From an uncultured Solirubrobacteraceae bacterium (GTDB lineage: Bacteria; Actinomycetota; Thermoleophilia; Solirubrobacterales; Solirubrobacteraceae): a DNA stretch of 64,000 bases. Shown here piece by piece: positions 1 to 64,000 of the stretch. The stretch spans positions 83,397-147,396 of the forward strand of contig CAWIRW010000018.1 of NCBI GenBank assembly GCA_963838655.1, written 5' to 3'. The notes under the pieces are model-generated. The model saw only the letters and a list, made by a program, of their open reading frames with translations, did no database searches and had not been told where the DNA came from. A program made the position numbers and the translations under genes. Numbering within the stretch: position 1 is the first letter of the stretch; every line of letters begins with the position of its first letter.

Positions 1-840
1 AGGGATCCGGGGAGCTCGTCGAGCTTCACCCAGGACGCGCTCCGGACGCTCGTCGAGGCCTCGCTCGCGCTGATCCTGATCGTCGTGATCAGCGTCTACA
101 TGCTGCTCTACGGCGAGCGCATCGGGGCCGCGGTGCGGTCGGTCGTCCCACGCGGGGACGGCACGCCGGAGGACGACTACCCGACCCGGATCCAGCGCGC
201 GGTGTTCGGCTACGTGCGCGGCCAGCTGCTGTTCTCGCTGATCATGGGCACGAGCGCGGGCGTGCTGCTGTGGGTGATCGGCTCGCTCGGCATCTTCCCG
301 GACGGCAAGACGTACGCGATCTTCTTCGGCGCCTGGTACGGGTTCGCGGAGCTGATCCCGTACGTCGGGCCGGCGATCGGCGCCGCGCCGCCCGTGCTGA
401 TCGCGCTCTTCAGCGGCGAGCCGCTCGACGCGCTGTGGCTGACGATCGCGTTCACCGCGCTGCAGCAGATCGAGGGCCACATCGTCGCGCCGACGGTGTT
501 CTCGCAGGCGCTGCGCATCAACCCGCTGCTGGTGATCTTCGCGCTCCTGCTCGGCGGCCAGATCTACGGCTTCATCGGCGCGTTCATCTCGCTGCCGCTG
601 GCCGCGATCGTGCGCGAGAGCGTCGTCTACTTCCGGCGCCACCTGATCTTCGAGCGCTGGGACCTTCCGTCGGCGGCCGACCCGGGGGTGGGTGGGGACT
701 TACTCCCGCCGGCGCCGTCACCGCGCTGTCCCGAGTGCGGGGCGCCCCGCCGCCCGGGCGCGACCGCCTGCCCGTCCTGCGGCACCGAGCTGGGGGAGGC
801 GGACGCCCAGGCGGCCGCATCCTCGACCGCGCCCCGCTAG
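1..840 (+). CDS. AI-2E (PerM/UPF0118) family transporter, 5' end outside window
   Basis: The frame is open from nt 1 and continuous with listed ORF 85..840. Multi-TM hydrophobic sequence with the family-typical block QQIEGHIVAPTVFSQAL...GAFISLPLAAI. Extra C-terminal CPEC...CPSC zinc-ribbon-like tail. Confidence 0.7.
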   Translation, partial: RDPGSSSSFTQDALRTLVEASLALILIVVISVYMLLYGERIGAAVRSVVPRGDGTPEDDYPTRIQRAVFGYVRGQLLFSLIMGTSAGVLLWVIGSLGIFPDGKTYAIFFGAWYGFAELIPYVGPAIGAAPPVLIALFSGEPLDALWLTIAFTALQQIEGHIVAPTVFSQALRINPLLVIFALLLGGQIYGFIGAFISLPLAAIVRESVVYFRRHLIFERWDLPSAADPGVGGDLLPPAPSPRCPECGAPRRPGATACPSCGTELGEADAQAAASSTAPR

Positions 841-1527
841 ATGCGGGCGGAGGCGATCGTCAAGCGCTACGGCGCGAGTGAGGCGCTGCGCGGCGTGTCG
901 TTCGACGTCGCCGCCGGGGAGAAGGTCGCGGTCATCGGGCCCAACGGCGCCGGCAAGACGACGCTGCTGCAGATCCTCGCGGGCGCGCTCGCGCCGACGT
1001 CCGGGACCGTGTCGCTCGACGCCGGCGAGGTCGGCTGGGTCCCCCAGCACCCGGCGCTCTACTCGAAGCTCTCGGTCGCCGAGAACCTGCGGCTGTTCGC
1101 ACGGCTCGAGCACGTGGCGGACGTCGAGCGGACGGTCGAGCGGATGCTCGAGCAGACCGACCTGCGCGAGCGCGCGGGCGACGAGGTCAGCCGGCTGTCG
1201 GGCGGCAACCGCCAGCGCGTGAACATCGCGCTCGGGCTCCTGGCCGAGCCGGCGGTGCTGCTGCTCGACGAGCCGTCGGCCTCGCTCGACCCGCGCCAGC
1301 GCGACCGGCTGTGGCAGTTCCTGGCGGCGCTGGGCACCACGGTGCTCTTCTCGACCCATGACGTCGGCGAGGCCGAGCGGCACGCCGACCGGCTGCTCGT
1401 GCTCGCGGACGGCGAGCTGCTGTTCACCGGCACGCCGGCTGAGCTGGAGACGGCCACCGGCGCCACGGCCGCGGCGCCCGACTTCGAGACCGCCTTCGTC
1501 CGCTTCCTCCACGAGCGGGGTCACTGA
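841..1527 (+). CDS. ABC transporter ATP-binding protein (ABC-2 exporter type)
   Basis: Walker A GPNGAGKT, signature LSGGNRQR, Walker B LLLDEP. The ATG directly follows the upstream stop. Confidence 0.9.
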   Translation: MRAEAIVKRYGASEALRGVSFDVAAGEKVAVIGPNGAGKTTLLQILAGALAPTSGTVSLDAGEVGWVPQHPALYSKLSVAENLRLFARLEHVADVERTVERMLEQTDLRERAGDEVSRLSGGNRQRVNIALGLLAEPAVLLLDEPSASLDPRQRDRLWQFLAALGTTVLFSTHDVGEAERHADRLLVLADGELLFTGTPAELETATGATAAAPDFETAFVRFLHERGH

Positions 1528-1531
1528 CCGC

Positions 1532-2836
1532 GTGCGCTGGCTGCTGCTCAAGGACCTCCAGATCCTGCGCCGCTCGCCGCTGCTCGTCGCGCTGCTCGTG
1601 ATCTACCCGGTGGTGATCGCGGTGCTGTTCGGGCTCGCGCTCTCCGGCGGCCCGGACAAGCCGCGAGTGGCGTTCGCCAACCTCGTGCCGCCGGGCGAGA
1701 GCGAGTTCTCGGTCGGCGGGCGCACGCTCGACGCCGCCGACTACGCCGGGCGCCTGTTTTCCGAGATCGACCCGATCATGGTGTCCTCGCGCGAGGAGGC
1801 GATCGAGAAGGTCCGCTCGGGCGACGCGCTGGGCGCGCTCGTGCTGCCCGAGGACGCCACGGAGCGCCTGCGGGCGACGCTCGGGCTCGGCGGCGGCGAC
1901 CGGCCCACGGTCGAGGTCTACTACAACGCCGAGGACCCGGTGAAGCGGCGCTTCGTCGAGGCGACGATCGAGGCCCAGCTGGCCGAGGCCAACGACGCGC
2001 TGTCGGACGCCGTGCTGCGCGAGGCGGCGCGCTACATCGACGTGATCGTGCGCGGCGGCGACGTGGAGCTGCCGCTCGTGGGCGCGATCGAGATCCTCGG
2101 GCTCGAGCGCTCGCGCGCGATCATCGACAGCGTCGCCCAGGGCCTGCCGCGCGGTGCGCCCGAGCGGGTCGCGCTCGAGCAGGTCTCGCGGTTCGCGCGC
2201 CTGGCGGGCGAGAACCTCGACGTCTCACAGCCGATCCTGGCGTCGATCGGCTCGCCGGTGGAGGTCGACCAGACCGTGGTCAACGGCAGCCGCACGTCGC
2301 TCGACGCGTTCGCGGTCGCCGTGGCCGTCGCCGTCTCGCTGATGCTCGTCACGCTGCTGCTCGCGGCCGGCCTGCTCGCGCTCGAGCGTGAGGAGCAGAC
2401 TTTCTCGCGGCTGGTCCGCGGGCTGGTTTCGCGGACGTCGCTGCTGCTGGAGAAGGTCGTGCTCAGCGCACTGTGCGCGCTCGCGGTCACGCTGCTGATG
2501 CTGTTCGGACTGGCGGCGTTCGTCGGGCTCGACTGGAGCCGCGTGCCGGCCTGGCTGGCGGCGCTGGCCGGCGGTGCGATCGGCTTCGCGGCCATGGGCG
2601 TCGCCATCGGCGGGCTGGCGCGCGAGGTGCGCGCCGCGTCGCTGCTCGCGATCCTGCTCGCGCTCCCGATCGTGTTCCTCGGGCTCGTGCCGTCGGGCAG
2701 CGTGAGCCCGGCGCTCTACGACGCGGTCAACGTCGCGTCGGGGCTGTTCCCCTTCAAGCCGTCGCTGCGCGCGCTCGACGGCGCGATCAACGGCGGGGAG
2801 CTGCTGCGTGCCGATTCTGCACCTGCTCGCGACTGA
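1532..2836 (+). CDS. ABC-2 family transporter permease
   Basis: In-frame GTG at 1532, just after the ATPase stop. N-terminal LLKDLQILRRSPLL, then a large loop followed by several C-terminal TM helices. The part of listed ORF 1358..2836 upstream of 1532 overlaps the ATPase gene out of frame. Confidence 0.75.
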   Translation: MRWLLLKDLQILRRSPLLVALLVIYPVVIAVLFGLALSGGPDKPRVAFANLVPPGESEFSVGGRTLDAADYAGRLFSEIDPIMVSSREEAIEKVRSGDALGALVLPEDATERLRATLGLGGGDRPTVEVYYNAEDPVKRRFVEATIEAQLAEANDALSDAVLREAARYIDVIVRGGDVELPLVGAIEILGLERSRAIIDSVAQGLPRGAPERVALEQVSRFARLAGENLDVSQPILASIGSPVEVDQTVVNGSRTSLDAFAVAVAVAVSLMLVTLLLAAGLLALEREEQTFSRLVRGLVSRTSLLLEKVVLSALCALAVTLLMLFGLAAFVGLDWSRVPAWLAALAGGAIGFAAMGVAIGGLAREVRAASLLAILLALPIVFLGLVPSGSVSPALYDAVNVASGLFPFKPSLRALDGAINGGELLRADSAPARD

Positions 2837-2900
2837 GCCGCGGCGTTCTTCGTGATCGCGCGCGTGGCCGTCCGCAGGTTCGGCTGACCTGACGTCGGAA

Positions 2901-2927
2901 GGTCGCCGGGTGGGGTTTCCGGCGACC
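2901..2927 (+). terminator. perfect 9-bp GC hairpin downstream of the permease gene
   Basis: GGTCGCCGG (2901-2909) pairs with CCGGCGACC (2919-2927) around a 9-nt loop, 65 nt after the stop at 2836. There is no U-tract, so terminator function is inferred only. Confidence 0.35.
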
Positions 2928-2940
2928 GGAGGGCGAAACC

Positions 2941-2953
2941 TATTATCTCGTTG
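2941..2953 (+). promoter_or_regulatory. candidate -10 box TATTAT for a leaderless hemB mRNA
   Basis: TATTAT at 2941-2946 lies 6 nt upstream of the hemB GTG (2953). No Shine-Dalgarno sequence lies in between. This TANNNT-plus-6-7-nt geometry is typical of leaderless actinobacterial genes. Confidence 0.3.
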
Positions 2954-3924
2954 TGTTCCCTGCGACCAGACTCCGGCGGCTCCGCCGCACCGGCCTCCTG
3001 CGCGGCCTGGTGCGCGAGACCGAGCTGTCGGTCTCCCACCTGATCCTCCCGATGTTCGTGGTGGCCGGCGGGGAGCGACGCACGCCGATCCCGTCGCTGC
3101 CCGGCGTCGACCATCTCTCGATCGACGGCGCCGTCGAGGAGGCCGGGATCGCCGCCGCGCTCGGCATCCCGGGCGTGCTGCTGTTCGGCCTGCCGGCCGA
3201 CAAGGACGAGCAGGGCTCGGGCGCGTGGGACGACGAGGGCGTCGTCCAGCTCGCCACGCGCGCGATCAAGGCCGCGCACCCCGACCTGCTGGTCATCACC
3301 GACCTCTGCCTGTGCGAGTACACGAGTCACGGGCACTGCGGCGTGCTGCGCGCGGACGGCGTCGTCGACAACGACGCCACGCTCGACCTGCTCGCACGCA
3401 CGGCGGTCGCCCAGGCCGAGGCCGGCGCCGACGCGGTGGCGCCGAGCGACATGATGGACGGCCGCGTGGGGGCGCTGCGGGCCGCGCTCGACGAGCACGG
3501 CCTCGCCGAGACACCGATCATCGCCTACAGCGCGAAGTTCGCGTCCGCCTTCTACGGGCCGTTCCGCGAGGCCGCCGGCTCCGCCCCGCAGACCGGTGAC
3601 CGGCGCGGCTACCAGATGGACCCCGCCAACGCGCGCGAGGCGCTGCGCGAGGTGGCGCTCGACGTCGCCGAGGGCGCCGACGTCGTGATGGTCAAGCCCG
3701 CGCTCCCGTACCTCGACGTGATCCGGCGCGTTCGCGAGAGCACCGACGCGCCGGTTGCCGCGTACAACGTGAGCGGCGAGTACGCGATGGTCAAGGCGGC
3801 CGCCGCGCAGGGGCTGATCGACGAGCGCGCGGCCGTGCTCGAGGCCCTGACCGGCATCCGGCGTGCCGGAGCCGACATCGTGATCACCTACCACGCGAAG
3901 GACGTCGCGCGATGGCTTCCCTGA
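2953..3924 (+). CDS. hemB: porphobilinogen synthase (delta-aminolevulinic acid dehydratase)
   Basis: N-terminal RLRRLRR...LILPMFV, zinc-type cysteine cluster DLCLCEYTSHGHCG, and the Schiff-base lysine context VVMVKPALPYLD. Confidence 0.93.
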   Translation: MFPATRLRRLRRTGLLRGLVRETELSVSHLILPMFVVAGGERRTPIPSLPGVDHLSIDGAVEEAGIAAALGIPGVLLFGLPADKDEQGSGAWDDEGVVQLATRAIKAAHPDLLVITDLCLCEYTSHGHCGVLRADGVVDNDATLDLLARTAVAQAEAGADAVAPSDMMDGRVGALRAALDEHGLAETPIIAYSAKFASAFYGPFREAAGSAPQTGDRRGYQMDPANAREALREVALDVAEGADVVMVKPALPYLDVIRRVRESTDAPVAAYNVSGEYAMVKAAAAQGLIDERAAVLEALTGIRRAGADIVITYHAKDVARWLP

Positions 3925-4976
3925 AGGTCCGCTCGCGCCGCGACGGGGCCGCGATCCCGCTCGACGAGGCGGACAAGAAGCTCCTCAACCTGATGCAGGG
4001 CAGCTTCGCGCTCACCACGCGGCCATTTGCCCACGTGGCCGGCCTCGCCGGGCTGACCGAGGACGAGGTGCTGGCGCGCGTCGCGCGGCTGCTCGACAAG
4101 CGGATCATCCGCGAGATCACGCCGATCTTCGACACGCGGGCACTCGGCTACCAGTCGATGCTCGTGGCCGCCAAGGTCGACTCAGGCAACCCGCACCGGG
4201 CGGCCAAGGTCATCAACTCGCACCCGGGCGTGACCCACAACTACCTGCGCAACCACGACTTCAACCTGTGGTTCACGATCGCCACCGAGCCCGATTCGCC
4301 GCTGGGGCTGCAGGGGACGCTCGACCTCCTCCAGGCCGAGACCGGCGCCGAGTCGATCCGCCAGCTGCCGACGCTCAAGCTCTTCAAGATCCGCATGGAC
4401 CTCGAGATGGAGGCCGGGACCGACGCGCTGGCGACCGCCGGCGAGGTGGTCGAGCCGCGCGAGCTCGACCCGATCGAGCTGTCCGACGAGGACGTCGAGA
4501 CGATCCGCGGCACCCAGGGCCCGATGCCGGTGGTGAGCGAGCCGTACGCGCCCGCCGCCGAGCGGCTCGGCACCTCCCAGGAGGAGGTCCTGCGGCGACT
4601 CGGCTCGCTGCAGGAGCGCGCCGCCCTGCGTCGCGTGGCCGCGATCCTCTTCCACCGCCGCGCGGGCTTCTCCGCCAACGGCATGGGCGTCTGGAAGGTG
4701 CCCGAGGACGAGGTGCTGGAGACCGGCAAGCGGATGGCCGCGTTCCGCGGCGTGTCGCACTGCTACCAGCGGCCGACGTACGCGGACTGGCCGTACTCCG
4801 TCTTCACGATGGCCCACGGGCGCTCGAAGGAGGAGTGCGACGCGATCCTCGACTCGATCGCCGAGACGACCGGGATCAGCGAGCGGGCGACGCTGTACTC
4901 CTCGACCGAGTTCAAGAAGGTGCGGATGCTCTACTTCACCCCCGCCTTCCGGCGGTGGGAGGAGGAACACAGCTGA
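3912..4976 (+). CDS. two-domain Lrp/AsnC-like siroheme decarboxylase homolog (fused AhbA/AhbB or NirD/NirL type)
   Basis: Two tandem halves, each with an HTH-like N-terminus and a NirD/AhbA-like C-terminus (LLNLMQGSF...RIIREITPIFDTRALGYQSMLVAAKV, then ...AILFHRRAGFSANGMGVWKV...VSHCYQRP). Overlaps the hemB stop by 13 nt. Confidence 0.7.
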   Translation: MASLKVRSRRDGAAIPLDEADKKLLNLMQGSFALTTRPFAHVAGLAGLTEDEVLARVARLLDKRIIREITPIFDTRALGYQSMLVAAKVDSGNPHRAAKVINSHPGVTHNYLRNHDFNLWFTIATEPDSPLGLQGTLDLLQAETGAESIRQLPTLKLFKIRMDLEMEAGTDALATAGEVVEPRELDPIELSDEDVETIRGTQGPMPVVSEPYAPAAERLGTSQEEVLRRLGSLQERAALRRVAAILFHRRAGFSANGMGVWKVPEDEVLETGKRMAAFRGVSHCYQRPTYADWPYSVFTMAHGRSKEECDAILDSIAETTGISERATLYSSTEFKKVRMLYFTPAFRRWEEEHS

Positions 4977-6256
4977 CCACCTCGATCTCCGACGTCCGCT
5001 CCGCCGAGCTCTACCGGCGGGCGGTCAACGTGTTGCCCGGCGGGGTGAACTCGCCGGTGCGCGCGATGCGCGCGATCGGCCGCGACCCGATCTTCATCGA
5101 CCGCGCCGAGGGCGCCGAGCTGATAGACGTCGACGGCAACACGTACGTCGACTACGTCTGCTCGTGGGGCCCGCTGATCCACGGGCACGCGCACCCGGAC
5201 GTCCTCGCAGCCGTGGTGAACGCGGCGGCGCGCGGGACGACGTTCGGCGCCCCGACGGCCGGCGAGGTCGAGCTCGCCGAGCTGGTGTGCGCCCGCATGC
5301 CGGCGGTCGACGTGCTGCGCATGACCTCCTCGGGCACCGAGGCGGCGATGAGCGTCGTGCGGCTCGCGCGCGCCGCCACCGGGCGCGACACCGTGCTCAA
5401 GTTCGCGGGCGCCTACCACGGCCACGTCGACGGGCTGCTCGCGCAGGCCGGCTCCGGCCTCGCCACGCAGGGCATCCCCGCCTCGCCGGGCGTGCCCGCC
5501 GCGGCCGCGGCGCAGACGATCGTGGTGCCGTGGAACGACGAGGCCGCCCTGCGTGCCGCGTTCGCCGAGCACGAGCTCGCCGCCGCGCTGTGTGAGCCCT
5601 ATCCGGCCAACATGGGGCTCGTCCCGCCCGCGCCCGGCTTTCTCGAGCTGCTGCGCGAGCTGTGCACCGCCTCCGGCGCGCTGCTGGTGTTCGACGAGGT
5701 CATCACCGGCTTCCGGATCGCCCGCGGCGGTGCCCAGGAGCTGTGCGACGTGCTGCCCGACCTGACGGTCATGGGCAAGGTGCTGGGCGGGGGCCTTCCG
5801 GCCGCCGCCTACGGCGGGCCGGCGTCGCTCATGAACCTCGTGGCGCCCGCCGGCGACGTCTATCAGGCGGGCACGCTGAGCGGCAACCCGCTGGCCGTGG
5901 CCGCCGGCCGGGCCACGCTCGAGCGGCTCGACGAGCAGTCCTACCTGACGCTGTCGAGCATCACGGCCGAGCTCGCCGACGGCCTGCGCGAGGCAGCGGC
6001 CGGGTGGCCGGTCTCCGTCACCCACACGACCGGGCTGCTGACGGTCTTCTTCGCCGAGCAGGCGCCCACCGACTACGCGGGTGCGGCCGCCTGCGACACC
6101 GAGGCCTACGGTGCCTGGTGCCGCGCGCTGCTGGCACGCGGCGTCTACCCGCCGCCGTCGCAGTTCGAGGCCTGGTTCCCGTCGCTCGCCCACACGAGCG
6201 AGCAGGTCGCCCGCACGGTCGAGGCCGCGGCGGCCGCCTTCAGCGAAATCGCATGA
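4973..6256 (+). CDS. hemL: glutamate-1-semialdehyde 2,1-aminomutase
   Basis: LPGGVNSPVRAMRAIG near the N-terminus and the PLP-lysine context MGKVLGGGLPAAAYGG. The start is proposed at CTG 4973 (CTGA overlap with the upstream stop, GGGAGGAGGA 6 nt upstream) and is uncertain. Confidence 0.88.
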   Translation: MTTSISDVRSAELYRRAVNVLPGGVNSPVRAMRAIGRDPIFIDRAEGAELIDVDGNTYVDYVCSWGPLIHGHAHPDVLAAVVNAAARGTTFGAPTAGEVELAELVCARMPAVDVLRMTSSGTEAAMSVVRLARAATGRDTVLKFAGAYHGHVDGLLAQAGSGLATQGIPASPGVPAAAAAQTIVVPWNDEAALRAAFAEHELAAALCEPYPANMGLVPPAPGFLELLRELCTASGALLVFDEVITGFRIARGGAQELCDVLPDLTVMGKVLGGGLPAAAYGGPASLMNLVAPAGDVYQAGTLSGNPLAVAAGRATLERLDEQSYLTLSSITAELADGLREAAAGWPVSVTHTTGLLTVFFAEQAPTDYAGAAACDTEAYGAWCRALLARGVYPPPSQFEAWFPSLAHTSEQVARTVEAAAAAFSEIA

Positions 6257-6717
6257 TGAGGCGAACCGGCTCGCTCGAACGCCTCGCCGACGAGGTCCGC
6301 GCGGGCGGCGGGCTGCTCGCCGGCGCGGTCGCGCCCACCGGGTCGGGCACGCGCGTCGCGGTGTCGGGCGAGCGCACGGCAGCCCACGAGGCGGAGTACG
6401 AGCTGCTCGTCGAGGCGATCCGCGAGGGCTACCTCCTGCACTACGCGGCAGGGCGCGTGATCCGCTCGGACGATCCCGACCTCGCGCTGCTGGCCGGCGA
6501 CCGCCTGTACGCGCTCGGGCTCGCCCGCCTGGCCGAGCTGGGCGACCTCGAGGCGGTGGCCGAGCTCGCCGACGTGATCTCGCTCACCGCCCAGGCGCAC
6601 GCCGAAGGCGACCCCGAGCGCGCGGGCGCCGTGTGGGAAGCGGGCGCGCGCGCCGTTGGCGAGGGTCCGCCCCCGGACCACGAGGCCAGGAAGGCCGCGT
6701 GGCGGGGCGCCCGGTAG
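6253..6717 (+). CDS. hypothetical protein (154 aa), translationally coupled to hemL
   Basis: ATGA overlap with the hemL stop and strong G/C third-position bias. I recognise no family motif. Confidence 0.6.
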   Translation: MMRRTGSLERLADEVRAGGGLLAGAVAPTGSGTRVAVSGERTAAHEAEYELLVEAIREGYLLHYAAGRVIRSDDPDLALLAGDRLYALGLARLAELGDLEAVAELADVISLTAQAHAEGDPERAGAVWEAGARAVGEGPPPDHEARKAAWRGAR

Positions 6718-6864
6718 GCCGGGCGACCCCCCGCCTGCAGCCTCCGGGTCGATAATCTTCGCCTCGTCCGTGCCCCAGCCACGTCGCACACCGAAGTCCA
6801 AGTACACGGCGGACCGGCTGATCCCGGGTCGTTCGAGGGAGAGACCGTCACGCGCCGGCGCCTG

Positions 6865-7452
6865 ATGGGGCTCGCGGTCCAGGCGGGCGGCGGGATCGCC
6901 GTCGCCGCCTTCACCCTCCCCGCGCTCGGCTTCGCGGTCGGCTCGGCGGTCTTCGAGCGCCCACCGGCTACCTGGGAGGCCGTCGGGGCGCCTGACGAGT
7001 TTCCCGACGACACGTACATCCCCAAGGTCATTACGACGACACAGGGCATCGGCGAAGTCGGCAAGACGACGGTCTACCTGCGCGCCTACAACTCCGACAT
7101 CGACGGAGAGAAGGACCCGGACATCCCGGGCGGCGGCGACTTCATCGCGCTGTCGACACGCTGCATGCACCTCGGCTGCCCCGTCCGTTTCGTCGAGGCC
7201 TCGGCGCGCTTCATCTGCCCGTGCCACGGCGGCGTCTACGACTTCACGGGCAGCGTCTCCGGCGGCCCGCCGGTGCGCCCGCTCGACCGCTTCTACACGC
7301 GCGTGCGCAACGACATCGTCGAGGTCGGGCCGCGCTACTCGGTCAACTCGGAGTTCACCCGCTTCCCGAGCTACCGCGACCCCGCGCAGCCGCTCGACGG
7401 CATCGGCCAGTACGTCTACCCCGGGCGCTTCTCGACGCCCAAGCTGGACTAG
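6865..7452 (+). CDS. qcrA: Rieske 2Fe-2S subunit of menaquinol-cytochrome c reductase (N-terminus probably longer)
   Basis: CMHLGCP...CPCHGG Rieske boxes. A twin-arginine motif TRRRL is encoded in frame immediately upstream of the listed ATG, so the true start lies upstream (see findings). Confidence 0.85.
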   Translation: MGLAVQAGGGIAVAAFTLPALGFAVGSAVFERPPATWEAVGAPDEFPDDTYIPKVITTTQGIGEVGKTTVYLRAYNSDIDGEKDPDIPGGGDFIALSTRCMHLGCPVRFVEASARFICPCHGGVYDFTGSVSGGPPVRPLDRFYTRVRNDIVEVGPRYSVNSEFTRFPSYRDPAQPLDGIGQYVYPGRFSTPKLD

Positions 7453-7454
7453 CC

Positions 7455-8251
7455 ATGCCGAAGCTGCCGAAGCTCCCGCTGCCGTCCGGTCTGCCCCGCG
7501 GCCGCGCCGCCCCGGCGAGGTCGAGAAGGTCAAGCCGCTCGACCAGGCCAAGGAGGCCGGGATCCACGCGGCGGACTGGGTCGACGAGCGCACGTCGATC
7601 TCCGCCGGCCTGCGCTGGGTCATGTTCCGCAAGGTGCCGAAGGGCACCAACTGGTTCTACACGCTGGGCTCGGCGACGCTGTTCGCCTTCCTCTCGCAGG
7701 CGGTCACCGGCGTGTTCCTGGCCATGTACTACAACCCGTCGGCGACCGACGCGTACGAGTCCACGCGCCGCATCACGAACGAGATCTTCCTCGGCGAGTT
7801 CGTGCGCGGGATGCACAAGTGGGGATCGACCGTGATGGTCATCTTCATCTTCCTGCACATGGCGCGGGTGTTCTTCTTCGGCGCCTACAAGTACCCGCGC
7901 GAGCTGAACTGGATCATCGGCTTCGTCCTGCTCGTCCTCACGTTCGTGATGTCGCTTACGGGCTACCTGCTGCCGTTCGACCAGCGCTCCTACTGGGCGA
8001 CGATCGTGGCCGCCAACATCACGGCGTCCGGCCCGATCGTCGGCCCCTACCTGGGTGACTTCCTGCGCGGCGGGGCGGACTTCGGGGCGACGACGCTGTC
8101 GCGCTTCTACGCGATCCACATGCTGCTGGTCCCGGGGGCGATGGCGGCGTTGATCGGCGCCCACATCTACCTCGTGACACGGCTCGGGACGACCGCGCCG
8201 CCGTGGCTGAAGGTGGACGTCGACGAGTCCCTGCGCGAGGACCGGGTCTGA
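7455..8251 (+). pseudogene. qcrB: cytochrome b6-type subunit (QcrB), one apparent -1 frameshift near 7510-7515
   Basis: The 7622..8251 frame encodes DWVDERTSISAGLRWVMFRKVPKGTNWFYTLGS...GMHKWGSTVMVIFIFLH. The conserved DWVDER lies upstream of the listed ATG with no in-frame start. ATG 7455, 3 nt after the qcrA stop, is in the adjacent frame. Confidence 0.8.
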
Positions 8252-8252
8252 G

Positions 8253-8975
8253 ATGAACCAGGCCGAGAAGGAGGCCTATCTCCGCGAGTACTCGATCCTG
8301 AAGTCCAAGGGCAAGCCGTTCTACCCCTACGCGGTCGCCAAGGACTCGATCATGGCGGCGATTACGGTCCTGCTGATCGTCTTCATGTCGCTGATGTTCG
8401 GCGCCGAGCTGGGTCCGAAGGCGGACCCGACGACGACGACCTACGTGCCGCGGCCCGAGTGGTACTTCTTCTTCCTGTTCGAGCTCCTGCGCGTCGTCAA
8501 GCCGCCGGCGCTGACGCCGCTCGCGACGATCGGCATCCCGACGGTCTGCATGATCCTGCTGATCATGCTGCCGTTCATCGACCGCTCCCCGGAGCGGCGC
8601 CCGGAGCGGCGGCCGATCGCCATGCTCGCGGGCATCCTCACGATCGCCGCGATGGCCTGGCTGACCTACCTCGGCGCGTCGGCCGGCTCACCGAACGAGA
8701 TCGAGTATGAGGTGGCGGCGGAGTACGAGCCGGGCAAGCTCGTCGCGGCCCAGTCGGGCTGCCTGGCCTGCCACAAGATCGGCGAGAACGGCAACGATGG
8801 CCCAGGTCCGCATCTGACCGAGATCGGCGAGACGCTACCCGCGGCGGCGATTCGGCGCACGCTCGAGAACCCCACGGCTCCCATGCCCTCATACCGCGAG
8901 CTCCCCGAGGAGAAGAAGGCGGCGCTCGTGGCGTTCCTCTCGCAGCTCAAGGGCGAGCCCCAGGCCCCCGAGTAG
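8253..8975 (+). CDS. qcrC: cytochrome b C-terminal (subunit IV-like) domain fused to a c-type cytochrome (QcrC type)
   Basis: PEWYFFFLFELLR subunit-IV motif, three TM helices, then the CLACH heme-c site and PMPSY. Confidence 0.85.
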   Translation: MNQAEKEAYLREYSILKSKGKPFYPYAVAKDSIMAAITVLLIVFMSLMFGAELGPKADPTTTTYVPRPEWYFFFLFELLRVVKPPALTPLATIGIPTVCMILLIMLPFIDRSPERRPERRPIAMLAGILTIAAMAWLTYLGASAGSPNEIEYEVAAEYEPGKLVAAQSGCLACHKIGENGNDGPGPHLTEIGETLPAAAIRRTLENPTAPMPSYRELPEEKKAALVAFLSQLKGEPQAPE

Positions 8976-8978
8976 GGC

Positions 8979-9686
8979 TTGGGTCGCGCCGCAGCCAGCG
9001 GGACCCTCGAGGAGGGCCAGGTCCGCGCGATGTTCGATCGCATCGCGGGCGTCTACGACGTCATGAACTCGGTCATGACGGCCGGGCTGCACCACCGCTG
9101 GCGGGAGCGGGCGGCCGACCTCGCGGCGCTCACTCCGGGCAGCCGCGCGCTCGACGTGGCGACCGGCACCGGCGACCTGGCGGTCGAGCTCGCGCGGCGG
9201 GTGACGCCGGGCGGCGAGGTCGTCGGGTCCGACTTCTCGGAGGGGATGCTCGAGCAGGCCCGGCGCAAGAGCGCGGACGTGCGCTGGGAGCAGGCCAACG
9301 CGCTCGCGCTCCCCTATCCCGACGACGGCTTCGACGCCGCCACCGTCGGCTTCGGCGCGCGCAACTTCTCCGACCTCGAGCAGGGCCTGCGCGAGATGGC
9401 GCGCGTGGTCCGCCCTGGCGGCCGGGTCGTAGTCCTGGAGATAACCACGCCCACCAAGCCGCCCTTGTCGACGTTCTTCTCGCTCTGGTTCGATCGCATC
9501 GTGCCCTTACTCGGCCGCGTCACCGGCGAGGACCAGGCCTACACGTACCTCCCGAGCTCCGTGAAGCGGTTCCCGGGCCCGCGCGAGCTGGGTGCGGCGA
9601 TGTACGGCCTTGGGCTGCGCGACGTGCGCTGGGTGCTCACGGCGGGCGGGATCATCGCGCTGCACTCGGGGACGGTTCATGGCTAG
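8979..9686 (+). CDS. ubiE: demethylmenaquinone/ubiquinone methyltransferase
   Basis: MFDRIAGVYDVMNSVMTAGLHHRWR signature and the SAM motif LDVATGTGDLA. Confidence 0.9.
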   Translation: MGRAAASGTLEEGQVRAMFDRIAGVYDVMNSVMTAGLHHRWRERAADLAALTPGSRALDVATGTGDLAVELARRVTPGGEVVGSDFSEGMLEQARRKSADVRWEQANALALPYPDDGFDAATVGFGARNFSDLEQGLREMARVVRPGGRVVVLEITTPTKPPLSTFFSLWFDRIVPLLGRVTGEDQAYTYLPSSVKRFPGPRELGAAMYGLGLRDVRWVLTAGGIIALHSGTVHG

Positions 9687-10650
9687 CGCCGAGGCGGTGG
9701 CCGCGGTCGTCGCTGCGGGCGGCGCGCACGTGCCGGAGCTGATGGACGAGCTCGAGGAGCGCCTGCAGGAGCTCGCGCGCTCGCACGGGCCGCTGCTGGC
9801 CGAGCACGCGGGGGCGACGATCGCCGCCGGCGGGAAGCGGCTGCGCCCGCTGCTCGTGCTGCTCGCGGCGGGCCCCTCTCCCGCGCATCCGGAGCGGGTG
9901 CTGCGGGCGATGGTCGCGGTCGAGCTCATCCACTCGGCGACGCTCGTGCACGACGACGTGCTCGACGGCGCCGACCTGCGTCGCGGCCGGCCGACCGTGG
10001 TGGCCGCCGCGGGGCGCGCGATCGCCACCGCCACCGGCGACCTGCTCTTCTCGCGCGCGTTCGCCGAGCTCGCCCGCAACGGGCGCCCCGAGGCCGTGCG
10101 GGTGCTCTCCGGCGCGTCGTCGGCGCTCGCCGAGGGCGAGCTGCTGCAGCGCGAGGACGCCTGGAACGTGGGCGTCTCGCGGGCGCGTTACGAGCATCGC
10201 TGTGATCTGAAGACCGCGCGGCTCTTTCAGGCGGCGTGCGAGCTGGGGGCGCTCGAGGGCGCCGCGCCGGTCGAGACGCTCGGGCGCTTCGGGCGCCGGA
10301 TCGGCCTCGCCTTCCAGCTGCTCGACGACGTGCTCGACGTCTCCGGGCCGGCCGAGCGCACCGGCAAGCATCGCGGCACGGACCTGCTCGACGGCACGGT
10401 CACGCTCCCGCTGATCCTCGCCCGCGAGCGCGACCCGGCGCTGCGCGCGCTCGACCTGCGCGGCGTGCGGACGCCCGCTCAAGCTGAGGCGGTGTGCGAC
10501 GCGATCGTGGCGACCGGCGTGCTGGACGACGCGCGCGCGACGGCGCTCGGCATCGTGGCCGACGCGAAGGCTGACCTCCCGGCGCTCCCGGAGGCCCAGC
10601 AGGGGGCGCTGGAGCTGGTGGCCGACGGGGTCGTCGACCGCTACGCGTGA
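9679..10650 (+). CDS. polyprenyl diphosphate synthase (trans-IPPS, long-chain type)
   Basis: Two aspartate-rich motifs, LVHDDVLDG and FQLLDDVLD. ATG 9679 overlaps the ubiE stop (ATGGCTAG). Confidence 0.85.
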   Translation: MASAEAVAAVVAAGGAHVPELMDELEERLQELARSHGPLLAEHAGATIAAGGKRLRPLLVLLAAGPSPAHPERVLRAMVAVELIHSATLVHDDVLDGADLRRGRPTVVAAAGRAIATATGDLLFSRAFAELARNGRPEAVRVLSGASSALAEGELLQREDAWNVGVSRARYEHRCDLKTARLFQAACELGALEGAAPVETLGRFGRRIGLAFQLLDDVLDVSGPAERTGKHRGTDLLDGTVTLPLILARERDPALRALDLRGVRTPAQAEAVCDAIVATGVLDDARATALGIVADAKADLPALPEAQQGALELVADGVVDRYA

Positions 10651-11063
10651 AAGTCTTCGGGGAGGATCGCGTCCGCCCCGAGAGCCTTCGTGAAGCGCTC
10701 GATCTCGTCCTCCATGTTCGCGCGCTCGAGGTGCTTGAGGTCGCGCAGGAGGATCTCGGTGCCGAGGTCGAGCTGCTCGTCGAAGCGGTCGACGGTCGGC
10801 TGGTCGAAGTCGCCGATCTCGCTCCACTCGCAGTTCGGGCAGCGCAGGAGCACCTCCCAGTGCGTCGGGGAGGTCTCCTCCCACTCGACCGGGTAGACGA
10901 GGTCGCGATCGCAGACCGGGCAGACGTGCAGATCCTGGAGCGGCCGCTGGCTGGGCGCCAGGTTCTCCTCGGTGAGCGACTCGAAGTACACGACCTCGAT
11001 GGCGCGCCCGGAGGGCAGCACCACGCGGCGCACGTACTGACCCTGGTGCTGGTGGTCGCTCAT
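10641..11063 (-). CDS. hypothetical zinc-ribbon protein
   Basis: 140-aa ORF with CPVC...CPNC, acidic composition and good codon bias. Its end converges on and overlaps the synthase gene by 10 nt. Confidence 0.6.
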   Translation of the reverse strand: MSDHQHQGQYVRRVVLPSGRAIEVVYFESLTEENLAPSQRPLQDLHVCPVCDRDLVYPVEWEETSPTHWEVLLRCPNCEWSEIGDFDQPTVDRFDEQLDLGTEILLRDLKHLERANMEDEIERFTKALGADAILPEDFHA

Positions 11064-11149
11064 CGTGGCCCTAAGATCGGCCCCGCGCGTGGGAACTTGA
11101 CCCCTGAGGGCCGCTACCCTTGGCTTTGACCCCGGAAAGGGACGAACGT

Positions 11150-11383
11150 TTGAGTCTCGCCGTCTTTCAGTCCATCGGCCCGCTGGAGCTGGGCATCGTG
11201 CTCCTGATCGTCCTGCTGATCGTTGGTCCGAAGCGGTTGCCGGGCCTCGGCAAGCAGCTCGGCTCGGGGATGCGGGAGTTCAAGGACTCGCTCACCAAGA
11301 AGGTCGACGACGACCTCGAGGAGCGCCCCGACGGGTCGCTCGAAGGCGACGTCGTGCCCGAGCGCGAGCGCTCCCGCTCCTAG
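11150..11383 (+). CDS. tatA: twin-arginine translocase subunit TatA/E
   Basis: SIGPLELGIVLLIVLLIVGPKRLPGLGKQLG. TTG 11150 is preceded by GGAAAGGGA. Confidence 0.85.
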   Translation: MSLAVFQSIGPLELGIVLLIVLLIVGPKRLPGLGKQLGSGMREFKDSLTKKVDDDLEERPDGSLEGDVVPERERSRS

Positions 11384-11401
11384 CGCCCGGGCGGGCGCGT
11401 C

Positions 11402-12418
11402 ATGGCCACCGCACTGCGCCCGATCGCCCACGACGATCGGCTCAGCCTGGTCGAGCACCTCGACGAGCTGCGCACGCGGCTGATCATCTGCCTCGTCGTG
11501 TTCTTCGCCGCCGGCGCGGTCTGCTTCTGGCAGAACGACGCGATCCTGGAGATCATGGACCGGCCGCTCGAGGAGTCGGCCTTCACCAAGGGCAGCGACG
11601 ACCCGCTCGAGCGTGCCGCTGTGTTCCAGCAGGCGCAGAAGCGGCTCTACCTGCAGATCGAGGTGCTCTCGCGCACCTTGGCGCGGTCGGGGGAAAGCGC
11701 GGAGGTGCGCGCGCAGGCGGCGGCGACGGCTGAGACGGCGGCTCGGACGGCGGCGGCCGCGCCCGAGGCGTCGGGGCGCCGGCCGGTGACGCTGGGGGTC
11801 GGCGAGCCGTTCACGGTCACGTTCCGGGTGGTCGCCTACGCGGCGCTCCTGCTGTCGCTGCCGGTGATCCTCTACCAGGCGTACGCGTTCATCCTGCCGG
11901 CGTTCTCGCCGCGCGAGCGGCAGGTGGCGCTGCCGCTGATGGCGATGGTGCCGTTCCTGTTCGCCGCCGGCGTCGTGTTCGCGTACTTCTTCGTGCTGCC
12001 GAACGCGATCTCGTTCCTGCAGAACTTCAACGACGACAACTACGACATCCTGCTGCAGGCGCGGGACTACTACAAGTTCTCGATCATGGTCCTGATGGTC
12101 ATGGGGATCCTGTTCCAGGTGCCGATCGGGATCCTCGCGGTCACGCGCGTGGGGATCGTCAGCACCACGCAGCTGCGCCGCAACCGGCGCTACGCGTTCC
12201 TCGGGATCGCGATCCTGGCGATGCTCCTGCCCGGCACCGATCCGGTGACGATGCTCTCGATGATGCTGCCGCTGGTGGTGCTCTTCGAAGGCTCTATCCT
12301 GATGGCATCCCTGCTCGACCGCCGCGCCGACCGGGCCCGGGCCCGCGAGGACGCCGAGCTGGACCCGGCGGACTCCGACGGCGGCGAGCTCGTGCACTCC
12401 CCTGATCGCGAAGACTGA
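11402..12418 (+). CDS. tatC: twin-arginine translocase subunit TatC
   Basis: LVEHLDELRTRLI N-terminal signature and six TM segments. Confidence 0.9.
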   Translation: MATALRPIAHDDRLSLVEHLDELRTRLIICLVVFFAAGAVCFWQNDAILEIMDRPLEESAFTKGSDDPLERAAVFQQAQKRLYLQIEVLSRTLARSGESAEVRAQAAATAETAARTAAAAPEASGRRPVTLGVGEPFTVTFRVVAYAALLLSLPVILYQAYAFILPAFSPRERQVALPLMAMVPFLFAAGVVFAYFFVLPNAISFLQNFNDDNYDILLQARDYYKFSIMVLMVMGILFQVPIGILAVTRVGIVSTTQLRRNRRYAFLGIAILAMLLPGTDPVTMLSMMLPLVVLFEGSILMASLLDRRADRARAREDAELDPADSDGGELVHSPDRED

Positions 12419-12423
12419 CGACG

Positions 12424-13131
12424 ATGCTGTTCGACCTCCGAGGCGCCGGCCGGCGCACGACCATCAAGATCGTGTACCTCTCGCTCGCCATCCTGATGGG
12501 TGGCGGGTTGGTGCTGTTCGGGATCGGCGGCGACGTCTCAGGCGGGCTGTTCGACGCGTTCAGCGAGCGCAACGCCACGACCGACACCGGCACCGGCCGC
12601 TACGAGGAGCGGGTGCGGGAGGCCCAGCGCGAGACGCAGGCGAACCCGAAGGACGCGGCGGCCTTCGCCGAGCTGGCCCGCGCCCGCTACCAGCTCGCGA
12701 ACGCCGGGGACAACCTCGACCAGCAGGCGGGCCAGTTCTCGGCGGAGGGCAAGCGGCAGCTCGGCCTGGCCACCCAGGCGTGGGAGCGCCACCTCGCGCT
12801 CGAGCCCGACAAGCCCGACGACGGCGTCGCGAGCCTGATGGTCAACGCGTACGGCCCGGTCGGGCTCAACGAACTGGAGAAGGCCGTCGCCGCCCAGGAG
12901 GTCATCACCGAGACCCGCCCGAAGTCGGCCACCTTCGCGAACCTGGCGATCCTCGCCTACCAGGCCGGCCAGACCCGCAAGGGCGACCTCGCGACCGACC
13001 AGGCGGTCGAAAGAGCCGACGCCGACGACCGCAAGACGCTCCGCGCAGAGCTCAAATCGGCGAAGGAACAGGCGCTCCAGGCACAGATCCAGAACGCCCA
13101 GCCGGGAGCCACGCCAGCCCCCGAGAAGTAG
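12424..13131 (+). CDS. hypothetical membrane-anchored helical-repeat protein
   Basis: One N-terminal TM (IVYLSLAILMGGGLVLFGI) followed by a soluble alpha-helical, TPR-like region. Coding-type codon bias. Confidence 0.6.
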   Translation: MLFDLRGAGRRTTIKIVYLSLAILMGGGLVLFGIGGDVSGGLFDAFSERNATTDTGTGRYEERVREAQRETQANPKDAAAFAELARARYQLANAGDNLDQQAGQFSAEGKRQLGLATQAWERHLALEPDKPDDGVASLMVNAYGPVGLNELEKAVAAQEVITETRPKSATFANLAILAYQAGQTRKGDLATDQAVERADADDRKTLRAELKSAKEQALQAQIQNAQPGATPAPEK

Positions 13132-13164
13132 CGCCCCAAACGCTATCCTTGACCCGCTCCACGC

Positions 13165-13237
13165 GCCCTTGTAGCTCAACTGGCAGAGCAGCGGACTCTT
13201 AATCCGAAGGTTCCAGGTTCGATTCCTGGCGGGGGCA
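13165..13237 (+). tRNA. tRNA-Lys (anticodon CTT)
   Basis: Cloverleaf read by eye. Acceptor GCCCTTG/CGGGGGC with two G-U pairs, D stem GCTC/GAGC, anticodon loop CTCTTAA, T arm CCAGG-TTCGATT-CCTGG. CCA is not encoded. Confidence 0.9.
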
Positions 13238-13253
13238 TCTCGAAGCGCCGTAG

Positions 13254-13285
13254 GCGGTCGGCGGCTGGACTCGGCCGCCGACCGC
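13254..13285. terminator. 12-bp perfect hairpin between convergent tRNA-Lys and the dehydrogenase gene
   Basis: GCGGTCGGCGGC (13254-13265) pairs with GCCGCCGACCGC (13274-13285) around an 8-nt loop. Confidence 0.5.
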
Positions 13286-13296
13286 GCGGTTGGGCG

Positions 13297-14766
13297 CTAC
13301 TTCTTGCGGATCTCGTAGATCGTGCCGAGCGAGGTCGAGACGGCGTAGAGCGTGCCGGCAGGGCTCTCGCGCACGTCGGCGGTGACGCCGAAGCCCGTGC
13401 CGAAGAGCAGCGACTCGCTCTCGGTCAGGTCGTACTTGCGGATGTTGTCGGCGACGCGGTCGCGGAGGCGCCGGTCGTCCGGGTCGATCTCCTTTCGGTT
13501 GCGGTCGATCGGCACCCGGAAGAGGTTGTTGCCGCGGACGTTCGCGGAGCCGACGAACAGGTCGCCGCGGTACTTCTTGCCGAGCTCGCGCTGGGAGAGG
13601 AAGTCGATGCCGCCCGGGGCGAACTCGTACTTCCAGGCCAGCTCGGGGTCGCTGAAGCGCGAGCCGGGGAGCCGGAACAGGCGCTTGGCGGCCTCGCGCG
13701 GCGTCGTGGCGATGTTCTCCGGTCCCCAGCGCACCTGCTGCAGGCCGTAGTAGCTCGCCGCCGCCGGATCGCCGGTCGGGCCGCGGTTGTTCTCGATCTC
13801 CCGGAACTGGGCGACGCGGCTCAGCGGGCCCATCACCTGCACCCAGCCGGAGTTGAAGCCCGGCTTGACGCGGTTGATCTCGCTGAAGCTGTCGTCGCCG
13901 TTCTCCTGCTCCCAGAGGTCGCCCGAGAACGGGTCGAAGGCCATGCCGAACGAGTTGCGGATGCCGTAGGCGTAGAGCTTCTTGAGGCTCGCGCCGACCT
14001 GGCCGCCGCGATCGGCGCCCTCTTCGTAGAACGGGTTGTCCTTGGGCGCGCTGCCGTCGGGGTTGAGCCGCAGGATCACGCCCGTCAGATGCTCGAAGTC
14101 CGGGTCCGGGCCGCCGAACTGGTCGTCGCCGATCGAGCCGTCGTTCGTCGGCGGGAACGGGTAGACGAACGGGCCGTCGATCAGGTTCTGCATCTGGCCG
14201 CGACGGCCGGTGTCGCCGACGATCAGATACACCTTGCCGTCCGGGCCGACGCGCACCACGCCGCCGTTGTGGTTGCCGCGGGCGACGCCGTTGGACGCAT
14301 CGTTCTGGAACGAGCGCATCCGCACCAGCGTCTTGTCGAACGTCAGCGTCGAGCCATCCCACTTGAAGCGGTCGAGCCGGTTGCCCAGCACCGGCACCGC
14401 CATGAGGTCGTTGTTGTCGGCGGGCAGCGTCGTCTCGCTCCAGTAGAGGTAGACGAACCCGTTGTGGCGGAAGAACTTGTCGAGCGCGATGCCGAGCAGG
14501 CCGCGCTCGGACGCCGAGTTGACGGTCAGATCGAGGACGACCGTCGGCGCACCGCCGTCGCGCACCCGCTTGACCTGGCCGCTGGCCTTCTCGAGCACGA
14601 GGAAGTCGTCGTCGCCGATCCACTCCATCTGCACCGGCTGGCTGAGGCCTGTCGTGATGGTGCCGACCTCGAGGTTCGGATCTGCGACTGATGGCGTCTG
14701 CGCTGCCGCCTGCGCGGTGAAGACCAACGTGGCGGCCACGACTGCGAGACCGAGTACTGCTCGCAT
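13297..14766 (-). CDS. secreted PQQ-dependent sugar (glucose/sorbosone) dehydrogenase-like beta-propeller protein
   Basis: ERGLLGIALD, GNHNGGVVRVGPDGKVYLIVGD, ILRLNPDGSAPKDNPF, YAYGIRNSFGMAFDP. ATG 14766 is preceded by GGGAGGAGG and followed by a signal peptide. Confidence 0.75.
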   Translation of the reverse strand: MRAVLGLAVVAATLVFTAQAAAQTPSVADPNLEVGTITTGLSQPVQMEWIGDDDFLVLEKASGQVKRVRDGGAPTVVLDLTVNSASERGLLGIALDKFFRHNGFVYLYWSETTLPADNNDLMAVPVLGNRLDRFKWDGSTLTFDKTLVRMRSFQNDASNGVARGNHNGGVVRVGPDGKVYLIVGDTGRRGQMQNLIDGPFVYPFPPTNDGSIGDDQFGGPDPDFEHLTGVILRLNPDGSAPKDNPFYEEGADRGGQVGASLKKLYAYGIRNSFGMAFDPFSGDLWEQENGDDSFSEINRVKPGFNSGWVQVMGPLSRVAQFREIENNRGPTGDPAAASYYGLQQVRWGPENIATTPREAAKRLFRLPGSRFSDPELAWKYEFAPGGIDFLSQRELGKKYRGDLFVGSANVRGNNLFRVPIDRNRKEIDPDDRRLRDRVADNIRKYDLTESESLLFGTGFGVTADVRESPAGTLYAVSTSLGTIYEIRKK

Positions 14767-14834
14767 TCCTGCCTCCTCCCGGTTGTTCACGGATCGCCCG
14801 AAGGGCGCTACGCACCGCGGCGCGAGGCGGTTCG

Positions 14835-15572
14835 ATGTACGGTGGATCCGTGGAGGAGGGGTTCTTCGGTGAGCGCGTTGCGGCGTTCTACGACGAGCGC
14901 TCGGCCGATGCGTCGCGGCCGGAGGTGGTGGGCCCGGTCGTCGACATGCTGGCGGGCTTCGCCGGGGACGGAGCGGCGCTGGAGTTCGGGATCGGGACCG
15001 GGCGGATTGCGATTCCGCTGGCCGAGAAGGGCGTTCGGGTGGTCGGGATCGACAACTCGGAGGCGATGCTCTCGCGGCTGCGGGCGAAGACCACGGACAT
15101 CGAGGCGGTCCACGGGGACTTTGCGACCACTCGCGTCGACGGGGAGTTCAGCGTCGCCTACCTGGTCTTCAACACGATCTCGAACCTCGTGACGCAGGAC
15201 GCGCAGGTCGCGTGCTTCGCGAACGCCGCGGCGCACCTGCGCAGCGGCGGGCGGTTCGTGATCGAGAACGGCGTGCCGGCGCTGCAGAGCCTGCCGCCCG
15301 GGCAGACGGTGATCCCGTTCCGTGCCGACCGCGAGGGGTTCTCGTTCGACGTCTACGACGTCGTCACGCAGAGCTTCAGCTCGCAGCACTTCTACATCGT
15401 CGACGGCAAGCTCGAGGCGTTCCCGGTGGAGTTCCGCTACGCGTGGCCGGCCGAGCTCGACCTGATGGCGCGGCTGGCGGGGATGCGGCTCGAGTACCGC
15501 TGGGCGGGATGGGGCCGCGAGCCGTTCACGGCCCTCAGCCCCTCCCACGTCTCCGTGTACGAGAAGCCCTAG
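14835..15572 (+). CDS. class I SAM-dependent methyltransferase
   Basis: Motif I LEFGIGTGRIA, then VVGIDNSEAML. Confidence 0.8.
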   Translation: MYGGSVEEGFFGERVAAFYDERSADASRPEVVGPVVDMLAGFAGDGAALEFGIGTGRIAIPLAEKGVRVVGIDNSEAMLSRLRAKTTDIEAVHGDFATTRVDGEFSVAYLVFNTISNLVTQDAQVACFANAAAHLRSGGRFVIENGVPALQSLPPGQTVIPFRADREGFSFDVYDVVTQSFSSQHFYIVDGKLEAFPVEFRYAWPAELDLMARLAGMRLEYRWAGWGREPFTALSPSHVSVYEKP

Positions 15573-15589
15573 CGGGCGGCTCGTCGTCG

Positions 15590-16077
15590 TCAGCGGAGCG
15601 AGACCGCGACCTCCTCGAGCAGGTCCAGCGCGTCCTGCAGGCCGTTCTCCATCCCGGACTCGATGTGGCCATCGCGGTGCTCCTTGGTCTCGTGCTGCGA
15701 CGAGGATCGTCGAGCGTGGTGCGGCCGTCGACCTCGGTGAGCGTGAGCGTGTCGAGCGCCTCGGCGTCCGGCATGCCCTCGTAGACCTCCGTCGTGACGA
15801 TCCGCTCGTTCGGGACGATCTCCCGGTACTCGCCGTGGAAGCCGACCTCCATCTCGCCGTGGGCGATCATCACGTAGCGCCAGGTGCCGCCGACCCGCAG
15901 GTCGATCTCGGCGACGGTCATCTCGCCGCGCTTGGCCGTCCACCAGCGCCGCACCAGCTCGGGCGTGGTGTACGCCTTGTAGACGAGGTGCTTCGGGGCG
16001 TCGAACTCGCGCGTGATCAGGATCTGATCGTCGGCGGGCAGGGTCACCTTCGCGGAGCGGCTAGTCGTCATGGGCAT
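15590..16077 (-). pseudogene. SRPBCC (AHSA1/START-like) domain protein, one apparent -1 frameshift near 15691-15715
   Basis: The N-terminal part MPMTTSR...EVYEGMPDAEALDTLTLTEVDGRTTL (frame of 15535..16257) continues as ...QHETKEHRDGHIESGMENGLQDALDLLEEVAVSLR in the frame of 15590..15943. Confidence 0.75.
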
Positions 16078-16412
16078 GTCCTTCCTCCTTCTTGAGGTCG
16101 TCGAGGACCGCATCGAGCTCGTCGAAGCGCTCGGACCACGAGCGCTCGAACGGCTTGATCCAGTCGTGGATGGGTTTGAGTGCCTCGCCGTTGAGCCGGT
16201 AGAGCCGCTGGCGGCCCTGGCCGCGCACCTCCACGGCGCCCACCTCGCGCAGTACACGCAGGTGCTTGGACACCTGCGGCTGGCCCATGCCGAGGAGGTG
16301 GACGAGGTCGTTGACCGGGACGCTCGCCGCCGGCGAGGGCGTCGAGGATCTGTCGCCGGCGAGGCTCGGCCACCGCGTTGAACGTGTCCGCCGTGGTCGC
16401 TGCTCGGGCCAT
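16061..16412 (-). pseudogene. ArsR/SmtB family transcriptional regulator, one apparent +1 insertion near 16315
   Basis: MARAATTADTFNAVAEPRRRQILDALAGGERP continues in another frame as VNDLVHLLGMGQPQVSKHLRVLREVGAV. CCCGGTCAAC should read CCCGTCAAC. The 3' end overlaps the SRPBCC start. Confidence 0.75.
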
Positions 16413-16418
16413 GGCGGA

Positions 16419-16448
16419 ACTATATATACCGATATAGGTATATGTCAA
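16419..16448 (-). promoter_or_regulatory. near-consensus promoter for leaderless arsR with a palindromic operator in the spacer
   Basis: The minus strand reads TTGACA, 18 nt, TATAGT, 6 nt, ATG. The spacer contains the inverted repeat ATATACC-N6-GGTATAT (16424-16443). This is the only strongly AT-rich island in the region. Confidence 0.6.
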
Positions 16449-16479
16449 GAGACGTGCTCTGATCGGTAGCCTGCGGCGC

Positions 16480-17268
16480 ATGCTCGCGAGCTTGGATGGC
16501 ACCATCGGGCCGGCCGAGGAGGCGCGGATCCCGGTCACCGACGAGGGGCTGACGCGCGGTGACGGGGCGTTCGAGGTCGCACGCCTGTACGGCGGCCGGC
16601 CGTTCGCCCTCGAGGATCACATGGCGCGCCTGGCCACGACGTGCGAGGGGATCCGGCTCACCGTACGACGAGGACGCGCTGCGAGCGGAGATCGGCGCGC
16701 TGCTGGAGGCGGCCGGACCCGTGGACGACCTGCTGCGGGTCGTCCTCACCCGCGGCGGCCGCCGCATCCTCACGATCGAGCCGCAGCCCCCGCGACCGGC
16801 GTCGGCCCGCGTGGCGACCGTGACCTACGCGCCCAACCGCGTGCTCGACGGGCTCAAGACGCTCTCGTACGCCGGCAACATGCTCGCCGGGCGGATCGCG
16901 CGCGAGCAGGGCTTCGACGAGGCGCTCTTCGTGACCCCGCACGGCCGCGTCCTCGAGGGACCCGACGTGGACCTTCTTCTGGGTCGCCGACGGGCGCCTC
17001 TACACGCCGCCGCTCGAGGACCGGATCCTCGCCTCGATCACCCGGCGCTACGTGCTCGACGAGTGCGACGGAGAGGAGCGAGCCTGCACGCTCGACGACG
17101 CGCTCGCCGCCGAGGAGGCGTTCATCGCGTCATCGGTGCGCGAGGTGATGCCGATCGCGGCGATCGACGAGGTCTCGCTGCCCGCGACGCCCGGCCCGGT
17201 GACGCGCGGACGCCGCGGAGCGGCTGTCGAGCCGGATCGCCCGCGAGCTTACGAGCGCCGCCGCTTAG
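16480..17268 (+). pseudogene. fold-type IV aminotransferase (branched-chain aminotransferase / ADC lyase family), three apparent +1 insertions
   Basis: The conserved sequence runs through three frames. It reads ...FALEDHMARLATTCEGIRL, then PYDEDALRAEIG...LKTLSYAGNMLAGRIAREQGFDEALFVTPHGRVLEGP, then TWTFFWVADGRLYTPPLEDRILASITRRY...PGPVTR, then DAAERLSSRIARELTSAAA-stop. Shifts are near 16660, 16961-16963 and 17208. Confidence 0.75.
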
Positions 17269-17391
17269 CGCCGCCGGTCTGCCAGTCGACGTACCAGAGC
17301 ACGTGGCCGACGCCCGAGAGGACGCCCTGTACCGTGCCGCGGACGCTGTCGAGGAGAATCGACATCGTGTCAATGAGCTACCCGAACGCTG

Positions 17392-20371
<2,980 letters not shown>

Positions 20372-20376
20372 TCAGT

Positions 20377-21179
20377 CTAAGGACCGCCGGCCCCGCCCGC
20401 CGGCCGTAGCGCGACGCGGGCGCCGCGCCCTCCCAGAACGTGTCCTCGTCCTCGTCGCGCGCGGCTCCGGCCGGGAGCACGAAGTCGCGGTCGCGGCGCT
20501 CGTCCTCGCCGAACATCGGCAGCGGCCGGCCGCACATCTCGTACAGCCGGGAGACCGTGCGCGCGCCGATCTGGGCGGTCAGCGCGTCGTGGTCGAGGTT
20601 CGTGGTCAGGAGCAGCGCCCGGTCGTCCTCGTAGCGCGTGTTGACGATCGTGTAGAGCTGCTCGAGCACCCAGGCCGAGCTCTGCTCGGCTCCGACGTCG
20701 TCGATGTGCAGCAGGTCGACCGCGCACAGGCGGTCGATCAGCTCGTTGAGCGAGTACGCCGCTTGGTCGTCGTAGGAGTCGCGGAGGAGGGCGAGCAATC
20801 GCGGCAGCGAGTAGATCGCCACCGTGCGGTCGGCCTCCATGGCGGCCTTGGAGACGAGCATCGCCAGGGTCGTCTTGCCGGTCCCCACATCCCCCGTGAA
20901 CCAGAGGCCGCGGCCTTCGTCGAGGCGCTCGCGGATATCGCCGATGTAGCTGCGGACCTCGCGGACGAGCGCGGGGTTGCGGCGGGCCATCGTGAGCACG
21001 GGCTCGCGGTCGAACGAGACCTCGCGAAAGCGGCGCGGCAGGCGCCCGGCGACGGCGGCCGCCCGCTTGCGCGCCATCCGCGCGGGACGGCAGCTGCACG
21101 GCCGCGCCCGCCGGCCGTCCTCGTCGTAGAGGAAGCCGGAGCCGTCGCAGCGGTTCTCGGGGCAGGGCGCGGCGCTCAA
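20377..21179 (-). CDS. DnaC/IstB-like AAA+ ATPase with an N-terminal zinc-finger-like motif (putative helicase loader), 3' end undefined
   Basis: TTG 21179 overlaps the dnaB TGA (TTGA). CPENRCDGSG...CSC, Walker A GDVGTGKTT, Walker B LLHIDDVG. This frame has no stop until 19359. The nearest stop is in an adjacent frame at 20377, so the given end is approximate. Confidence 0.7.
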
Positions 21180-22586
21180 TACCCCTCGTCCCCGGCGTAG
21201 GACATGAACCGCGGGAACTCCTTCTGGAACGCCAGCTCGACCACCCCGAGCCCGCCGTTGCGGTGCTTGGAGATGATCACGTCGGCGATGCCCTCGCGGT
21301 CGGACTCGTCGTTGTAGTACTCGTCGCGGTAGATGAACATCACCAAGATCCGCGTCCTGCTCGATGCTTCCGCTTTCGCGCAGATCGGAGAGGACGGGGC
21401 GCTTGTCGGTGCGCTGCTCGACGCCGCGGTTGAGCTGGGAGAGCGCGATGACGGGGACCTCGAGCTCGCGGGCGAGCGTCTTGAGGCCGCGGGAGATCTG
21501 GCCGATCTGCTCGACGCGGTTCTCCACGCTCCCGCTCGCGCGCATGAGCTGCAGGTAGTCGATCAGGATCAGGCCGAGGCCGTCCGGGTGCTGCTGCGCG
21601 AGCCGGCGCGACTTGGCGCGGACGTCGAGCACCGAGAGGTCAGAGGAGTCGTCGATGTAGAGCGGCGAGCGCGCGAGGCGGTTCGAGGCCTGCAGGATCT
21701 TCGGCCAGCGCGACGGCGGCACCTTGCCCTTGCGCAGGTCGTCGCCACGGATCGAGGCCTGCGAGGCGACGAACCGCTGAGCGAGCTCCCCCTCGGACAT
21801 CTCGAGCGAGAACAGCGCGACGGCCGTGCTGGAGTCGAGCGCCGCGTTCTCCGCGAAGTTCGCCATCAGCGCCGATTTGCCCATCGACGGTCTTGCGGCG
21901 AGGATGATCAGGTTGCCGGGCTGGAAGCCTCCCGTGATCGCGTCGAGGTCGTCGAAGCCCGACGGGGTGCCGGTGATCGCCTTGCCTTCGCGGGAGAGGC
22001 GCTCGAGCTTCTCCAGCTCGCTGGACAGGAGGTCGCCGATCGGCAGGAAGTCCTTGCGGCTGTCCTCGTGGGCGACCTCGAGGATGGAGCGCTCGGCCAT
22101 GTCGACGAGGTCGCGCGGCAGCGCCTCGTGGCTGTGCACACGGGCCTGGATCTCGTAGGACGCGCGCAGCAGCCGGCGGAGCATCGCGTTGTCGCGCACG
22201 ATGCGCGCGTACTGGCGGACGTTGCCGACAGCCGGCACGGAGCCCGCCAGGAGGTCGATCGCCGCGCGGCCGCCGACGGACTCGAGGTCCCCGGCCTGCT
22301 TGAGGTGCTCGACGAGCGTGAGCGCGTCGACGGGCTCGCCGAGCGTGTGCAGGTCGAGCATCGCCTTGTAGATGCGCCCGTGGCCCTCGCGGTAGAAGTC
22401 CTCCGGCTGGAGCCGCTCGTCGATGATCAGGGCGGGGAGCGCGGTGTCCGAGAGCAGGACGGCGCCGAGCACCGACTGCTCCGCCTCGAGGTTCTGGGGC
22501 GGCGCGATCGGCGCGCCGTCGAACCCGCTGCGGGGTGCGCCGCCTTGCGACGAGGCGTGGCCGTTGGTGCGGTCGGGCGCGCTCAT
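21176..22586 (-). pseudogene. dnaB: replicative DNA helicase DnaB, one apparent +1 insertion near 21345
   Basis: Full DnaB sequence up to SIEQDADL. The expected C-terminus VMFIYRDEYYNDESDREGIADVIISKHRNGGLGVVELAFQKEFPRFMSYAGDEGY-stop is in the adjacent frame. GATCTTGGTGATG carries one extra base. Confidence 0.9.
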
Positions 22587-22707
22587 GGGGCGGCCGAGTC
22601 TAGGCGGGCGTCCGGTCGCCCCGAGCCGCCTCTGGCACTCCTCCCTGCTCTCTCCGCAGACTTGTCACCCAGTCGCCGCAGAACCGGCACGAAGCCGGCG
22701 AGAGGCG

Positions 22708-23160
22708 TTACTTCTGCTCGGTGACCATGGTCTTCACCGAGGCGGTGACGCCCGGAGAGACCTCGATCTCGACGATCCGCGTGCCGACCGTCCGGATCGG
22801 CTCGTCGAGGCGGATGTCGCGCCGGTCGATCGTGATGCTGCGGGCGTCCTTGATGGCGTCCGCGATGTCCTGCGAGGTGACCGAGCCGAAGAGGCGGCCG
22901 TCCTCACCGGCCTGGTGCGGGATCGTCAGCACCGTGCGGTTGAGGATCTCCGCGGTCTCCTGGGCCTTGGTCGCGGCGTCGGCGACGGCGCGGTCGGCGG
23001 CCTCGCGGCGGCGGGACGCCGCGGCGATCGAGCCCTTGGTGGCGGGCTCGGCCAGCTTGCGGGGCAGCAGGAAGTTGCGCAGGTAGCCCTTCGAGACGTC
23101 GACGACCTCACCGCGCTCGCCGAGCTGCTCCACGTCCTGGAGGAGAATCGCCTGGGGCAT
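22708..23160 (-). CDS. rplI: 50S ribosomal protein L9
   Basis: MPQAILLQDVEQLGERGEVVDVSKGYLRNFLLP, in the conserved rpsF-ssb-rpsR-rplI context. Confidence 0.93.
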   Translation of the reverse strand: MPQAILLQDVEQLGERGEVVDVSKGYLRNFLLPRKLAEPATKGSIAAASRRREAADRAVADAATKAQETAEILNRTVLTIPHQAGEDGRLFGSVTSQDIADAIKDARSITIDRRDIRLDEPIRTVGTRIVEIEVSPGVTASVKTMVTEQK

Positions 23161-23166
23161 GGGGGC

Positions 23167-23502
23167 CTAGCGCTCCCGGTCGCGGTCCCGGTCACGCCCG
23201 CCGCGGTCGCGGTCGCGGTCGTCGCGCGACTCGCGGGTGTCGCCGACGTAGGGCAGGAGCGCGAGCTCCCGCGCACGCTTCACGGCCGTGGCGATCTGGT
23301 TCTGGTGCCGGCGGCACGCGCCCGTGATGCGGCGCGACCGGATCTTGCCGCGATCCGAGATGAACTTGCGCAGCGCCGTGATGTCCTTGTAGTCGACGAA
23401 CTCGACCTTGTCGCGGCAATACGGGCAGGACTTGCGGCGCCCGCTGCCGGGGCCGCCCTTCCGATCACGCCGGCGCGTCGGCCGGCTGCGCTGCTTTGCC
23501 AC
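23167..23502 (-). CDS. rpsR: 30S ribosomal protein S18 with a C-terminal Arg/Asp-repeat extension
   Basis: [36 protein letters not shown]...[13 protein letters not shown] core, then the tail [22 protein letters not shown]. Confidence 0.93.
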
Positions 23503-23600
23503 GTTCGAAGACCTCTCTTGACTGCCGTGAGCTCAGAACCGGCGCAACAGGTTAGCGGGCCGAACGCGGCGCCCCCGGGCCGGGAGCGCCGCGCAGCGGG

Positions 23601-24074
23601 CTAGAACGGGATGTCGTCGTCGCCCGCGCTGCTGTTGCCGCCCCCGGAGGGCGTGCCGGCGGGCTCGAAGTCGCGCGTGTCGGCCGGGACGTCCGAGCGC
23701 GGGGTGAAGCCGTTGCTCTGACCGCCGCCGCCGTCCTCACGGCTGCCGAGGAACTGCACGGAGTCGGCGATGATGTCGACGGCCTGGCGCTTGTGGCCCT
23801 CGGGCGTCTCCCATTCGCGCCACTCGAGGCGCCCGTCGATCGCGACCGGGCGGCCCTTGGCGAGGAAGCGCGCGCAGTTCTCGCCCTGGGCGCCCCAGAC
23901 GGTGACATCGAAGAAGTTCGCCTTGTCGGCCCACTCGCCGCTGGCGTCCTTGCGGCGGGTGTTGGTGGCGATCCGCAGGCTGCAGACGGGCGTGCCGCCC
24001 GACGTGGCGCGGAGCTCGGGATCACGCGTGAGGTTGCCCGTGAGGACGACGCGGTTGATGTTGGTGGCGGCCAC
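23601..24074 (-). CDS. ssb: single-stranded DNA-binding protein
   Basis: OB-fold N-terminus NRVVLTGNLTRDPELR, glycine-rich linker and acidic tip DDDIPF. AAAGGAG RBS. Confidence 0.93.
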   Translation of the reverse strand: MAATNINRVVLTGNLTRDPELRATSGGTPVCSLRIATNTRRKDASGEWADKANFFDVTVWGAQGENCARFLAKGRPVAIDGRLEWREWETPEGHKRQAVDIIADSVQFLGSREDGGGGQSNGFTPRSDVPADTRDFEPAGTPSGGGNSSAGDDDIPF

Positions 24075-24218
24075 GGAGGGCTCCTTTCGGCTGCTCAGGC
24101 TCTCGAAAGTTCGGTGGACGCCGAGTCTAGGGGCGGGGTCGGCGGCTTCGGCCCACCCGCCGCATGTTGCGACGAATAATTGGCGCTTCTGTGACGAAGC
24201 GAGGCCCGCGCGATGCGA

Positions 24219-24605
24219 TCAGGCGGGTTCGTCGTCGTCGGTCGCCGCGGCGGGTGCGGCGGCTGCGACAGCGACGGCGGCGGGGCGGAGGTCCGGCGGG
24301 GGCGGCGTGCCCGGCCGCAGCTTGATGATCCGGAAGCGCAGGATGCCGTCCGTGATCTTCAGGTTGTGGTCGAGCTGCTCGAGCAGCGACGTCGGCCCGC
24401 GGAACTGCAGCAGGTGGTAGTCGGCCTCGGCGTGCTTGCGCACCTCGTAGACCGTCGGGCGGACGCCCCAGTCGTGGCGGCCGACGATCTCGCCGGCGCG
24501 ATCGACCGCGTCCTCGACGTTCGCGAGGATGGTGTCGCGCCGCTCCTGCTCGATCGTGTTGTCGAGGAGGAGGATGAGGTCGTAGAGCGGGGCTTCGGTC
24601 GCCAT
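24219..24605 (-). CDS. rpsF: 30S ribosomal protein S6
   Basis: MATEAPLYDLILLLD...HDWGVRPTVYEVRKHAEADYHLLQF. Internal ATG 24605 of listed ORF 24219..24914. Confidence 0.9.
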   Translation of the reverse strand: MATEAPLYDLILLLDNTIEQERRDTILANVEDAVDRAGEIVGRHDWGVRPTVYEVRKHAEADYHLLQFRGPTSLLEQLDHNLKITDGILRFRIIKLRPGTPPPPDLRPAAVAVAAAAPAAATDDDEPA

Positions 24606-24665
24606 TGCGGCGGTGGATCCTAGCAACGCGGGGCGAAGCGGCCGGGCCGTTCGCCTACCGCTGCC

Positions 24666-25166
24666 ATGGGACTCGACCTGCTCCGCCGGATCCGCTGGGG
24701 GAACGTCGGACGGCTCGCGGGAGCGGCCGCGCTGGTTGCCGCCGTGGTGGCCTGGCCGCGCCTCGCGCCACCCGAGCCGGCGTTGCCCGAGCGGGTCGCC
24801 CGGCCGCTCGACGGGCTTGGCGCCGCACCCGCGGCCACGCCTCCGCCCGAGCTGCTGCTCGCGAGGCCGCCGAGGGTGCGCGGGCGGCCCGGCGGCAGGC
24901 CGCGCCGGTCGCATGCCAAGGCGAGGCGCGAGAAGCCCGAGGAGGTGCGGCCGGGTGACGGCGGGCGAGGCGTGAAGCGGCGCCGTCCGCGGCGGACGAG
25001 CGCTCGTCGCGCGCCCGGATCCGGTACCCCGCGCGGGGCACCGCCGAAGAGTCCGCCCGCCGAACCGCCGCCGGTGGGTGGTGGCCGCCGGCGAGACACG
25101 TCCCCGGCCGGCCAGTCGGGTGGAGGCGATCCCGCCGAGACGGAGTTCGGGTTCGAGCGTGGGTGA
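24666..25166 (+). CDS. hypothetical membrane-anchored Pro/Arg-rich protein
   Basis: 166-aa ORF with one N-terminal TM (LAGAAALVAAVVAW) and a low-complexity basic tail. G/C third-position bias looks coding. I recognise no homology. Confidence 0.4.
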   Translation: MGLDLLRRIRWGNVGRLAGAAALVAAVVAWPRLAPPEPALPERVARPLDGLGAAPAATPPPELLLARPPRVRGRPGGRPRRSHAKARREKPEEVRPGDGGRGVKRRRPRRTSARRAPGSGTPRGAPPKSPPAEPPPVGGGRRRDTSPAGQSGGGDPAETEFGFERG

Positions 25167-25170
25167 TGCG

Positions 25171-25514
25171 GACGAACGTCAACTGCGGCTGGGTAGGGAG
25201 TGAGGGAGCCAGCCGCCGCGCGTGGTCAAGCCGGGGTTTCGTGTATTTCGGCGTGTCTGGTCGCCCGGATCCACCTTTGTGCTCTAGACGCGCAGCAAGG
25301 TGTATCTCGATGAAGCGTCGGACCCGAGAACCCAATCCCGCCTTGACGGGGAGTTTCGTGTCAATCGATGCGGACTGATCACCGATCGCCACCTTCGTCT
25401 CTAGACGAGGAACAACGTGGATTTCGGCGTTCGCGCACACGCCGAAGAACGAAACTCCCGCCCGACGGCCGCCGGCTCCCCGACCTCCCTACCCAGCCGC
25501 CGTTGACGTTCGCC
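25171..25514. repeat. 344-bp intergenic element with 30-bp terminal inverted repeats (copy A of an unclassified family)
   Basis: 25171-25200 GACGAACGTCAACTGCGGCTGGGTAGGGAG matches the reverse complement of 25485-25514 at 28/30. The interior holds an imperfect 66-nt direct repeat and several perfect hairpins. A second copy lies at 47811-48128. Confidence 0.75.
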
Positions 25515-25525
25515 GGCGGGCGAAG

Positions 25526-26986
25526 CTACGCCGAGGCCGCCGCGCCGCGAGCCTTGGCCCGGATGTCGGCGATCTGCTCGTCGATCCAGTCCCCCGGATC
25601 GCGCGAGGTCACGATCTCCTTCAGCCCCGCGGCCCGCCTCGCGCGCGACTCGGGTGACATCGTGAGGGCCGCGTAGATCGCGTCGGCGAGCTCCTGCACG
25701 TCGAAGGGGTTCACCGACAAGGCGAACTCGCCCAGCTCCTCGTGCGCGCCCGTGTTCTCGCTCAGGATCGAGACCCCGTCGCGCTCGTTCACCAGCGGCC
25801 CCTCCTTGGCCACCAGGTTCATGCCGTCGAACATCGCGTTGACCATCATCACGTCGTAGTGCTTGTACGAGGCCACCGCCTCTTCCAAGTCATCACGCAG
25901 CTTCAGATCGATCGGCATCCAGTCGGGCGTCCCGTGCCGGTGGTTCACGACCGCCACCAGCGCCTCGATCTTCTCCAGGTACTCGGCGTACTCCGGCACG
26001 TCGGTCCGCGACGGCATGAGCTGGGCGGTGAACGTGATCCGCTCGACGAACTCCGGGTGCTGCTCGAGGAAGATGTCGAACGCCGTGAACCCGCGCAACA
26101 CGTTCTTCGACAGATCCGCTCGGTCCACGCGCAGGATCGAGTAGTCCCGCCGGCGACGCATGACCTGCTCCTCGAACTCCGCCACCCCCGGCCGGCGCGC
26201 CACCGCCTGCGTCGCCTCGTAGTCGATCGGCAGCGGATACGCGCGGACCCACACGTCGCGGTCGCCGAAGTGCACGACGCCGCGCTCCATGTCGACCTCG
26301 AGCTCCATCAGGTCGCGGCAGCACTGGAGGAAGTTGCGCCGGTACGACCGGGTGTGGAAGCCGACGATGTCGTTGGCCAGCAGACCCTCGAAGATCGCCG
26401 TGCGCACCTCGCTCGGGAGCACGCGCCAGGCGTCCGGCTGCGTCCACGGGATGTGCACGAAGTGGTGCAGGAAGACGTCCGGCCGCTCGTGCCGGACCAT
26501 CGCCGGGAGCGTGTACAGGTGGTAGTCGTGGACCATCACCAGGGGCTCGGAGAGGTCCGCGATCTCCTCCAGGACGGCCCGCGCGAGGTCCGCGTTGACG
26601 ACGTTGTACCCGTGATGGAAGGCGTCGACCTCGTGGCGCCGGATGTCCGGCGCGTTGCTCAGGTCCCACAGGTAGTGCTGGATGAACCAGAGCATCGGGT
26701 TGGCGATGATGTTGTAGAAGCCGTCGTAGGCCTCGGGGTCGGAGGCCACGAAGCGCACCTGGTAGGTGCCGCCCTCGGGCGCCTCGACCTCGAACGGCCG
26801 CCCGCCCTCGCGCGAGGACTGCTCGATGTCCCCGTCGGTCATCGCCGAGGCGATCCAGATCGCGTCGCGGTGGGAGGCGAGGCCCGTCAGGGCCGTGACC
26901 AGGCCACCCGTACCGCGCTTGATCGAGCCGTCGTCCTGATACGTGACGGGCCCACGGTTGGAGACGAGCACAAGCGGAGCCGCCAT
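25526..26986 (-). CDS. otsA: alpha,alpha-trehalose-phosphate synthase (GT20)
   Basis: LVLVSNRGP, VHDYHLY and LRVDRADLSKN motifs. Internal ATG 26986 of listed ORF 25526..28009. Confidence 0.9.
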   Translation of the reverse strand: MAAPLVLVSNRGPVTYQDDGSIKRGTGGLVTALTGLASHRDAIWIASAMTDGDIEQSSREGGRPFEVEAPEGGTYQVRFVASDPEAYDGFYNIIANPMLWFIQHYLWDLSNAPDIRRHEVDAFHHGYNVVNADLARAVLEEIADLSEPLVMVHDYHLYTLPAMVRHERPDVFLHHFVHIPWTQPDAWRVLPSEVRTAIFEGLLANDIVGFHTRSYRRNFLQCCRDLMELEVDMERGVVHFGDRDVWVRAYPLPIDYEATQAVARRPGVAEFEEQVMRRRRDYSILRVDRADLSKNVLRGFTAFDIFLEQHPEFVERITFTAQLMPSRTDVPEYAEYLEKIEALVAVVNHRHGTPDWMPIDLKLRDDLEEAVASYKHYDVMMVNAMFDGMNLVAKEGPLVNERDGVSILSENTGAHEELGEFALSVNPFDVQELADAIYAALTMSPESRARRAAGLKEIVTSRDPGDWIDEQIADIRAKARGAAASA

Positions 26987-26988
26987 GA

Positions 26989-28218
26989 CTACAACACCTC
27001 GTGGAAGATCTTCAGGTAGTCGCGCAGGTAGCGCGGGGTGAGGAAGTGCGCGCGCACGTGCTCCTTCCCTGTCCGCCCCAGGGACTTGCCCAGGGCGGGG
27101 TCCTCGAGAATCGCCAGCGTGCGCGCCGCGCACTCCTCCGGGCTGTCGACCAGGTAGCCGGACTCGCCGTCGCTGACCTGGAGCGGGATCCCGCCGACGT
27201 TGCCGCCGATGAACGGCCGGCCCTTCCACAGCGCCTCGGACACGGTCAACCCGAAGCCCTCGCGCGTCGACTTCTGGATCACGACCTCGGCGAGCGACTG
27301 GAAGGCGTTGACCTCGATCGCGCCCACGTTGTTGAAGTTGTTGAGGATGTGGATGTCCGGATCGTCGCCCGCGTGCGCGAGCGTCGAGTTGTAGAAGTCC
27401 CAGCCCTCGGGGTCGTCGGAGGCCATCGAGCCCACGAGCGCGAGCTGCACGTCCGGCCGCGCCTCCTTCACGATGCGGTAGGCGTCGATCACCCCGAGCG
27501 GGTCCTTCCAGGGGTCGAAGCGCGACACCTGGCAGATCATGGGCCGCGACACGTCGATGCCGAACTGCCGGCACACGAACGTCGCGTCCTCGACCGACAG
27601 CGCCATGTTCTTCGGCGCCAGCGGGTCGATCGCCGGCGGCACGATGTTCACTCCGCCGTCGAGCCCGGACGGCACGTAGCCGGCGACGTGGAAGAGCGAC
27701 TGCGGGTAGCGCTCGATGTACGGCAGCAGGCGCTCCATCGTCGCCGGGTTGGGCGTCGAGACGTCGATGTGGCAGCGCCACACCCAGCCCTCCGCCTTCT
27801 CGGGCGCGAGCGACAGGATCGCCGCCGGCTGGGGGTCGTGGACGATGCAGACGTCCCACCCGCGGGACAGCTCGCGCGCGTTCATCTCGTTGTACTGCGA
27901 CCAGGTGGCCCACTGCTCCTCGGTGAGGTCCTGCGGGTTGCCCTGCAGCGCGTTGTGCATGATCTTCGTGGCGTTGAAGAACTCCTCGCGCCCGTAGATC
28001 ACCTGCCACTCGACCTCGAGCCCGACGTCGCGCATCAGCGGCACGAGCGTGTAGAGGATCTCCGATACGCCGCCGCCGAACGCGGTGGCGCTCAGGTGCA
28101 CGACACGCCGGCCCTTGAGCGGCTCGGCCAGCTCGCGGATCTCCTCCACCAGCGGGCGGCCCACGAGGTGCGTGTAATCGGTGAGTGACTTGGCCGGGAG
28201 CGCTACGGGTTGCAGCAC
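26989..28218 (-). CDS. GT4 glycosyltransferase, trehalose synthase (TreT)-like
   Basis: 409 aa. The N-terminal domain RVVHLSATAFGGGVSEIL and C-terminal EGFGLTVSEALWKGRPFIG are typical of TreT-type GT4 enzymes. Its stop lies 2 nt upstream of the otsA start. Confidence 0.7.
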   Translation of the reverse strand: MLQPVALPAKSLTDYTHLVGRPLVEEIRELAEPLKGRRVVHLSATAFGGGVSEILYTLVPLMRDVGLEVEWQVIYGREEFFNATKIMHNALQGNPQDLTEEQWATWSQYNEMNARELSRGWDVCIVHDPQPAAILSLAPEKAEGWVWRCHIDVSTPNPATMERLLPYIERYPQSLFHVAGYVPSGLDGGVNIVPPAIDPLAPKNMALSVEDATFVCRQFGIDVSRPMICQVSRFDPWKDPLGVIDAYRIVKEARPDVQLALVGSMASDDPEGWDFYNSTLAHAGDDPDIHILNNFNNVGAIEVNAFQSLAEVVIQKSTREGFGLTVSEALWKGRPFIGGNVGGIPLQVSDGESGYLVDSPEECAARTLAILEDPALGKSLGRTGKEHVRAHFLTPRYLRDYLKIFHEVL

Positions 28219-28227
28219 GCGCGAAAC

Positions 28228-29412
28228 CTACCGCCCGGCGGTGTCGCCAAGCGGTCGCTCGTCGAGGCGCACGGTGATCTTCTCGGTGTCACCGTCGCGA
28301 TTGATCTCGAGCGGGACCTGCTGGCCGGGCTCGAAGCCGGCGATCCGGTCGGCGAGCTGAGCCGAGTCGGTGACGGGCTCGCCGTCGACCTTGGTGATCA
28401 CGTCGCCGCCGGGCCGGTACTCGGTGGCCTGGAAGACGACCGGGGCGCCGCCGCCGCGGATGCCGGCATCCTCGGCCGGACCGCCGTCGTTGACCGTCTG
28501 CACCCACGCGCCGCGCTCGACGTCGAGCCGGAAGCGGTCGACGAGCTGCGGGAACAGCTCGACCGAGGACACGCCGAGATACGCGTAGCGCGCCTCGCCC
28601 TCCTTGCGCAGCATGTCGAGCGAGCGCTTGACGGCGTCGACGGGCACGGCGTAGCCCACGCCCTCGCTGCCGCCGGAGTTGGTCTTGATCTGCTGGTTGA
28701 CGCCGATCACGCGGCCCTCGCCGTCGACCAGCGGGCCGCCGGAGTTGCCGGGGTTGATCGCGGCGTCGGTCTGGATCGCGCCCGAGATCTGGAAGCTGGT
28801 GAGGGACTGGATCGAGCGGTCGATCGCGGAGATGACGCCGACGGACAGCGACTGCTGCTCGCCGAATGGCGAGCCGATCGCGGCCACGGGCTCGCCGACC
28901 TCGACGCTCGCGCTCTCGCCGAGCGGGAGCGGGCGCAGCTTGAGCCCGCCGGGATCGAGGCGCAGCAGCGCGATGTCGGCGTTCGGGTCGTCGCCGACGA
29001 TCTTGGCGGGGACCTGGTTGCCGTCGGCGAACTCCACGAAGACCTGGCGCGCTCGCCGTCGTGCGCTGCCCTCGCCGGTGGTCACGACGTGGGCGTTGGT
29101 GGCGACCTCGCCCTCGCCGCTGAGCACGAACCCGGAGCCGACGCCGCCGCCCTCCTCGCCGCCGCCGAGCGCGGAGTCGACGCCGCCCTCGCCGAAGATC
29201 GAGATCACGGTCACGACGCCCGGAGCCTCGCTCTCGTAGATCGCCTTCGCGTCGAAGCCGCCCTCGTCCCCGAGCCCCTCGACGACTTCGACGCGCGTGG
29301 GCTGCGACTCGCCGCCGCTGCCTTCCGAGCGCGGCGCGTCGTCGTCGTCGCCCCCGCCGCAGCCGGCGAACACGAGCGCCAGCAGCGCGACGAGCAGTGT
29401 CAGCGGCCTCAT
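28228..29412 (-). CDS. HtrA/DegP-family serine protease with PDZ domain (lipoprotein signal)
   Basis: Lipobox LVFAGC, catalytic TNAHVV and GNSGGPLV, C-terminal PDZ. Confidence 0.9.
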   Translation of the reverse strand: MRPLTLLVALLALVFAGCGGGDDDDAPRSEGSGGESQPTRVEVVEGLGDEGGFDAKAIYESEAPGVVTVISIFGEGGVDSALGGGEEGGGVGSGFVLSGEGEVATNAHVVTTGEGSARRRARQVFVEFADGNQVPAKIVGDDPNADIALLRLDPGGLKLRPLPLGESASVEVGEPVAAIGSPFGEQQSLSVGVISAIDRSIQSLTSFQISGAIQTDAAINPGNSGGPLVDGEGRVIGVNQQIKTNSGGSEGVGYAVPVDAVKRSLDMLRKEGEARYAYLGVSSVELFPQLVDRFRLDVERGAWVQTVNDGGPAEDAGIRGGGAPVVFQATEYRPGGDVITKVDGEPVTDSAQLADRIAGFEPGQQVPLEINRDGDTEKITVRLDERPLGDTAGR

Positions 29413-30821
29413 CCCGGGAGCACCAGGGAGAACGTCGTCGAGCCCGGCATCGAGCGCACGGTGAGCGTGCCCTGCATGCGCTCGGCGAGCTCGCGGGCGA
29501 TCGCCAGTCCGAGGCCGGCGCCCTGCGCCTGCTCGTTGGAGGTGAAGAACGGTTCGAAGATGTGAGGCATGTTCTGACGCTTGATCCCGAGGCCCTTGTC
29601 GGAGACCTCCAGCCTGACGTGCCCGTTCCGGCGGTCGGCCGAAACCGACACGCCGGTCCCGTTCGGCGTATGTACGAGCGCGTTGTCGAGCAGGATACGA
29701 AGCACCTGGGCCACGCGCTCAGGGTCGCAGTCGAGCTCGAGCGGGTCGCCCGGGAGCTCGAGCTGCACGGCCGAGTCGTGCTGCTGGGCGGCGGGCGTGA
29801 ACTCCCCCGCGACCTCGCGCGCGAGCTGCCCGACGTCGGTCGGCTCGGGCCGCAGCTCGAGCGCGCCGGCCTCCAGTCGCGAGAGGTCGAGCAGCTCGGT
29901 GGCGAGCTTGCGCATGCGCTCCACCTGACCGCGCAGCTGGTCGAGGAACTGGCGCCGCGTCTCCTCGTCGAGGTCCTCGTCGGCCAGCAGCTCGAGGAAG
30001 CCGCCGAGCGAGAAGATCGGGGTGCGCAGCTCGTGCGACGCGGACGCGATGAACTGCTTGCGCGCGCGGTCGAGCCGCGCGAGCTGGTTCTGCATGTCGT
30101 CGAACGCCGCCGCGAGCTGCCCCAGCTCGTCGTCGGAGTCGGCGCGGATCGGGTTCGAGAAGTCGCCCGCGGCCACCTTGCGCGCCGCCTGCTCGAGCCG
30201 CGCCACGCGCTGCGAGAGCGCCCGCGCCACGAGGTAGCCGGCCAGCAGCGCCACCACGAGCGCGATCCCGCCCGAGATCAGGATCTGCCGCCGGATCAGC
30301 GCGACGTTGCCCTGCACCTCGTCGAGCGTGTCGGCGAACACCGCGACGCCGACGACGTCCTCGCCCTGGACCAGTGGGTAGGCCACGATCGCGTGCGGTC
30401 CGACCGGGGGTGATGCGATGACCGACACCGGCCGTCTCGACCTCGCGGCGTCGATCGCGGTGGCAGTGACGTCGTTCGCGTTGATGCCGCCGTCGGGTGC
30501 GGAGTCGTTCTTGGACGCGAGCGCCAGCGGGTCGTCCTTGTTGACGCGGTCGAAGATCAGCAGCTCGGCGCTCGCCGCGACCGCCAGACCGCTGATCCGG
30601 CGCTCAGTGAACGGCGGGTCGTCGTTCGTGTAGGTCGCCGCGAGGCCCGCCGGGCCGCCGACGAAGCGCTGCCCGTCCATCAGCAGGCCGTCGAGCTTCT
30701 GGTTGCGCAGGCGCTCCTCGAGCCGCGGCGTGACCGTGAGGTAGATCGTCCCGATGGCGCCGAGGACGATCAGCCCGAACACGACCGCCAGCCGGTTGCG
30801 CAGCGACCGCAGGCCGATCAT
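29409..30821 (-). CDS. sensor histidine kinase (HAMP-HisKA-HATPase)
   Basis: Two TM segments, a HAMP domain, H-box SHELRTPI, and G-boxes DKGLGI and GAGLGLAI. 4-nt overlap with the protease gene. Confidence 0.9.
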   Translation of the reverse strand: MIGLRSLRNRLAVVFGLIVLGAIGTIYLTVTPRLEERLRNQKLDGLLMDGQRFVGGPAGLAATYTNDDPPFTERRISGLAVAASAELLIFDRVNKDDPLALASKNDSAPDGGINANDVTATAIDAARSRRPVSVIASPPVGPHAIVAYPLVQGEDVVGVAVFADTLDEVQGNVALIRRQILISGGIALVVALLAGYLVARALSQRVARLEQAARKVAAGDFSNPIRADSDDELGQLAAAFDDMQNQLARLDRARKQFIASASHELRTPIFSLGGFLELLADEDLDEETRRQFLDQLRGQVERMRKLATELLDLSRLEAGALELRPEPTDVGQLAREVAGEFTPAAQQHDSAVQLELPGDPLELDCDPERVAQVLRILLDNALVHTPNGTGVSVSADRRNGHVRLEVSDKGLGIKRQNMPHIFEPFFTSNEQAQGAGLGLAIARELAERMQGTLTVRSMPGSTTFSLVLPG

Positions 30822-30833
30822 GGCCGCCTCTAA

Positions 30834-31550
30834 CTAGTCCTCGTCGTCCCGGAACCGATAGCCGACCCCGCGCACCGTGAACAGGTACTCGGGTTCCTTG
30901 GGATCGGCCTCGATCTTCTCGCGCAGGTGGCGGATGTGGACGTCGATCGTGCGCGGGTCGCGGTACGCGGAGTCGCCCCACACGCGTGCGAGCAGCATGT
31001 CGCGCGTGAACACGCGGCCCGGCGAGCGGGCGAGCGCGGTCAGGATCTCGAACTCGACGAACGTGGTCTGCACGGCGTCGCCGTTGCGCATCACCGCGCG
31101 CTTGGTCGTGTCGATGCGCAGGTCGCGGACCGCGATCGGCTGCTCGTCGTCATCGTCGGCGTCAGGCCGCGCCATCCCTGCACGCCGCAGGGCGGCCTTC
31201 ACGCGCGAGCGGAACTCGCGCATCGAGAACGGCTTGGTGATGTAGTCGTCGGCGCCGAGCTCGAGCCCGAGCACCTTGTCGATCTCCTCCGACTTGGCGG
31301 TCAGCATGATGATCGGCACCGTCGAGCCGTCGGCGCGCAGGCGCTTGCAGACCTCGAGGCCGTCCATCCGCGGGAGCATGAGGTCGAGCACGACGAGGTC
31401 GAACGGCTGCTCGGAGAAGCGCGCCAGCGCGGCGGCGCCGTCGGACGCCTGCACCACCTCGTAGCCGTCGCGCTGGAGCGGGAACGACAGCAGGGTCTGG
31501 ATCGGCTGTTCGTCGTCGACGAGCAGGATGCGGGGCGCACGATCGGTCAT
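30834..31550 (-). CDS. OmpR-family response regulator
   Basis: Receiver domain ILLVDDE...DLVVLDLMLP and winged-helix C-terminus YLFTVRGVGYRF. Confidence 0.92.
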   Translation of the reverse strand: MTDRAPRILLVDDEQPIQTLLSFPLQRDGYEVVQASDGAAALARFSEQPFDLVVLDLMLPRMDGLEVCKRLRADGSTVPIIMLTAKSEEIDKVLGLELGADDYITKPFSMREFRSRVKAALRRAGMARPDADDDDEQPIAVRDLRIDTTKRAVMRNGDAVQTTFVEFEILTALARSPGRVFTRDMLLARVWGDSAYRDPRTIDVHIRHLREKIEADPKEPEYLFTVRGVGYRFRDDED

Positions 31551-31605
31551 GGCGCTCTGGATCCGAGGATAGTGTGGTCCAGAGCGAGCAGTACCCTCGA
31601 ACGTA

Positions 31606-33387
31606 GTGCTCGACGTTCGGGTCTATCGGGCTGCCTTCCTCCCGGCGCTCGTCGCGCTGTTCGTCGCCGCGTTCTCGCTCGCCGATCGTCCCGCGCCGCT
31701 GTCGTCGCCGCTCGCGGCCGACGCGTTCCGCGGCGACCGTGCCTTCGGCGGCCGCGCGCCGCTGCGCAACTCGCTGACCGAGCTCGGGCGCTCGTTCCCC
31801 GAGCGGCTGCCGGGATCGGCGGACGACGCCGCGCTCTCCGACCGCGTCGCCGACACGTTGGGCGCCGCCGACCGCACCGGCCGGCCGTCGTTCGACGTCA
31901 CGCGCGAGCGGACAGGCGAGATCGAGACCGTGATCGGCGTCCGGCCGGGGCTGTCGAGCCGGCGGATCGTGGTGGTCTCGCACCGCGACGCGGCCGGGAG
32001 CCCGGCGCTCGCCGAGCTCTCCGGCACGGCGGCGATGCTCGAGCTCGCACGGCTGTTCCGGGCGCGCGACCTGCAGCGCACGCTGGTGCTCGTGTCGACC
32101 TCGGGCGCGACCCTCGGTTACACGGGCGCGCAGGCGTGGGCCGAGGGCGTCGACGCGGCGAACGTCGACGCCGTGCTCGTGCTCGGCGACCTCGCGGGCG
32201 CGCGGATCGCCAAGCCATGGGTGGCGTCGTGGTCGCTCGCGGGAGGCCCGGCGCCGCTCGGCGTCCAGCGCACGGTCGAGCAGGCGCTGCGCGCGGAGGC
32301 CGGGCCGCCCGGCGGCAGCCGCGCGACCGCACAGTGGGCACGGCGGGCGTTGCCGTTCACCGTCTCCGAGCAGGGCGTGATCGCCGAGGCCGGGCTGCCC
32401 GCCGTGCTGATCGGCGTCTCGGGGGAGCGCGGGCCGGCGGCCTCGGGCCGCGTGCGCGCCGGACGCCTCGAGCGCTTCGGCCGCGGCGTGCTGCGCACGG
32501 TTCTGGCGATCGACGCCGCGCCCGCCGAGCAGGCGTTCGCCGGCGGGGCGCAGGGCATCGTGACGATGCGCAACGTGCTGCCCGACTGGGCCGTGCGCCT
32601 GCTCGTCGGCACGCTGCTGCTGCCGGCGTTCCTCACCGCGCTCGACGGCTTCTTCCGCGTGCGCCGGCGGCATCTCGCGGTCGCTCCGTGGTTCGCGTGG
32701 CTGGCCGTCGCGGGCGCGCCGATCCTGCTCGCCTGGGGGTGGACGCGCGCGCTCGGGCTCACGAGCGCGCTCGAGGTGACGGAGGCGCCCGTGCTGCCGC
32801 TGCCGGCCCTCGAGCGCTCGGGCGCGCTCGCGCTCGCCTCGGTGGCGCTCGTGCTCGCGCTCGGGTGGTTCGGCGTGCGCCCGCTCGTGCTCGCGCGCGC
32901 CGGCGAGCGCGGGAGCCCGGCCGGAGGTGGCCTCGCGGGGGCGATGGGCGCCGTCCTGTGCGTGCTGGCCGCCGTTGTGTGGGCGGCCAACCCGTACGCC
33001 GCGGCGCTGCTGCTGCCCGCGGCCCACCTGTGGCTGTTCGCCGCGGCGCCGCAGACACGTCTGCGCGGTTGGGCGGGCGCCGCTGCGGTGGCGGCCGGCC
33101 TGCTCCCGTTCGCGCTGCTGGCGCTCGCCTACTGCCAGGCGCTGGCGCTCAACCCGCTCGAGCTCGCGTGGATGGCGCTGCTGAGCGCCGCCTCGGGACA
33201 GCTCTCGTTCGCCGCCGCCGTGGTGGCTGCGACCGTCCTCGCGTGCGCCGCCGCCGTCGTGACGATCATGCGCACGCGCCAGCGCGCGGCCGCCGAGGTC
33301 GGACCCGAGCCGCTGCGCACGCGCGGCCCCGTGACGTATGCCGGCCCCGGATCGCTGGGCGGCACGGAGTCGGCGCTGCGGCGATGA
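31606..33387 (+). CDS. membrane protein with an M28-peptidase-like extracytoplasmic domain and polytopic C-terminus
   Basis: N-terminal TM, then IVVVSHRDAAGSPALAELSGTAAMLELARLF (M28-like), then about 8 TM helices. The family assignment is tentative. Confidence 0.55.
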   Translation: MLDVRVYRAAFLPALVALFVAAFSLADRPAPLSSPLAADAFRGDRAFGGRAPLRNSLTELGRSFPERLPGSADDAALSDRVADTLGAADRTGRPSFDVTRERTGEIETVIGVRPGLSSRRIVVVSHRDAAGSPALAELSGTAAMLELARLFRARDLQRTLVLVSTSGATLGYTGAQAWAEGVDAANVDAVLVLGDLAGARIAKPWVASWSLAGGPAPLGVQRTVEQALRAEAGPPGGSRATAQWARRALPFTVSEQGVIAEAGLPAVLIGVSGERGPAASGRVRAGRLERFGRGVLRTVLAIDAAPAEQAFAGGAQGIVTMRNVLPDWAVRLLVGTLLLPAFLTALDGFFRVRRRHLAVAPWFAWLAVAGAPILLAWGWTRALGLTSALEVTEAPVLPLPALERSGALALASVALVLALGWFGVRPLVLARAGERGSPAGGGLAGAMGAVLCVLAAVVWAANPYAAALLLPAAHLWLFAAAPQTRLRGWAGAAAVAAGLLPFALLALAYCQALALNPLELAWMALLSAASGQLSFAAAVVAATVLACAAAVVTIMRTRQRAAAEVGPEPLRTRGPVTYAGPGSLGGTESALRR

Positions 33388-34073
33388 CGCTCGCCGCGCC
33401 GCGCGCGTCTCGGCTTCGCCGCGCGCTGCGGGTGCTGTCGACCGTGCTGATCGTCTGCGGCGTCGTGCTGCTCGCCGACGCCGCGGCGACCGTCCTGTGG
33501 CAGGAGCCGGTGTCGGCCGTGTACGCGCACTTCCGCCAGCAGGCGCTCGACGACCGCCTGGAGCGGATCGGCGACGAGCCGCTGCGCCCGGCCGAGCAGC
33601 GCGCGCTCAGCCGGATCCCCGACCCCCGCCGCCGCCTCGCGTTCCGCGCCCGCGCGCTCGAGCGGCGGCTCGATCCCGGTGACCCGATGGGCCGGATCGT
33701 GATGCCCTCGATCGGCGTCTCCGACGTGTTCGTGGAGGGGACGGGCGCGGGAGACCTACGCGCCGGCCCGGGCCACTATCCCGGCACGGCGTTCCCGGGC
33801 GAGCGCGGGACGGTGGCGATCGCCGGCCACCGCACGACGTACGGCGCGCCGTTCCGGCACGTCGACCGGCTGGAGCGCGGCGACCGGATCGAGCTGCGGA
33901 TGCCGTACGGGCGCTTCACGTACGTCGTCGAGCGCACGCGCATCGTGCCGCCGACCGAGGTCTCGGTCACCGACCGCGTCGCGTTCGACCGGCTCGTGCT
34001 GTCCGCCTGCCACCCGCTCTACTCCGCGGCCCAGCGGATCGTCGTGTTCGCGCGGTTGCGCGACACGCCATGA
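33384..34073 (+). CDS. sortase (class E-like)
   Basis: ATGA overlap with the upstream stop. N-terminal TM, IAGHRTT (His), LVLSACHP (Cys) and RIVVFARL (Arg). Only the last 229 codons of listed ORF 30927..34073 are real. Confidence 0.85.
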   Translation: MTLAAPRASRLRRALRVLSTVLIVCGVVLLADAAATVLWQEPVSAVYAHFRQQALDDRLERIGDEPLRPAEQRALSRIPDPRRRLAFRARALERRLDPGDPMGRIVMPSIGVSDVFVEGTGAGDLRAGPGHYPGTAFPGERGTVAIAGHRTTYGAPFRHVDRLERGDRIELRMPYGRFTYVVERTRIVPPTEVSVTDRVAFDRLVLSACHPLYSAAQRIVVFARLRDTP

Positions 34074-34201
34074 TTCAGGTGGTAACCCCATCGCCCTTGG
34101 CGCCCCGCATGACGACCTATGTTCACATGACAGCTCTCGCAGCCCGATATGAGCCCGGCACCGGACGCCGGTTCGGGCAGAAAGGGTCACGGAAGGCGCA
34201 C

Positions 34202-34366
34202 ATGAACCAGCTTCGCGAACGCATCGAGCGCGGCGAGTACACGGTGGACTCCGACGCGGTGGCCGCGGCCATCATCCGTGCGCATAGCCGCGCCAGCGCG
34301 CAGCCGCGGGATCGCCGCGCCAGCGCACGCCCGGCTCGCCGTCCACCGCGCGACCGATCCAGCTGA
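34202..34366 (+). CDS. possible small FlgM-like (anti-sigma-28 C-terminal motif) protein
   Basis: ATG 34202 follows GGAAGG plus a 5-nt spacer. It encodes [25 protein letters not shown], resembling the FlgM C-terminus. The 3' part overlaps the thiL end on the opposite strand, so the stop is doubtful. Confidence 0.3.
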
Positions 34367-35215
34367 GACGCCACCGGCGGCCTCGGCCGCCTCCCGCGCA
34401 GCCTCGGGCACGCAGACGCACAGCTCGTAGTCCTCGCCGCCGGTGGCGGCGAGCTCGGCGGGCGAGATCCCCAGCGCGTGCGCGACGGCGGCCGTCTCGG
34501 GCGCGACCGGGAGCGCCGTGGCGTCGAGCTCGAGGCCGACGCCGCTGGCGCGCGCGAGGCGGACAGCGTCGAGCGCCAGCCCGTCGGAGAGGTCGAGCAT
34601 GGCCGTCGCGCCGGCGCGGGCCAGCGCGCGGCCCTCGGCCAGCCGCGGCCGTGGCCGCAGGTGGCGCTCGACCGGCCCCTCGGAGGCGCGGCCCTCGAGC
34701 ACCGCGAGGGCGGCCGCTGAGGCGCCCAGGTCGCCGGTCACGCCGACGAGGTCGCCGGGGCGCGCGCCGTCGCGGCCGACGAGCTCGTCCGCGCTGTCCG
34801 CCCAGCCGACCACCGTGACGGCGATCGTCAGCGCGGGCCCGGCGACGAGGTCGCCGCCCGCGATGGTGGTCCCGCTGTCGGCCGCCAGCGCCTCTGCCCC
34901 CTCGTGCAGCGCGAGCACGTCGGCGTCGGCGAGGCCGGGCGGGACGACCACCGACAGGTACGCCTCGCCCGGCTCGGCGCCCATCGCCGCGAGGTCGGAC
35001 AGCGCCCCGGCGAGCGCGCGGTGGCCCGCGTCGCGTGCCGTCCAGCCCTGCCCGAGCCGGAAGTGCGTCCCGTCGACCATGACGTCGGTCGACACGGCGG
35101 CCACGCCGCCGGCCCGGACGACCGCGCAGTCGTCCCCCAGCCACCGCAGCACGCGCGAGCCCGGCCGGCGCTCGAGGACGCCCGCGATCGCCTCGATCAG
35201 CCCGAGCTCATCCAT
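34272..35215 (-). pseudogene. thiL: thiamine-monophosphate kinase, one apparent -1 deletion near 34367-34370
   Basis: GDDCAV...GGDL...[27 protein letters not shown] continues in another frame as [30 protein letters not shown]-stop (34272), the typical ThiL C-terminus. Confidence 0.8.
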
Positions 35216-35227
35216 GGGTGCCGGGCC

Positions 35228-35446
35228 CTACCTGTGTCGGTAGACGATGCGGGCCCGGTTGAGGTCGTACGGCGAGACCTCGACGCGCACGCGGTCGCCG
35301 GGCAGGATGCGGATCCGGAAGCGCCGCATCTTCCCCGCCACGTGGCCGAGCACCTCGTGGCCGTTGTCGAGCTGCACCCGGAACATGGCGTTCGGGAGCG
35401 CCTCTACGACCTCGCCCTCGAACTCGACCTTCTCTTCCTTCGCCAA
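35228..35446 (-). CDS. infA: translation initiation factor IF-1
   Basis: [74 protein letters not shown] start at 35446. Confidence 0.93.
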
Positions 35447-37632
35447 GACGGGCGGTTTATACCACCGCCGCGGGCGACTACGGCGGCGTTTCGCCGTCGC
35501 CGCCCGGGCGGGCCCTGCGGCGGCGCCTCGTACTGCTCGGGGTCGAACTCGGTCCCGCCCGAGGGGTCGCCGGTGGCGGGCGGCGTCGCGGGGTCGGGCG
35601 TCGGAGCCTCGGGCGCCGTCTCGCTCTCCCCGTTGCCGAAGCCGAGCCTGCCGCCGCCGTTGCTCGAGTACTCGCCGTAGAACGGCGACGAGCTGAACGG
35701 CACCTTGGGCTGCGGGAAGTCGCCGCAGAAGCCGCCGATGACCGACTTCATGTACGCGCCCCAGATCGCCGCCGGGAACGTGCCGCCGTCGACGTTGCCG
35801 CCGTAGAAGAGCCCGTTCATCTGCGTGCGGTCGTTGGGGTAGCCGACCCACACGGCCGTCGACAGCCGCGGCGTGAAGCCGGCGAACCAGGCGTCGGTGT
35901 TGAGGTCGGTGGTCCCGGTCTTGCCCGCCGCCGGGCAGCCCGTGGCTGCGCGCCCGCCGGTGCCGCGCGCGATGTTCTGCTGCAGGATCTTCGTCGCCTC
36001 GTAGGTCATGCCGTCCTCGAACACCTTCGTGCGCTTGACGCGCCAGCGGCGAGGGAGCTTGACCTTGGGGCGCCCGGCGAACTCGACCTTGGTGATCGCG
36101 GTCGGGCGCGGGCGATTGCCGCCGGAGGCGATCGTCGCGTACGCGGTTGCCATCTCGAGCGGCGAGACGCCCTCCTCGAGGCCGCCGAGCGACTCGGCCG
36201 GGTAGCCCTTCACGTGCTCGCGCCGGATGCCCATGTCGACCGCCGTGTCGGCGACGTTCTCGGGCCCGAGGTCGAGCGCGAGCTGGATGTAGACCGAGTT
36301 GTCGGACCGGATCGTGGCCTCGACGAGGTTCATGTTGCCGCCGCTCGTGCCGCCGTAGGTCTTGACCTCGAACGGCGCGCCGTACTTGGGGTCGTTGATG
36401 CGCGTGGGCGATCGGGACGTGTAGCGGGTGCTGTTCGGGTTGACGCCGTTGCGCAGCGCGGTCATCAGCGCCATCGTCTTGAACGACGAGCCGGGCTGGC
36501 GCTCGCCCTGGGCGGCGAGGTTGAACTTCGAGTCCGCGTAGTCGCCCGACGAGGCCATCGCGAGGATGTAGCCGTTGCGCGGGTTGAGCGTCACCAGCGC
36601 CGACGACGGCCCGATGTCGCCCATCTGCGAGCTGATCGCGGTGCGGGCCTTGTCCTGCATCTCGAGGTCGATCGTCGTGTGCACGATGAGGCCGCCGAGC
36701 TTGACGGTCTGCGCGCCGTACTCCTTGATCAGCTCGTCCTTGACGTAGTCGAAGAAGTAGCTCTCGCGGCGGCGGCTGAAGTAGTCGGACGGGTTGAGAT
36801 GGAGCCCGCGCCGCATCGCCTTGCGTGCCTGCTCGGGGGTGATCATCTCGAGCTCGGCCATCTTCGCCAGCACCGCGTTGCGGCGCCGCTTGGCGGCCGG
36901 TCCGTTGGTGATCGGGGAGTACAGCGAGGGCGCCTGCGGCAGGCCGGCGAGCAGCGCCGCCTCGTGCAGCTCGAGCTTCTTCGCGCGCTTGTTGAAGTAG
37001 ATGCGCGCCGCCGCCTCGGCGCCGATCGCGGTCTGGCCGCCGACCGTGCCGTACGGGACGGTGTTCAGGTAGCGCTCGAGGATCCACTCCTTGCTGTTCT
37101 CGTTCTCGAGCTCCTCGGCGAGCTTGGCCTCGCGGATCTTGCGCTTGTAGCCCGCCAGGCCGGAGCGGGAGCGGTCGGCCGTGTAGAGGTTCTTGACCAG
37201 CTGCATCGTCAGCGTCGAGCCGCCCTGGACGGTCTCGCGGCTGGCGAAGTTCTCGACCGCGGCGCGCACGATGCTCTCGTAGTCGACGCCCTCGTGGCGG
37301 TAGAAGCGCTGGTCCTCGATCGCGATCGTCGCGTCGCGCAGCACCTTCGGGAGGCGCCGGCCGGGCACGGGGCGGCTGAGGTCGTCGGCGGAGATGAAGC
37401 CCAGCCGGGTGCCGTCGGCGGCCAGCACCTCGGTGTTGGATCCGGGGTCGCGGGGCTTGAGCGAGCTCAGCTCGGGCGACGATGCGGCGACCGCGACGAC
37501 CCAGCCCACGACCGACAACCCGCCGATGCCGATGACGATCAGGACGATCATCATGGCCAGCAGGGCCTGGGACCGGTGGCGATGGCGACCGCTGCCGCGG
37601 CGGCGTCGCCTGTAGCGTTGCGAGCGGCTCAT
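35404..37632 (-). CDS. class A penicillin-binding protein (transglycosylase/transpeptidase)
   Basis: GT51 motif [12 protein letters not shown], and transpeptidase motifs SSFK, SDN and KTGTT. ATG 37632. The last ~30 codons look out of frame and overlap infA. The probable true stop is at 35478 (see findings). Confidence 0.88.
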
Positions 37633-37675
37633 AGAAGGACGTTCGCGGGGGCGGCGCGAACCATCCAGGATAGCT

Positions 37676-38431
37676 TCACCCGCCTGCTTCGAAACCCTCC
37701 AACAGCCCTTCCTCGCGCAGGCGCGCGTGACAGCGCGCGAGCAGCTCGGCCTCGTGAGCGGCACGCTTGGGCGGAGGGACCGGGTCGCCGCCGACGGCGA
37801 GCCGCACGCCCCAGGGCACCGTCTCGGCGACCGAGACGTCCGCGTCGGCGACGTCGCGCAGCACGGCGACGGCGCGCGCGGCATCGGCGCCCGGGGGGAT
37901 CCAGACGGCGACGTCGAGGCCGACCGCGTCGACCGCCAGCGTCTCGTTGACGATCACGTTCGAGGCGAGCTTCTCGTTCGGGACCACGATCCGCTCGCTC
38001 GCGCCCGTGCGCAGGATCGTGTAGTTGAGCCGCACGTCCTCGACGACGCCGTAGTGGTCCTCGAACGTGATCCAGTCGCCGACGCGGATCGGCTGGGTGA
38101 CGGCCAGCATCACGCCGGCGACGACGTTGGCCAGTGTCTGGCGGGCCGCGAAGCCGATGATCGCTGCGGCGACCACGCCCGACGCCAGCAGGCTGGCCGC
38201 GATCTCGTTGACGCCGTCGAACTGGGAGAGCGCGAGCGCGACGCCGATCAGCAGGATCACCGCATACGCGAGCCGCCGCACGAAGCGCAGGCGCGTATAC
38301 GCCTCGCGGGAGAGCTCGAGCCGCCGCAGTACGCGGCCGAGCGCGAACACGGCCAGCAGCGCCAGGACCACGACGACGGCGGCGACGATCCAATCCTCGG
38401 TTGGCGCTGCTGCGAGGAGCCCTAGATTCAT
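37676..38431 (-). CDS. small-conductance mechanosensitive channel (MscS family)
   Basis: TM helices followed by LANVVAGVMLAVTQPIRVGDWITF. ATG 38431 lies inside the palindrome TCATGA. Confidence 0.85.
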   Translation of the reverse strand: MNLGLLAAAPTEDWIVAAVVVVLALLAVFALGRVLRRLELSREAYTRLRFVRRLAYAVILLIGVALALSQFDGVNEIAASLLASGVVAAAIIGFAARQTLANVVAGVMLAVTQPIRVGDWITFEDHYGVVEDVRLNYTILRTGASERIVVPNEKLASNVIVNETLAVDAVGLDVAVWIPPGADAARAVAVLRDVADADVSVAETVPWGVRLAVGGDPVPPPKRAAHEAELLARCHARLREEGLLEGFEAGG

Positions 38432-39138
38432 GAGCGTGGCGCAGGCTATCCAGGCGGTGCTCCTCGACGCGCTCGGGACGCTCGTGCACTTCGAGCCGCC
38501 GGCGCCGCTGCTGCGCGCGGCGCTGCGCGAGCGGCACGGGATCGAGGTGTCCGAGGCGGCGGCGGAGGCTGCCGTGCGACGCCGAGATCGCGTTCTACCG
38601 CGCGCACCTGCACGAGGGTCGCGACGCCGACTCGCTGGCCGACCTGCGCCGCCGCGCCGCCGAGGCCATGCGCCCGGCGCTCGGCGTCGGCGCGCCGACC
38701 GGCGTGCTGACGGACGCCCTGCTCGCCGCCCTGCGCTTCCACGCCTACCCGGACGCGGCGCCCGCACTGCGCGAGCTGCGCGCGCTCGGGCTGCGGATCG
38801 TCGTCGTCTCCAACTGGGACCACTCGCTGCACGAGCGACTCGAGGAGACCGGGCTGGCGCCGCTCGTCGACGGCGCGGTCGCGTCGGCCGAGGTCGGCGC
38901 GGCCAAGCCCGCGCGCGCGATCTTCGAGCGTGCGCTGGAGCTGGCCGGCGCGCCCGCGGACGCGGCGCTGCACGCCGGCGACTCGCCCGACGCCGACGCC
39001 GCCGGCGCGCTCGCCGCCGGGCTACGCGCCGTGCTCGTCGCCCGCGACGGCACGCCCTCCGTTCCGCCGGGCGTGCCGGTGATCGCGTCGCTGGCCGAGC
39101 TCCCGGACCTCTGCCAATACGCTGAAGGGGTCCGATGA
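38430..39138 (+). pseudogene. HAD-superfamily hydrolase (haloacid-dehalogenase-like), one apparent +1 insertion near 38578
   Basis: AVLLDALGTLVHF motif I...AAAEAAV continues in another frame as AEIAFYRAHLHEGRDADSLADLRRRAAEAMRP...VVVSNWD...AKP...HAGDSPDADAAGA. Confidence 0.75.
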
Positions 39139-40040
39139 CGAGCGTCCCGCCCTCCTTCCAGCACCCGGGGCCGCCGCCGGCGCGGCCCGAGCTGCCGGAC
39201 GGCGCTCCCGTCCCCGAGACGCCGCCCGAGGGCGAGCTGCCGATCGTCGGCGTCCCCGTCTGGGCGCCGTTCGCGGCCGTCCTGGGCGCGTTCGCGGGCG
39301 TGCTCGTGGCGGGGATCTTCGTCGGCATCGCGATCGGCATCGGCGGCGGCGGGACCGCCGACCTCGACGACTCCGACGGCCTGACGATCGGCCTCACGCT
39401 CGTCCAGGACGCGCTGCTGATCGCCGCGTCGATCCTCACCGTGTGGTGGATCGCCGGCCGGCTGACGCCCGCGACCTTCGGGCTGCGCGTGCCCACACTG
39501 CGGCCGGCGCTCGGCTGGACGCTGGCCGCCTACGCGGCGTTCTGGGTGGGGGCGATCGTCGTCGGGATCGCCTTCGGCAACCCCGAGGAGCAGGACATCG
39601 TCACCGACCTCAAGGCCGAGGACTCGTTCGCGGTGCTCGCCGGCTTCGGGGTCATGACGTGCGTCGTCGCGCCGATCGCCGAGGAGTTCTTCTTCCGCGG
39701 CTTCATGTACCGCGTGCTCGCCGAGCGCACCAACGTCGCGCTCGGCGCCGTGGTCACCGGCGCGGTGTTCGGGCTCGTCCATCTCCCCAGCGGCGATCTG
39801 GTCGGCGTGCTCGTGCTCGGCCTCTTCGGCGTCGCCCTCTGCTTCGTGCTCTGGAAGACGGCGTCCTTGATTCCGTGCATCATGTTGCACGCGTTCCATA
39901 ACTCGATCTCGTTCGGCTTCACGAAGGAGCTGCCCTGGTGGGGATTCCTGTTGCTCATCGCCGGGAGCGTCATGACGACGCTCGCCCTGTCGCTGGTTGC
40001 CATGCGCGCCGTGCCCTCGGCACAGCGCTCGCCGGCCTGA
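39135..40040 (+). CDS. CPBP family intramembrane glutamic endopeptidase (CAAX protease-like)
   Basis: EEFFFRG and HAFHNS motifs in a polytopic membrane protein. ATGA overlap with the upstream stop. Confidence 0.85.
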   Translation: MTSVPPSFQHPGPPPARPELPDGAPVPETPPEGELPIVGVPVWAPFAAVLGAFAGVLVAGIFVGIAIGIGGGGTADLDDSDGLTIGLTLVQDALLIAASILTVWWIAGRLTPATFGLRVPTLRPALGWTLAAYAAFWVGAIVVGIAFGNPEEQDIVTDLKAEDSFAVLAGFGVMTCVVAPIAEEFFFRGFMYRVLAERTNVALGAVVTGAVFGLVHLPSGDLVGVLVLGLFGVALCFVLWKTASLIPCIMLHAFHNSISFGFTKELPWWGFLLLIAGSVMTTLALSLVAMRAVPSAQRSPA

Positions 40041-40969
40041 CCGCGATCGCACTGCTCCCCGCGGCCGCCGCGGCGCAGACGCCACCACCGGCTCCCGTCG
40101 AGGGCACGATGAGGCTCCAGCTCGAGGACGTGCACCGCGACGGCAAGCGCCGCGTCGCGATCACGCGCGAGAAGTTCGGCGTGCGCGGCTTCGTGCGCCC
40201 GTACGTCGCCGGCCAGAAGGTCGAGGTCAGGTTCCTGCGCAAGGGCCGCGTGATCCACACCGTCACCAAGCGGCTGCGGCCGGTCAACGGCGGTCGCGCC
40301 GGCTCGTTCCTGACCGCGTACCGCGCGCGGCGGGCCGGCCCGATCGCGGTGCGCGCGATCCACGAGGCGACGCCGGAGCTGGCCGTCGTGCGCGCGCCGG
40401 CCCAGTGGCTGGCCGTTCTCGGGCCCGACCTCAGCTCCCGCACGATGGTGCGGCTGTTCCAGAAAGGGCTGGCGAAGCTGCACTACGCCGTGCCGCGCAG
40501 CGGCTCGTTCGACAGCGGCACGGCGCGCGCGGTGATGGCCTACCGCAAGGTCCGCAGCATGGCTCGCACGTACACGGCGACGCGCGAGATCGTGCGCGAC
40601 GTGCTGCGCGGCCGCGGCGAGTTCGACGTGCGCTACCCGAAGGACGGGCGCCACGTCGAGGCCGACCTCTCGCGCCAGGTGCTGGCGCTGATCGAGGGCG
40701 ACAAGGTGCGCCGGATCTACCACATCTCCTCCGGCTCGCCGTACACGCCGACGGTGCTCGGGCGCTTCCGCGTGTACCGCAAGTCGCCCGGGACGAACGC
40801 CAGCGGCATGGTCCACTCGACGTACTTCATCGGCGGCTACGCGATCCACGGCTACCACTCGGTGCCGACGTACAACGCGAGCCACGGCTGCCTGCGGGTG
40901 CCGATCCCCGACGCGTGGTCGATCTACCAGTGGATCGGCATGGGCGACGTCGTGCGGGTGTACCCGTAG
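39938..40969 (+). CDS. L,D-transpeptidase with peptidoglycan-binding domain
   Basis: YkuD motif HSVPTYNASHGCLRV, a PG-binding repeat LFQKGLAKLHYAVPRSGSFDSGTARAVMAYRK, and a signal-like ARRALGTALAGLTAIALLPAAAAAQ. The start is uncertain (GTG 39938 overlaps the CPBP gene by 103 nt). Confidence 0.8.
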   Translation: MGIPVAHRRERHDDARPVAGCHARRALGTALAGLTAIALLPAAAAAQTPPPAPVEGTMRLQLEDVHRDGKRRVAITREKFGVRGFVRPYVAGQKVEVRFLRKGRVIHTVTKRLRPVNGGRAGSFLTAYRARRAGPIAVRAIHEATPELAVVRAPAQWLAVLGPDLSSRTMVRLFQKGLAKLHYAVPRSGSFDSGTARAVMAYRKVRSMARTYTATREIVRDVLRGRGEFDVRYPKDGRHVEADLSRQVLALIEGDKVRRIYHISSGSPYTPTVLGRFRVYRKSPGTNASGMVHSTYFIGGYAIHGYHSVPTYNASHGCLRVPIPDAWSIYQWIGMGDVVRVYP

Positions 40970-40973
40970 GCGT

Positions 40974-41525
40974 GTGCTCGCGCGGGAGACGCTGATCGAG
41001 GAGCTGCGCCGCCACGCGCTCGTCGTCGGGGAGGTGACCCTGACGTCGGGCGCGACGGCGCAGTACTACGTCGACGCCAAGCGGGCCGTCCTGCGGCCCG
41101 CCGGCTTCCGCGCGCTGGGCGAGCTGGTGGCGGCCTACGCGGCGCAGTGGGACGCCACCGCCGTCGGCGGCCTGACGATGGGCGCCGACGCCCCCGCCTG
41201 CGCCGCGCTCGCCGGCGGCGCCGACGTCAAGGCCTTCTTCGTGCGCAAGGAGACCAAGCAGCACGGCCTCCAGCGCAAGGTCGAGGGCCCGCCGCTCGAG
41301 CCGGGCGAGCGCTGCCTGATCGTCGAGGACGTCGTGACCACGGGAGGCTCGACCGTCGAGGCGATCGAGGCGGTCCGCGCCGCCGGCCACGAGGTCTGCG
41401 GAGTCGTCACGATCCTCGACCGCCTCGCGGGCGGCGCCGAGGCGATCATCCGAGCGGCCGACGGAGCGCCCTACGAGCCGCTGGCGACGATCGACGACGT
41501 CTACCCCGACAGACCGGATCGCTGA
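40974..41525 (+). CDS. pyrE: orotate phosphoribosyltransferase
   Basis: PRPP-binding motif CLIVEDVVTTGGS, plus SGATAQYYVDAK. Confidence 0.9.
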   Translation: MLARETLIEELRRHALVVGEVTLTSGATAQYYVDAKRAVLRPAGFRALGELVAAYAAQWDATAVGGLTMGADAPACAALAGGADVKAFFVRKETKQHGLQRKVEGPPLEPGERCLIVEDVVTTGGSTVEAIEAVRAAGHEVCGVVTILDRLAGGAEAIIRAADGAPYEPLATIDDVYPDRPDR

Positions 41526-41527
41526 AG

Positions 41528-41601
<74 letters not shown>

Positions 41602-41849
41602 TTAACCGCAGCGTAATCGTTCGAACCGGCCGCGGGCTATCCTCAGCGCCAGAAGCCGCGGCTCGCCGTGGCAGGGAACACAGACGTGACCTGCGTACCC
41701 CGAAGTGCGCAGGTACAGGATCCAGCGCTCAGGGGAGCGGGTAGGTTTACCGACCTTAACGGGGAATACGTGCCAGGCGTGCGTGGGTGCGCGCGCTCTG
41801 AAGAGGGGCGAAAACTGACCATCGCAGCATCAAGCCGAGAGGCGAGCGG

Positions 41850-42846
41850 GTGAGCACGGGCGCAGGCGCCAGCGACCTCCTGCACGCGGAGGACAGCGGC
41901 CTCGATCGAGATCGTCGCGGGCGAGCAGGCGGTTGCCGCGCGCTCGCCGCTCCAGCTGTTCTGGCGGCGCTTCCGTCGCGACCGCGTCGCGATGACCGCG
42001 CTCGTGATGATCGTTCTGCTGATCCTCGTGGCGATCTTCGCCGGCCCGATCTCGCGGCTGCTCGGCGCTCCCGACCCGAACGCGCAGTCGACCGACGCGC
42101 TCGACGACTTCGGCCTTCCGTCCGGCCCCAGCAGCGACCATCTGTTCGGCGTCGACACGATCGGCCGCGACGTCTTCGCCCGCGTCCTCTACGGCGCCCA
42201 GGTGTCGCTCACCGTCGCGTTCATCGGCACCGGCCTGTCGGTCATCTTCGGCGTCATCCTCGGGCTGATCTCCGGCTTCTACCGGGGCTGGTCGGACACG
42301 ATCATCGCGCGCTCGCTCGACATCATGCTCGCGTTCCCGGTGCTCCTGCTCGGCCTCGGCCTCGCCACCGCGTGCTCGGGCGCCGACGGCTGCGCGGGCG
42401 GGCTGCTCCAGCCCGGCTTGCCGATCGTGATCTTCATCATCGTGCTGGCGAACACGCCCTACGTCGCGCGCATCATCCGCGGCCAGGTGCTGTCGCTGCG
42501 CGAGAAGGAGTTCGTCGAGGCATCGCGCTCGCTCGGCGCCTCCAACGGGCGGATCATGTTCCGCGACATCCTCCCGAACCTCGTGGCGCCGATCATCGTC
42601 TACGCCACGCTGTTCATCCCGGCGAACATCCTCCTGGAGGCGGCGCTCTCCTTCCTCGGGGTCGGCGTCCAGCCGCCCCGCGCCTCCTGGGGCAAGATGC
42701 TCTCCGACGCCATCGCGATCTTCAACGACGCGTGGTGGTTCATGTTCTTCCCGGGCATGGCGCTCCTGCTCACGGTCCTCGCCTTCAACCTCGTCGGCGA
42801 CGGCCTGCAGGACGCCCTCAACCCCAAGGGCACGAAGTCCCGATGA
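41850..42846 (+). pseudogene. peptide/nickel ABC transporter permease (DppC/OppC type), one apparent +1 insertion near 41898-41901
   Basis: The conserved N-terminal SPLQLFWRRFRRDRVAMTALV lies upstream of the listed ATG 41992 with no in-frame start. GTG 41850 is in the adjacent frame. The rest of the permease is intact. Confidence 0.8.
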
Positions 42847-42887
42847 CCTCTGCTCCTCCCAATCCGAACGAAACGAAAGGACGCTCT

Positions 42888-44666
42888 ATGCGACGGTCCG
42901 TTCAATGGACTCTCATCGTCGGCGTCCTGCTCGCGCTGACCCTCGGGGTCGCCGCCTGCGGCGGCGACGACGATTCCGGCGAGCAGGGCACGACTACAGG
43001 CACGCCGGCCGAAGGCAAGAAGGGCGGCAAGCTCACCGCGCTGTGGGCGGGCGACACCGACAGCATCGACCCCGGCGTCACGTACTACCAGATGGGCACC
43101 CAGATCATCCGGTCGACCCAGAAGACGCTGTACGCGCCGAAGATCGACGACGCTGCCGTCACCGAGCCCGACCTCGCCGAGAGCGATCCGCAGATCGCCG
43201 AGGACGGCTGCACCGTGACCGTCAAGATCAAGGAGGGCGTGAAGTTCTCCCCGCCCGTCGATCGCGCCGTCACGACGGCTGACGTCAAGTACGCGATCGA
43301 GCGCGGCTTCTTCAACAACGTCAACAACGGCTACGCCGGCCCGTACTTCGGCCCGGTCGACGGCGCCGAAGGTCGCGGTGAAGCCCGGTACGAAGATCCC
43401 CGGCATCGAGACGCCGGACGACACCACGATCGTCTTCAACCTCGCGAAGGCCGACGGCGCGGACAAGTGCGCGGGCGGCATCCTCGCCCAGGCGCTCGTC
43501 ATGCCGCTGACGGCCCCGGTGCCGGAGGAGTACGCCAAGAAGTTCGACGCCGGCAAGACCAGCACGTACGGCGAGAACCAGGTGACGACCGGTCCCTACA
43601 TGATCGAGAACGACGCCCAGGGCAAGGCGATCGGCTACGAGGCCGGCCGCCGGATCCACCTGGTGCGCAACCCGAACTGGGACGAGAGCCTCGACAACCG
43701 CCCGGCGTACGTCGACGAGATCGACGTCCAGCAGGGCAACGACGACGCGACCGTGATGTCGCGCAAGATCCTCGACGGCCAGAGCATGATCAACGGCGAT
43801 CAGCCGCCGCCGCCGGCGATCCTCAAGCAGGCGCTGACGCAGCAGAAGGACCAGATCGCGCTGACCGCCGGGCGGCAGCGGCCGCTGGATCTCGCTGAAC
43901 ACGACGGTCAAGCCGTTCGACAACCTCGACGTCCGCAAGGCCGTGTCGGCGGGCATGGACCGTGACGCGCTGCGCCTGACGCGCGGCGGCGAGGCGATCG
44001 GCGACATCGCGACGCACTACCTCCCGCCGGGCCTGGCGGGCCACGAGGAGGCCGGCGGGCTCGAGGGCTTCGGCCTCGACTTCATGGCCAACCCGAAGGG
44101 CGACAAGGCGCTGATGGCCGAGTACTTCAAGAAGGCGGGCTACGCCTCCGGCAAGTACGAGGGCAGCGAGAAGCTCCTGATGGTCTCCGACAACGAGGGC
44201 GTCGGCGCGAACACCGCCGAGGTCGCCGCCGAGCAGCTCCGCGGCATGGGCTTCGACGTCGAGCTGCGCCAGGTGACGCACGACGCGATGTACAACAAGT
44301 TCTGCAACCGGCCCCCGGCGAACGTCGCGATCTGCCCGAACGTGGGCTGGATCAAGGACTTCGCGGACCCGCAGACCTATCTCGACCCGACGTTCAACGG
44401 CGAGAACATCATCCAGACGAACAACGTCAACTGGCCTGAGCTCGACGTTCCGGAGCTCAACAAGGCGATGAACGACGCCAAGCTGCTCGTCGAGCCGCAG
44501 GAGCGGGCCGATGCGTGGGCCGAGATCGACCGCATGGTCAGCGAGCAGGCGCCGACCATCAACTGGATCTGGGACAAGGACGTCAGCCATCCAGTCCTCC
44601 AACGTCCAGGGCGTCGTCGACGAGTCGAACGGCATCTGGGACTGGGCGCACACCTCGCTCAAGTAG
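42888..44666 (+). pseudogene. family 5 extracellular solute-binding lipoprotein (peptide/nickel), three apparent +1 insertions
   Basis: Lipobox LTLGVAAC. The conserved sequence crosses four frames: ...NNGYAGPYFGPVDGA, then VAVKPGTKIPGIETPDDTTIVFNL...KDQIALTAG, then GSGRWISLNTTVKPFDNLDVRKAVSAGMDRDAL...INWIWDKDVS, then IQSSNVQGVVDESNGIWDWAHTSLK-stop. Confidence 0.85.
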
Positions 44667-44742
44667 GACTGATCGGGACCCCCGCCCACCCCGCTGACTG
44701 GCGGGGCGGGCGGGACCCATCCTCCATCACAGAGAACCTGCC

Positions 44743-45711
44743 ATGGCCGCCTACATCGTCCGCCGCCTCGCCTGGGTGATCGTGCTGCTGTTCGTGATCA
44801 CCCTGATCACGTTCATCATCTTCACGGTCCTGCCCGCCGCCGACCCGGCGGCGCTGCGCGCCGGCCGCCAGCCGTCGCCTGAGCTGATCGAGTCGATCCG
44901 CCAGCAGTTCGGGCTCGACGACCCCAAGCCCGTGCAGTTCGTGCGCTACATCGGCGACATCTGGCCGTTCGACAGCGACGGCGCGAACTTCGGCTACTCG
45001 TTCCAGTCGAACGCCGCCGTGCTGCCGCAGATCCTCGACCGGCTGCCGGCCACCATCTTCCTGACCGCGGGCGCGGTCGTGCTGTGGCTGTGCATCGCGA
45101 TCCCGATCGGCACGATCTCCGCCGTCCGCACCGGGTCGTGGATGGACCGCCTGACGATGGGCCTGGCGCTGATCGCGATCTCGGCGCCGGTCTACTTCCT
45201 CGGGCTCGTCGCGCTGTTCCTGTTCGACGAGGACATCGGCCGCTTCCCGCTGCTGCCCGGCAGCGGCGCCTACCAGGACGCCGAGGGCTTCTTCGGCAAG
45301 GCGGGCGCGCTGATCATGCCGTGGTGCGTGCTGGCGGCGGCGTTCGCCGCGATCTACGCGCGCTTCCTGCGCGGCAACCTGATCGACACGATGCAGGAGG
45401 ACTACATCCGCACGGCGCGGGCCAAGGGCCTGTCGGAGCGGCGGGTGATCTTCCGCCACGGCGTGCGCTCGGCGATCACGCCGATCGTCACCCTGCTCGG
45501 GCTCGACATCGGGATCCTGCTGGGCGGCGCGATCCTCACCGAGACCGTCTTCAACATCCAGGGAATCGGGCGCTTCGCCTACGACGCGATCGTGCGCTTC
45601 GACCTGCCCGTGATCCAGGGGACGGTGCTGTTCGGTGCCTTCTTCATCGTCATGATGAGCTTGATCGTGGACATCCTGTACGCCTTCATCGACCCGCGGG
45701 TCCGGTACTGA
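44743..45711 (+). CDS. peptide/nickel ABC transporter permease (DppB/OppB type)
   Basis: MAAYIVRRLAWVIVLLFVITLITFIIF N-terminus and an EAA-like loop EDYIRTARAKGLSERRVIFRHGVRSA. Confidence 0.9.
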   Translation: MAAYIVRRLAWVIVLLFVITLITFIIFTVLPAADPAALRAGRQPSPELIESIRQQFGLDDPKPVQFVRYIGDIWPFDSDGANFGYSFQSNAAVLPQILDRLPATIFLTAGAVVLWLCIAIPIGTISAVRTGSWMDRLTMGLALIAISAPVYFLGLVALFLFDEDIGRFPLLPGSGAYQDAEGFFGKAGALIMPWCVLAAAFAAIYARFLRGNLIDTMQEDYIRTARAKGLSERRVIFRHGVRSAITPIVTLLGLDIGILLGGAILTETVFNIQGIGRFAYDAIVRFDLPVIQGTVLFGAFFIVMMSLIVDILYAFIDPRVRY

Positions 45712-46772
45712 TGGCCGCTCCGCTGCTGGAGGTCGAGGACCTCCGGGTGCACTTCGAGACCGAGGACGGGCTGGTGAAGGCCGTCGACGGGATCTCCTAC
45801 ACGGTCGACCGCGGCGAGACGCTCGGGATCGTCGGCGAGTCGGGGTCCGGGAAGTCGGTCTCCTCGCTCACGGTCATGGGCCTCACCCGCGCGCGCAACG
45901 CGAGGATCTCGGGCACCGTGCGCTTCGACGGGCGCGACCTGCTCGGCGCCTCCGACGAGGACCTGCGGAGCATCCGCGGCGACGAGATCGCGATGATCTT
46001 CCAGGACCCGCTGTCGTCGCTGCACCCGTTCTACAAGGTCGGCGACCAGATCGTGGAGGCGATCCACGCGCACAAGGACGTCTCCAAGGCGCAGGCCTTC
46101 GACCGCGCGGTCGAGATGCTCGGCCTGGTCGGCATTCCGGAGCCGCGGCGGCGCGCGGACTCCTACCCGCACGAGTTCTCCGGCGGCATGCGCCAGCGCG
46201 CGATGATCGCCATGGCGCTCGCCAACGACCCGAAGCTGCTGATCGCCGACGAGCCGACCACGGCGCTCGACGTCACCGTGCAGGCCCAGATCCTCGAGCT
46301 GATCGAGCGGCTGCAGAGCGAGTTCGACACCGCCGTCGTCGTCATCACGCACGACCTCGGCGTGGTCGCCGAGGTCGCCGACAAGATCTCCGTCATGTAC
46401 GCGGGGCGGATCGTCGAGAAGGGCAACGTCGACACGATCTTCAACGCGCCCGAGCACCCGTACACGTGGGGGCTGCTGAGCTCGATCCCGCGCATGGACG
46501 CCCCGCGCGGGGAGGAGCTCGTGCCGATCCCCGGCCGCCCGCCGTCGCTCATCCACCTGCCCGGCGGCTGCTCGTTCCATCCGCGCTGCCCGTACGTGCG
46601 CGACGCCCACCGGCGGGTCGAGCCGCCGCTCGAGCCGGTCGAGGGCGATCCGGCGCATGAGGTCGCGTGCCTGCTCACGTCGTCCACCCGGCGCAAGCTG
46701 TGGGCCGAGCTCGAGGCCGGCGTCAAGCCCGACGAGGCGCGCCGCGACGTGATCGAGGAGGGCGCGGCATGA
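45711..46772 (+). CDS. peptide/nickel ABC transporter ATP-binding protein (DppD/OppD type)
   Basis: [16 protein letters not shown] and [11 protein letters not shown] motifs, plus a C-terminal oligopeptide-type extension with a Cys cluster. TGATG overlap with the permease gene. Confidence 0.9.
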
Positions 46773-47797
46773 CCACGGGCGAGCCGCTGCTGGAGATCCG
46801 CGACCTGGTCAAGCACTTCCCGATCCGCCAGGGGTTGCTCCAGCGCCAGGTCGGCGCGGTGCGTGCCGTCGACGGCGTGTCGCTCGACGTGCTGCGCGGC
46901 GAGACGCTGGGGATCGTCGGCGAGTCGGGCTGCGGCAAGTCGACCACCGCGCGGCTGCTCCTGCGCCTGATGGACCCGACGAGCGGCTCGGTCAAGCTCG
47001 ACGGCGAGGAGATCGCCACCGTCAAGGGGCCGCGGCTGAAGGAGCTGCGCCGCGGCATGCAGATGATCTTCCAGGACCCGTACTCGTCGCTGAACCCGCG
47101 CAAGACGGTCGGCACGATCATCTCCGAGCCGTTCGCCATCCACGGGCTGGCCACCGGCGAGGGTGAGCGCAAGCGCACGGTGCAGGACCTGATGGACCGC
47201 GTGGGGCTGAACCCCGAGCACTACAACCGCTACCCGCACGAGTTCTCGGGCGGCCAGCGGCAGCGCATCGGCGTCGCGCGTGCCCTCGCCTTGAAGCCGA
47301 AGGTGATCGTGGCCGACGAGCCGGTGTCCGCGCTCGACGTCTCGATCCAGGCGCAGATCCTCAACCTGCTGCGCGAGCTCCAGCGCGAGATGGGGATCAC
47401 GCTCATCTTCATCGCGCACGACCTGTCGGTGGTCCGCCACATGTGCGATCGGATCGCGGTCATGTACCTCGGCAAGGTCGTCGAGCTGGCCACCAACGAG
47501 CAGCTCTACGCCCACCCGCGGATGCCGTACACGGGCGCGCTGATGTCGGCCGTCCCCGTGCCGCAGCCGCGCCTGGCGGCGGCCAAGAAGCGCCAGATCC
47601 TCGCCGGCGACGTCCCCTCGCCCGCGAACCCGCCGCCGGCCTGCCGCTTCCACACGCGGTGCTGGAAGGCGGAGGAGATCTGCCGCCACGAGGACCCGCC
47701 GCTCGAGGCCAAGGAGGGCGGCAACATCGCCGCCTGCCATTTCCCGCTGACGGACGCGGAAGTGCTCGAGCGCGTGCCTACCGCGAAGACCGCTTAG
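46769..47797 (+). CDS. peptide/nickel ABC transporter ATP-binding protein (DppF/OppF type)
   Basis: [17 protein letters not shown] and [11 protein letters not shown] motifs, C-terminal [12 protein letters not shown] overlap with the preceding gene. Confidence 0.9.
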
Positions 47798-47810
47798 CCG
47801 TTCGTTCCTC

Positions 47811-48128
47811 GGCGAACGTCAACGTCAACGCAACGCGCTGGGTAGGGGAGGGTGAGGGTGCCGGCCGGTGTGCGGAAACCGGACAACCCGTCGCGCGGGC
47901 GGGCGGTTGGCCGGTTGCACCGCCCGCGTCCAGGAAACGGACACGCCAGGATCTCGCGGGCGCGATTGCCGGTTGGTGTACACAAGTGGCCAACCGGGCC
48001 CGTCGAACGGGCCTCGTGTCCACTTGTGCACCACTATCGCGCCTAAGTGGCCAACCACCGCGCGATCGGGGGACCATTGTCCCCTTTCGCACCCCCACTC
48101 TCCCTACCCAGCGCAGTTGACATTCGTC
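47811..48128. repeat. 318-bp intergenic element, copy B of the terminal-inverted-repeat family (inverted relative to copy A)
   Basis: Arms are 47811-47850 and 48098-48128. The reverse complement of the right arm, GACGAATGTCAACTGCGCTGGGTAGGGAGAG, matches copy A's left arm with 1 substitution and 1 gap. The element lies between convergent stops at 47797 and 48139. Confidence 0.75.
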
Positions 48129-48138
48129 GGGGCCAGCA

Positions 48139-48444
48139 CTACCGCCGCAAAGCGAGCCGCGCCAGGCGGTCGTCCCACTCGGCGCCCACGGCGGCCATCC
48201 ACTCCATCGCGTCCACCATCGGGGCGGGAGTGAGCGTGTAGCGCGTCTCCCGCCCCTGGCGGGTCGACTCGACAAGGCCGGCGCTGGAGAGCGCGACGAG
48301 GTGCTTGGCGACGGCCTGGCGGGTGATCGGGAGCTCTCCCGCGAGATGTGATGCGGTCAGGCCGGGCCGCTCGGCGAGCGAGAGCATGACCTCGCGGCGC
48401 GTGGGGTCGGCCAGCGCCCCGAAGACCTCGTTCAGGCCGGGCAC
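48139..48444 (-). CDS. ArsR/SmtB family transcriptional regulator
   Basis: FGALADPTRREVMLSLAERPGLTASHLAGELPITRQAVAKHLVALSSAGLV. GTG 48444 overlaps the upstream SRPBCC gene by 13 nt. Confidence 0.8.
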   Translation of the reverse strand: MPGLNEVFGALADPTRREVMLSLAERPGLTASHLAGELPITRQAVAKHLVALSSAGLVESTRQGRETRYTLTPAPMVDAMEWMAAVGAEWDDRLARLALRR

Positions 48445-48770
48445 AGCGCGGCGGCGGAGGCCAGCGCGGTGAGCTTCGGGCCCCACACCACGTCGTGGCG
48501 CTCCTCGGTCACGACGAACCGCGTGCCCTCGTCGTGGTCTTCGAGCTGCCAGACGACCCGCGAGTCCTCCCAGCTGAACTCGATCAGCTCGCCGGGCTCG
48601 ACGCGCTCGACGACGCCCTCGCGATCGTCGAAGCGCAGCGGCGCGCCCTCCTCGGGCTCGAACTCGACGTCGTCGGCGAGCCACTCGCGCAGCTCGTCGG
48701 GCTCGGTCACCAGCTCCCACGCGCGCTCGCGGGGCACCGGGAGGACGATCTCGCGAGTCACGCAACTCAT
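48432..48770 (-). CDS. SRPBCC (AHSA1/START-like) domain protein
   Basis: 112-aa ORF starting REIVLPVPRERAWELVTEPDELREWLA, typical of SRPBCC proteins. Co-oriented with the ArsR gene and overlapping it. Confidence 0.75.
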   Translation of the reverse strand: MSCVTREIVLPVPRERAWELVTEPDELREWLADDVEFEPEEGAPLRFDDREGVVERVEPGELIEFSWEDSRVVWQLEDHDEGTRFVVTEERHDVVWGPKLTALASAAALCPA

Positions 48771-48820
48771 GGGTTGCGCATAGTACCATGGACGAAACGC
48801 GCAACCGGTTGCGGTTGCCT
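48761..48820. promoter_or_regulatory. cluster of GTTGCG(C)/GCGCAAC half-sites in the divergent SRPBCC-ArsR / clpP control region
   Basis: CGCAAC 48761-48766, GTTGCGC 48773-48779, GCGCAAC 48799-48805, GTTGCG 48808-48813 and GTTGCC 48815-48820. GGTTGCGC-N19-GCGCAACC is a perfect 8-bp inverted repeat. TACTAT -10-like box on the minus strand. Confidence 0.4.
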
Positions 48821-48843
48821 AACAGGAGGAAAGGAAGACACCC

Positions 48844-49488
48844 ATGCCCCTGGTTCCCGTCGTCGTCCAGCAGGACTCTCGTGGCGAGCGCTCGTTCGAC
48901 ATCTACTCCCGGCTGCTGCGCGAGCGCGTGGTGTTCCTCGGGAGCCCCGTCGACGACGACGTCGCCAACCTCGTCGTCGCCCAGCTCCTGCACCTCGAGG
49001 CCGAGGACCCGGAGAAGGACATCCAGCTCTACGTCAACTGCCCGGGCGGCGTGGTCTACGCCGGGCTGGCGATCTACGACACGATGCGCTTCATCAAGCC
49101 CGACGTGGCGACGACGTGCTGCGGGATCGCGATGTCGATGGGCTCGCTGATCCTGGCCGGCGGCGCTCCCGGCAAGCGGGCGGCGCTGCCGAACTCGCGC
49201 ATCCTGGTCCACCAGCCGAGCGGCGGCTTCCAGGGGCAGGCGACCGACATCCAGATCCATGCGCGCGAGGCGCTCGCGCTGCGCCGCCGGATCGAGGAGA
49301 TCTACGCCGAGCACACCGGCCGGCCGGTCGACGAGGTCTCCGACGCGCTCGAGCGCGACCGCTTCTTCACGCCCGAGGAGGCGCGCGACTACGGGCTCGT
49401 GGATCGGGTGATGGCGAGCCGCAACGGCTACGTGCCGTCGTCCTCGTACAGCGACTCGCGGGCGAGCTCGCCGGCCGAGTCGTCGTAG
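48844..49488 (+). CDS. clpP: ATP-dependent Clp protease proteolytic subunit
   Basis: AGGAGG RBS. Catalytic contexts GIAMSMGS (Ser) and ILVHQPSGG (His). The last ~20 codons overlap a convergent ORF and may not be authentic. Confidence 0.92.
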
Positions 49489-50048
49489 AGGGCGATCTCG
49501 AGGTAGTCCTCGCGGTAGGCGTCGGGCGCGATCAGCGTGTAGCGGTTCTCGGCCACCCGGCACTGGTCGACGGTCAGGCCCGCCAGCTCGGCGGTGGCCG
49601 TCGCGCCGCCGCGCACGAGCGGGACGCCCCACACGAGCGTCATCGCCGCGACCTTGCCGTTCTCGCCGCGCCAGCCGCCGATCACCTCTTCGCAGAGGTC
49701 CATCTCCCACTCGGGGTGGCGGTCGGAGGTCTCGTCGGTGAAGTCGGCCCACGAGTAGAAGTCGCCGGGCTCGGACTCCTCGTCGCCGGGGGTGAAGGAG
49801 ACGTAGCCGAAGAGGTCGAGCCCGTTGCTCGTGCGCGCCGTGACGGGGACGAACGTGCGTCCCGCCCACGTGCGGTCGGGGAACCACGTCATCGAGCCGG
49901 GATCGCCGAGCTCGGTGCCCTCGGTGTCGATCCGCAGGGCGGCGGCGAGGAACTCGGCCTGCAGCGTGTCGGCCCAGCGGCCGTACGGCAGCGGGTCCTG
50001 CGGGGGCTCGGCGGCGAAGCGGCAGACGAAGCGTTCCTCGGGCGGCAT
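49428..50048 (-). CDS. hypothetical acidic protein (206 aa)
   Basis: Long ORF with coding-type G/C third-position bias and a non-repetitive composition. I recognise no family. Confidence 0.55.
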
Positions 50049-50070
50049 GAGCGGGGCAGCTTAGTGCCCG

Positions 50071-50490
50071 CTACGGAACTTCGATGAGCAACGTCACCGG
50101 ACCGTCGTTGACGAGCGCGACGTCCATCATCGCTCCGAAGACGCCGCGCCGGGCGTCGAGGCGCGCGCAGAAGCGCTCGTACAGCGGCTCGGCGAGCTCG
50201 GGTCGCGCGGCGGCCACGTACGCGGGACGGTTGCCCTTGCGCGTGTCGCCGTAGAGCGTGAACTGGGAGACGCAGAGCACCTCGCGGTCGCCCAGCGGCT
50301 CGTTCATCCGGCCGTCGGCGTCGGGGAAGATCCGCAGGGTGCGGACCTTGTCCGCCAGGCGGTCCGCGTCGGCCTCCGTGTCGTCGTGCGTGATGCCGAG
50401 CAGCACGAGCAGCCCTGGCCCGATCTCGGCGACGCGCTCGCCCTCGACGTCGACCGACGCGCGGCTGACGCGCTGCACGAGCGCGCGCAT
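50071..50490 (-). CDS. dtd: D-aminoacyl-tRNA deacylase
   Basis: [13 protein letters not shown]...LLVLLGI...[15 protein letters not shown]...[11 protein letters not shown]. Confidence 0.9.
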
Positions 50491-51411
50491 CAGGCGACGA
50501 GCGACGCGGCCAGCAGCACGGGTACCGAGATCATCGTCGTCCACACGATGGCACCCGCGGCGAACGGCACGTCGAGTCCGTACACGTGGGCGAGCACGAC
50601 GATGTGGAGGCCGGCCGGCATCGTCGAGACGAGCAGGAAGGCCGCGGGCAGGTCGATGAACGGGGCCGCCAGCGCGACGAGCAGCGCGGGCGCGAGCAGC
50701 AGGCGGACCACGATCGCGGCGCCGATCGGCGCGCTCAGCGGCGGCGGGAACTTCAGCGCGCCCTCCTCGGCCTCCTCGGCCAGCGTCACCCCGACCGCGA
50801 AGAAGCCGAGCACCGGTACGGCGAACACGAGCGCGCGCGAGATGTCGACGAGCAGATCGGGCGCCAGCGCAGGCGGGCGCCGCGAGCGCGAGTACGACCG
50901 CCGCCAGCGGCGGGTTGCGCACGAAGAAGGCGCGGATCCGCTGCGGCACGGTCTCGCCCGCTTTGGTGCCGGTCGCGGCCGCGATCGCGAACGAGCCGAC
51001 GAAGAACACCGGCTGCTGGACGAGCGCGTCGTAGGCGACGGCCTCCGAGACGTCGTCGAAGCCCAGCAGGGCGGCCGTGACGGCGATCCCCATCAGCCCG
51101 GTGTTGGCCTGCAGCGCGACGATCGCCAGCACGCCGGCCGTGGGCCGCTCGAGGTGCAGCAGTCGGCGGCCCACGAACCACGCCACCAGCGCCGCGAGCA
51201 CGAGCGCGGCCCAGCCGAGGACGATTCCGATGCCGACGTCGGCGCTGACCTCGAGCCGCGCGATGTTGAAGAACGTGACGAACGGCATCACGCCGTAGAG
51301 CAGGAGCTTGAGGATTGCGCGCGCCCACCGCCCGGCACGGGCCCCCGCGCGCCGCTCGGCCTCGACCCCCGCCGCCAGCGACGCGGCGATGGCGAGGGCG
51401 ATCCAGATCAA
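50490..51411 (-). pseudogene. AEC (auxin efflux carrier) family transporter, one apparent +1 insertion near 50871
   Basis: The N-terminal half ...[14 protein letters not shown]...[19 protein letters not shown] continues in another frame as [29 protein letters not shown]...[21 protein letters not shown] overlap with the galT stop and TGATG overlap with dtd. Confidence 0.75.
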
Positions 51412-52388
51412 GCGTCGCGGAGCGCCGCCGCGGCGCGCTCGGGCGAGGTGATGCAGAGGTTCACGCCCGTCCCGAGCTCGAGCCCGGCGAGGTGCGTGAG
51501 GCGGGGCATGATGTCGATCCGCCAGCAGAAGCGGTCGGCGCCCTCGGGCGCGGTGCGGACCCACAGGTTGAGCGGCGGCGTGGCGCCCAGGTGGCGGCGC
51601 AGCCGGCTGAGGACGTCGTGCAGGAGCGCGGCGCCCAGCGGCCCGTCGTCCTCGAAGCGGGCACGCGAGCGGCGGGGCGCGATCATGAGCTGGAACGGCA
51701 CGCGGGAGGCATACGGCGCCATCGCCACCGCCTCGTCGTCGATCGCGACGATCCGCGCGCGTTGGCGGACCTCCTCCTGCACGAGGTCGGCGAGCACGTC
51801 GCCGCCCATCGTCCGGGCGGCGTAGGCGCCGAAGCGCTCCCGCTCACGGGCGATCGCGGCGGGCACGAAGCGCAGCGCGTAGAGCTGGGCGTGGGTGTGC
51901 GGGAGCGAGGCGCCCGCCTCCTTGCGCTCGTTGACGATCAGGTGGCGACAGGCGCAGCCGGCATGCGCGCGCATGCGCTCCCGCCACGCCTCCATCGCCG
52001 TCTGCACCTGCTCGGGCGTCAGGTCCGAGAGCGAGACGACGGGGTCCGGCGCGTTGACGATCACCTCGTGCCGGCCCGCGGCCGGCTGGGCGGTGAAGAG
52101 ATCGGGGTTGGCGTGCGGCTCGGGCTCGGTGGCGTCGGGCGCGAGCGCCGGGTAGAGGTTGGGGACGACGCGGACGGTCCAGCCGGGCGTGTCCGGCGCA
52201 CCGCCGTCCGGGCGCACCGCGTACAGCTCGGGCGGCGTCTGGTCCTCGTGGCCGAGGGCGAACGGGTCGCGCTCGGGATCGATCGGCGGCGGCGGCTCGA
52301 TGTCGAAGCCTCCGCCGGGCCGGCCGGCGCGTTCGGACGCGATGATGGTCTTGAGACCCGTGAGCGGGTCGACGCGGATCTCGCTCAC
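51408..52388 (-). CDS. galT: galactose-1-phosphate uridylyltransferase (HIT superfamily)
   Basis: VVPNLYPAL and the active-site context [15 protein letters not shown] 52388 forms a GTGA overlap with the upstream stop. Confidence 0.85.
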
Positions 52389-52966
52389 AGGTAGCGGTCG
52401 ATGTCGGCTTCCAGTTCGGCGCGGGTCGTGTACTCGCCCGCCTTGATGAACGCGGTGCGGCCGCGGTCGTCGACGAAGATCGTCATCGGGAAGAACTTGG
52501 CTGCCTTCAGCGTCTGGGCGATCTTCTCCGGCGCGGGGTCCTCGTAGGACGGATACGGGATCGGGCGCTCCGCGAGGAAGCGCTCGGCCGCCGGGCGCTT
52601 GTCCGCGGCGTTGAGGCCGAGGAAGGCGACGGTCTTGCCCCGCTCGCTGGCGACCTGCTGGAAGACCGGGAACTCGGACCGGCACGGGCCGCACCAGGAC
52701 GCCCACTTGTTGATCACCACGGGCGTCCCGCGGAGCTGCCGCAGGCGCTTCTCGAACGCCTCGACCCCGCCGGCGAGGATCGTCGCCGACTGCTCGTGCA
52801 GCGCCGCGAGCGGCGCCGGGGCGCCGGCCAGGTCGCGCTTGGCCTGGGCGAGGTCGAAGGCGTCGTCCGCGGCCGGCCGCTCGGTCTTCCCGCCCGCCTG
52901 GGCGAGCCCGATCACCACGACAGCGACCAGCGCGAGGGTGGCGAGAACGGCGATCAGGCGGCGCAT
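52385..52966 (-). CDS. TlpA/ResA-like membrane-anchored thiol-disulfide oxidoreductase
   Basis: N-terminal TM anchor and the thioredoxin motif WASWCGPCRSEFP. Confidence 0.85.
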   Translation of the reverse strand: MRRLIAVLATLALVAVVVIGLAQAGGKTERPAADDAFDLAQAKRDLAGAPAPLAALHEQSATILAGGVEAFEKRLRQLRGTPVVINKWASWCGPCRSEFPVFQQVASERGKTVAFLGLNAADKRPAAERFLAERPIPYPSYEDPAPEKIAQTLKAAKFFPMTIFVDDRGRTAFIKAGEYTTRAELEADIDRYL

Positions 52967-53165
52967 CTGGGGGTCAGGATGGCAAAGAGGACGAGCGGCT
53001 TCTCGACTCGCAGCTCGCGCGAGCGCCTAGCTAGAATGGACGAGCCTGCGGGGGCAGACGCTCTGAGGGCCCGATCCGGTTCCTTCGAGCCCGAGGTTCC
53101 TCGCAGAGGCGAGGCCGCGCGGAGTTCAGCCGCGGCCTTCTCACCGCGAATCGACGAGCCTTTCC

Positions 53166-55979
53166 TTGGCTGAGACCACGCCAGTGGCCACGACGGCTAC
53201 GACCCTACCTTCCACCGACGCGATCGAGCGGGCTTCGAAGTTTGCCCGCGAGCCGTTCCTCTCCGAGGGCGAGGATCCCGCGGCCCTGCTCGCGCCCGGC
53301 ACCGCCCATCGCCGGGCGCTCGACGCCGCGCTGGCGGAGATCGAGGCGGGCCTCGCCGCGCCTTCGGTGGCCTGGCGGCGCACGTTCTCGCTGCTGCTCG
53401 GCCTCGAGCGGCTGCTGAGCGTCGAAGAGCCCAAGCTGGTCGACGGCACGGTGCTCTCCGCCCACCAGGTCGACGCGCTCTCGGGCACGCTCACCGCTCT
53501 GCTCGCCGAGGCCCAGCGCAACGGGAACGGCAACGGCGCCGCCGCCATCGTCGATCCGGTGCTCGCGCCGGTCGGCATCCCGGGCGAGGAGGAGCTCGAC
53601 GACGAGGACGAGCCCGAAGAGCCGATGGACTGGGACGAGTCCTCCGGCGACGAGCCCGCCGAGGCGGAGGAGGACCCGAACGCCGGCAAGCGCTTCTGGT
53701 TCGAGCACGCCACGGGCGCCGGCAAGACGGTGGCGGCGCTCGGCTTCGTGGAGGCGTCGCGCACCGGCGGGGTGCTCATCCTCACCCACCGCCGCAACCT
53801 CGTCGACCAGTTCCACGGCGAGCTGCGCGACCGCGGATACGGCAAGCGCATCTGCCCCGCCCTGCTCAAGGGCGAGGACCGCGCCGACGGGCCGGTCACG
53901 GTCGAGACCTACCAGTGGTTCGTGCGCAACGCCGGCAACGTCTCCGACGCGTACACGATCGTCATCTGCGACGAGGCGCACACCGCGCTGGGGGAGAAGA
54001 CCTCGGCGTCGATCCGCCAGTGGGCGGGCCCGATCTTCATCGGCATGACCGCGACAGGCGCCCTGATCGCCCGCCACGTCACCGACCTGTTCCCGACGCA
54101 GACCTCGCGCTTCGATCTCGCGCAGGCCGCACGCCGCGGCGTGATCTCCCCGCTGCGATGCGTGCGCATCCCGCCGGGGCCGGGCGTGCGGACGATCGCC
54201 AAGGTGCCGCTGCGCCGCGGCGAGGTGGACACCGAGTTCGACCAGGAGATGCTGGCCGAGCTGCTGGACCAGCTGCCGTTCAACCTGGCGATCGCCGACC
54301 TCTACAAGACGCGCTTCAACGGCGTGCCGGGCGTCGTCTACGCCGCCGGCGTGCGCCACGCGTACAACGTCGCGCAGGCGTTCCGCGACGTCGGGCTGAA
54401 GGCGCAGGCCGTGTCCGGCGAGACGCGCAAGCGCGAGCTGGCCAACATCCTCGCCCGCTACGAGCGCGGCGACATCGACGTGCTGGTCAACGCCCAGCTG
54501 CTCGCCGAGGGCTGGAACTCGCCGCGCGCGACGGTCTGCATGCACCTCGCGCCGACGGCGTCGCGACGCATCTACCAGCAGCGCGTGGGCCGCGTGACGC
54601 GCCGTCACCAGGGCAAGGAGGCCGGCATCGTCGTCGACTTCGTGCATCCGGCGACCAAGCACGACGACCCGGTCGTGACGCTGCACTCGCTGCTCGATCG
54701 CGACGTCTACCGCGGCGGCGCGATCGTGGTCGGCCCGGTGCGCCGCGGCCGCGGCCGACGGCTGCGCGTCGAGCGCCGCGTGCTCCCCGTCACCGGCGAC
54801 GAGAACCGCCGGATCGAGGTCTTCGAGCGCGAGCTGTGGCGGATCGCCGTCGAGCACCTCGACTACGGCGAGCAGGTCCAGTGGGCGGCGCTCGCGGGCG
54901 CTCGCGTGGCCCCGACGGGCTGGCGGCGGGCGCGGGCGATGCTGCACTTCGACCAGGGCGGCGAGCTCAAGCGCACGTTCCTCACGACCGCGGTCGAGCG
55001 CAACAAGAACCCGCAGCTGCGGCTGAAGGCGCTGCAGGAGATCGCGGCCGGGAAGGACGCCGAGGCGTTCGACCGCGCGCTCGACTTCGTCGAGACGTGG
55101 CCGCGCGAAGATAAGCGCGAGGGCGTGAAGGTCGTGCTCCAGGCGCTGGCCGAGAAGAAGATCGGGCGGCGCGACCAGGCCAACAACTGGATCTGGCGCT
55201 GCGCGAACATGACGCGCGAGGTGCACGAGGAGTACGCCGTGCAGCGCTGGCCCGAGACGAAGCGGCTGCTCGGCCTGCTCGTGAACTCGTCGGGCGGCGC
55301 CCACGCGCGCAACGCGCGCCGGCTGGTGCACGCGGCGCGCCAGCAGGACCGCCGGCTGGCGGCGGCGCTGCTGGCGGCGGCGCTCCCGCACACCGCCGAG
55401 GCCGGCGAGGTCGTCAACGGCGCGCGCACCCGGATGTCGCGCAAGCCGGCGGCTCTGGCGCGCGAGCTGCTGCGCAACTTCCCGAAGGGCAAGGGGCGCT
55501 CGAAGCGGCGCCGCAAGCGCAAGCCCGCGGGAGAGGAGACAGCGCCCGAGGTCGTGACGGCGTCCACGGCGGTCGAGTCGGGCGACGGAGGGGCTCCCAA
55601 GCCGCGCCGCTCTCGCCGCCGGCGCGTGTCGGCCGACGACGGTCAGCCCGCTCCGGAGTCCGCGACCACCGGCGAGGCGCCAGCCGACGACTCGCCGGCG
55701 CCCGAGGAGGCGCCGAAGCGTCGCGCGCGCCGCCCGCGCGCGGCGGCCGCCACCGATGGCGCGCCCGCCGAGGCGCCGAAGCCCCGCGCACGGCGGACGA
55801 AGGCCCCCGACGCCGCCGTGGCGCCGAAGGCCGACGACGGCTCGCCGACCGCCGACGCGCCGAAGCCCCGGCCGCGGCGACGCGCCACGCCCAAGGCTCC
55901 GCCCAACGGCGCCACGAACCCGCTCGAAGCCGCCACCGAGGCGGTCCGGGCCGCGGTCCGCGGCGCCTCCAGCGACTGA
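53166..55979 (+). CDS. superfamily 2 DEAD/DEAH-box helicase (type III restriction Res-like core) with a long helical region and a basic Pro/Ala/Arg-rich tail
   Basis: Motif I HATGAGKT, motif II ICDEAH, motif VI QRVGRVTR. Intact 937-aa ORF. The C-terminal ~150 aa hold repeated APKPRxRR-like units. Confidence 0.85.
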   Translation: MAETTPVATTATTLPSTDAIERASKFAREPFLSEGEDPAALLAPGTAHRRALDAALAEIEAGLAAPSVAWRRTFSLLLGLERLLSVEEPKLVDGTVLSAHQVDALSGTLTALLAEAQRNGNGNGAAAIVDPVLAPVGIPGEEELDDEDEPEEPMDWDESSGDEPAEAEEDPNAGKRFWFEHATGAGKTVAALGFVEASRTGGVLILTHRRNLVDQFHGELRDRGYGKRICPALLKGEDRADGPVTVETYQWFVRNAGNVSDAYTIVICDEAHTALGEKTSASIRQWAGPIFIGMTATGALIARHVTDLFPTQTSRFDLAQAARRGVISPLRCVRIPPGPGVRTIAKVPLRRGEVDTEFDQEMLAELLDQLPFNLAIADLYKTRFNGVPGVVYAAGVRHAYNVAQAFRDVGLKAQAVSGETRKRELANILARYERGDIDVLVNAQLLAEGWNSPRATVCMHLAPTASRRIYQQRVGRVTRRHQGKEAGIVVDFVHPATKHDDPVVTLHSLLDRDVYRGGAIVVGPVRRGRGRRLRVERRVLPVTGDENRRIEVFERELWRIAVEHLDYGEQVQWAALAGARVAPTGWRRARAMLHFDQGGELKRTFLTTAVERNKNPQLRLKALQEIAAGKDAEAFDRALDFVETWPREDKREGVKVVLQALAEKKIGRRDQANNWIWRCANMTREVHEEYAVQRWPETKRLLGLLVNSSGGAHARNARRLVHAARQQDRRLAAALLAAALPHTAEAGEVVNGARTRMSRKPAALARELLRNFPKGKGRSKRRRKRKPAGEETAPEVVTASTAVESGDGGAPKPRRSRRRRVSADDGQPAPESATTGEAPADDSPAPEEAPKRRARRPRAAAATDGAPAEAPKPRARRTKAPDAAVAPKADDGSPTADAPKPRPRRRATPKAPPNGATNPLEAATEAVRAAVRGASSD

Positions 55980-55985
55980 GCCGCG

Positions 55986-56684
55986 TTAGGTCAGGTGCAC
56001 CTCGCCGGCGTCGAGCACGATCTCGCCTCCGCCGTCGAGCCGCACCCGCAGCGCGCCGCGCTCGTCGATGCCGGCCCCGGTCCCCGAGCCCGCGGCCCAG
56101 GTCAGCCGGCGGCCGAGCAGCGCGTCGCGCTCGCGCAGCGCCGCGAGACACGCGTCCGTCGGCTCCGCGAGCCGTCGCTCGAGCGCGTGCAGCAGTTCCG
56201 CCAGCGCGGCGTCGAGCTCGCGCGCGGACGCCCCAGCGTCCCGCGCTCCGGCGATCAGGTCGCCGGCTCGAGCGCGACGTTGACGCCGATGCCGAGCACC
56301 GCCCAGCCCTCCTGCGGCCGGCCCTCGGCGAGGATGCCGGCGACCTTCAGCCCGTCGAGGAGCACGTCGTTGGGCCACTTGACGCGCGCGGCCGCGCCCG
56401 CGAGGTCGGCGACGGCGAGCCCCGCGCGCAGCGAGAGCAGCGCGTCGTGCTCTCGCAGCACGAGCGAGAGCAGCAGCGCCGAGCCGGCCGGCGCGACCCA
56501 CGTCCGCCCCTGGCGCCCGCGGCCGGCCGTCTGGACGCCCGCGGTGACCAGCGTGCCGTGAGGCGCTCCGGCGATCGCCAGCGTCGCGCGCTCGGTCGTT
56601 GGTCGACGTCGTCTCGCGCAGGTGCAGGCGCGGGCGTCCGAGGCGCACACGGCCCCCGGGCCGGACCTCGTCGCCCGAGTTCAC
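55986..56684 (-). pseudogene. birA: biotin--[acetyl-CoA-carboxylase] ligase, two apparent frameshifts (+1 near 56582, -1 near 56263-56266)
   Basis: ETTSTNDRAR, then LAIAGAPHGTLVTAGVQTAGRGRQGRTW...KWPNDVLL...GIGVNVALEP, then GDLIAGARDAG...GEIVLDAGEVHLT. The central third is in the frame of listed ORF 56255..56650. Confidence 0.8.
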
Positions 56685-57490
56685 TCCGCCTCCAGGCGCA
56701 CCTCGTCGCCCGGCCGGACGCCGAGCAGCGCCGCCGCGTCGCCGCCGTTGACGGCCAGCGCCAGCGCGCCGCCTGCGTCCTCGTAGAGCAGCAGCGCTCC
56801 CGACCCGACGTCGGAGAAGGTGCGCGCGACGACGCCGCGCACCCGCCGCCCGCCGGTGCGCGCCGCGACCGCGTCGCCGAGCCGCAGCCCGCGCTCCATC
56901 AGGTCGGCGTGGCTGGCGTCGAGGATCGCGTTGCCGTACGTGTCCGCCGCCACGACGTGCGCCACCAGCGCGTCACTCTCCTGGCGTGGCCGCGAGCGCT
57001 CGAGCGTGACGAGCTCTGCGGCGTCGACCGGCGCGCCCGCCTGCGCCAGCGGCTCCCCGCACGCGAGGCGGGCGGCCACCGGCGCGAAGACGTCGCGGCC
57101 GTGGAACGTCGCCGACACCGGCTCGAGGCGCCATGCCGACGCGGAGATCTCGACCGCCTCCGCCACGCCGCCGAACCGCTCGGCCGCGGGCACGAGGAGG
57201 CCATTGTCGGGGCCGACGAGCAGCCGGTCCTCCGCCTGCGTGCGCAGCGCGATCGCCCGCCGCTGCGCGCCCACCTCGGGATCGACCACCGCCAGGTGGA
57301 CGCCGGCGGGCGCGTACGGAAGCGCACGCTCGAGCATCCGCGCTCCCGCCTGCACGTCCTGTCGCGGAACGCCGTGGCCGAGGTCGATCACGCGCGCGTC
57401 CGGCGCGAGACGGGCGATCACGCCGTGGACCACGCCGACGAACTCGTCGGCCAGCCCGTAGTCGGAGAGGAACGTGATCGGGAGCGTCAT
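56681..57490 (-). CDS. SAM hydrolase / SAM-dependent halogenase family protein (DUF62, SAM hydroxide adenosyltransferase-like)
   Basis: [21 protein letters not shown]...[19 protein letters not shown] overlap upstream and GTGA overlap downstream. Confidence 0.8.
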
Positions 57491-58942
57491 CGGTCGGCCA
57501 GCAGCGCGTCGACGAGCCCGTCGGGCGTGTGGGGGTCGGCTTCGAGGTGCGGCTCCGCGCCGTGCTCGCGCAGCGCGGCGCTCGTCGCGGGTCCGATCGA
57601 GGCGAGCCGCGGGCCGTGGAGTGCGCCGTCGCCCGCCGCCTCGGCGAAGAAGCGCACCGACGAGGCGGAGGTGAAGAGCAGGTAGTCGGCCGCGGCGGCG
57701 GCGGTGCGGGTGTTCTCGTCGAGCGGCTCGGCGACCGTGCGGTAGAGCGGGAGCAGGTCGACGTGCGCGCCGCGAGCGCGGAGGGCGTCGGGCAGCACGT
57801 CCCGACCCTCCGCGGCGCGGGCGACGAGCACCCGCTCGGCGGGCACGTCGGCGAGCGCCTCGACCAGCCCTTCGGCGACCGCTCGCTCGGGCACCACGTC
57901 GGGCTCGATCCCGCGGGCGCGCAGCGCGGCGGCGGTGCCGGGGCCGATGGCGGCGACCGTCCGGCCGGCGAGCGCCCGGGCGTCGCGCAGGCGGTCGAGC
58001 AGCAGCTCGGCGCCGTTCGGCGACGTGACGCACACGAGGTCGTAGCCGTTCAGTGGCGGGAGCGGCGTGTCGAGCGGCTCGATGCGGATCGCCGGCGCCT
58101 CGATGACCGTCGCGCCGAGCGTCCGCAGTCGGGCGGCCAGCGCGCTCGCCTGGGCACGCGCGCGGGTGACGGCGACCGTGCGGCCGTGCAGCGGGCGGTG
58201 CTCGAGCCACGCGAGCTGGTCCCGCATCGCCGCGACTTCGCCGACCAGCGTGATCGCGGGCGCGCGGATGCCCTCCTCCTGCGCGCGGGCGGCGATGTCG
58301 GCGAGCGTGGCGACGACCGTGCGCTGGCCGGGCAGGGTCCCTCGCTCCACGACGGCGGCGGGCTGGCTGCGCGGAGCGACCGCCGGCGACGAGCCGCTCG
58401 GCGATCCGCGGCAGCGTGCGCACGCCCATGTAGAAGACGAGCGTGCCCGGGAAGGCGGCGAGCGCGGGCCAGTCGATCGCCGACTCGGGCTTGTCGGGAT
58501 CCTCGTGGCCGGTGACGAAGGCGACGCCGCTGGCGACGTCGCGGTGGGTGACGGGGATGCCGGCGTACGCGGGCGCGGCGACGCCGGCCGTCACGCCCGG
58601 CACGACCTCGAACGGGATCCCGGCCTCCCGCAGCACGAGCGCCTCCTCGCCGCCGCGGCCGAAGACGAACGGGTCGCCGCCCTTGAGCCGCACCACACGG
58701 CGCCCGGCGCGGGCGTGCTCGAGCAGCAGACGGTGCGTGTCGTCCTGCGGGAACTGCGGGCCCTCGCCCTGCTTGCCGACGTAGACGATCTCGGCCTCGG
58801 GGCGGGCATGGCTCAGCGCCTCGGGCGGGATCAGGCGGTCGTAGAGGATCACGTCGGCGGCCGCGATCAGCTCGACCGCGCGGACGGTCAGCAGGCCGGG
58901 GTCGCCGGGGCCGGCGCCGACGAGATGGACGATGCCGCTCAC
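57487..58942 (-). pseudogene. fused uroporphyrinogen-III C-methyltransferase / uroporphyrinogen-III synthase, one apparent +1 insertion near 58368-58374
   Basis: CobA part [12 protein letters not shown]...[13 protein letters not shown]...[12 protein letters not shown] continues in another frame as [25 protein letters not shown], followed by the HemD part [33 protein letters not shown]... Confidence 0.85.
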
Positions 58943-59832
58943 CGTGCCGCCATCGCCTCGGCCGCGCGCAGGAGGTCGGCCGCGCCCGCCGCGAGCATCC
59001 GCTGCGCGAGCTCGACCCCGGCCGCCGGCCGCGGTTCGTCCGCCCCCAGCGCGATCTCGTCGACGAGCCACTCCGAGCCGTCGGGCAGGCCGGCGAAGCC
59101 GCGAATGCGCGCGGAATCCGCGTGGATTCCCACAGAGGTGTGACAACTTGCGGACAATTCGCGCACGGCGGCCCGTTCCGCGAACAGGCATGCCAAGGTG
59201 CGGCGATGGCATGCGGCAGCGGCGACATCGGCAGCGGGGGAGCCCGCTCGGGCCTGGATCGCGATCACGCCCTGCCCCGCGGCGGGCACGAACACGTCGC
59301 CGGCCAGCGCCCCGCCCGCCTCCCGGCGGCGGTCGAGCCGGTCGAGGCCGGCGGCGGCGAGCACCAGCACGTCGACCTCGCCCGCCGCGCGCTTGCGCAG
59401 CCGCGTGTCGACGTTGCCGCGCAGCTCGCAGACCAGGAGGTCCGGCCGTACGGCCAGCAGCTGCGCGCGCCGGCGCAGCGCGCTGGTCCCGACCCGCGCG
59501 CCCTCGCGCACATCCGCCAGCCGTTTCTCGCCCACGATCACGTCGACCGGGTCGGCCCGCCGCGGCGTGGCCACGATCGCGGTGCCGGAGGCGAGCTCGG
59601 CCGGCACGTCCTTGGCCGAGTGGACCGCGAGGTCGATGTCGCCGTCCACCAGCGCGGTCTCGAGCGCGCTCACCCAGCGCGACTTGTCGCCGCGCGCGGG
59701 ATCCACGTCGCCGGCCGTGGTGATCGTCACGAACTCGCTGGCGACGCCGAGCTCGCGCGCCACCGCACGAGCCTGCGCGAGCGCGAGCGTGCTCCCGCGC
59801 GTGCCGATCCGCAGGGCAGGGCCGGCGTTCAC
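58939..59832 (-). CDS. hemC: hydroxymethylbilane synthase (porphobilinogen deaminase)
   Basis: [14 protein letters not shown]...HSAKDVP...[12 protein letters not shown] overlaps on both sides. Confidence 0.92.
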
Positions 59833-61151
59833 CGCCGCCGGAGCTCGCGGACCTCGCCGGGCTGCTCGCCGCCGCCCTCGTCCGCCGCCTCCCCGAGGCC
59901 GAACAGCTCGCGCAGGAGCTGCAGCCGCGCGTGGCGGTGGCCGCCGTCGAGGCCCTTCACGTGCAGCGTCGGCTCGTGCAGCAGGCGGTTGGCCACGGCG
60001 CGGGCGAGCGCCTCGACGCGGCGCCGGTCGCGCTCGGTCATGCCCTCCCAGCGGCCCTCGTTCTCGCGCAGGACCTGGGCGACGACGTCGTCGGCGCGAG
60101 CCCGTAGGGCGGACACGGTCGGCATGATCTCGAGCGAGCCGAGCCAGCCCGCGAAGGCCTGGATCTCCTCCTCCACGATGCCCTCGGCGCGGCGCGCCTC
60201 GGCCTTGCGCACGGAGATGTGGCCGGCGACCTGCGCCTGCAGCCCGTCGATGTCGAGCAGCGTGACGCCGGGCAGCTCGCCGGCGGCGGCCTCGATGTCG
60301 CGCGGGACCGCGAGGTCGACCAGCAGCAGCGGCCGTCCGCGGCGCGCGGCGACCACGACCGCGAGCTCCTCGGCGCCCAGCAGCGTGTGCGGCGAGGACG
60401 TCGAGGCGATCACGATGTCCGCGCGGCCGAGCTCGGCCGGCAGCGCGTCGAACGAGCCCGAGGCACCGCCGAACCGCTGGGCGAGCGCGATCGCCCGGTC
60501 GCGGCGGCGGTTGGCGATGAACATCGTGGTCACGCCGTGGTCGTGGAGCGCCTGGGCGGTCAGCTCGGCGGTCTCGCCGGCGCCGATGATCACCACGTGC
60601 CGCTCGCCGAGGTCGCCGAGCGCCTCCTGCGCAGCGTCGACCGCGACCGACGCCACGCTGGCGCGGCCGACCGAGATCGCGGTCTCGGTGCGCACGCGCT
60701 TGCCGGTAGCGAGTGCGGCGCGGAACAGCTTGTTCGTCATCGGCCCGGTCGTGCGGGCCGCCAGCGCAGCCTCGTACGCGCGCTTGACCTGGCCCTGCAC
60801 CTCGGCCTCGCCCACGATCATCGACTCGAGGCCGCTCGCGACCCGGTACAGGTGCCGGGCTGCGTCGCAGTTGCGGAGCGAGTAGATGCCGTCGAGCAGC
60901 TCCGTGGGCCGGATGCCCGCCCGGCGGGCGAGCAGCGACAGGACCGTCGACTCCGCCTCGACCGGGTCGCGCACCATCAGGTACAGCTCGGTGCGGTTGC
61001 AGGTCGAGAGCGCCACCGCCTCGCCGATCGCATCGTGGCGAGTCAGCTCGTGCAGCAGCGGCTCCGCGCCGCCCTCGGTCAGCGCGATCCGCTCACGCAC
61101 GGCGAGCGCGGCCGTCTTGTGCGAGGCGCCGAGGGCCAGCAGCTCGCTCAC
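59829..61151 (-). CDS. hemA: glutamyl-tRNA reductase
   Basis: [18 protein letters not shown]...STCNRTELY...[10 protein letters not shown]. Confidence 0.92.
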
Positions 61152-61357
61152 CGCGGCACGGCCTCCTCCTCGGTCTCGGAGCGCTCGCGCCGCGCCGCGT
61201 CGCGGCGGTCGACGATCTCCGTCAGCTCGCCGAGCTCGCGGGAGATGCGCGCCAGCTTGGCCGCCATGATCGCCACGTACACGAGGATGAGCCCGAGGAA
61301 GACGAGGTAGGCGGCGGCGACGTACGGGCCGGCGTCGTCGAGCGGGAGCGCCGGCAT
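61148..61357 (-). CDS. small single-TM protein in the CcmD position (heme exporter protein D-like)
   Basis: 69 aa, MPALPLDDAGPYVAAAYLVFLGLILVYVAIMAAKLARI. Its start overlaps the ccmC stop and its stop overlaps the hemA start. The assignment rests on size, topology and position only. Confidence 0.5.
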   Translation of the reverse strand: MPALPLDDAGPYVAAAYLVFLGLILVYVAIMAAKLARISRELGELTEIVDRRDAARRERSETEEEAVPR

Positions 61358-62085
61358 CAGAGCTGCGGCGCCGCGCTGCGGCGGGTCGGGACCCACGGAT
61401 CGTCCTCGTCGGCCAGCCGGCGCTTGAGCGCCCGCAGCTGCATCGACGCGTGCTTGGACGTCAGCTCGTACTTGCACAGCGTGACGAACAGGACGGCCAT
61501 GCCCGCGAGCGACACGAGGAAGGTGAGGTACATGTCGCCGGGCATCGAGCCGCCCGTCTCGCTCAGGACGCGCGGATGGGCGAGCGACTCGGCCATCCTC
61601 ACCGCGAGGAAGTTGAGCGGGACGAACGCGCCGGCCGTGATCGCGAACACGGAGGCGGTGCGCGCCTGCCGCTCGGGATCCTCGATCGAGAACCGCAGCG
61701 GCTGGTAGCAGGCGTAGAGCAGGAACACGATCAGGAAGGAGACGAGCGTCGGCTCGTCCCACAGCCACCAGTGACCCCACGAGGCCTTGGCCCAGATCGA
61801 GCCCGTGATCAAGGTCGCCACGCCGAAGATCAGCGACAGGTGGATCGCCACGTACGAGCGCAGGTCATGCGCGCGGTCGCCCGAGCGCAGGTACTTGATC
61901 CCGTACACCCCGCCGGCGACGAACCCGAACAGCGCCACGATCGCCAGCGGCACGTGCAGGTAGAAGATCTTCTGGATGAAGCCCTGGTCGGCGTCGTTGG
62001 GCGCATACAGGAAGACCAGCGCGAACGCACCGACGATCAGGACGACTGAGGCGATGGAGAGCGGCTTGAGCCCTCGGGCGAACAC
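61357..62085 (-). CDS. ccmC: heme exporter protein C / cytochrome c-type biogenesis protein CcmC
   Basis: WWD motif WGHWWLWDEPTL, six TM helices, and flanking conserved His residues. Confidence 0.88.
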   Translation of the reverse strand: MFARGLKPLSIASVVLIVGAFALVFLYAPNDADQGFIQKIFYLHVPLAIVALFGFVAGGVYGIKYLRSGDRAHDLRSYVAIHLSLIFGVATLITGSIWAKASWGHWWLWDEPTLVSFLIVFLLYACYQPLRFSIEDPERQARTASVFAITAGAFVPLNFLAVRMAESLAHPRVLSETGGSMPGDMYLTFLVSLAGMAVLFVTLCKYELTSKHASMQLRALKRRLADEDDPWVPTRRSAAPQL

Positions 62086-62091
62086 GTCTGG

Positions 62092-62767
62092 CTACTCCTC
62101 TAGGAGGAAATCGAAGACCGCGAAGGCGACCAGTCCGAAGACGAGATCATAGAGGCCGAGGACCAGCAGCCAGCGGCCGGGAAGCGCCTCGGCGCCCGCC
62201 TCGAGCAACAGCGGCGCCGTGGCGCGCGCCGCCGCGATGGCGAGCGGGATCATCAGCGGGAGCGCGACGATCGGCACGATCAGCTCGCGCGCACGGGTCT
62301 GGATCCCCACCGCGCCCACCAGCGTCCCGATCACCGCGAGCCCGACGTCGACGAGCAGCAGCACGAGCACGAGCTCGGGCACGGCCGGCCACGCCGACGG
62401 CCCGAGCAGCAGGATCGCGAACGCCGGCACCGCCGCGAGCTCGACGCGCCACGAGGAACGCGAACAGCACCGTGGCCTTGGCCACGAACAGCGCGGTGCG
62501 GTCGACCGGCGCCAGCAGGAAGCCGTCGAACCCGCCCTGCTCGCGCTCGGCGACGAACAGGCGGCCCATGCCGAGCACGGCGGCGAACAGCAGCGTCACC
62601 CACAGCACCCCGGCGGCCAGCTCCCCCTCCACCGACGCGCGGTCGAGCGCGAAGTGGAAGAGCACGAAGGTCGAGACGCTGAACAGCAGCATCGCCGGCA
62701 CGGCCTCGCCGGTCCGCAGCTCGACCCGCAGGTCCTTGCGGATGACCGCGCCGACCGCGCGCCTCAC
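62092..62767 (-). pseudogene. ccmB: heme exporter protein B (CcmB), one apparent +1 insertion near 62445-62449
   Basis: VIRKDLRVELRTGEAV...FVAEREQGGFDGFLLAPVDRTALFVAKATVLFAFLVA continues in another frame as VELAAVPAFAILLLGP...LYDLVFGLVAFAVFDFLLEE. GTG 62767 forms a GTGA overlap with ccmA. Confidence 0.8.
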
Positions 62768-63486
62768 GGCCCGCAGCTCCCGATCGGGCGCGTCACCGGT
62801 AGAGCCCGCGCAGATCGTCGGTCCGGACGTCCCGGGCTGCGGCCACGCAGCTCCGGTCGGCCGGCGCGCAGCCCGAGCACGACGTCGGCCTCGGCCAGCC
62901 CCTGCTCGACGTCGTGCGAGATCAGCACGCGCGTGGCGCCGCTCGCGCGCCCGATCAGCGGCGCGACCGCGCCCGCTGCGCCCGGGTCGAGGTTCGCCAG
63001 CGGCTCGTCGAGCAGCAGCAGCTCGGGCTCGTGCAGCACCGCGCGGCAGATCGCCACGCGCTGGGCCATCCCGCGCGAGAGCGCACGCACCGGCTCGTCG
63101 GCCCGCCGCGCCATCCCGACCGCCTCGAGCAGGCGCTCTCCCCGGTCGGCGTCGACGTCGTGGAGCCGCGCGTGGAAGCGCAGGTTCTCGCGCGCGGAGA
63201 GGTCGCGGTAGAGCAGCGGCTCGTGGCCCAGCAGCCCGAGCCGCCCGCGCACGGCCCAGCCCTCCCGCGGGAGCGTCCTCCCCAGCACGACGCGCCGAGC
63301 CGGCGTGCGGGCGCAGCAGCGTCGCGAGGATCCGCAGCAGCGTCGTCTTCCCGGCCCCGTTGGCGCCGAACACCGCCAGCGTGGCGCCGCGCGGCCAGCG
63401 TCAGCGACACCCCGGCGAGCGCGAGCCGCTCCCCGTACGACCGGCTGACCTCGCGCGAGCGCGAGGGCCGGTTCAGCCTCGGCCAT
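62764..63486 (-). pseudogene. ccmA: heme ABC exporter ATP-binding protein CcmA, three apparent +1 insertions within ~180 bp
   Basis: The conserved sequence cycles through all three frames: MAEAEPALAL, then REVSRSYGERLALAGVSLTLAA, then GATLAVFGANGAGKTTLLRILATLLRPHAGSAR, then VLGRTLPREGWAVRGRLGLLGHEP...LSRGMAQR...LLLDEP. A possible fourth shift near 62830 would move the stop to 62793. Confidence 0.8.
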
Positions 63487-63946
63487 GGTGCGACGAGTCG
63501 CCGCGCAGCGTCTGCACCACGTGCGCCAGCGTCGGCTCGAGCACGCCGAACAGCTGGTCGATCGCCTTCGGCGAGCCGGGGAAGTTGACGATCAACGTCC
63601 GCCCGGCGACGCCCGACACCCCGCGCGTCAGGATCCCCATCGGCGTGTGGCGGGCGCCTTCGACCCGCATCGCCTCGGCGAAGCCGGGCGCGTCCCGCTC
63701 GATCACCGCCCGCGTCGCCTCGGGCGTCACGTCGTCGGGCGTCAGGCCCGTCCCGCCGGTGGTGAAGATCAGGTCGCAGCCGCCGTCGACGTAGTGGTGC
63801 AGCCGGTCCTCGATCAGCGCGAGGTCGTCCGGCACGACCTCCATCGCCACCACCTCGCACCCGGCCCGCTCGGCCGCCTCGGCCAGCCGCGGCCCGGAGA
63901 GGTCCTCCGCCTCCCGGCGCGAGACGGACGTCGAGATCGTGAGCAC
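63473..63946 (-). CDS. moaB: molybdenum cofactor biosynthesis protein B (MoaB/MogA family)
   Basis: LTISTSVS...DLIFTTGGTGLTPDDVTPEAT...GILTRGVSGVAGRTLIVNFPGSPKA. The start is uncertain because the frame stays open to the window edge. Confidence 0.8.
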   Translation of the reverse strand: MLTISTSVSRREAEDLSGPRLAEAAERAGCEVVAMEVVPDDLALIEDRLHHYVDGGCDLIFTTGGTGLTPDDVTPEATRAVIERDAPGFAEAMRVEGARHTPMGILTRGVSGVAGRTLIVNFPGSPKAIDQLFGVLEPTLAHVVQTLRGDSSHHGRG

Positions 63947-64000
63947 GGCGGTCCGGATGGCGCGGAGCTTACGCCGGCGGTGGCGCCGTGCTCGCGCTGG

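Follow-up and report, generated by a model that had tools for sequence, protein, structure and literature searches.

To begin replicating its DNA, a bacterium must load the replicative helicase. Among the known ATPase loaders, dnaC is found in the dnaTC operon and does not adjoin dnaB, and in Bacillus dnaI is unlinked to the helicase gene. The usual helicase operator of actinobacteria is DciA (PF05258), which presumably shares its client, DnaB, with the protein described here, but which has an unrelated fold and is no ATPase. In the binary picture that has been drawn of these systems, DciA serves most bacteria, and a phage-derived ATPase of the DnaC/DnaI type has replaced it in a few lineages. 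Brezellec et al. (2016; PMC5109545) count seven or more domestications of dna[CI] and name seven, in Enterobacteriales, Aeromonadales, Alteromonadales, Clostridia, Bacilli, Aquificae and Chloroflexi, with no Actinobacteria among them; not one of 1,426 genomes, they state, has kept dciA alongside dna[CI].

The ATPases of this group have the AAA+ domain PF01695 in common, which DnaC and DnaI share with IstB of IS21, and they differ in what precedes it. In DnaI the N-terminal part spans about 100 residues; two papers report that its zinc module binds the helicase (PMC1636449, PMC2673437), with C67, C70 and H84 implicated in zinc binding (PMC1636449). DnaC, on the other hand, has a helicase-binding N-terminus without a zinc site. 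The Walker B motif also divides the group, DD-x-GAE being the form of DnaI and the phage loaders and DE that of DnaC and IstB. Phage loaders of the PHROG 50 and PRK08116 families, finally, are encoded within a phage replication module, behind a DnaD-like replisome organiser.

We have analysed a stretch of 64,000 nucleotides, hereafter the window, from an uncultured Solirubrobacteraceae bacterium, with a G+C content of about 72%. On its minus strand, a gene for a loader-like ATPase is the sixth in the order rpsF, ssb, rpsR, rplI, dnaB, loader, purA (Table 1). The gaps that flank it are 0 nt to dnaB and 9 nt to purA, and no terminator-like site was found on the coding strand between the three genes.

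Table 1. Features of the dnaB–loader–purA locus, in coordinates of the window.
Feature	Position	Strand	Remarks
rpsF-ssb-rpsR-rplI	22708..24605	(-)	directly upstream of dnaB
dnaB, replicative helicase	21176..22586	(-)	one extra base at about 21346
TTGA, loader start overlapping dnaB stop	21176..21179	(-)	TTG 21179-21177, TGA 21178-21176
loader-like gene	20372..21179	(-)	about 268 codons, TTG start; homologue-supported stop TGA 20374-20372
four-cysteine motif C6-x4-C11-x16-C28-x-C30, predicted zinc ribbon (beta-hairpin then helix)	21090..21164	(-)	
Walker A GDVGTGKTT, residues 96-104	20868..20894	(-)	
Walker B LLHIDDVG, residues 156-163, DnaI-like DD-x-GAE form	20691..20714	(-)	
sensor I (TTN, N194), arginine finger R211, sensor II-like G-x-D-x-R (R228)	20496..20600	(-)	from DnaC/DnaI alignments
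single extra base, approximate site	20384..20391	(-)	G/C-rich run, exact base not fixable
purA, adenylosuccinate synthetase	19042..20362	(-)	starts 9 nt past loader stop; extra base at about 19603

An earlier, sequence-only reading of this DNA had placed the loader start at a TTG overlapping the restored dnaB stop, and direct reading bears this out: the restored dnaB product ends in ...FMSYAGDEGY at the TGA of the overlap, and the TTG is the sole start codon 5′ of the first conserved loader cysteine, which gives a product beginning (M)SAAPCPENRCDGSGFLYDEDGRRARPCSC. The Walker A and Walker B motifs proposed in that reading were likewise found as given, while the spacing of the cysteines had to be corrected, 16 rather than 17 residues separating the two pairs. 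At the 3′-end, the loader frame indeed stays open as far as 19359, through purA (ORF 19359..22586), and the suspected indel is real; the stop at 20377 that had been pointed to is a TAG (20379-20377) in the third frame, and the homologues support a different codon. Intact orthologues are 256–267 aa long, and four of them (P0001, P0002, P0024 and P0041) terminate in SLD or PLD followed by the stop. The window holds the corresponding SLD and TGA one base out of the loader frame, and this stop is reached only once one extra base is removed, as indicated both by the homologue ends and by the DNA alignment to the closest genome.

The extra base in the loader tail is one of eight single-base frameshifts that cluster in the 16.4–22.6 kb region of the window. 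For comparison we used the closest genome, a Solirubrobacteraceae MAG (L002; 95% protein and 94.2% DNA identity), and an 82%-identical relative (L001) in which all genes are intact, with a DnaB of 466 aa, a loader of 256 aa and a PurA of 439 aa. When the 466-aa DnaB was searched against the window by tblastn it matched in two frames, split at 21345/21346, and the DNA alignment to L002 showed the window to have one additional nucleotide in dnaB. The same alignment revealed single extra bases in purA (GGG against GG) and in the loader tail. The downstream epimerase and aminotransferase genes carry two more frameshifts each, and the eight genes at 22.7–30.8 kb are intact. Because the core housekeeping genes dnaB and purA are themselves broken within an otherwise well-conserved locus, we favor sequence error, and local assembly or consensus errors are the most likely origin of these frameshifts, rather than decay or a feature of the loader gene.

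With the frame restored, the protein is readily placed. The sequence-only reading had seen a DnaC/DnaI/IstB-like arrangement, and Pfam, NCBIfam, PHROG, PDB, Foldseek and hhalign all assign the loader to that AAA+ group. In Pfam the best match was PF01695 (IstB_IS21), at 38.4 bits against a gathering cutoff of 24.1, followed by Bac_DnaA. The strongest match was to PHROG 50, "DnaC-like helicase loader" (7.4e-48, 165 bits, residues 23-229; PHROGs have no curated cutoff), which far exceeded that to any IstB, DnaC or DnaI model. Among the NCBIfam models, PRK08116 (NF005992) ranked first (1.3e-38), its 132.7 bits lying below the curated cutoff of 189, and PRK06835, PRK12377, DnaI, the IS21 helper and DnaC followed, all below their curated cutoffs as well, DnaI (NF006505) with 60.5 of 228 bits and DnaC (NF005931) with 57.8 of 357. 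The sequence matches in the PDB were the AAA+ domains of DnaI and DnaC.

In pairwise profile comparison with the helicase loader of Faecalibacterium phage FP_Brigit (AUV56630.1), hhalign returned a probability of 99.9% (E 2.8e-32, 31% identity) over residues 28-234. Against a sequence taken to be that of B. subtilis DnaI, it returned 99%, with loader residues 50-229 aligned to DnaI 122-310 and the N-termini left unaligned. The AAA+ part thus aligns end to end with that of DnaI from Bacillus and Staphylococcus, and the Walker B motif is of the DD-x-GAE form that DnaI has; a zinc-type module N-terminal to the ATPase is also common to both. The resemblance to DnaC of E. coli and Aquifex lies in the AAA+ fold, in which loader K102, D160/D161, R207 and R211 align with DnaC K112, D169/E170, R216 and R220, whereas the Walker B pair is DE in DnaC and DD in the loader.

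The AAA+ catalytic set is complete, comprising the Walker A lysine, the Walker B acidic pair, sensor I, the arginine finger and sensor II. The four cysteines, G96, G101 and K102 of Walker A, D161 of Walker B and R211 are invariant among 43 family members, and D160, T192, D226 and R228 are conserved. Since this invariance extends across all 43 members down to 31% identity, the motifs are not a product of chance.

An AlphaFold2 model built on the same 43 members (pLDDT 88.7, pTM 0.83) predicts a hairpin of two strands (16-19 and 24-27), a helix (31-43), a linker and an AAA+ core. In the core, two helices (125-134 and 144-153) are predicted to be inserted where initiators have their specific motif, strands 120-124 and 156-162 lying on either side, and the tail past residue 233 is modeled as disordered. 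Searched with Foldseek, the model returned as its top matches Aquifex DnaC (3ECC; TM 0.82 on target), E. coli DnaC in the DnaBC complex (6QEM), IstB, DnaI of S. aureus and Geobacillus, and DnaA. The predicted fold is that of the initiator/loader clade, and fold alone cannot separate DnaC, DnaI and IstB.

The N-terminal module is short, about 30 residues, with its four cysteines at the extreme N-terminus. In the family the first cysteine pair varies from C-x2-C to C-x4-C and is followed by D/G-G-x-G. The sequence-only reading had suggested a search for the N-terminal zinc domain of DnaI, and this gave nothing: neither Pfam nor hhalign nor the fold revealed homology to that domain (PF07319), the hhalign alignment being confined to the AAA+ part. 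The N-terminal 60–88 residues had no sequence or fold match in the PDB, and the isolated module, modeled with a pLDDT of 82.7, had no fold match there below E = 3. The sole sequence "match", a resemblance to a MyT1 zinc finger at E = 3, we reject as chance.

A counterpart was found among the phage loaders. The N-terminus of the FP_Brigit protein reads C-x2-C, about 31 residues, C-x-C-R and then a basic helix, and the alignment of our family to it begins exactly at the C-x-C of the zinc motif; the DnaC of Bacillus phage Palmer retains only C-P-C. Because the FP_Brigit loader has the same architecture, we consider the plan of zinc ribbon plus AAA+ domain to belong to the phage-type loader lineage. 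The shared plan runs from CxxC...CxC through a basic helix, a linker and an AAA+ domain with DD-x-GAE to a C-terminal G-x-x-x-R. The zinc hairpins differ in size, the loader studied here having 16 residues between the cysteine pairs in place of about 31. By analogy with the other loaders, the module is a candidate for binding the helicase, and it would then be a compact helicase-binding element unlike those of DnaC and DnaI.

We find that the gene is not peculiar to the genome in which it was noticed. A scan of species-representative genomes, made with a narrower alignment than the 43-sequence one and thereby reaching close relatives only, without Conexibacter woesei and Rubrobacter, returned 73 loci, 71 of which are from Solirubrobacteraceae, Solirubrobacterales, Thermoleophilaceae, Conexibacter, Baekduia or unclassified Actinomycetota. 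Two of the returned loci (L073 and L074) match weakly and are unrelated, and two others (L064 and L072) end at a contig edge. Other long-read MAGs among the relatives (L069 and L070) show single-base breaks of the kind seen in the window. All 71 Thermoleophilia-type loci encode the loader family. It follows dnaB immediately in 69 of 69 uncut loci of the scan and, with L001 added, in 70 of the 70 that hold both genes; purA usually lies downstream. In each of these 70 loci the loader is single-copy and at the same fixed position. The families that carry it fall into two orders of the class Thermoleophilia in the NCBI taxonomy.

The order of dnaB and loader is also found in the complete chromosome of an isolate, Baekduia soli (CP042430.1), and it is kept in a relative with only 48% identity. 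In several loci (L015, L040, L047, L049–L051 and L056–L058) the ribosomal-protein and ssb genes are inverted to the other side, and the dnaB–loader pair is intact there too. The tight junction is seen in most relatives: in about 59 of the 69 analysable loci the loader start overlaps the dnaB stop or lies within 5 nt of it, as NTGA in about 34, as TGATG in about 15 and at +3 to +5 in about 10. Synteny in relatives had been proposed as a check on the sequence-only reading, and the outcome is that the loader was present, and placed after dnaB, in every related genome that we examined. We conclude that it is a real, lineage-wide gene of the Solirubrobacterales and Thermoleophilaceae.

In protein databases the homologues number in the thousands, the closest coming from Solirubrobacteraceae MAGs, and existing labels read "DNA replication protein DnaC" in IMG and "ATP-binding protein" at NCBI. 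The more distant zinc-ribbon members (37–47% identity) do not adjoin dnaB. One such unlinked paralogue follows recJ and a large unknown gene, another stands alone among metabolic genes, and two are surrounded by small hypothetical genes, with a Fic neighbor in one case and a SIR2 neighbor in the other. In a neighbor-joining tree built without bootstrap support values, the 70 dnaB-linked copies form one clade, apart from four zinc-ribbon paralogues, E. coli DnaC and B. subtilis DnaI. The fixed position in 70 of 70 loci and the monophyly of the linked copies in this tree, which has no support values, are the marks of a resident, domesticated gene. An unusual and possibly independent acquisition had been proposed in the sequence-only reading, which is essentially upheld, with the qualification that the gene is lineage-wide and no peculiarity of one genome.

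Unlike the phage loaders, the gene is chromosomal, single-copy and fixed behind dnaB across a whole bacterial order, and it does not follow a DnaD-like organiser; its context is a housekeeping operon, with no phage or prophage replication module around it. When IMG/VR was scanned, once with the alignment of the family and also with two of the unlinked paralogues, the yield was either nothing or matches of 27–34% identity confined to the AAA+ domain; no record in the phage collection covered at least 80% of the loader, and in neither collection did any relative exceed 34% identity. Taken together, we favor the explanation that this is a chromosomally fixed loader of the DnaC/DnaI class, from a phage-type lineage, that was acquired once in an ancestor of Solirubrobacterales and Thermoleophilaceae and passed down vertically from there, in second place within a dnaB–loader–purA unit, and we put the probability of this at roughly 70%. 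In kind the protein is not exotic, being a phage-type DnaC/DnaI-like loader that annotation pipelines already label DnaC.

As to function, analogy makes a resident helicase loader co-produced with DnaB the most likely role. The overlap of start and stop would couple translation of the two genes and could thus keep the supply of loader matched to that of DnaB. The DnaB hexamer may be bound by the zinc module together with the helix that follows it, a role that falls to the N-terminal domain in DnaI and DnaC. If the analogy with these proteins holds further, the ATP-bound AAA+ domains would oligomerise on DnaB and single-stranded DNA, whereby the ring would be opened or assembled on DNA, and ATP hydrolysis would lead to release of the loader.

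Alternatively, the protein could be a DnaB-associated AAA+ factor that is not the origin loader: DciA would load the helicase at oriC, and the loader-like protein would have another job, for example in restarting replication, in loading DnaB again where forks have stalled, or in regulating or sequestering DnaB. This is the main live alternative, although we regard it as unlikely. The strict linkage to dnaB would suit any partner of DnaB and not an origin loader alone, and the published record offers DciA proteins for the class. Supplementary Data 1 of Brezellec et al. (2016; PMC5109545) lists for Conexibacter woesei one PF01695 protein (D3FDX3) together with one dciA (D3EYQ7), and for Rubrobacter xylanophilus one PF01695 protein and no dciA. 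We take D3FDX3 to be the dnaB-linked orthologue of C. woesei, since it is the sole PF01695 protein listed for that species and the family is encoded in 71 of 71 Thermoleophilia-type loci. DciA proteins of Thermoleophilia have also been described (Blaine et al., bioRxiv 2022), and the supplements of that preprint contain no Thermoleophilia names. Against a second task stands that all the catalytic and arginine-finger residues which a working loader needs are invariant, and that in no genome carrying the loader gene is DciA confirmed.

Our own searches for DciA bear on the same point. Neither gyrB, recF or dnaA nor a DciA-like motif was found in the window or the fetched loci, and the loader protein itself has no PF05258 match. 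No DciA was detected among the ORFs of the window and the fetched loci, either by phmmer with the M. tuberculosis DciA sequence, which is identical to P0508, or with an HMM built from five DciA probes. A protein-database search with these five probes, each of which matches PF05258, returned DciA from Streptomyces and Mycobacterium only and is uninformative on Solirubrobacterales.

The resident-loader explanation also has to be weighed against the idea that the copy in the window is no functional host gene: it would be a pseudogene in decay, or else a prophage or loader that was inserted recently and hijacks the host DnaB. One could point to the stop-less frame that runs into purA, to a phage family as the nearest profile, and to the island-like contexts of some distant paralogues. 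However, the frameshift is confined to a few codons at the very end of the gene, it belongs to a set of eight within 6 kb that break dnaB and purA as well and leave the flanking genes intact, and the window protein is 95% identical to intact orthologues (P0001 and that of L002). A prophage is further opposed by the lack of phage genes nearby (the window ORFs scanned held no transposase or phage gene), by a locus kept down to 48% identity and by the want of any close relative in IMG/VR or the phage collection. We consider both forms of this idea highly improbable, and conservation together with the error pattern excludes them.

That the gene is a transposition helper of the IS21 IstB type, or its remnant, is scarcely credible and is excluded by gene context and profile scores: despite the Pfam name IstB_IS21 of the shared AAA+ domain, the similar fold and the IstB structures among the Foldseek matches, the protein has another N-terminal domain and shows no sign of mobility, sitting as a single copy at one locus in 70 of 70 cases, with neither an istA or a remnant of one nor a transposase or inverted repeats on its flanks, its neighbors being dnaB, which it overlaps, and purA, and the NCBIfam IS21 helper model (IS21_help_AAA, NF038214) scores 60.3 bits against a cutoff of 200, with PHROG 50 and PRK08116 far above IstB.

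Full-text searches returned no published paper in which such a helicase loader is discussed for Thermoleophilia. The lineage-wide fixation of a loader behind dnaB in an actinobacterial class is undescribed, and it is uncounted in published loader surveys. Its residency was not visible to Brezellec et al. because only one genome of the order was available.

Whether the resident loader has displaced DciA is a separate matter. We judge the chances to be evenly balanced that, in Thermoleophilia, a resident DnaC/DnaI-type loader co-translated with DnaB coexists stably and over the long term with the ancestral DciA. If so, phage loaders would have been domesticated an eighth time, in Actinobacteria, and the reported loss of dciA whenever dna[CI] arrives would have a standing exception. 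Such coexistence would imply either a division of labor, for instance between origin and restart, or an intermediate of replacement that has become frozen. In conclusion, a whole actinobacterial lineage that is abundant in soil, the Solirubrobacterales and Thermoleophilaceae, carries a fixed loader-type ATPase coupled to dnaB, and if DciA is present as well, this lineage would allow a direct test of why the two systems are usually mutually exclusive and of what each of them contributes.

Several Solirubrobacterales relatives carry in-frame insertions in dnaB, one or two per gene and about 420 aa each, at DnaB residues ~235 and ~402-409. Besides the two loci tabulated below, such insertions are found in loci L004, L018, L021, L033-L035 and L067 of related genomes. 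Pfam identifies all three that were tested as inteins (Intein_splicing) carrying homing-endonuclease domains of the LAGLIDADG type (LAGLIDADG_3), and the dnaB of the window itself is without any such insertion. This dnaB lies in the segment 16400-22600, where we find eight single-base frameshifts grouped in five consecutive genes; at 22.7-30.8 kb, all of the genes (8/8) are intact when compared with the relative L001. The cluster of frameshifts looks like the product of a locally poor consensus.

Features of the window and of related loci
Feature	Locus	Position	Strand
Zinc-ribbon AAA+ paralogue	L075	8001-8810	
Zinc-ribbon AAA+ paralogue	L076	8001-8678	
Zinc-ribbon AAA+ paralogue	L091	6001-6795	
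Zinc-ribbon AAA+ paralogue	L092	4344-5111	
dnaB insertion	L013	3734-5005	
dnaB insertions	L047	6639-7904, 8424-9701	
Frameshifts, aminotransferase-IV gene	window	~16660, ~16962	
Frameshifts, UDP-GlcNAc 2-epimerase-like gene	window	~17690, ~18220	
Frameshift, purA	window	~19603	
Frameshift, loader tail	window	~20384-20391	
Frameshift, dnaB	window	~21346	
Trehalose genes	window	25562-28218	-
tRNA-Lys(CTT)	window	13165-13237	+
tRNA-Arg(CCT)	window	41527-41601	-
Long open frame	window	31573-33384	+
Long open frame	window	50065-51822	+

Directly upstream of rpsF stand the trehalose genes, one for a glycosyltransferase resembling TreT and one for an OtsA-like protein of the Glyco_transf_20 family, preceded by a two-component system and an HtrA-like protease, and this order is kept in L001 and Baekduia soli. 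Across the whole window, Rfam at gathering score gave nothing besides the two tRNA genes. For two long high-GC3 open frames (~600 aa each), Pfam gives no match at E <= 1e-5; the first of them lies within DNA of 75-78% G+C.

Zinc-ribbon AAA+ paralogues of the loader family (37-47% identity) also occur apart from dnaB. One of these four unlinked genes comes after recJ and a gene whose 795-aa product lacks any Pfam domain, and another is solitary, surrounded by metabolic genes. The remaining two sit among small hypothetical genes, with a Fic neighbour in one case and SIR2 in the other, and these settings may represent mobile or defence islands.

Follow-up and report, generated by a model that had tools for sequence, protein, structure and literature searches.

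The window analysed here, a stretch of 64,000 nucleotides from an uncultured Solirubrobacteraceae bacterium, contains a 344-bp feature at 25171-25514 that is one member of a dispersed repeat family. We call this member copy A; its sequence and coordinates are as given in a preliminary description made from the DNA alone. To its left lies a small ORF on the + strand (24666..25166), whose TGA stop (25164..25166) ends 4 nt before the feature and stands 10 nt before the G of the GAACG in the left arm. To its right lies otsA, encoding trehalose-6-phosphate synthase on the - strand, whose TAG stop (25526..25528, CTA as written on the + strand) follows the feature after 11 nt and stands 17 nt outside the GAACG box of the right arm. 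Both gaps had been measured correctly, and the identity of otsA is confirmed by a match to Pfam GT20 (E 3e-107). The small ORF has no Pfam match, and its C-terminus, EFGFE-x-G followed by the stop, is conserved beside otsA in about 30 related contigs, while in the related locus L112 the ORF next to otsA is a called gene. Because the small ORF is conserved and called in relatives, the gap is truly convergent, as had been proposed, and the alternative of a tandem gap running from otsA to rpsF was dropped.

An inverted-repeat search places the arms of copy A at 25168-25200 and 25485-25517, with 33 nt each, 91% complementarity and 284 nt between them. The proposed 30-bp inverted arms hold up well, given that the 30-mer finds the other arm with 2 mismatches and that 0.00 such matches are expected from 100 shuffles, and pairing does continue further inward. 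Together with an arm profile, the full left arm extends over 25168..25217 on the + strand (nhmmer match of 40 bits) and the full right arm over 25468..25517 on the - strand (45 bits). Two near-invariant boxes lie in the left arm, GAACGTCAAC (25174-25183) and GCTGGGTAGGG (25188-25198), and the second of them contains a TAG within the arm (25194-25196); the corresponding boxes of the right arm, read on the - strand, are CCCTACCCAGC at 25487-25497 and GTTGACGTTC at 25502-25511. Between the arms lies an interior of what we term class A (25218..25467). It was described as visibly less GC-rich than its surroundings, and indeed its GC content is 56-65% versus 72-85% in the flanks. It consists of hairpin modules of about 59-61 nt, which show up as direct repeats at 117-nt spacing, with TCTAGA in two apical hairpins (around 25270-25312 and 25386-25425) and with stems of the type TCAAGSCGGG / CCCGSCTTGA. 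As had been noted, it holds no ORF that looks like a gene, and no element of the family has an ORF showing a coding signature. The predicted fold is a hairpin of about 350 nt closed by the arms, with -192 kcal/mol on the + strand (z = -8.5) and -199 kcal/mol on the - strand (z = -9.5).

The label copy A was apt, as the window holds a second element, copy B, at about 47811-48129, where the arm HMM matches at 47809-47864 (+) and 48089-48131 (-). The two copies have their arms in common and their interiors are unrelated; that of copy B belongs to a class B built on AAGTGGCCAACC repeats at 61-nt spacing. Copy B is likewise bordered by stop codons, on the left by the TAG (47795-47797) of an oligopeptide-type ABC ATPase gene and on the right by the TAG (48139-48141, - strand) of an ArsR-type regulator gene. 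It measures 312 nt, versus 204 nt in the orthologous elements of loci L069 and L078. When copies A and B were folded on each strand, z ranged from -8 to -9.5, both strands being equally stable. That copy B is inverted with respect to L069 was considered and not retained, with 109 matches in reverse complement versus 101 in direct orientation.

Arms, interiors and spread of the family

A genome scan showed that further copies exist well beyond the window: among the matches listed, the arms recur at more than 104 loci in 34 Solirubrobacteraceae species, a total that is a lower bound, and a single genome contributes up to at least 15 sampled loci. The sampled loci amount to about 0.8 Mb from species-level assemblies, all of them MAGs of Solirubrobacteraceae type. 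Within them, the arm-profile search returned 208 arm matches, nearly all in inward-facing +/- pairs, and 87 such pairs span 66-453 nt end to end. Elements range from 61 to about 450 nt, the smallest (L012, 61 nt) consisting of two arms and nothing else. The whole arm is about 50 bp long and its core is a bipartite 25-nt sequence, GAACGTCAAC-N3-4-GCTGGGTAGGG. Conservation per position is 92-100% in the boxes and 30-70% outside them, the outermost 8 nt being the least conserved part. Arms are thus constant in sequence, and across 74 elements no covariation or compensatory change was seen between the two arms of an element; an early hint of arm-to-arm covariation, or of a fixed polarity of G-arm and T-arm, came from a small sample and vanished with the 74 elements. 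Arm variants also showed no orientation bias relative to the gene. Homology searches of plasmids, phages and viral contigs gave no match to the element, and as far as sampled the family is confined to Solirubrobacteraceae.

The interiors are as variable as the arms are constant. They measure from 0 to about 350 bp, are composed of hairpin modules of about 60 nt and fall into at least 10 classes, the larger ones with 13, 8, 7, 7 and 5 members, each class being common to several genomes. Class A, for example, is also present in L011, L016, L017, L027, L070, L090 and L091, and in L016 its 61-nt modules stand five in tandem. The succession of four + arms and then four - arms in L016 might be taken for nested self-insertion, but the left and right linkers do not complement each other and the periods are unequal (59 versus 53 nt); the series is an independent tandem amplification. 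Orthologous elements differ in length, not only for copy B but also at another site (288 versus about 224 nt). The clearest case of turnover is provided by L106 and L109, which are 99.4% identical outside the element and have identical arms and junctions, and yet their interiors show 80% identity to the reverse complement versus 63% in direct orientation, with the central loop replaced. In a further contig encoding the same OtsA protein, the orientation of the interior is unchanged. Among class A copies, the apical TCTAGA loops and the central mismatches occur in both orientations.

Despite this turnover, pairing is kept. Pairs with double changes in the interior hairpins numbered 16 and 18, versus 4-8 in shifted controls, and in a separate alignment 9/70 interior pairs carried compensatory changes. 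The covariation check proposed earlier gave a divided answer, with compensatory pairs in the interior stems and none in the arms. We show here that the interiors of close relatives differ by exchange, by their number of modules and by inversion, and that the hairpins in them stay paired all the same. The compensatory changes could reflect a DNA process that makes palindromes symmetrical instead of selection on RNA.

Gene ends, stop codons and the otsA junction

It was asked at the outset whether such elements always occupy convergent gaps. With gene strand called by the criterion GC1 > GC2, only 21/60 gaps are convergent and 39/60 are tandem, but none (0/60) is divergent. Arms stand at a median of 8 nt from the upstream stop, versus about 33 nt from the next gene start. 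Genes adjacent to an arm end in TAG in 63/95 cases, versus 202/619 of other genes (OR 4.1, p 6e-10). Stops near arms peak at positions -10 to -12, where 28 TAG and 4 TGA were counted, and the TAG excess is strongest at 13 nt or less from the arm. A second peak is formed by the arm-internal TAG at +20 (13 cases), whereas only 1-3 ORFs continue through the two frames of the arm that are open. Elements are thus restricted to the 3' ends of genes, the stop is preferentially TAG and the arm itself sometimes supplies it. Some proteins have a C-terminus, and some genes a stop codon, that stems from the element. Either a target preference or an element-borne stop combined with survivorship may account for the TAG bias.

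Comparison of the orthologous otsA junction among relatives provided the empty sites that had been looked for. In six of them (L105, L110, L116, L125, L155 and L117) the junction is empty and the two stops overlap as CTAG or CTAA. Remnants of an element are found in L107 and L108, and L126 reads TAGCTAGCTA at this junction. The site is filled in the window, in L106/L109, in L112 and in L119, with interior class and junction sequence differing between them, and the element in L112 has lost its right arm. The closest relatives of every filled lineage have an empty junction. CTAG stands on both sides of the insert in L106, L109 and L108, whereas the second junction of the window copy and of L119 is neither TA nor CTAG. 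We thus demonstrate that orthologous sites have gained or lost the element; the otsA pattern may alternatively reflect repeated deletion from an ancient insertion. Since the element is missing from many orthologous junctions and its remnants decay, no individual copy is indispensable.

Mobility, transcript ends and rival explanations

The preliminary description had offered, among other readings, a MITE-like and a REP/BIME-like repeat. The repeat character stands, with multiple copies, a location at 3' ends and presence or absence at orthologous sites, but strict membership in either group does not. We favour, as the more probable reading, that copy A belongs to a dispersed non-coding palindromic family that is recombining and non-autonomous and would act as a hairpin at the 3' ends of genes. 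A putative trans-acting protein would recognise the arm boxes and spread the element or recombine it. For this step, a single-strand (HUH) mechanism like that of REP/RAYT or TIRYT, or recombination between copies, would be preferred over a MITE moved by DDE cut-and-paste, because target-site duplications are not detectable. Genes reading into the element may carry it in the 3' UTR of their transcripts, where so long a hairpin would form a 3'-end barrier, be it as an mRNA stabiliser, as a target of RNase III or by insulating convergent transcription. A role of this kind has been proposed for REP/BIME, Correia/ERIC and mycobacterial TRIT elements. Selection would presumably purge insertions that disturb promoters or permit ribosomes to read through the arm.

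A classical DDE-type MITE, IS630/Tc1-like or IS5-like, integrating at TA or CTAG, would share many of these features, and yet we regard it as quite unlikely. TA is the target of IS630-family elements (PMC2170065). In a genome of 72% GC, TA and CTAG sites are concentrated in TAG and TAA stop codons, and an element starting with G after a duplicated TA would restore TAG on both sides; the sharp TAG excess within 13 nt of the arm is in line with this. The same is true of the inverted termini, the small size, the lack of an ORF, the GC-poorer interior, the high copy number and the empty otsA junctions reading CTAG, and TAGCTAGCTA in L126 could be a footprint. The paired CTAG flanks of L106, L109 and L108 also fit, but these could be the two genes' own stops. 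As had been noted for copy A, there is no target-site duplication: in a systematic scan of 74 elements, direct repeats of 2-8 bp at offsets of 0-15 occurred at the frequency expected from shuffling, and TA at symmetrical positions on both sides was observed 5 times versus 4.5 expected. A duplication of TA or CTAG as a general feature is contradicted by both counts, and locally by the second junctions of the window copy and L119. In addition, the outermost 8 nt of the arm being the least conserved is the reverse of what DDE transposon ends show. The earlier remark that no transposase is nearby extends to the sampled loci, about 0.8 Mb of which contained no arm-flanked transposase or RAYT gene and no cognate IS with the same ends. 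For solo arms, a degenerate partner arm was found and no transposase was adjacent. The 1.4-kb arm pair of L019, a candidate for the autonomous parent, turned out to be a class A element into which an IS481-family IS, bounded by unrelated TGTAG...CTACA ends of its own, had inserted secondarily at TCTAGA. A textbook MITE is disfavoured, as neither a target-site duplication in the 74 elements nor a cognate IS in the sampled loci was found.

The turnover of interiors raises the idea of a programmed recombination module, an inverton or cassette in which a recombinase acting at the arms flips or swaps the interior and thereby switches a function, for example an internal promoter or the polarity of a terminator. 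The inverted interior and replaced loop between the 99.4%-identical strains, the class A loops and mismatches in both orientations and the different interior classes at the same site in related genomes would all agree with it. We nevertheless hold such a module to be very improbable. The further contig encoding this OtsA protein keeps the orientation, so flipping is not frequent; the interiors are near-palindromic, so inversion alters little; neither an internal promoter consensus nor a recombinase or invertase gene was seen in or beside the elements; and inverted repeats of 45 nt explain occasional inversion, by homologous recombination or template switching between them.

As for transcript ends, a host-domesticated, factor-dependent signal analogous to TRIT is unlikely in our estimate. 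A host protein would bind the arm boxes, as dsRNA or DNA, and terminate or process the mRNA past the stop, the repeats being kept for their usefulness and not for movement. The constancy of the two boxes over 34 species while flanks and interior turn over, the tight spacing to stop codons, the zero copies in divergent gaps and the rarity of ORFs reading through arms speak in its favour, and the authors of the TRIT study inferred likewise for Mycobacterium, suspecting a factor that recognises the conserved duplex (PMC3152330). But many junctions lack an element, copies decay in L107 and L108 and have lost an arm in L112, and the arm variants are indifferent to gene orientation. The canonical intrinsic (Rho-independent) terminator, a GC-rich hairpin with a U-tract, is also not what is found: no T-run follows either arm of copy A, no promoter or terminator consensus was found in the element, and around copy A nothing looked like a terminator apart from one 5-bp stem in the interior, a match at chance level. 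The bidirectional terminator that had been envisaged is putative, and is backed by neither a U-tract nor a consensus. TRITs themselves rarely coincide with mapped 3' ends, 2-4% of mapped termini being overlapped in M. tuberculosis (bioRxiv 10.1101/2022.06.01.494293), and a terminator role is therefore weak by analogy.

The remaining suggestion, a discrete structured RNA gene of about 340 nt with a long closing helix, is extremely unlikely. Its attractions are the very stable fold (z about -9) and the compensatory changes in interior stems. However, the fold is equally good on both strands, lengths spread over 61-450 nt with unrelated interiors whose class, length and orientation vary even where the copies are orthologous, the closing helix is sequence-invariant and without covariation, and no promoter was found. 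A search of copies A and B against Rfam 15 gave nothing at E <= 10 except a chance-level nhaA-II (E 5.4); at gathering level, no match covers an element, be it of the window or of the 18 loci searched.

Coming back to the favoured reading of a recombining palindromic family, its most far-reaching form would have GAACGTCAAC-N4-GCTGGGTAGGG as the site of a dedicated protein that both places hairpins at TAG stops and exchanges or inverts interior cassettes, a proposal that we consider decidedly improbable. If true, it would amount to a genome-wide, sequence-specific 3'-end system linked to stop codons and spreading like a mobile element, combining a TRIT-like factor-dependent terminator with REP-like HUH mobility and cassette shuffling, and an insertion specificity for TAG would be new.

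Relation to known repeat systems

Nearly all that is known of the Solirubrobacteraceae, actinobacteria abundant in soil, comes from MAGs, and to our knowledge their non-coding genome is essentially unannotated. A substantial part of the long "empty" gaps between their convergent or tandem genes is probably made up of the present family, and its members are long, near-perfect palindromes whose length varies between strains, which is relevant to annotation. A literature search on Solirubrobacter repeats found nothing. The family is new and previously undescribed, but its kind is familiar from REP/BIME, BOX, MITE and TRIT, and it is no new kind of system. The long-standing question about REP, TRIT and BOX-type repeats, whether they are selfish DNA, host 3'-end signals or both, finds a tractable test case in near-invariant 25-nt boxes combined with exchangeable, structure-keeping interiors and a strong link to TAG stops, and the boxes offer a concrete bait sequence for finding a putative recognising protein.

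REP dimers or BIMEs are the closest in several respects, being high-copy extragenic palindromes arranged as inverted pairs with variable spacers, folding into one large stem-loop and located downstream of coding regions, between unidirectional and convergent ORFs (PMC3733652). As with GTAG REPs, whose termini often provide the TAG stop of the flanking ORF (PMC3733652), there is no target-site duplication, and the arm contains both the CGTC and the GTAG tetranucleotide that tag two REP super-families. However, these lie inside the paired boxes of the arm, whereas the REP tag lies in an unpaired tail, and a single arm is not a self-folding palindrome of 20-40 bp: for 12 arms folded as DNA, z ranged from -2.2 to +2.6 and was mostly positive, so we rejected arms as REP units. 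The spacers, up to about 350 bp, are themselves modular repeats, unlike those of REP/BIME, and no RAYT or TIRYT gene was seen with the family in the sampled loci, in contrast to RAYT- or TIRYT-associated TIR repeats. The host also belongs to an actinobacterial family outside the REP survey of Di Nocera et al. 2013, the text of which names neither Actinobacteria nor Conexibacter nor Rubrobacter (PMC3733652).

The other systems each share a part of the picture. Correia/NEMIS of Neisseria and ERIC/YPAL of enterobacteria have long TIRs, form one hairpin over the whole element, lie near genes and are present or absent between strains; they are TA-targeting MITEs that are co-transcribed and alter mRNA processing and stability through RNase III (PMC2649163, PMC2229807). 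Unlike them, with their regular TA duplication and conserved interior of fixed length, the present elements have no detectable duplication and an interior that varies in class and length. Streptococcus BOX and SPRITE repeats (Croucher et al. 2011, PMC3049150) are modular in the form A-(B)n-C, with end modules that pair and inner modules that fold by themselves in tandem; they differ in length between strains at the same locus, are enriched downstream of CDS and likewise have neither a clear TSD nor a dedicated transposase. In our family, by contrast, both end modules are the same sequence in inverted orientation, the interior comes in many unrelated classes instead of a single boxB, the host is a high-GC actinobacterium and sequence similarity is absent, so the analogy is one of architecture only. 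TRIT, the "Tuberculosis Rho-independent terminator" (Gardner et al. 2011), resembles the family by its description, as a sequence-conserved, bidirectional palindrome of about 150 copies, restricted to a lineage of actinobacterial hosts and held at a narrow position relative to stops, around -8 and overlapping gene ends (PMC3152330). TRIT is, however, a short single hairpin of Mycobacterium, whereas the family described here occurs in Solirubrobacteraceae and sets 50-bp arms around a variable modular interior.

Copy A and its neighbouring genes

The element at 25171-25514, copy A, has the sequence that the preliminary description reported, and a repeat search of the window recovered its inverted arms as 33-nt stretches at 25168-25200 and 25485-25517 that are 91% complementary. 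The 30-mer of one arm recurs only in its partner, with 0.00 matches expected from shuffles. The fold is a single long hairpin with internal branches (-192 kcal/mol, z = -8.5 on one strand; -199 kcal/mol, z = -9.5 on the other), and the interior is indeed poorer in GC than its surroundings (56-65% versus 72-85% in the flanks). The right-hand neighbour is otsA (GT20, E 3e-107), and copy A fills the convergent gap, from 4 nt past one stop to 11 nt short of the other, since the left-hand ORF 24666-25166 (+) is real: its C-terminus, EFGFE-x-G*, and its convergence with otsA are conserved in ~30 related contigs, and L112 has it as a called gene.

This ORF encodes an Arg/Gly/Pro-rich protein of 166 aa that matched no Pfam domain; it lies upstream of the rpsF-ssb-rpsR operon, a position conserved like its convergence with otsA, and the EFGFE motif is kept across many Solirubrobacteraceae contigs. 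The mechanically called 827-aa ORF of otsA (25526-28009, -) is over-extended, with the GT20 domain beginning at residue 347; the otsA orthologues have 486 aa and are preceded, with a 1-nt overlap, by a TreT-like GT1 gene. ORF 48139-49887 is likewise over-extended and corresponds to an ArsR-type gene of ~100 aa.

Conserved arms and exchangeable interiors

Further copies exist. Copy B (47811-48129), flanked by an ABC-ATPase gene and the ArsR-type gene, has the same arms and an unrelated interior, and a scan of one genome per species with the pattern CGAAYGTCAAC-N2-14-GCTGGGTAGGG gave at least 104 loci. All of the matches listed come from Solirubrobacteraceae-type MAGs (at least 34 assemblies, up to 15 sampled loci per genome). 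In the sampled loci an arm profile found 208 arm copies, nearly all in inward-facing +/- pairs that delimit elements of 61 to ~450 nt, the lengths peaking broadly at 145-225 nt; the shortest, in L012, consists of two arms and nothing else. The arm boxes GAACGTCAAC and GCTGGGTAGGG are conserved at 92-100% per position, against merely 30-70% for the rest of the arm (the 3-4-nt linker, outer 8 nt and inner 25 nt). Since the variable positions show no covariation between the two arms of an element, the arms are constrained as sequence, beyond the helix alone. Single arms do not self-fold. Some elements have asymmetric arms, because apparently solo arms (L058, L094, L020, L013, L006) have on their inner side a variant partner that the profile overlooked, CTCCCT(C/T)AATGC...GTTGA instead of CTCCCTACCCAGC...GTTGAC. 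At L089 1258-1592 the inverted repeat runs at least 17-25 nt past the arms (CCTCCGGCCGGCGTGCCCGACGGGC / GCCCGTCGGGCACGCCAGCCGGAGG); here the element lies within a larger palindrome, which may be a hairpin that was there before it.

Among the interiors, no fewer than 10 classes can be distinguished, each common to several loci and genomes (n=8 for the class of copy A, n=7 for that of copy B). Class A is built of hairpin modules of ~59-61 nt, marked in copy A by repeats spaced 117 nt. Interior modules retain pairing despite sequence change, with 16 and 18 double-changed pairs in two clusters versus 4-8 in shifted controls; an alignment tool counted 9/70 pairs. Arms and modules grow by tandem duplication, as is evident at L016 6447-7229: on the left, a canonical arm follows three variant arms in tandem (GGGTGAGGAGG, period 59 nt); on the right stand four canonical arms in tandem (period 53-61 nt); the linkers are non-complementary, and the two sides enclose five tandem 61-nt modules of class A. 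At L019 6395-7796 an insertion sequence of the IS481 family (367-aa transposase, rve + LZ_Tnp_IS481; ends TGTAGGACC...GGAACTACA) interrupts a class-A element exactly at TCTAGA in an interior-hairpin loop, with TCTAGA duplicated. This makes the TCTAGA loops of class A, of which copy A has two, apparent targets of IS481. This insertion also rules out the 1.4-kb arm pair of L019 as an autonomous partner; none was found in the sampled loci, where solo arms have degenerate partners.

Stop codons and turnover at orthologous sites

With gene strand assigned by the GC3/GC1/GC2 signature, 60 elements had a called gene on either side; 21 of them occupy convergent gaps, 39 occupy tandem gaps and 0 occupy divergent ones. 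In tandem gaps the element begins a median of 8 nt (IQR 4-13) after the upstream stop, leaving ~20-60 nt before the next gene. The element-adjacent stop is TAG in 63/95 cases versus 202/619 for the other genes of these loci (OR 4.1, p 6e-10). Measured from the G of GAACG, stop positions have one maximum at -10 to -12 (TAG 28, TGA 4) and another at -4, overlapping the arm; in 13 cases a TAG within GGGTAGGG of the arm itself serves as stop, and only 1-3 ORFs continue through the arm's two open frames. The TAG excess could reflect an insertion preference for TA/TAG, or an element-borne stop plus survivorship of insertions that end an ORF at the arm. The termini of GTAG-tagged REPs likewise often provide the TAG stop of a flanking ORF (PMC3733652), and mycobacterial TRITs share the narrow spacing from the stop (PMC3152330). 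RNA genes, not just protein-coding ones, can adjoin elements, since the element at L025 5104-5301 ends 21 nt ahead of a bacterial large SRP RNA gene (5323-5588; Rfam RF01854, 175 bits). The c-di-AMP (ydaO-type) riboswitches at L016 5600-5748 and L027 4661-4818, ~0.9-1.2 kb from elements, are probably unrelated to the repeat.

The otsA 3' junction was recovered from 88 related contigs, and the states given here are those of contigs retaining the convergent gene. Six junctions are empty (L105 3958-3966, L110 2958-2966, L116, L125, L155, L117): their two stops, on opposite strands, overlap within CTAG (CTAA for L117), which leaves an intergenic distance of zero. Elsewhere the gap measures 13-52 nt, remnants are present in L107 and L108, and the junction is filled in L106/L109, L112, L119 and the window, with differing junction sequences and interior classes. 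In each case the closest relatives of filled lineages (91-93% otsA DNA identity) are empty. This favours gain having occurred repeatedly at a single tiny junction, with recurrent loss as the less simple alternative. Outside the element, L106 and L109 share 99.4% identity, and their arms and junctions are identical. Comparison of the two 100-nt interiors gives 80% identity when one is reverse-complemented versus 63% when both are read directly, and the central 25-nt loop differs; a third contig shares the orientation of L109. Copy B is 312 nt long in the window, and its orthologues in L069 and L078, with 90% identical flanks, have 204 nt and a rearranged interior. Thus, interiors are exchanged, resized or flipped while the arms stay.

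The L126 junction has the sequence TAGCTAGCTA, possibly a footprint or else a small duplication. In L118 (~1843-1968) and L130 (~850-1050) the otsA junction is taken up by another palindromic family, built of CGTCAACGCCGG / CCGGCGTTGACG boxes that alternate in orientation. This family has a CGTCAAC core in common with the arms of the present one, which suggests, from the shared motif, a wider superfamily of GTCAAC-box repeats.

Nature of the element

The element is a multi-copy, lineage-restricted palindromic repeat of the TIR type. Orthologous sites record both its gain and its loss, with arms conserved as sequence and interiors that recombine, and it is tolerated or selected only directly downstream of stop codons. 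The preliminary description had offered three readings: a MITE-like element, a REP/BIME-like structure or a ~340-nt structured RNA. The last found no counterpart in Rfam, where neither the window nor the elements of 18 loci matched a family at gathering level; with the cut-off relaxed to E <= 10, copy A still had no match and copy B one chance-level match (nhaA-II, E 5.4). The MITE-like reading holds for behaviour and fails for strict membership, as no target-site duplication of 2-8 bp was detected at any offset 0-15 in 74 elements, and TA stands symmetrically on both sides of elements at chance level only. In the same way, the element behaves like REPs/BIMEs and is not a strict REP, its arm being no palindrome.

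A putative trans-acting protein may recognise the bipartite box of the arm, and DDE transposition would account less well for spread without target-site duplication than an HUH (RAYT/TIRYT-like) or a recombinational mechanism. In RNA form the element would fold into a 3'-UTR hairpin, which could act as a stabiliser, processing site or insulator. No sigma-70-like promoter was found, nor any hairpin-plus-T-run terminator at the arms. The case for a terminator is weak, because the U-tract is absent and TRIT, the closest analogue, rarely coincides with mapped termini (only 2-4% in M. tuberculosis; bioRxiv 10.1101/2022.06.01.494293).

Plasmid, phage and viral collections held nothing similar, literature searches found no published description of Solirubrobacter repeats, and a MITE survey of 183,232 genomes does not mention the Solirubrobacteraceae clade. 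The element is a new family within a well-known kind, distinguished by near-invariant bipartite arms, many exchangeable modular interiors and a strong association with TAG. In behaviour it resembles REP dimers/BIMEs and TIRtron repeats (PMC3733652), TRIT (PMC3152330), BOX (PMC3049150) and the Correia/ERIC MITEs (PMC2649163, PMC2229807), with no evidence of relatedness to any of them in sequence.

Follow-up and report, generated by a model that had tools for sequence, protein, structure and literature searches.

A non-coding, hairpin-forming repeat family of Solirubrobacteraceae with long inverted arms and modular interiors

Positions 47811-48128 of the window (the whole 64,000-nucleotide stretch of DNA analysed here) are one copy, 318 bases long and called copy B below, of a non-coding, hairpin-forming repeat family of Solirubrobacteraceae. 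Our literature search for repeats in Solirubrobacter, Conexibacter or Thermoleophilia found no description of it; the family is undescribed until now, yet it falls within the familiar class of small palindromic repeats and represents no new type of system. Copy B probably belongs to a dispersed, non-autonomous mosaic family resembling MITEs, REPINs and BIMEs, whose members are moved by an enzyme and copied within genomes.

The defining part of the family is a terminal inverted repeat, or arm, of roughly 35-45 nt. Read from the tip inwards, it has (CC)GGCGAACGTCAAC as its outer block, then 3-4 nt of spacer, then a G-rich inner block, GCTGGGTAGGGAG(GCTGGGGAGCC), for which GCATTRAGGG is an alternative flavour; conservation begins ~4-6 nt outward of AACGTCAAC. 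A pattern scan with the arm (GGCGAACGTCAAC-N3-4-GCTGGGTAGGGAG...) matched at least 109 stretches, and ~89 of those listed are true arms. Among the matches listed, the arm is present at no fewer than ~89 loci in at least 33 Solirubrobacteraceae/Solirubrobacterales MAGs; pattern matches from other phyla lack the AACGTCAAC context. One MAG, MFD05567.bin.1.238, has at least 11 copies. An nhmmer profile of the arm gave 195 matches, the majority as +/- pairs, and the usual arrangement is an inverted pair with 60-430 nt between the arms. The smallest members are two arms back to back, ~60-80 nt in all; elsewhere arms are in tandem or nested (L035), or whole elements lie back to back (L075 and L084). 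Single arms are not palindromic and overall fold no better than shuffles (z +1.4 to -1.95). The family was not seen in a scan of viral contigs with the arm pattern, which gave 13 matches, mostly with long spacers; L125, alone among them in having a typical 4-nt spacer, was inspected in sequence and lacks the AACGTCAAC context. A blastn search of the plasmid database with copy B found no match.

Within the window, CTCCCTACCCAGCGC and GTTGACATTCGTC, each at up to 2 mismatches, are confined to the four arms of copy B and a second copy, A, where 0.31 and 0.76 matches are expected by chance and 4 matches were reached in 0 of 100 shuffles. The initial annotation had assigned A and B to a single inverted-repeat family whose arms are conserved and whose interiors differ, and had matched the reverse complement of B's right arm to A's left arm with 1 substitution and 1 gap; both statements agree with our results. 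It had also named the outcome that would count against it, namely a lack of other members, and many exist. Fortuitous inverted repeats are plentiful in high-GC genomes, so that the arms could be chance similarities, or generic palindromic terminators around unrelated sequence. This reading is scarcely credible and, on the sequence comparisons, refuted: arm motif counts lie far above those of shuffles, near-identical arms recur in at least 33 other genomes, and the interiors form conserved subfamilies that are copied jointly with the arms. A weak arm-profile match at 13818-13856 (E=0.21) falls within a coding region and does not belong to the family. A sliding MFE scan of the 64-kb window for cryptic elements was uninformative, because coding DNA of 72% GC folds equally strongly.

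Table 1. Coordinates of copy B, its parts and its surroundings, with copy A and the arms-only members of the family
Feature	Coordinates or length	Strand	Description
Copy A	25171..25514		Same arms as B; interior from a different subfamily
Oligopeptide/dipeptide ABC transporter ATP-binding protein gene	46769..47797	+	Pfam ABC_tran plus oligo_HPY; runs up to the insertion's left edge
Stretch from ABC stop to left arm	47798..47810		13 nt, CCGTTCGTTCCTC; missing at empty orthologous sites; outside the family consensus
Left arm of B (L-type)	47811..47850	+	GGCGAACGTCAAC GTCAACGCAAC GCGCTGGGTAGGGGAG; nhmmer arm profile E=2.8e-5
Left arm sub-blocks of B			Terminal block GGCGAACGTCAAC, hexamer slippage insert GTCAACGCAAC, inner block GCTGGGTAGGGGAG
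Left-arm inner extension of B	47851..47868	+	GGTGAGGGTGCCGGCCGG; pairs with 48085-48097; within the family arm consensus
Interior hairpin module 1 of B	47867..47921		GGTGTGCGGAAACCGGACAA...GGTTGGCCGGTTGCACC
Small hairpins of B	47928..47965		GTCCAGGAAACGGAC and CTCGCGGGCGCGA; conserved in the 190-nt subfamily
Interior hairpin module 3 of B	47975..48032		GGTGTACACAAGTGGCCAACC...GTGTCCACTTGTGCACC; stem ~15 bp
Two further hairpins of B	48036..48084		ATCGCGCC...GGCGCGAT and GGGGGACCATTGTCCCC
Right arm of B (L-type)	48098..48128	-	CTCTCCCTACCCAGCGCAGTTGACATTCGTC on the + strand, GACGAATGTCAACTGCGCTGGGTAGGGAGAG as read on the minus strand; arm profile E=7.2e-9
Stretch right of the right arm	48129..48152		~24 nt, GGGGCCAGCACTACCGCCGCAAAG; missing at empty orthologous sites
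ArsR-family regulator gene	48139..48444	-	Pfam HTH_20/HTH_5 (ArsR type); converges on B
Arms-only members	L025 61 nt, L057 78 nt, L001 80 nt, L010 81 nt		Two arms back to back

The arm sequences and coordinates first given for copy B are all correct. The repeat described there as an 11-nt local duplication in the left arm is present and is better read as slippage of the terminal hexamer, AAC-GTCAAC-GTCAAC-GCAAC; a 6-nt expansion or contraction of this hexamer is also found in at least eight other family members. Likewise, the motif TGAGGG[AT]GCC[AG]GCCG is indeed common to A and B, where it simply carries the family's arm consensus further inwards. The proposal that B is inverted relative to A has no firm footing: the arms are near-symmetric, the interiors belong to different subfamilies, and orientation is not assignable because the distinguishing features (outer GAC vs GGC, spacer TGCG vs GGCG) vary freely among arms. 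Copy B shows no coding signal, with flat GC by codon position (0.64/0.69/0.70, vs 0.44/0.98/0.69 in the ABC gene) and no Pfam match to its internal ORFs. Spurious ORFs of 60-120 aa cross B and can mislead ORF callers.

The interiors make up at least six subfamilies of related GGTGYA...TRCACC hairpin modules and are not captured junk. They grouped by blastn clustering into sets of 14, 7, 6, 4, 4 and 3, with B in the set of 14 and A in the set of 6, which answers in the positive the suggestion that interiors be checked for subfamilies. Each module follows the plan GGTGYA...stem...A/T-containing loop...stem...TRCACC, GTCAAC/GTCGAC recurs as inverted pairs within modules, and between 0 and about five modules lie between the constant arms; the interior ranges from 0 to ~350 nt. 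Module 1 of B is homologous to the first module of a 190-nt subfamily (L039, L042, L130, L131), whose right end has its homologue in GGGGGACCATTGTCCCC plus TTTCGCAC. The left half and right end of B align with these members, and B is an expanded form of the 190-nt subfamily. Module 3, with a conserved GGCCA/TGTCC mismatch in its stem, has relatives in modules of L006, L095 and L075. Copy A adjoins the end of a gene that Pfam identifies as GT20 (trehalose-6-P synthase-like); the interior of A is a pair of ~117-nt units built from GGTGTAT...hairpin plus stem-TCTAGA-stem modules.

Copy B is predicted to fold very strongly on both strands (z = -7.3 and -7.7), and predicted energies across the family run from -0.44 to -0.80 kcal/mol per nt. 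Such extreme predicted stability could mark a structured non-coding RNA gene, either a multi-copy sRNA or a large ncRNA, closed by the arms as a helix. The covariation check proposed for the interiors found 5 of 63 pairs in a subfamily alignment to be compensatory, and the non-canonical GGACA/TGGCC positions are conserved in modules. We nonetheless judge an RNA gene very unlikely. Rfam at its gathering score found nothing in the whole window besides two tRNAs, and no match over 47780-48160 even at E<=1; there is no promoter-like site; interior content and length vary throughout; and close relatives lack the element. Moreover, the strands fold equally, and a comparison of sense and antisense MFE in tandem-gene contexts gave no bias, the better-folding strand being unrelated to the direction of the neighbouring gene (7 versus 13).

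Copy B sits between two genes whose identity Pfam confirms and whose distances had been given correctly: the TAG stop of the ABC ATPase ends at 47797, 13 nt ahead of B, and the ArsR stop (CTA on the + strand) begins at 48139, 10 nt past it. The element is absent at seven of seven orthologous ABC-ATPase/ArsR loci, whose ABC ATPases are 85-93% identical. In four of these (L110, L111, L114, L116) the ends of the two genes abut or overlap, and L112 and L115 have unrelated spacers of 66-85 nt between them. Since seven orthologous loci lack the element and gene ends meet in four, B is a lineage-specific insertion, and the comparison shows that it entered the lineage of the window as a ~355-nt insertion where the ABC-ATPase and ArsR gene ends meet. 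The stretch at 48129..48152 supplies the final codons and stop of ArsR in this genome, whose C-terminus reads ..RLARLALRR* vs ..RLARLARRSAQ* in orthologues. The DNA that is extra relative to empty sites exceeds the arm-bounded unit by ~37 nt, an excess not expected had the element inserted cleanly from TIR to TIR in a spacer of zero length.

The family strongly prefers gene 3' ends, with convergent ends as the favoured context: 28 elements lie between convergent genes, 20 between tandem and 3 between divergent genes, so the convergent-stop location first noted for B extends to the family. This bias, above all towards convergent pairs, would also suit a host-maintained structural element, that is, bidirectional terminators, insulators or protein-binding sites under selection, whose spread would owe more to duplication, recombination or gene conversion than to transposition. 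The symmetric folding of both strands, the compensated stems across modules and one orthologous site in two species (L019/L028) point the same way. At that site the left arm is identical over ~41 nt, the flanks are just 76-86% identical, and the interiors and right arms differ, a pattern that suggests host-level constraint, gene conversion or re-insertion and not simple neutral decay after transposition. Host maintenance as the primary explanation is nevertheless improbable. The element is dispensable at the B site, given that seven close relatives lack it at this position and four have no spacer at all; some mechanism of dispersal is needed, since the nearest copies are found at unrelated loci within one genome; and the canonical terminator tail is missing, a consensus scan of 47600-48350 having returned 0 terminator-like sites and hairpins with no following T-run (no U-tract).

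The same context bears on the outward-facing TTGACA/TTGACG hexamers, which do lie 6-7 nt from both tips of B and are conserved in the family, and which had been likened to outward -35 boxes. If they formed hybrid promoters reading into the flanks, the elements would be mobile promoter carriers. The idea fails since a -10 box at the right spacing (TANNNT at 16-18 nt downstream) is found in 0 of 112 arms. The consensus scan found no promoter-like site, sigma-70-like sites included, in and around B; the hexamer is part of the AACGTCAAC block, and GTCAAC/GTCGAC is found inside interior modules as well. With elements at gene 3' ends, outward transcripts would be antisense, and we regard a promoter role as highly improbable. 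Sequence inspection also ruled out Xer/dif-type sites, LexA/Cheo boxes and ECF promoters, as well as integron attC sites, whose RYYYAAC/GTTRRRY core sites do not fit and for which there are no cassette arrays.

Evidence for multiplication comes from full-length comparisons. Each of the six best matches (82-88% identity) joins two elements at different loci within one MAG; because the closest full-length relatives share a genome, the family multiplies within genomes, and the alignments show that the unit copied is the whole element, arms plus interior. Two copies on different contigs of one metagenome sample also show strong mutual similarity, as judged by eye. With the best same-genome copies just 82-88% identical, there is no evidence of very recent activity.

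We searched for the agent of this copying at several levels. No direct repeat above shuffle expectation flanked the 34 well-defined pairs (offsets 0-9, k=3-8), and the filled/empty junction of B allows a TSD of at most a possible 2-nt AG. Across ~89 loci no transposase lies between or beside the arms, apart from unrelated ISs that landed inside elements; the sole long element, L041, contains such an IS481-like insertion. A full-length IS with these ends was found neither among the 89 loci nor in ~0.9 Mb of Solirubrobacteraceae DNA, clustering of well-supported ORFs from 109 loci yielded no recurrent neighbouring gene as a candidate transposase, and tblastn with approximate RAYT and IS608 TnpA queries gave no significant (Y1/RAYT-like) match in the same ~0.9 Mb. 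These data leave the likeness to IS ends first remarked on B weak, there being neither a TSD nor a transposase of the family's own at the arms. They also bear on a classical MITE origin, in which B would be a deletion derivative of a DDE-transposase IS with the same ~40-bp TIRs and would be moved by that IS through cut-and-paste or copy-paste. The long, well-conserved TIRs, the small non-coding unit, many copies per genome with insertion polymorphism, and one set of ends around several interior subfamilies, as is common in MITEs, all accord with such an origin. We consider it unlikely, given the absence of TSDs in the 34 pairs and of any full-length partner in the 89 loci, and given arms-only members and tandem or nested arms (L035) that are atypical of DDE MITEs.

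Known repeat systems offer closer parallels. REPs are 20-40-nt stem-loops (imperfect palindromes), and REPINs are REP doublets mobilised by RAYT Y1 HUH transposases, mainly in Proteobacteria; the cognate RAYT gene usually has one copy, with the repeats on its flanks. Like REPINs and REP-BIMEs, the present elements are high-copy, non-coding and extragenic; they pair an inverted conserved unit across a variable spacer into a long hairpin without a TSD, prefer the space downstream of unidirectional or convergent genes, form clusters and mosaics, and persist vertically with occasional copying. As in REPINs, an inverted two-unit hairpin replicates as a whole. Unlike a REP, the arm is longer (35-45 nt) and itself no palindrome (best z -1.95), and unlike those of REPINs, interiors can carry several structured modules, no RAYT was found by the family arms (approximate queries, ~0.9 Mb), and none is known to have these arms on its flanks. 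GTAG and CGTC, described as tags of REP superfamilies (PMC3733652), are also present in the arms, within the arm and not at a stem-loop end. The host, in further contrast to REPINs, is an actinobacterium; a term search of the REP survey finds Actinobacteria unmentioned (PMC3733652). TIRYT/TIRtron TIRs are moderately abundant, long, non-REP sequences that occur as singles, dimers and clusters, and a Y1 transposase has been proposed for them (PMC3733652; subclass 2.1 TnpA_REP, PMC6006769). Many TIRYT-associated TIRs bear the G-rich motif GGGGWSAS (PMC3733652), to which GGGGAGCC/GGGAGAGT of the arms are loosely and not exactly similar. No TIRYT gene was seen flanked by family arms.

The BOX elements of Streptococcus pneumoniae have conserved terminal modules, boxA and boxC, which base-pair around a variable number of internal boxB units, and ERIC/IRU copies of enterobacteria are enlarged through insertions at internal sites. 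The family shares with both a modular build, stable secondary structure and intergenic position, and its few recurrent modules in variable number between constant end arms make it a BIME/BOX-type mosaic. It differs from them in phylum and has no sequence relationship to them; moreover, its terminal modules are true inverted repeats of one sequence, and its internal modules are themselves hairpins of several sequence subfamilies. Among MITE-like elements, Correia/NEMIS (Neisseria), RUP and Nezha are likewise dispersed, non-coding units of 100-400 bp with TIRs. For Correia, reports describe insertion beside genes, folding of transcripts and consequences for termination or mRNA stability. These three groups have TSDs (TA for Correia) and identifiable parent IS families, and Correia ends are functional promoter parts; for the present family no TSD, no parent IS (89 loci) and no promoter parts were found, and it in MITE terms is a short non-coding element with TIRs and no TSD.

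In the enzyme-moved mosaic family that we favour, a putative enzyme of low or single copy would recognise the arms and move the element in trans. A REPIN-like, HUH or other non-DDE route would fit better than a classical DDE MITE, because of the missing TSD and the hairpin architecture. Interiors may enlarge through duplication of hairpin modules or their insertion at the apex. Transcripts from either gene would fold across B into a hairpin cluster of ~-180 kcal/mol, which may block or insulate convergent transcription and shield mRNA 3' ends; from these predicted folds we infer that the elements might serve as a two-way hairpin barrier between convergent genes. A further, tentative and on balance doubtful, extension is that the family is an actinobacterial counterpart of a long-lived intragenomic replicator of the REPIN-RAYT type, with non-palindromic arms and a putative single-copy enzyme. 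This enzyme, HUH or other, would recognise a pair of ~40-nt arms in their folded, hairpin form; across species-level divergence the arms would stay constant, as at the L019/L028 site; new copies would preferentially enter hairpins already present where genes converge, at the apex or ends of these; and elements would be co-opted into two-way transcription barriers.

REP/REPIN, BIME, BOX and MITE repeats shape transcription termination, mRNA stability and genome rearrangement, and the prime example of mobile DNA kept by vertical inheritance over millions of years is the REPIN. To our knowledge, almost all well-studied small palindromic repeats are from Proteobacteria and Firmicutes. The family described here is abundant in a soil actinobacterial family dominated by uncultured members. 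Its arms are unusually long and non-palindromic, its members grade from arms-only to multi-module elements, and one of them inserted cleanly where convergent gene ends overlap. These features make it a tractable system for two questions: by which enzyme hairpin elements that lack a TSD are moved outside Proteobacteria, and whether such elements come to be recruited to insulate convergent genes from each other. The family also explains long, gene-free, highly structured intergenic stretches in Solirubrobacteraceae.

Copy B (window 47811-48128) belongs to a dispersed, lineage-restricted repeat family that combines conserved arms, terminal inverted repeats of ~30-45 nt, with modular hairpin interiors. 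Re-reading reproduced exactly the sequence that the initial annotation gave for this region, along with its placement of the edges 13 nt past the ABC ATPase stop and 10 nt short of the ArsR stop. The two arms hold a perfectly complementary 13-nt core with a separation of 254 nt (inverted pair I3). When both arm blocks were searched in the window, the only matches were the four arm positions of copy B and copy A (25171-25514); by chance, 0.31 and 0.76 matches were expected, and four matches were attained in none of the shuffles. Alignment of the two copies agrees with the earlier description of their arms, and their interiors, said to have little sequence in common, gave no convincing alignment. 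Predicted folding of copy B is very strong on both strands (-184.9 and -186.8 kcal/mol; z = -7.7 and -7.3), as it is for copy A.

Coordinates of copy B, its neighbours and other features; positions without a locus handle are those of the window, and L001-L109 are loci matched by the arm pattern
Feature	Location	Strand	Details
Copy B left arm	47811-47850		GGCGAACGTCAAC-GTCAACGCAAC-GCGCTGGGTAGGGGAG
Copy B right arm	48098-48128		CTCTCCCTACCCAGCGCAGTTGACATTCGTC
Left neighbour of copy B	46769-47797	+	Oligopeptide/dipeptide ABC ATPase; Pfam ABC_tran, oligo_HPY
Right neighbour of copy B	48139-48444	-	ArsR-type regulator; Pfam HTH_20, HTH_5
Copy B interior module	47867-47921
Copy B small hairpins	47928-47965
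Copy B 58-nt module	47975-48032		GGTGTACACAAGTGGCC...CCACTTGTGCACC
Copy B, two further hairpins	ending by 48084
Copy B G-rich arm stretches	47839-47857 and 48067-48110 (-)	
ORFs across copy B	47852-48233		64, 77 and 121 aa
tRNA gene	13165-13237	+
tRNA gene	41528-41601	-
A+T-rich palindromic stretch	16415-16450		CTATATATACCGATATAGGTATATG
Essentially arms-only elements	L025; L057; L001; L010		61 nt; 78 nt; 80 nt; 81 nt
Element with tandem arms	L035 6443-7231
Element holding an insertion sequence	L041 6396-7795		Solirubrobacteraceae MAG CAVSRU010000005.1
Broken element	L059 253-700		Contig binned as Asanoa sp.
ORF ending in an arm	L082 6150-6250
Orthologous locus, two species	L019 3040-3460; L028 7020-7350

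The proposal that copies A and B represent a family was borne out by a wider search, which recovered many further members. A pattern scan (GTCAAC-N(2-14)-GCTGGGTAGGG) against one-genome-per-species contigs matched more than 109 stretches, and about 89 of the matches listed contain the full arm. The full-arm carriers among these listed matches are 33 MAGs labelled Solirubrobacteraceae or Solirubrobacterales, the exceptions in label being one Actinomycetota and one short contig binned as Asanoa. Twenty listed matches in other phyla were dismissed as chance because they have long spacers and lack the AACGTCAAC context. The family is large and, among the matches listed, restricted to one bacterial family; the ABC ATPase beside copy B is itself 85-93% identical to proteins of the same soil MAG collections. 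No Rfam family matches copy B, even at E<=1, no plasmid sequence matched it, and the viral-contig matches examined include no family member. Two tRNA genes are the sole Rfam gathering-score matches in the window.

An nhmmer arm profile located 195 sites in the collected DNA, mainly as a plus-strand arm followed by a minus-strand arm. Conservation starts about 4-6 nt outward of AACGTCAAC, and the consensus is (CC)GGCGAACGTCAAC-[TG]GCG-GCTGGGTAGGGAG-GCTGGGGAGCC. The motif TGAGGG[AT]GCC[AG]GCCG, previously assigned to the interior beside one arm, is present as the arm's inner extension rather than as a separate interior motif. The extra sequence described as an 11-nt duplication in copy B is also real, and represents one expansion of a short repeated hexamer, CG-(AACGTC)n-AAC, which the outer arm block resembles with 0.5, 1.5 or 2.5 copies. 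A second arm flavour retains the outer block and carries GCATT[GA]AGGG as its inner block; many seemingly solitary arms pair with an arm of this type, and acceptance of both flavours yields 63 complete elements of 61-432 nt. Single arms are not self-complementary (folding z from +1.4 to -1.95). Three G-runs are inherent to the G-rich arm strand, and a canonical four-run G-quadruplex motif is completed within 41 nt in 22 of 132 arms, both copy B arms among them, against a background of 0.1% of 41-nt windows.

The outward-facing TTGACR hexamers, likened in the initial annotation to -35 boxes, exist and belong to the conserved AACGTCAAC block. Their reading as outward promoters was not supported: TANNNT occurs 16-18 nt downstream of none of the 112 outward-reading arms. 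GTCAAC/GTCGAC also recurs as inverted pairs within interior modules, and neither a sigma-70-like promoter nor a U-tailed terminator was found at copy B. Outward transcripts would be antisense, since the elements are located at gene 3' ends. Elsewhere in the window, an A+T-rich palindromic stretch in an apparently non-coding gap of this 72% GC genome has the appearance of an operator or promoter region and bears no relation to the family.

Clustering of the interiors by blastn gave six or more groups recurring across genomes (sizes 14, 7, 6, 4, 4 and 3), the largest including copy B and the group of six including copy A. The interiors thus form subfamilies, and this recurrence rules out the alternative that they are unrelated DNA captured between arms. 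By direct reading, every group is a series of long hairpins built on a common plan: a module runs from GGTG(C/T)A to T(G/A)CACC, its stems covary, and its short loops or linkers frequently contain TATAG, CTAG or ATAT. A compact 190-nt subfamily (L039, L042, and L130 and L131 from a metagenome scan) shows homology to the left 175 nt of copy B and to its final ~30 nt of interior, so copy B is an expanded version of that element. The alignment of these four sequences has a nested consensus structure with double changes in 5 of 63 pairs, which is suggestive of pairing in a sample too small to decide. In the element at L035, one interior of about five modules is flanked by four tandem arms on the left (period ~58-65 nt) and four on the right (period ~41-72 nt). 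The left-side and right-side linkers are not complementary, and either nested insertion or independent tandem duplication may have produced the tandem arms.

Some elements are themselves interrupted. At L041, a copy-A-type interior holds a ~1.05-kb insertion sequence whose 367-aa ORF resembles, by eye, an integrase-type (IS481-like) transposase; the insertion point is a CTAG in an interior hairpin loop, between …GTCTAGA and TGTAGGACCC…. The element at L059 is broken directly after a CATAG hairpin loop, and the interrupting DNA encodes on its minus strand a protein end like IS5/IS1182-type transposase C-termini (…IATSHNLLKLYR…, by eye). L059 would add a second insertion sequence landed in an element loop, and such loops seem to serve as targets.

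The origin of copy B was approached through seven orthologous loci (L110-L116), collected via close homologues of the window ABC ATPase. All seven share the opp-type operon, and in six an annotated ArsR gene is followed by an AHSA1/Polyketide_cyc2-type gene, the ArsR-side stretch of L110 being uncalled yet homologous. Copy B is absent from all seven. In L110, L111, L114 and L116 the ABC and ArsR gene ends coincide (...TAG overlaps or abuts the ArsR end); in L112 and L115 the genes are separated by unrelated spacers of 66-85 nt that hold an ordinary hairpin, and L113 has an additional gene. Between ...TAG and CGAGCCGCGC..., the window exceeds L111 by about 355 nt, made up of copy B with 13 nt to its left and 24 nt to its right, and the ArsR C-terminus reads ...RLARLALRR* vs ...RLARLARRSAQ* in the orthologues. 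The parsimonious reading of this comparison is that copy B was inserted in the window's lineage, for which the extra 13 and 24 nt beyond its arms are awkward. Family elements are gained at gene ends without target-site duplication, none being found at offsets 0-9 and lengths 3-8 in 34 arm pairs. The best six full-length matches, spanning arms and interior at 82-88% identity, join different loci of the same MAG each time, and L130 and L131 are similar copies on separate contigs of one sample; the whole element, arms and interior, is therefore the unit copied within genomes. No near-identical copies were found among the elements compared. One orthologous locus is occupied in two species (L019 and L028), whose flanking sequences share 86% and 76% identity. 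Identity is complete over about 41 nt covering the left arm and the bases next to it, the interiors have only one module in common, and the right arms differ in flavour (GGGTAGGG type vs GCATTGAGGG type), a pattern that hints at arm constraint, gene conversion, or recurrent insertion at a site already filled.

With coding strands inferred from GC3 periodicity, the 51 elements with both flanks classifiable lie between convergent (28), tandem (20) or divergent (3) neighbours, and arm tips are often 0-20 nt from stop codons. At L082, the ORF of an upstream ABC-ATPase paralogue seems to run into the element and end at a TAG in the arm's GGGTAGGG, so arms can supply a gene's last codons and stop. 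CTAG lies outside the arm within 12 nt in 16 of 125 arms and within 40 nt in 24 of 125 (L001-L109), vs an expectation of about 2 in the 40-nt flanks at 0.43 per kb. It is mostly the adjoining gene's TAG stop preceded by C; at empty orthologues of the copy B site, the converging stops overlap as CTAG. Across the family, neither strand folds systematically better relative to the neighbouring genes (7 vs 13), and no recurrent protein family was found beside the elements.

The closest concepts are REPIN/REP-BIME elements, TIR repeat families linked to TIRYT Y1 transposases (PMC3733652; PMC6006769), BOX and ERIC mosaic repeats, and bacterial MITEs, all like the present family in being dispersed, palindromic, non-coding and at 3' ends. 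Strict membership fails for REP, as the arm is no palindrome, and for DDE MITEs, as there is no target-site duplication and a parent insertion sequence was not seen. A term search of PMC3733652 and PMC6006769 returned no mention of Actinobacteria or the Solirubrobacteraceae clade, and a literature text search returned no account of repeats for Solirubrobacter, Conexibacter or Thermoleophilia. By analogy, this hairpin-centred design without target-site duplication would be nearer to REPINs or other single-strand or non-DDE systems than to classical MITEs; approximate query sequences detected no Y1-transposase-like sequence in the collected DNA.

We propose that a trans-acting enzyme would recognize the arms and that interiors may grow by module addition or duplication at the apex, as suggested by the graded series from arms-only elements to five modules, the tandem arms of L035, and elements lying back to back in L075 and L084. 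Transcripts from either side would fold into a very stable predicted hairpin cluster, which would halt or insulate convergent transcription and shield 3' ends. Mechanical ORFs do cross copy B; the 64- and 77-aa ORFs have no Pfam match, and codon periodicity is absent (GC by codon position 0.64/0.69/0.70 vs 0.44/0.98/0.69 in the ABC gene). Repeats of this kind probably give rise to spurious gene calls in these genomes.
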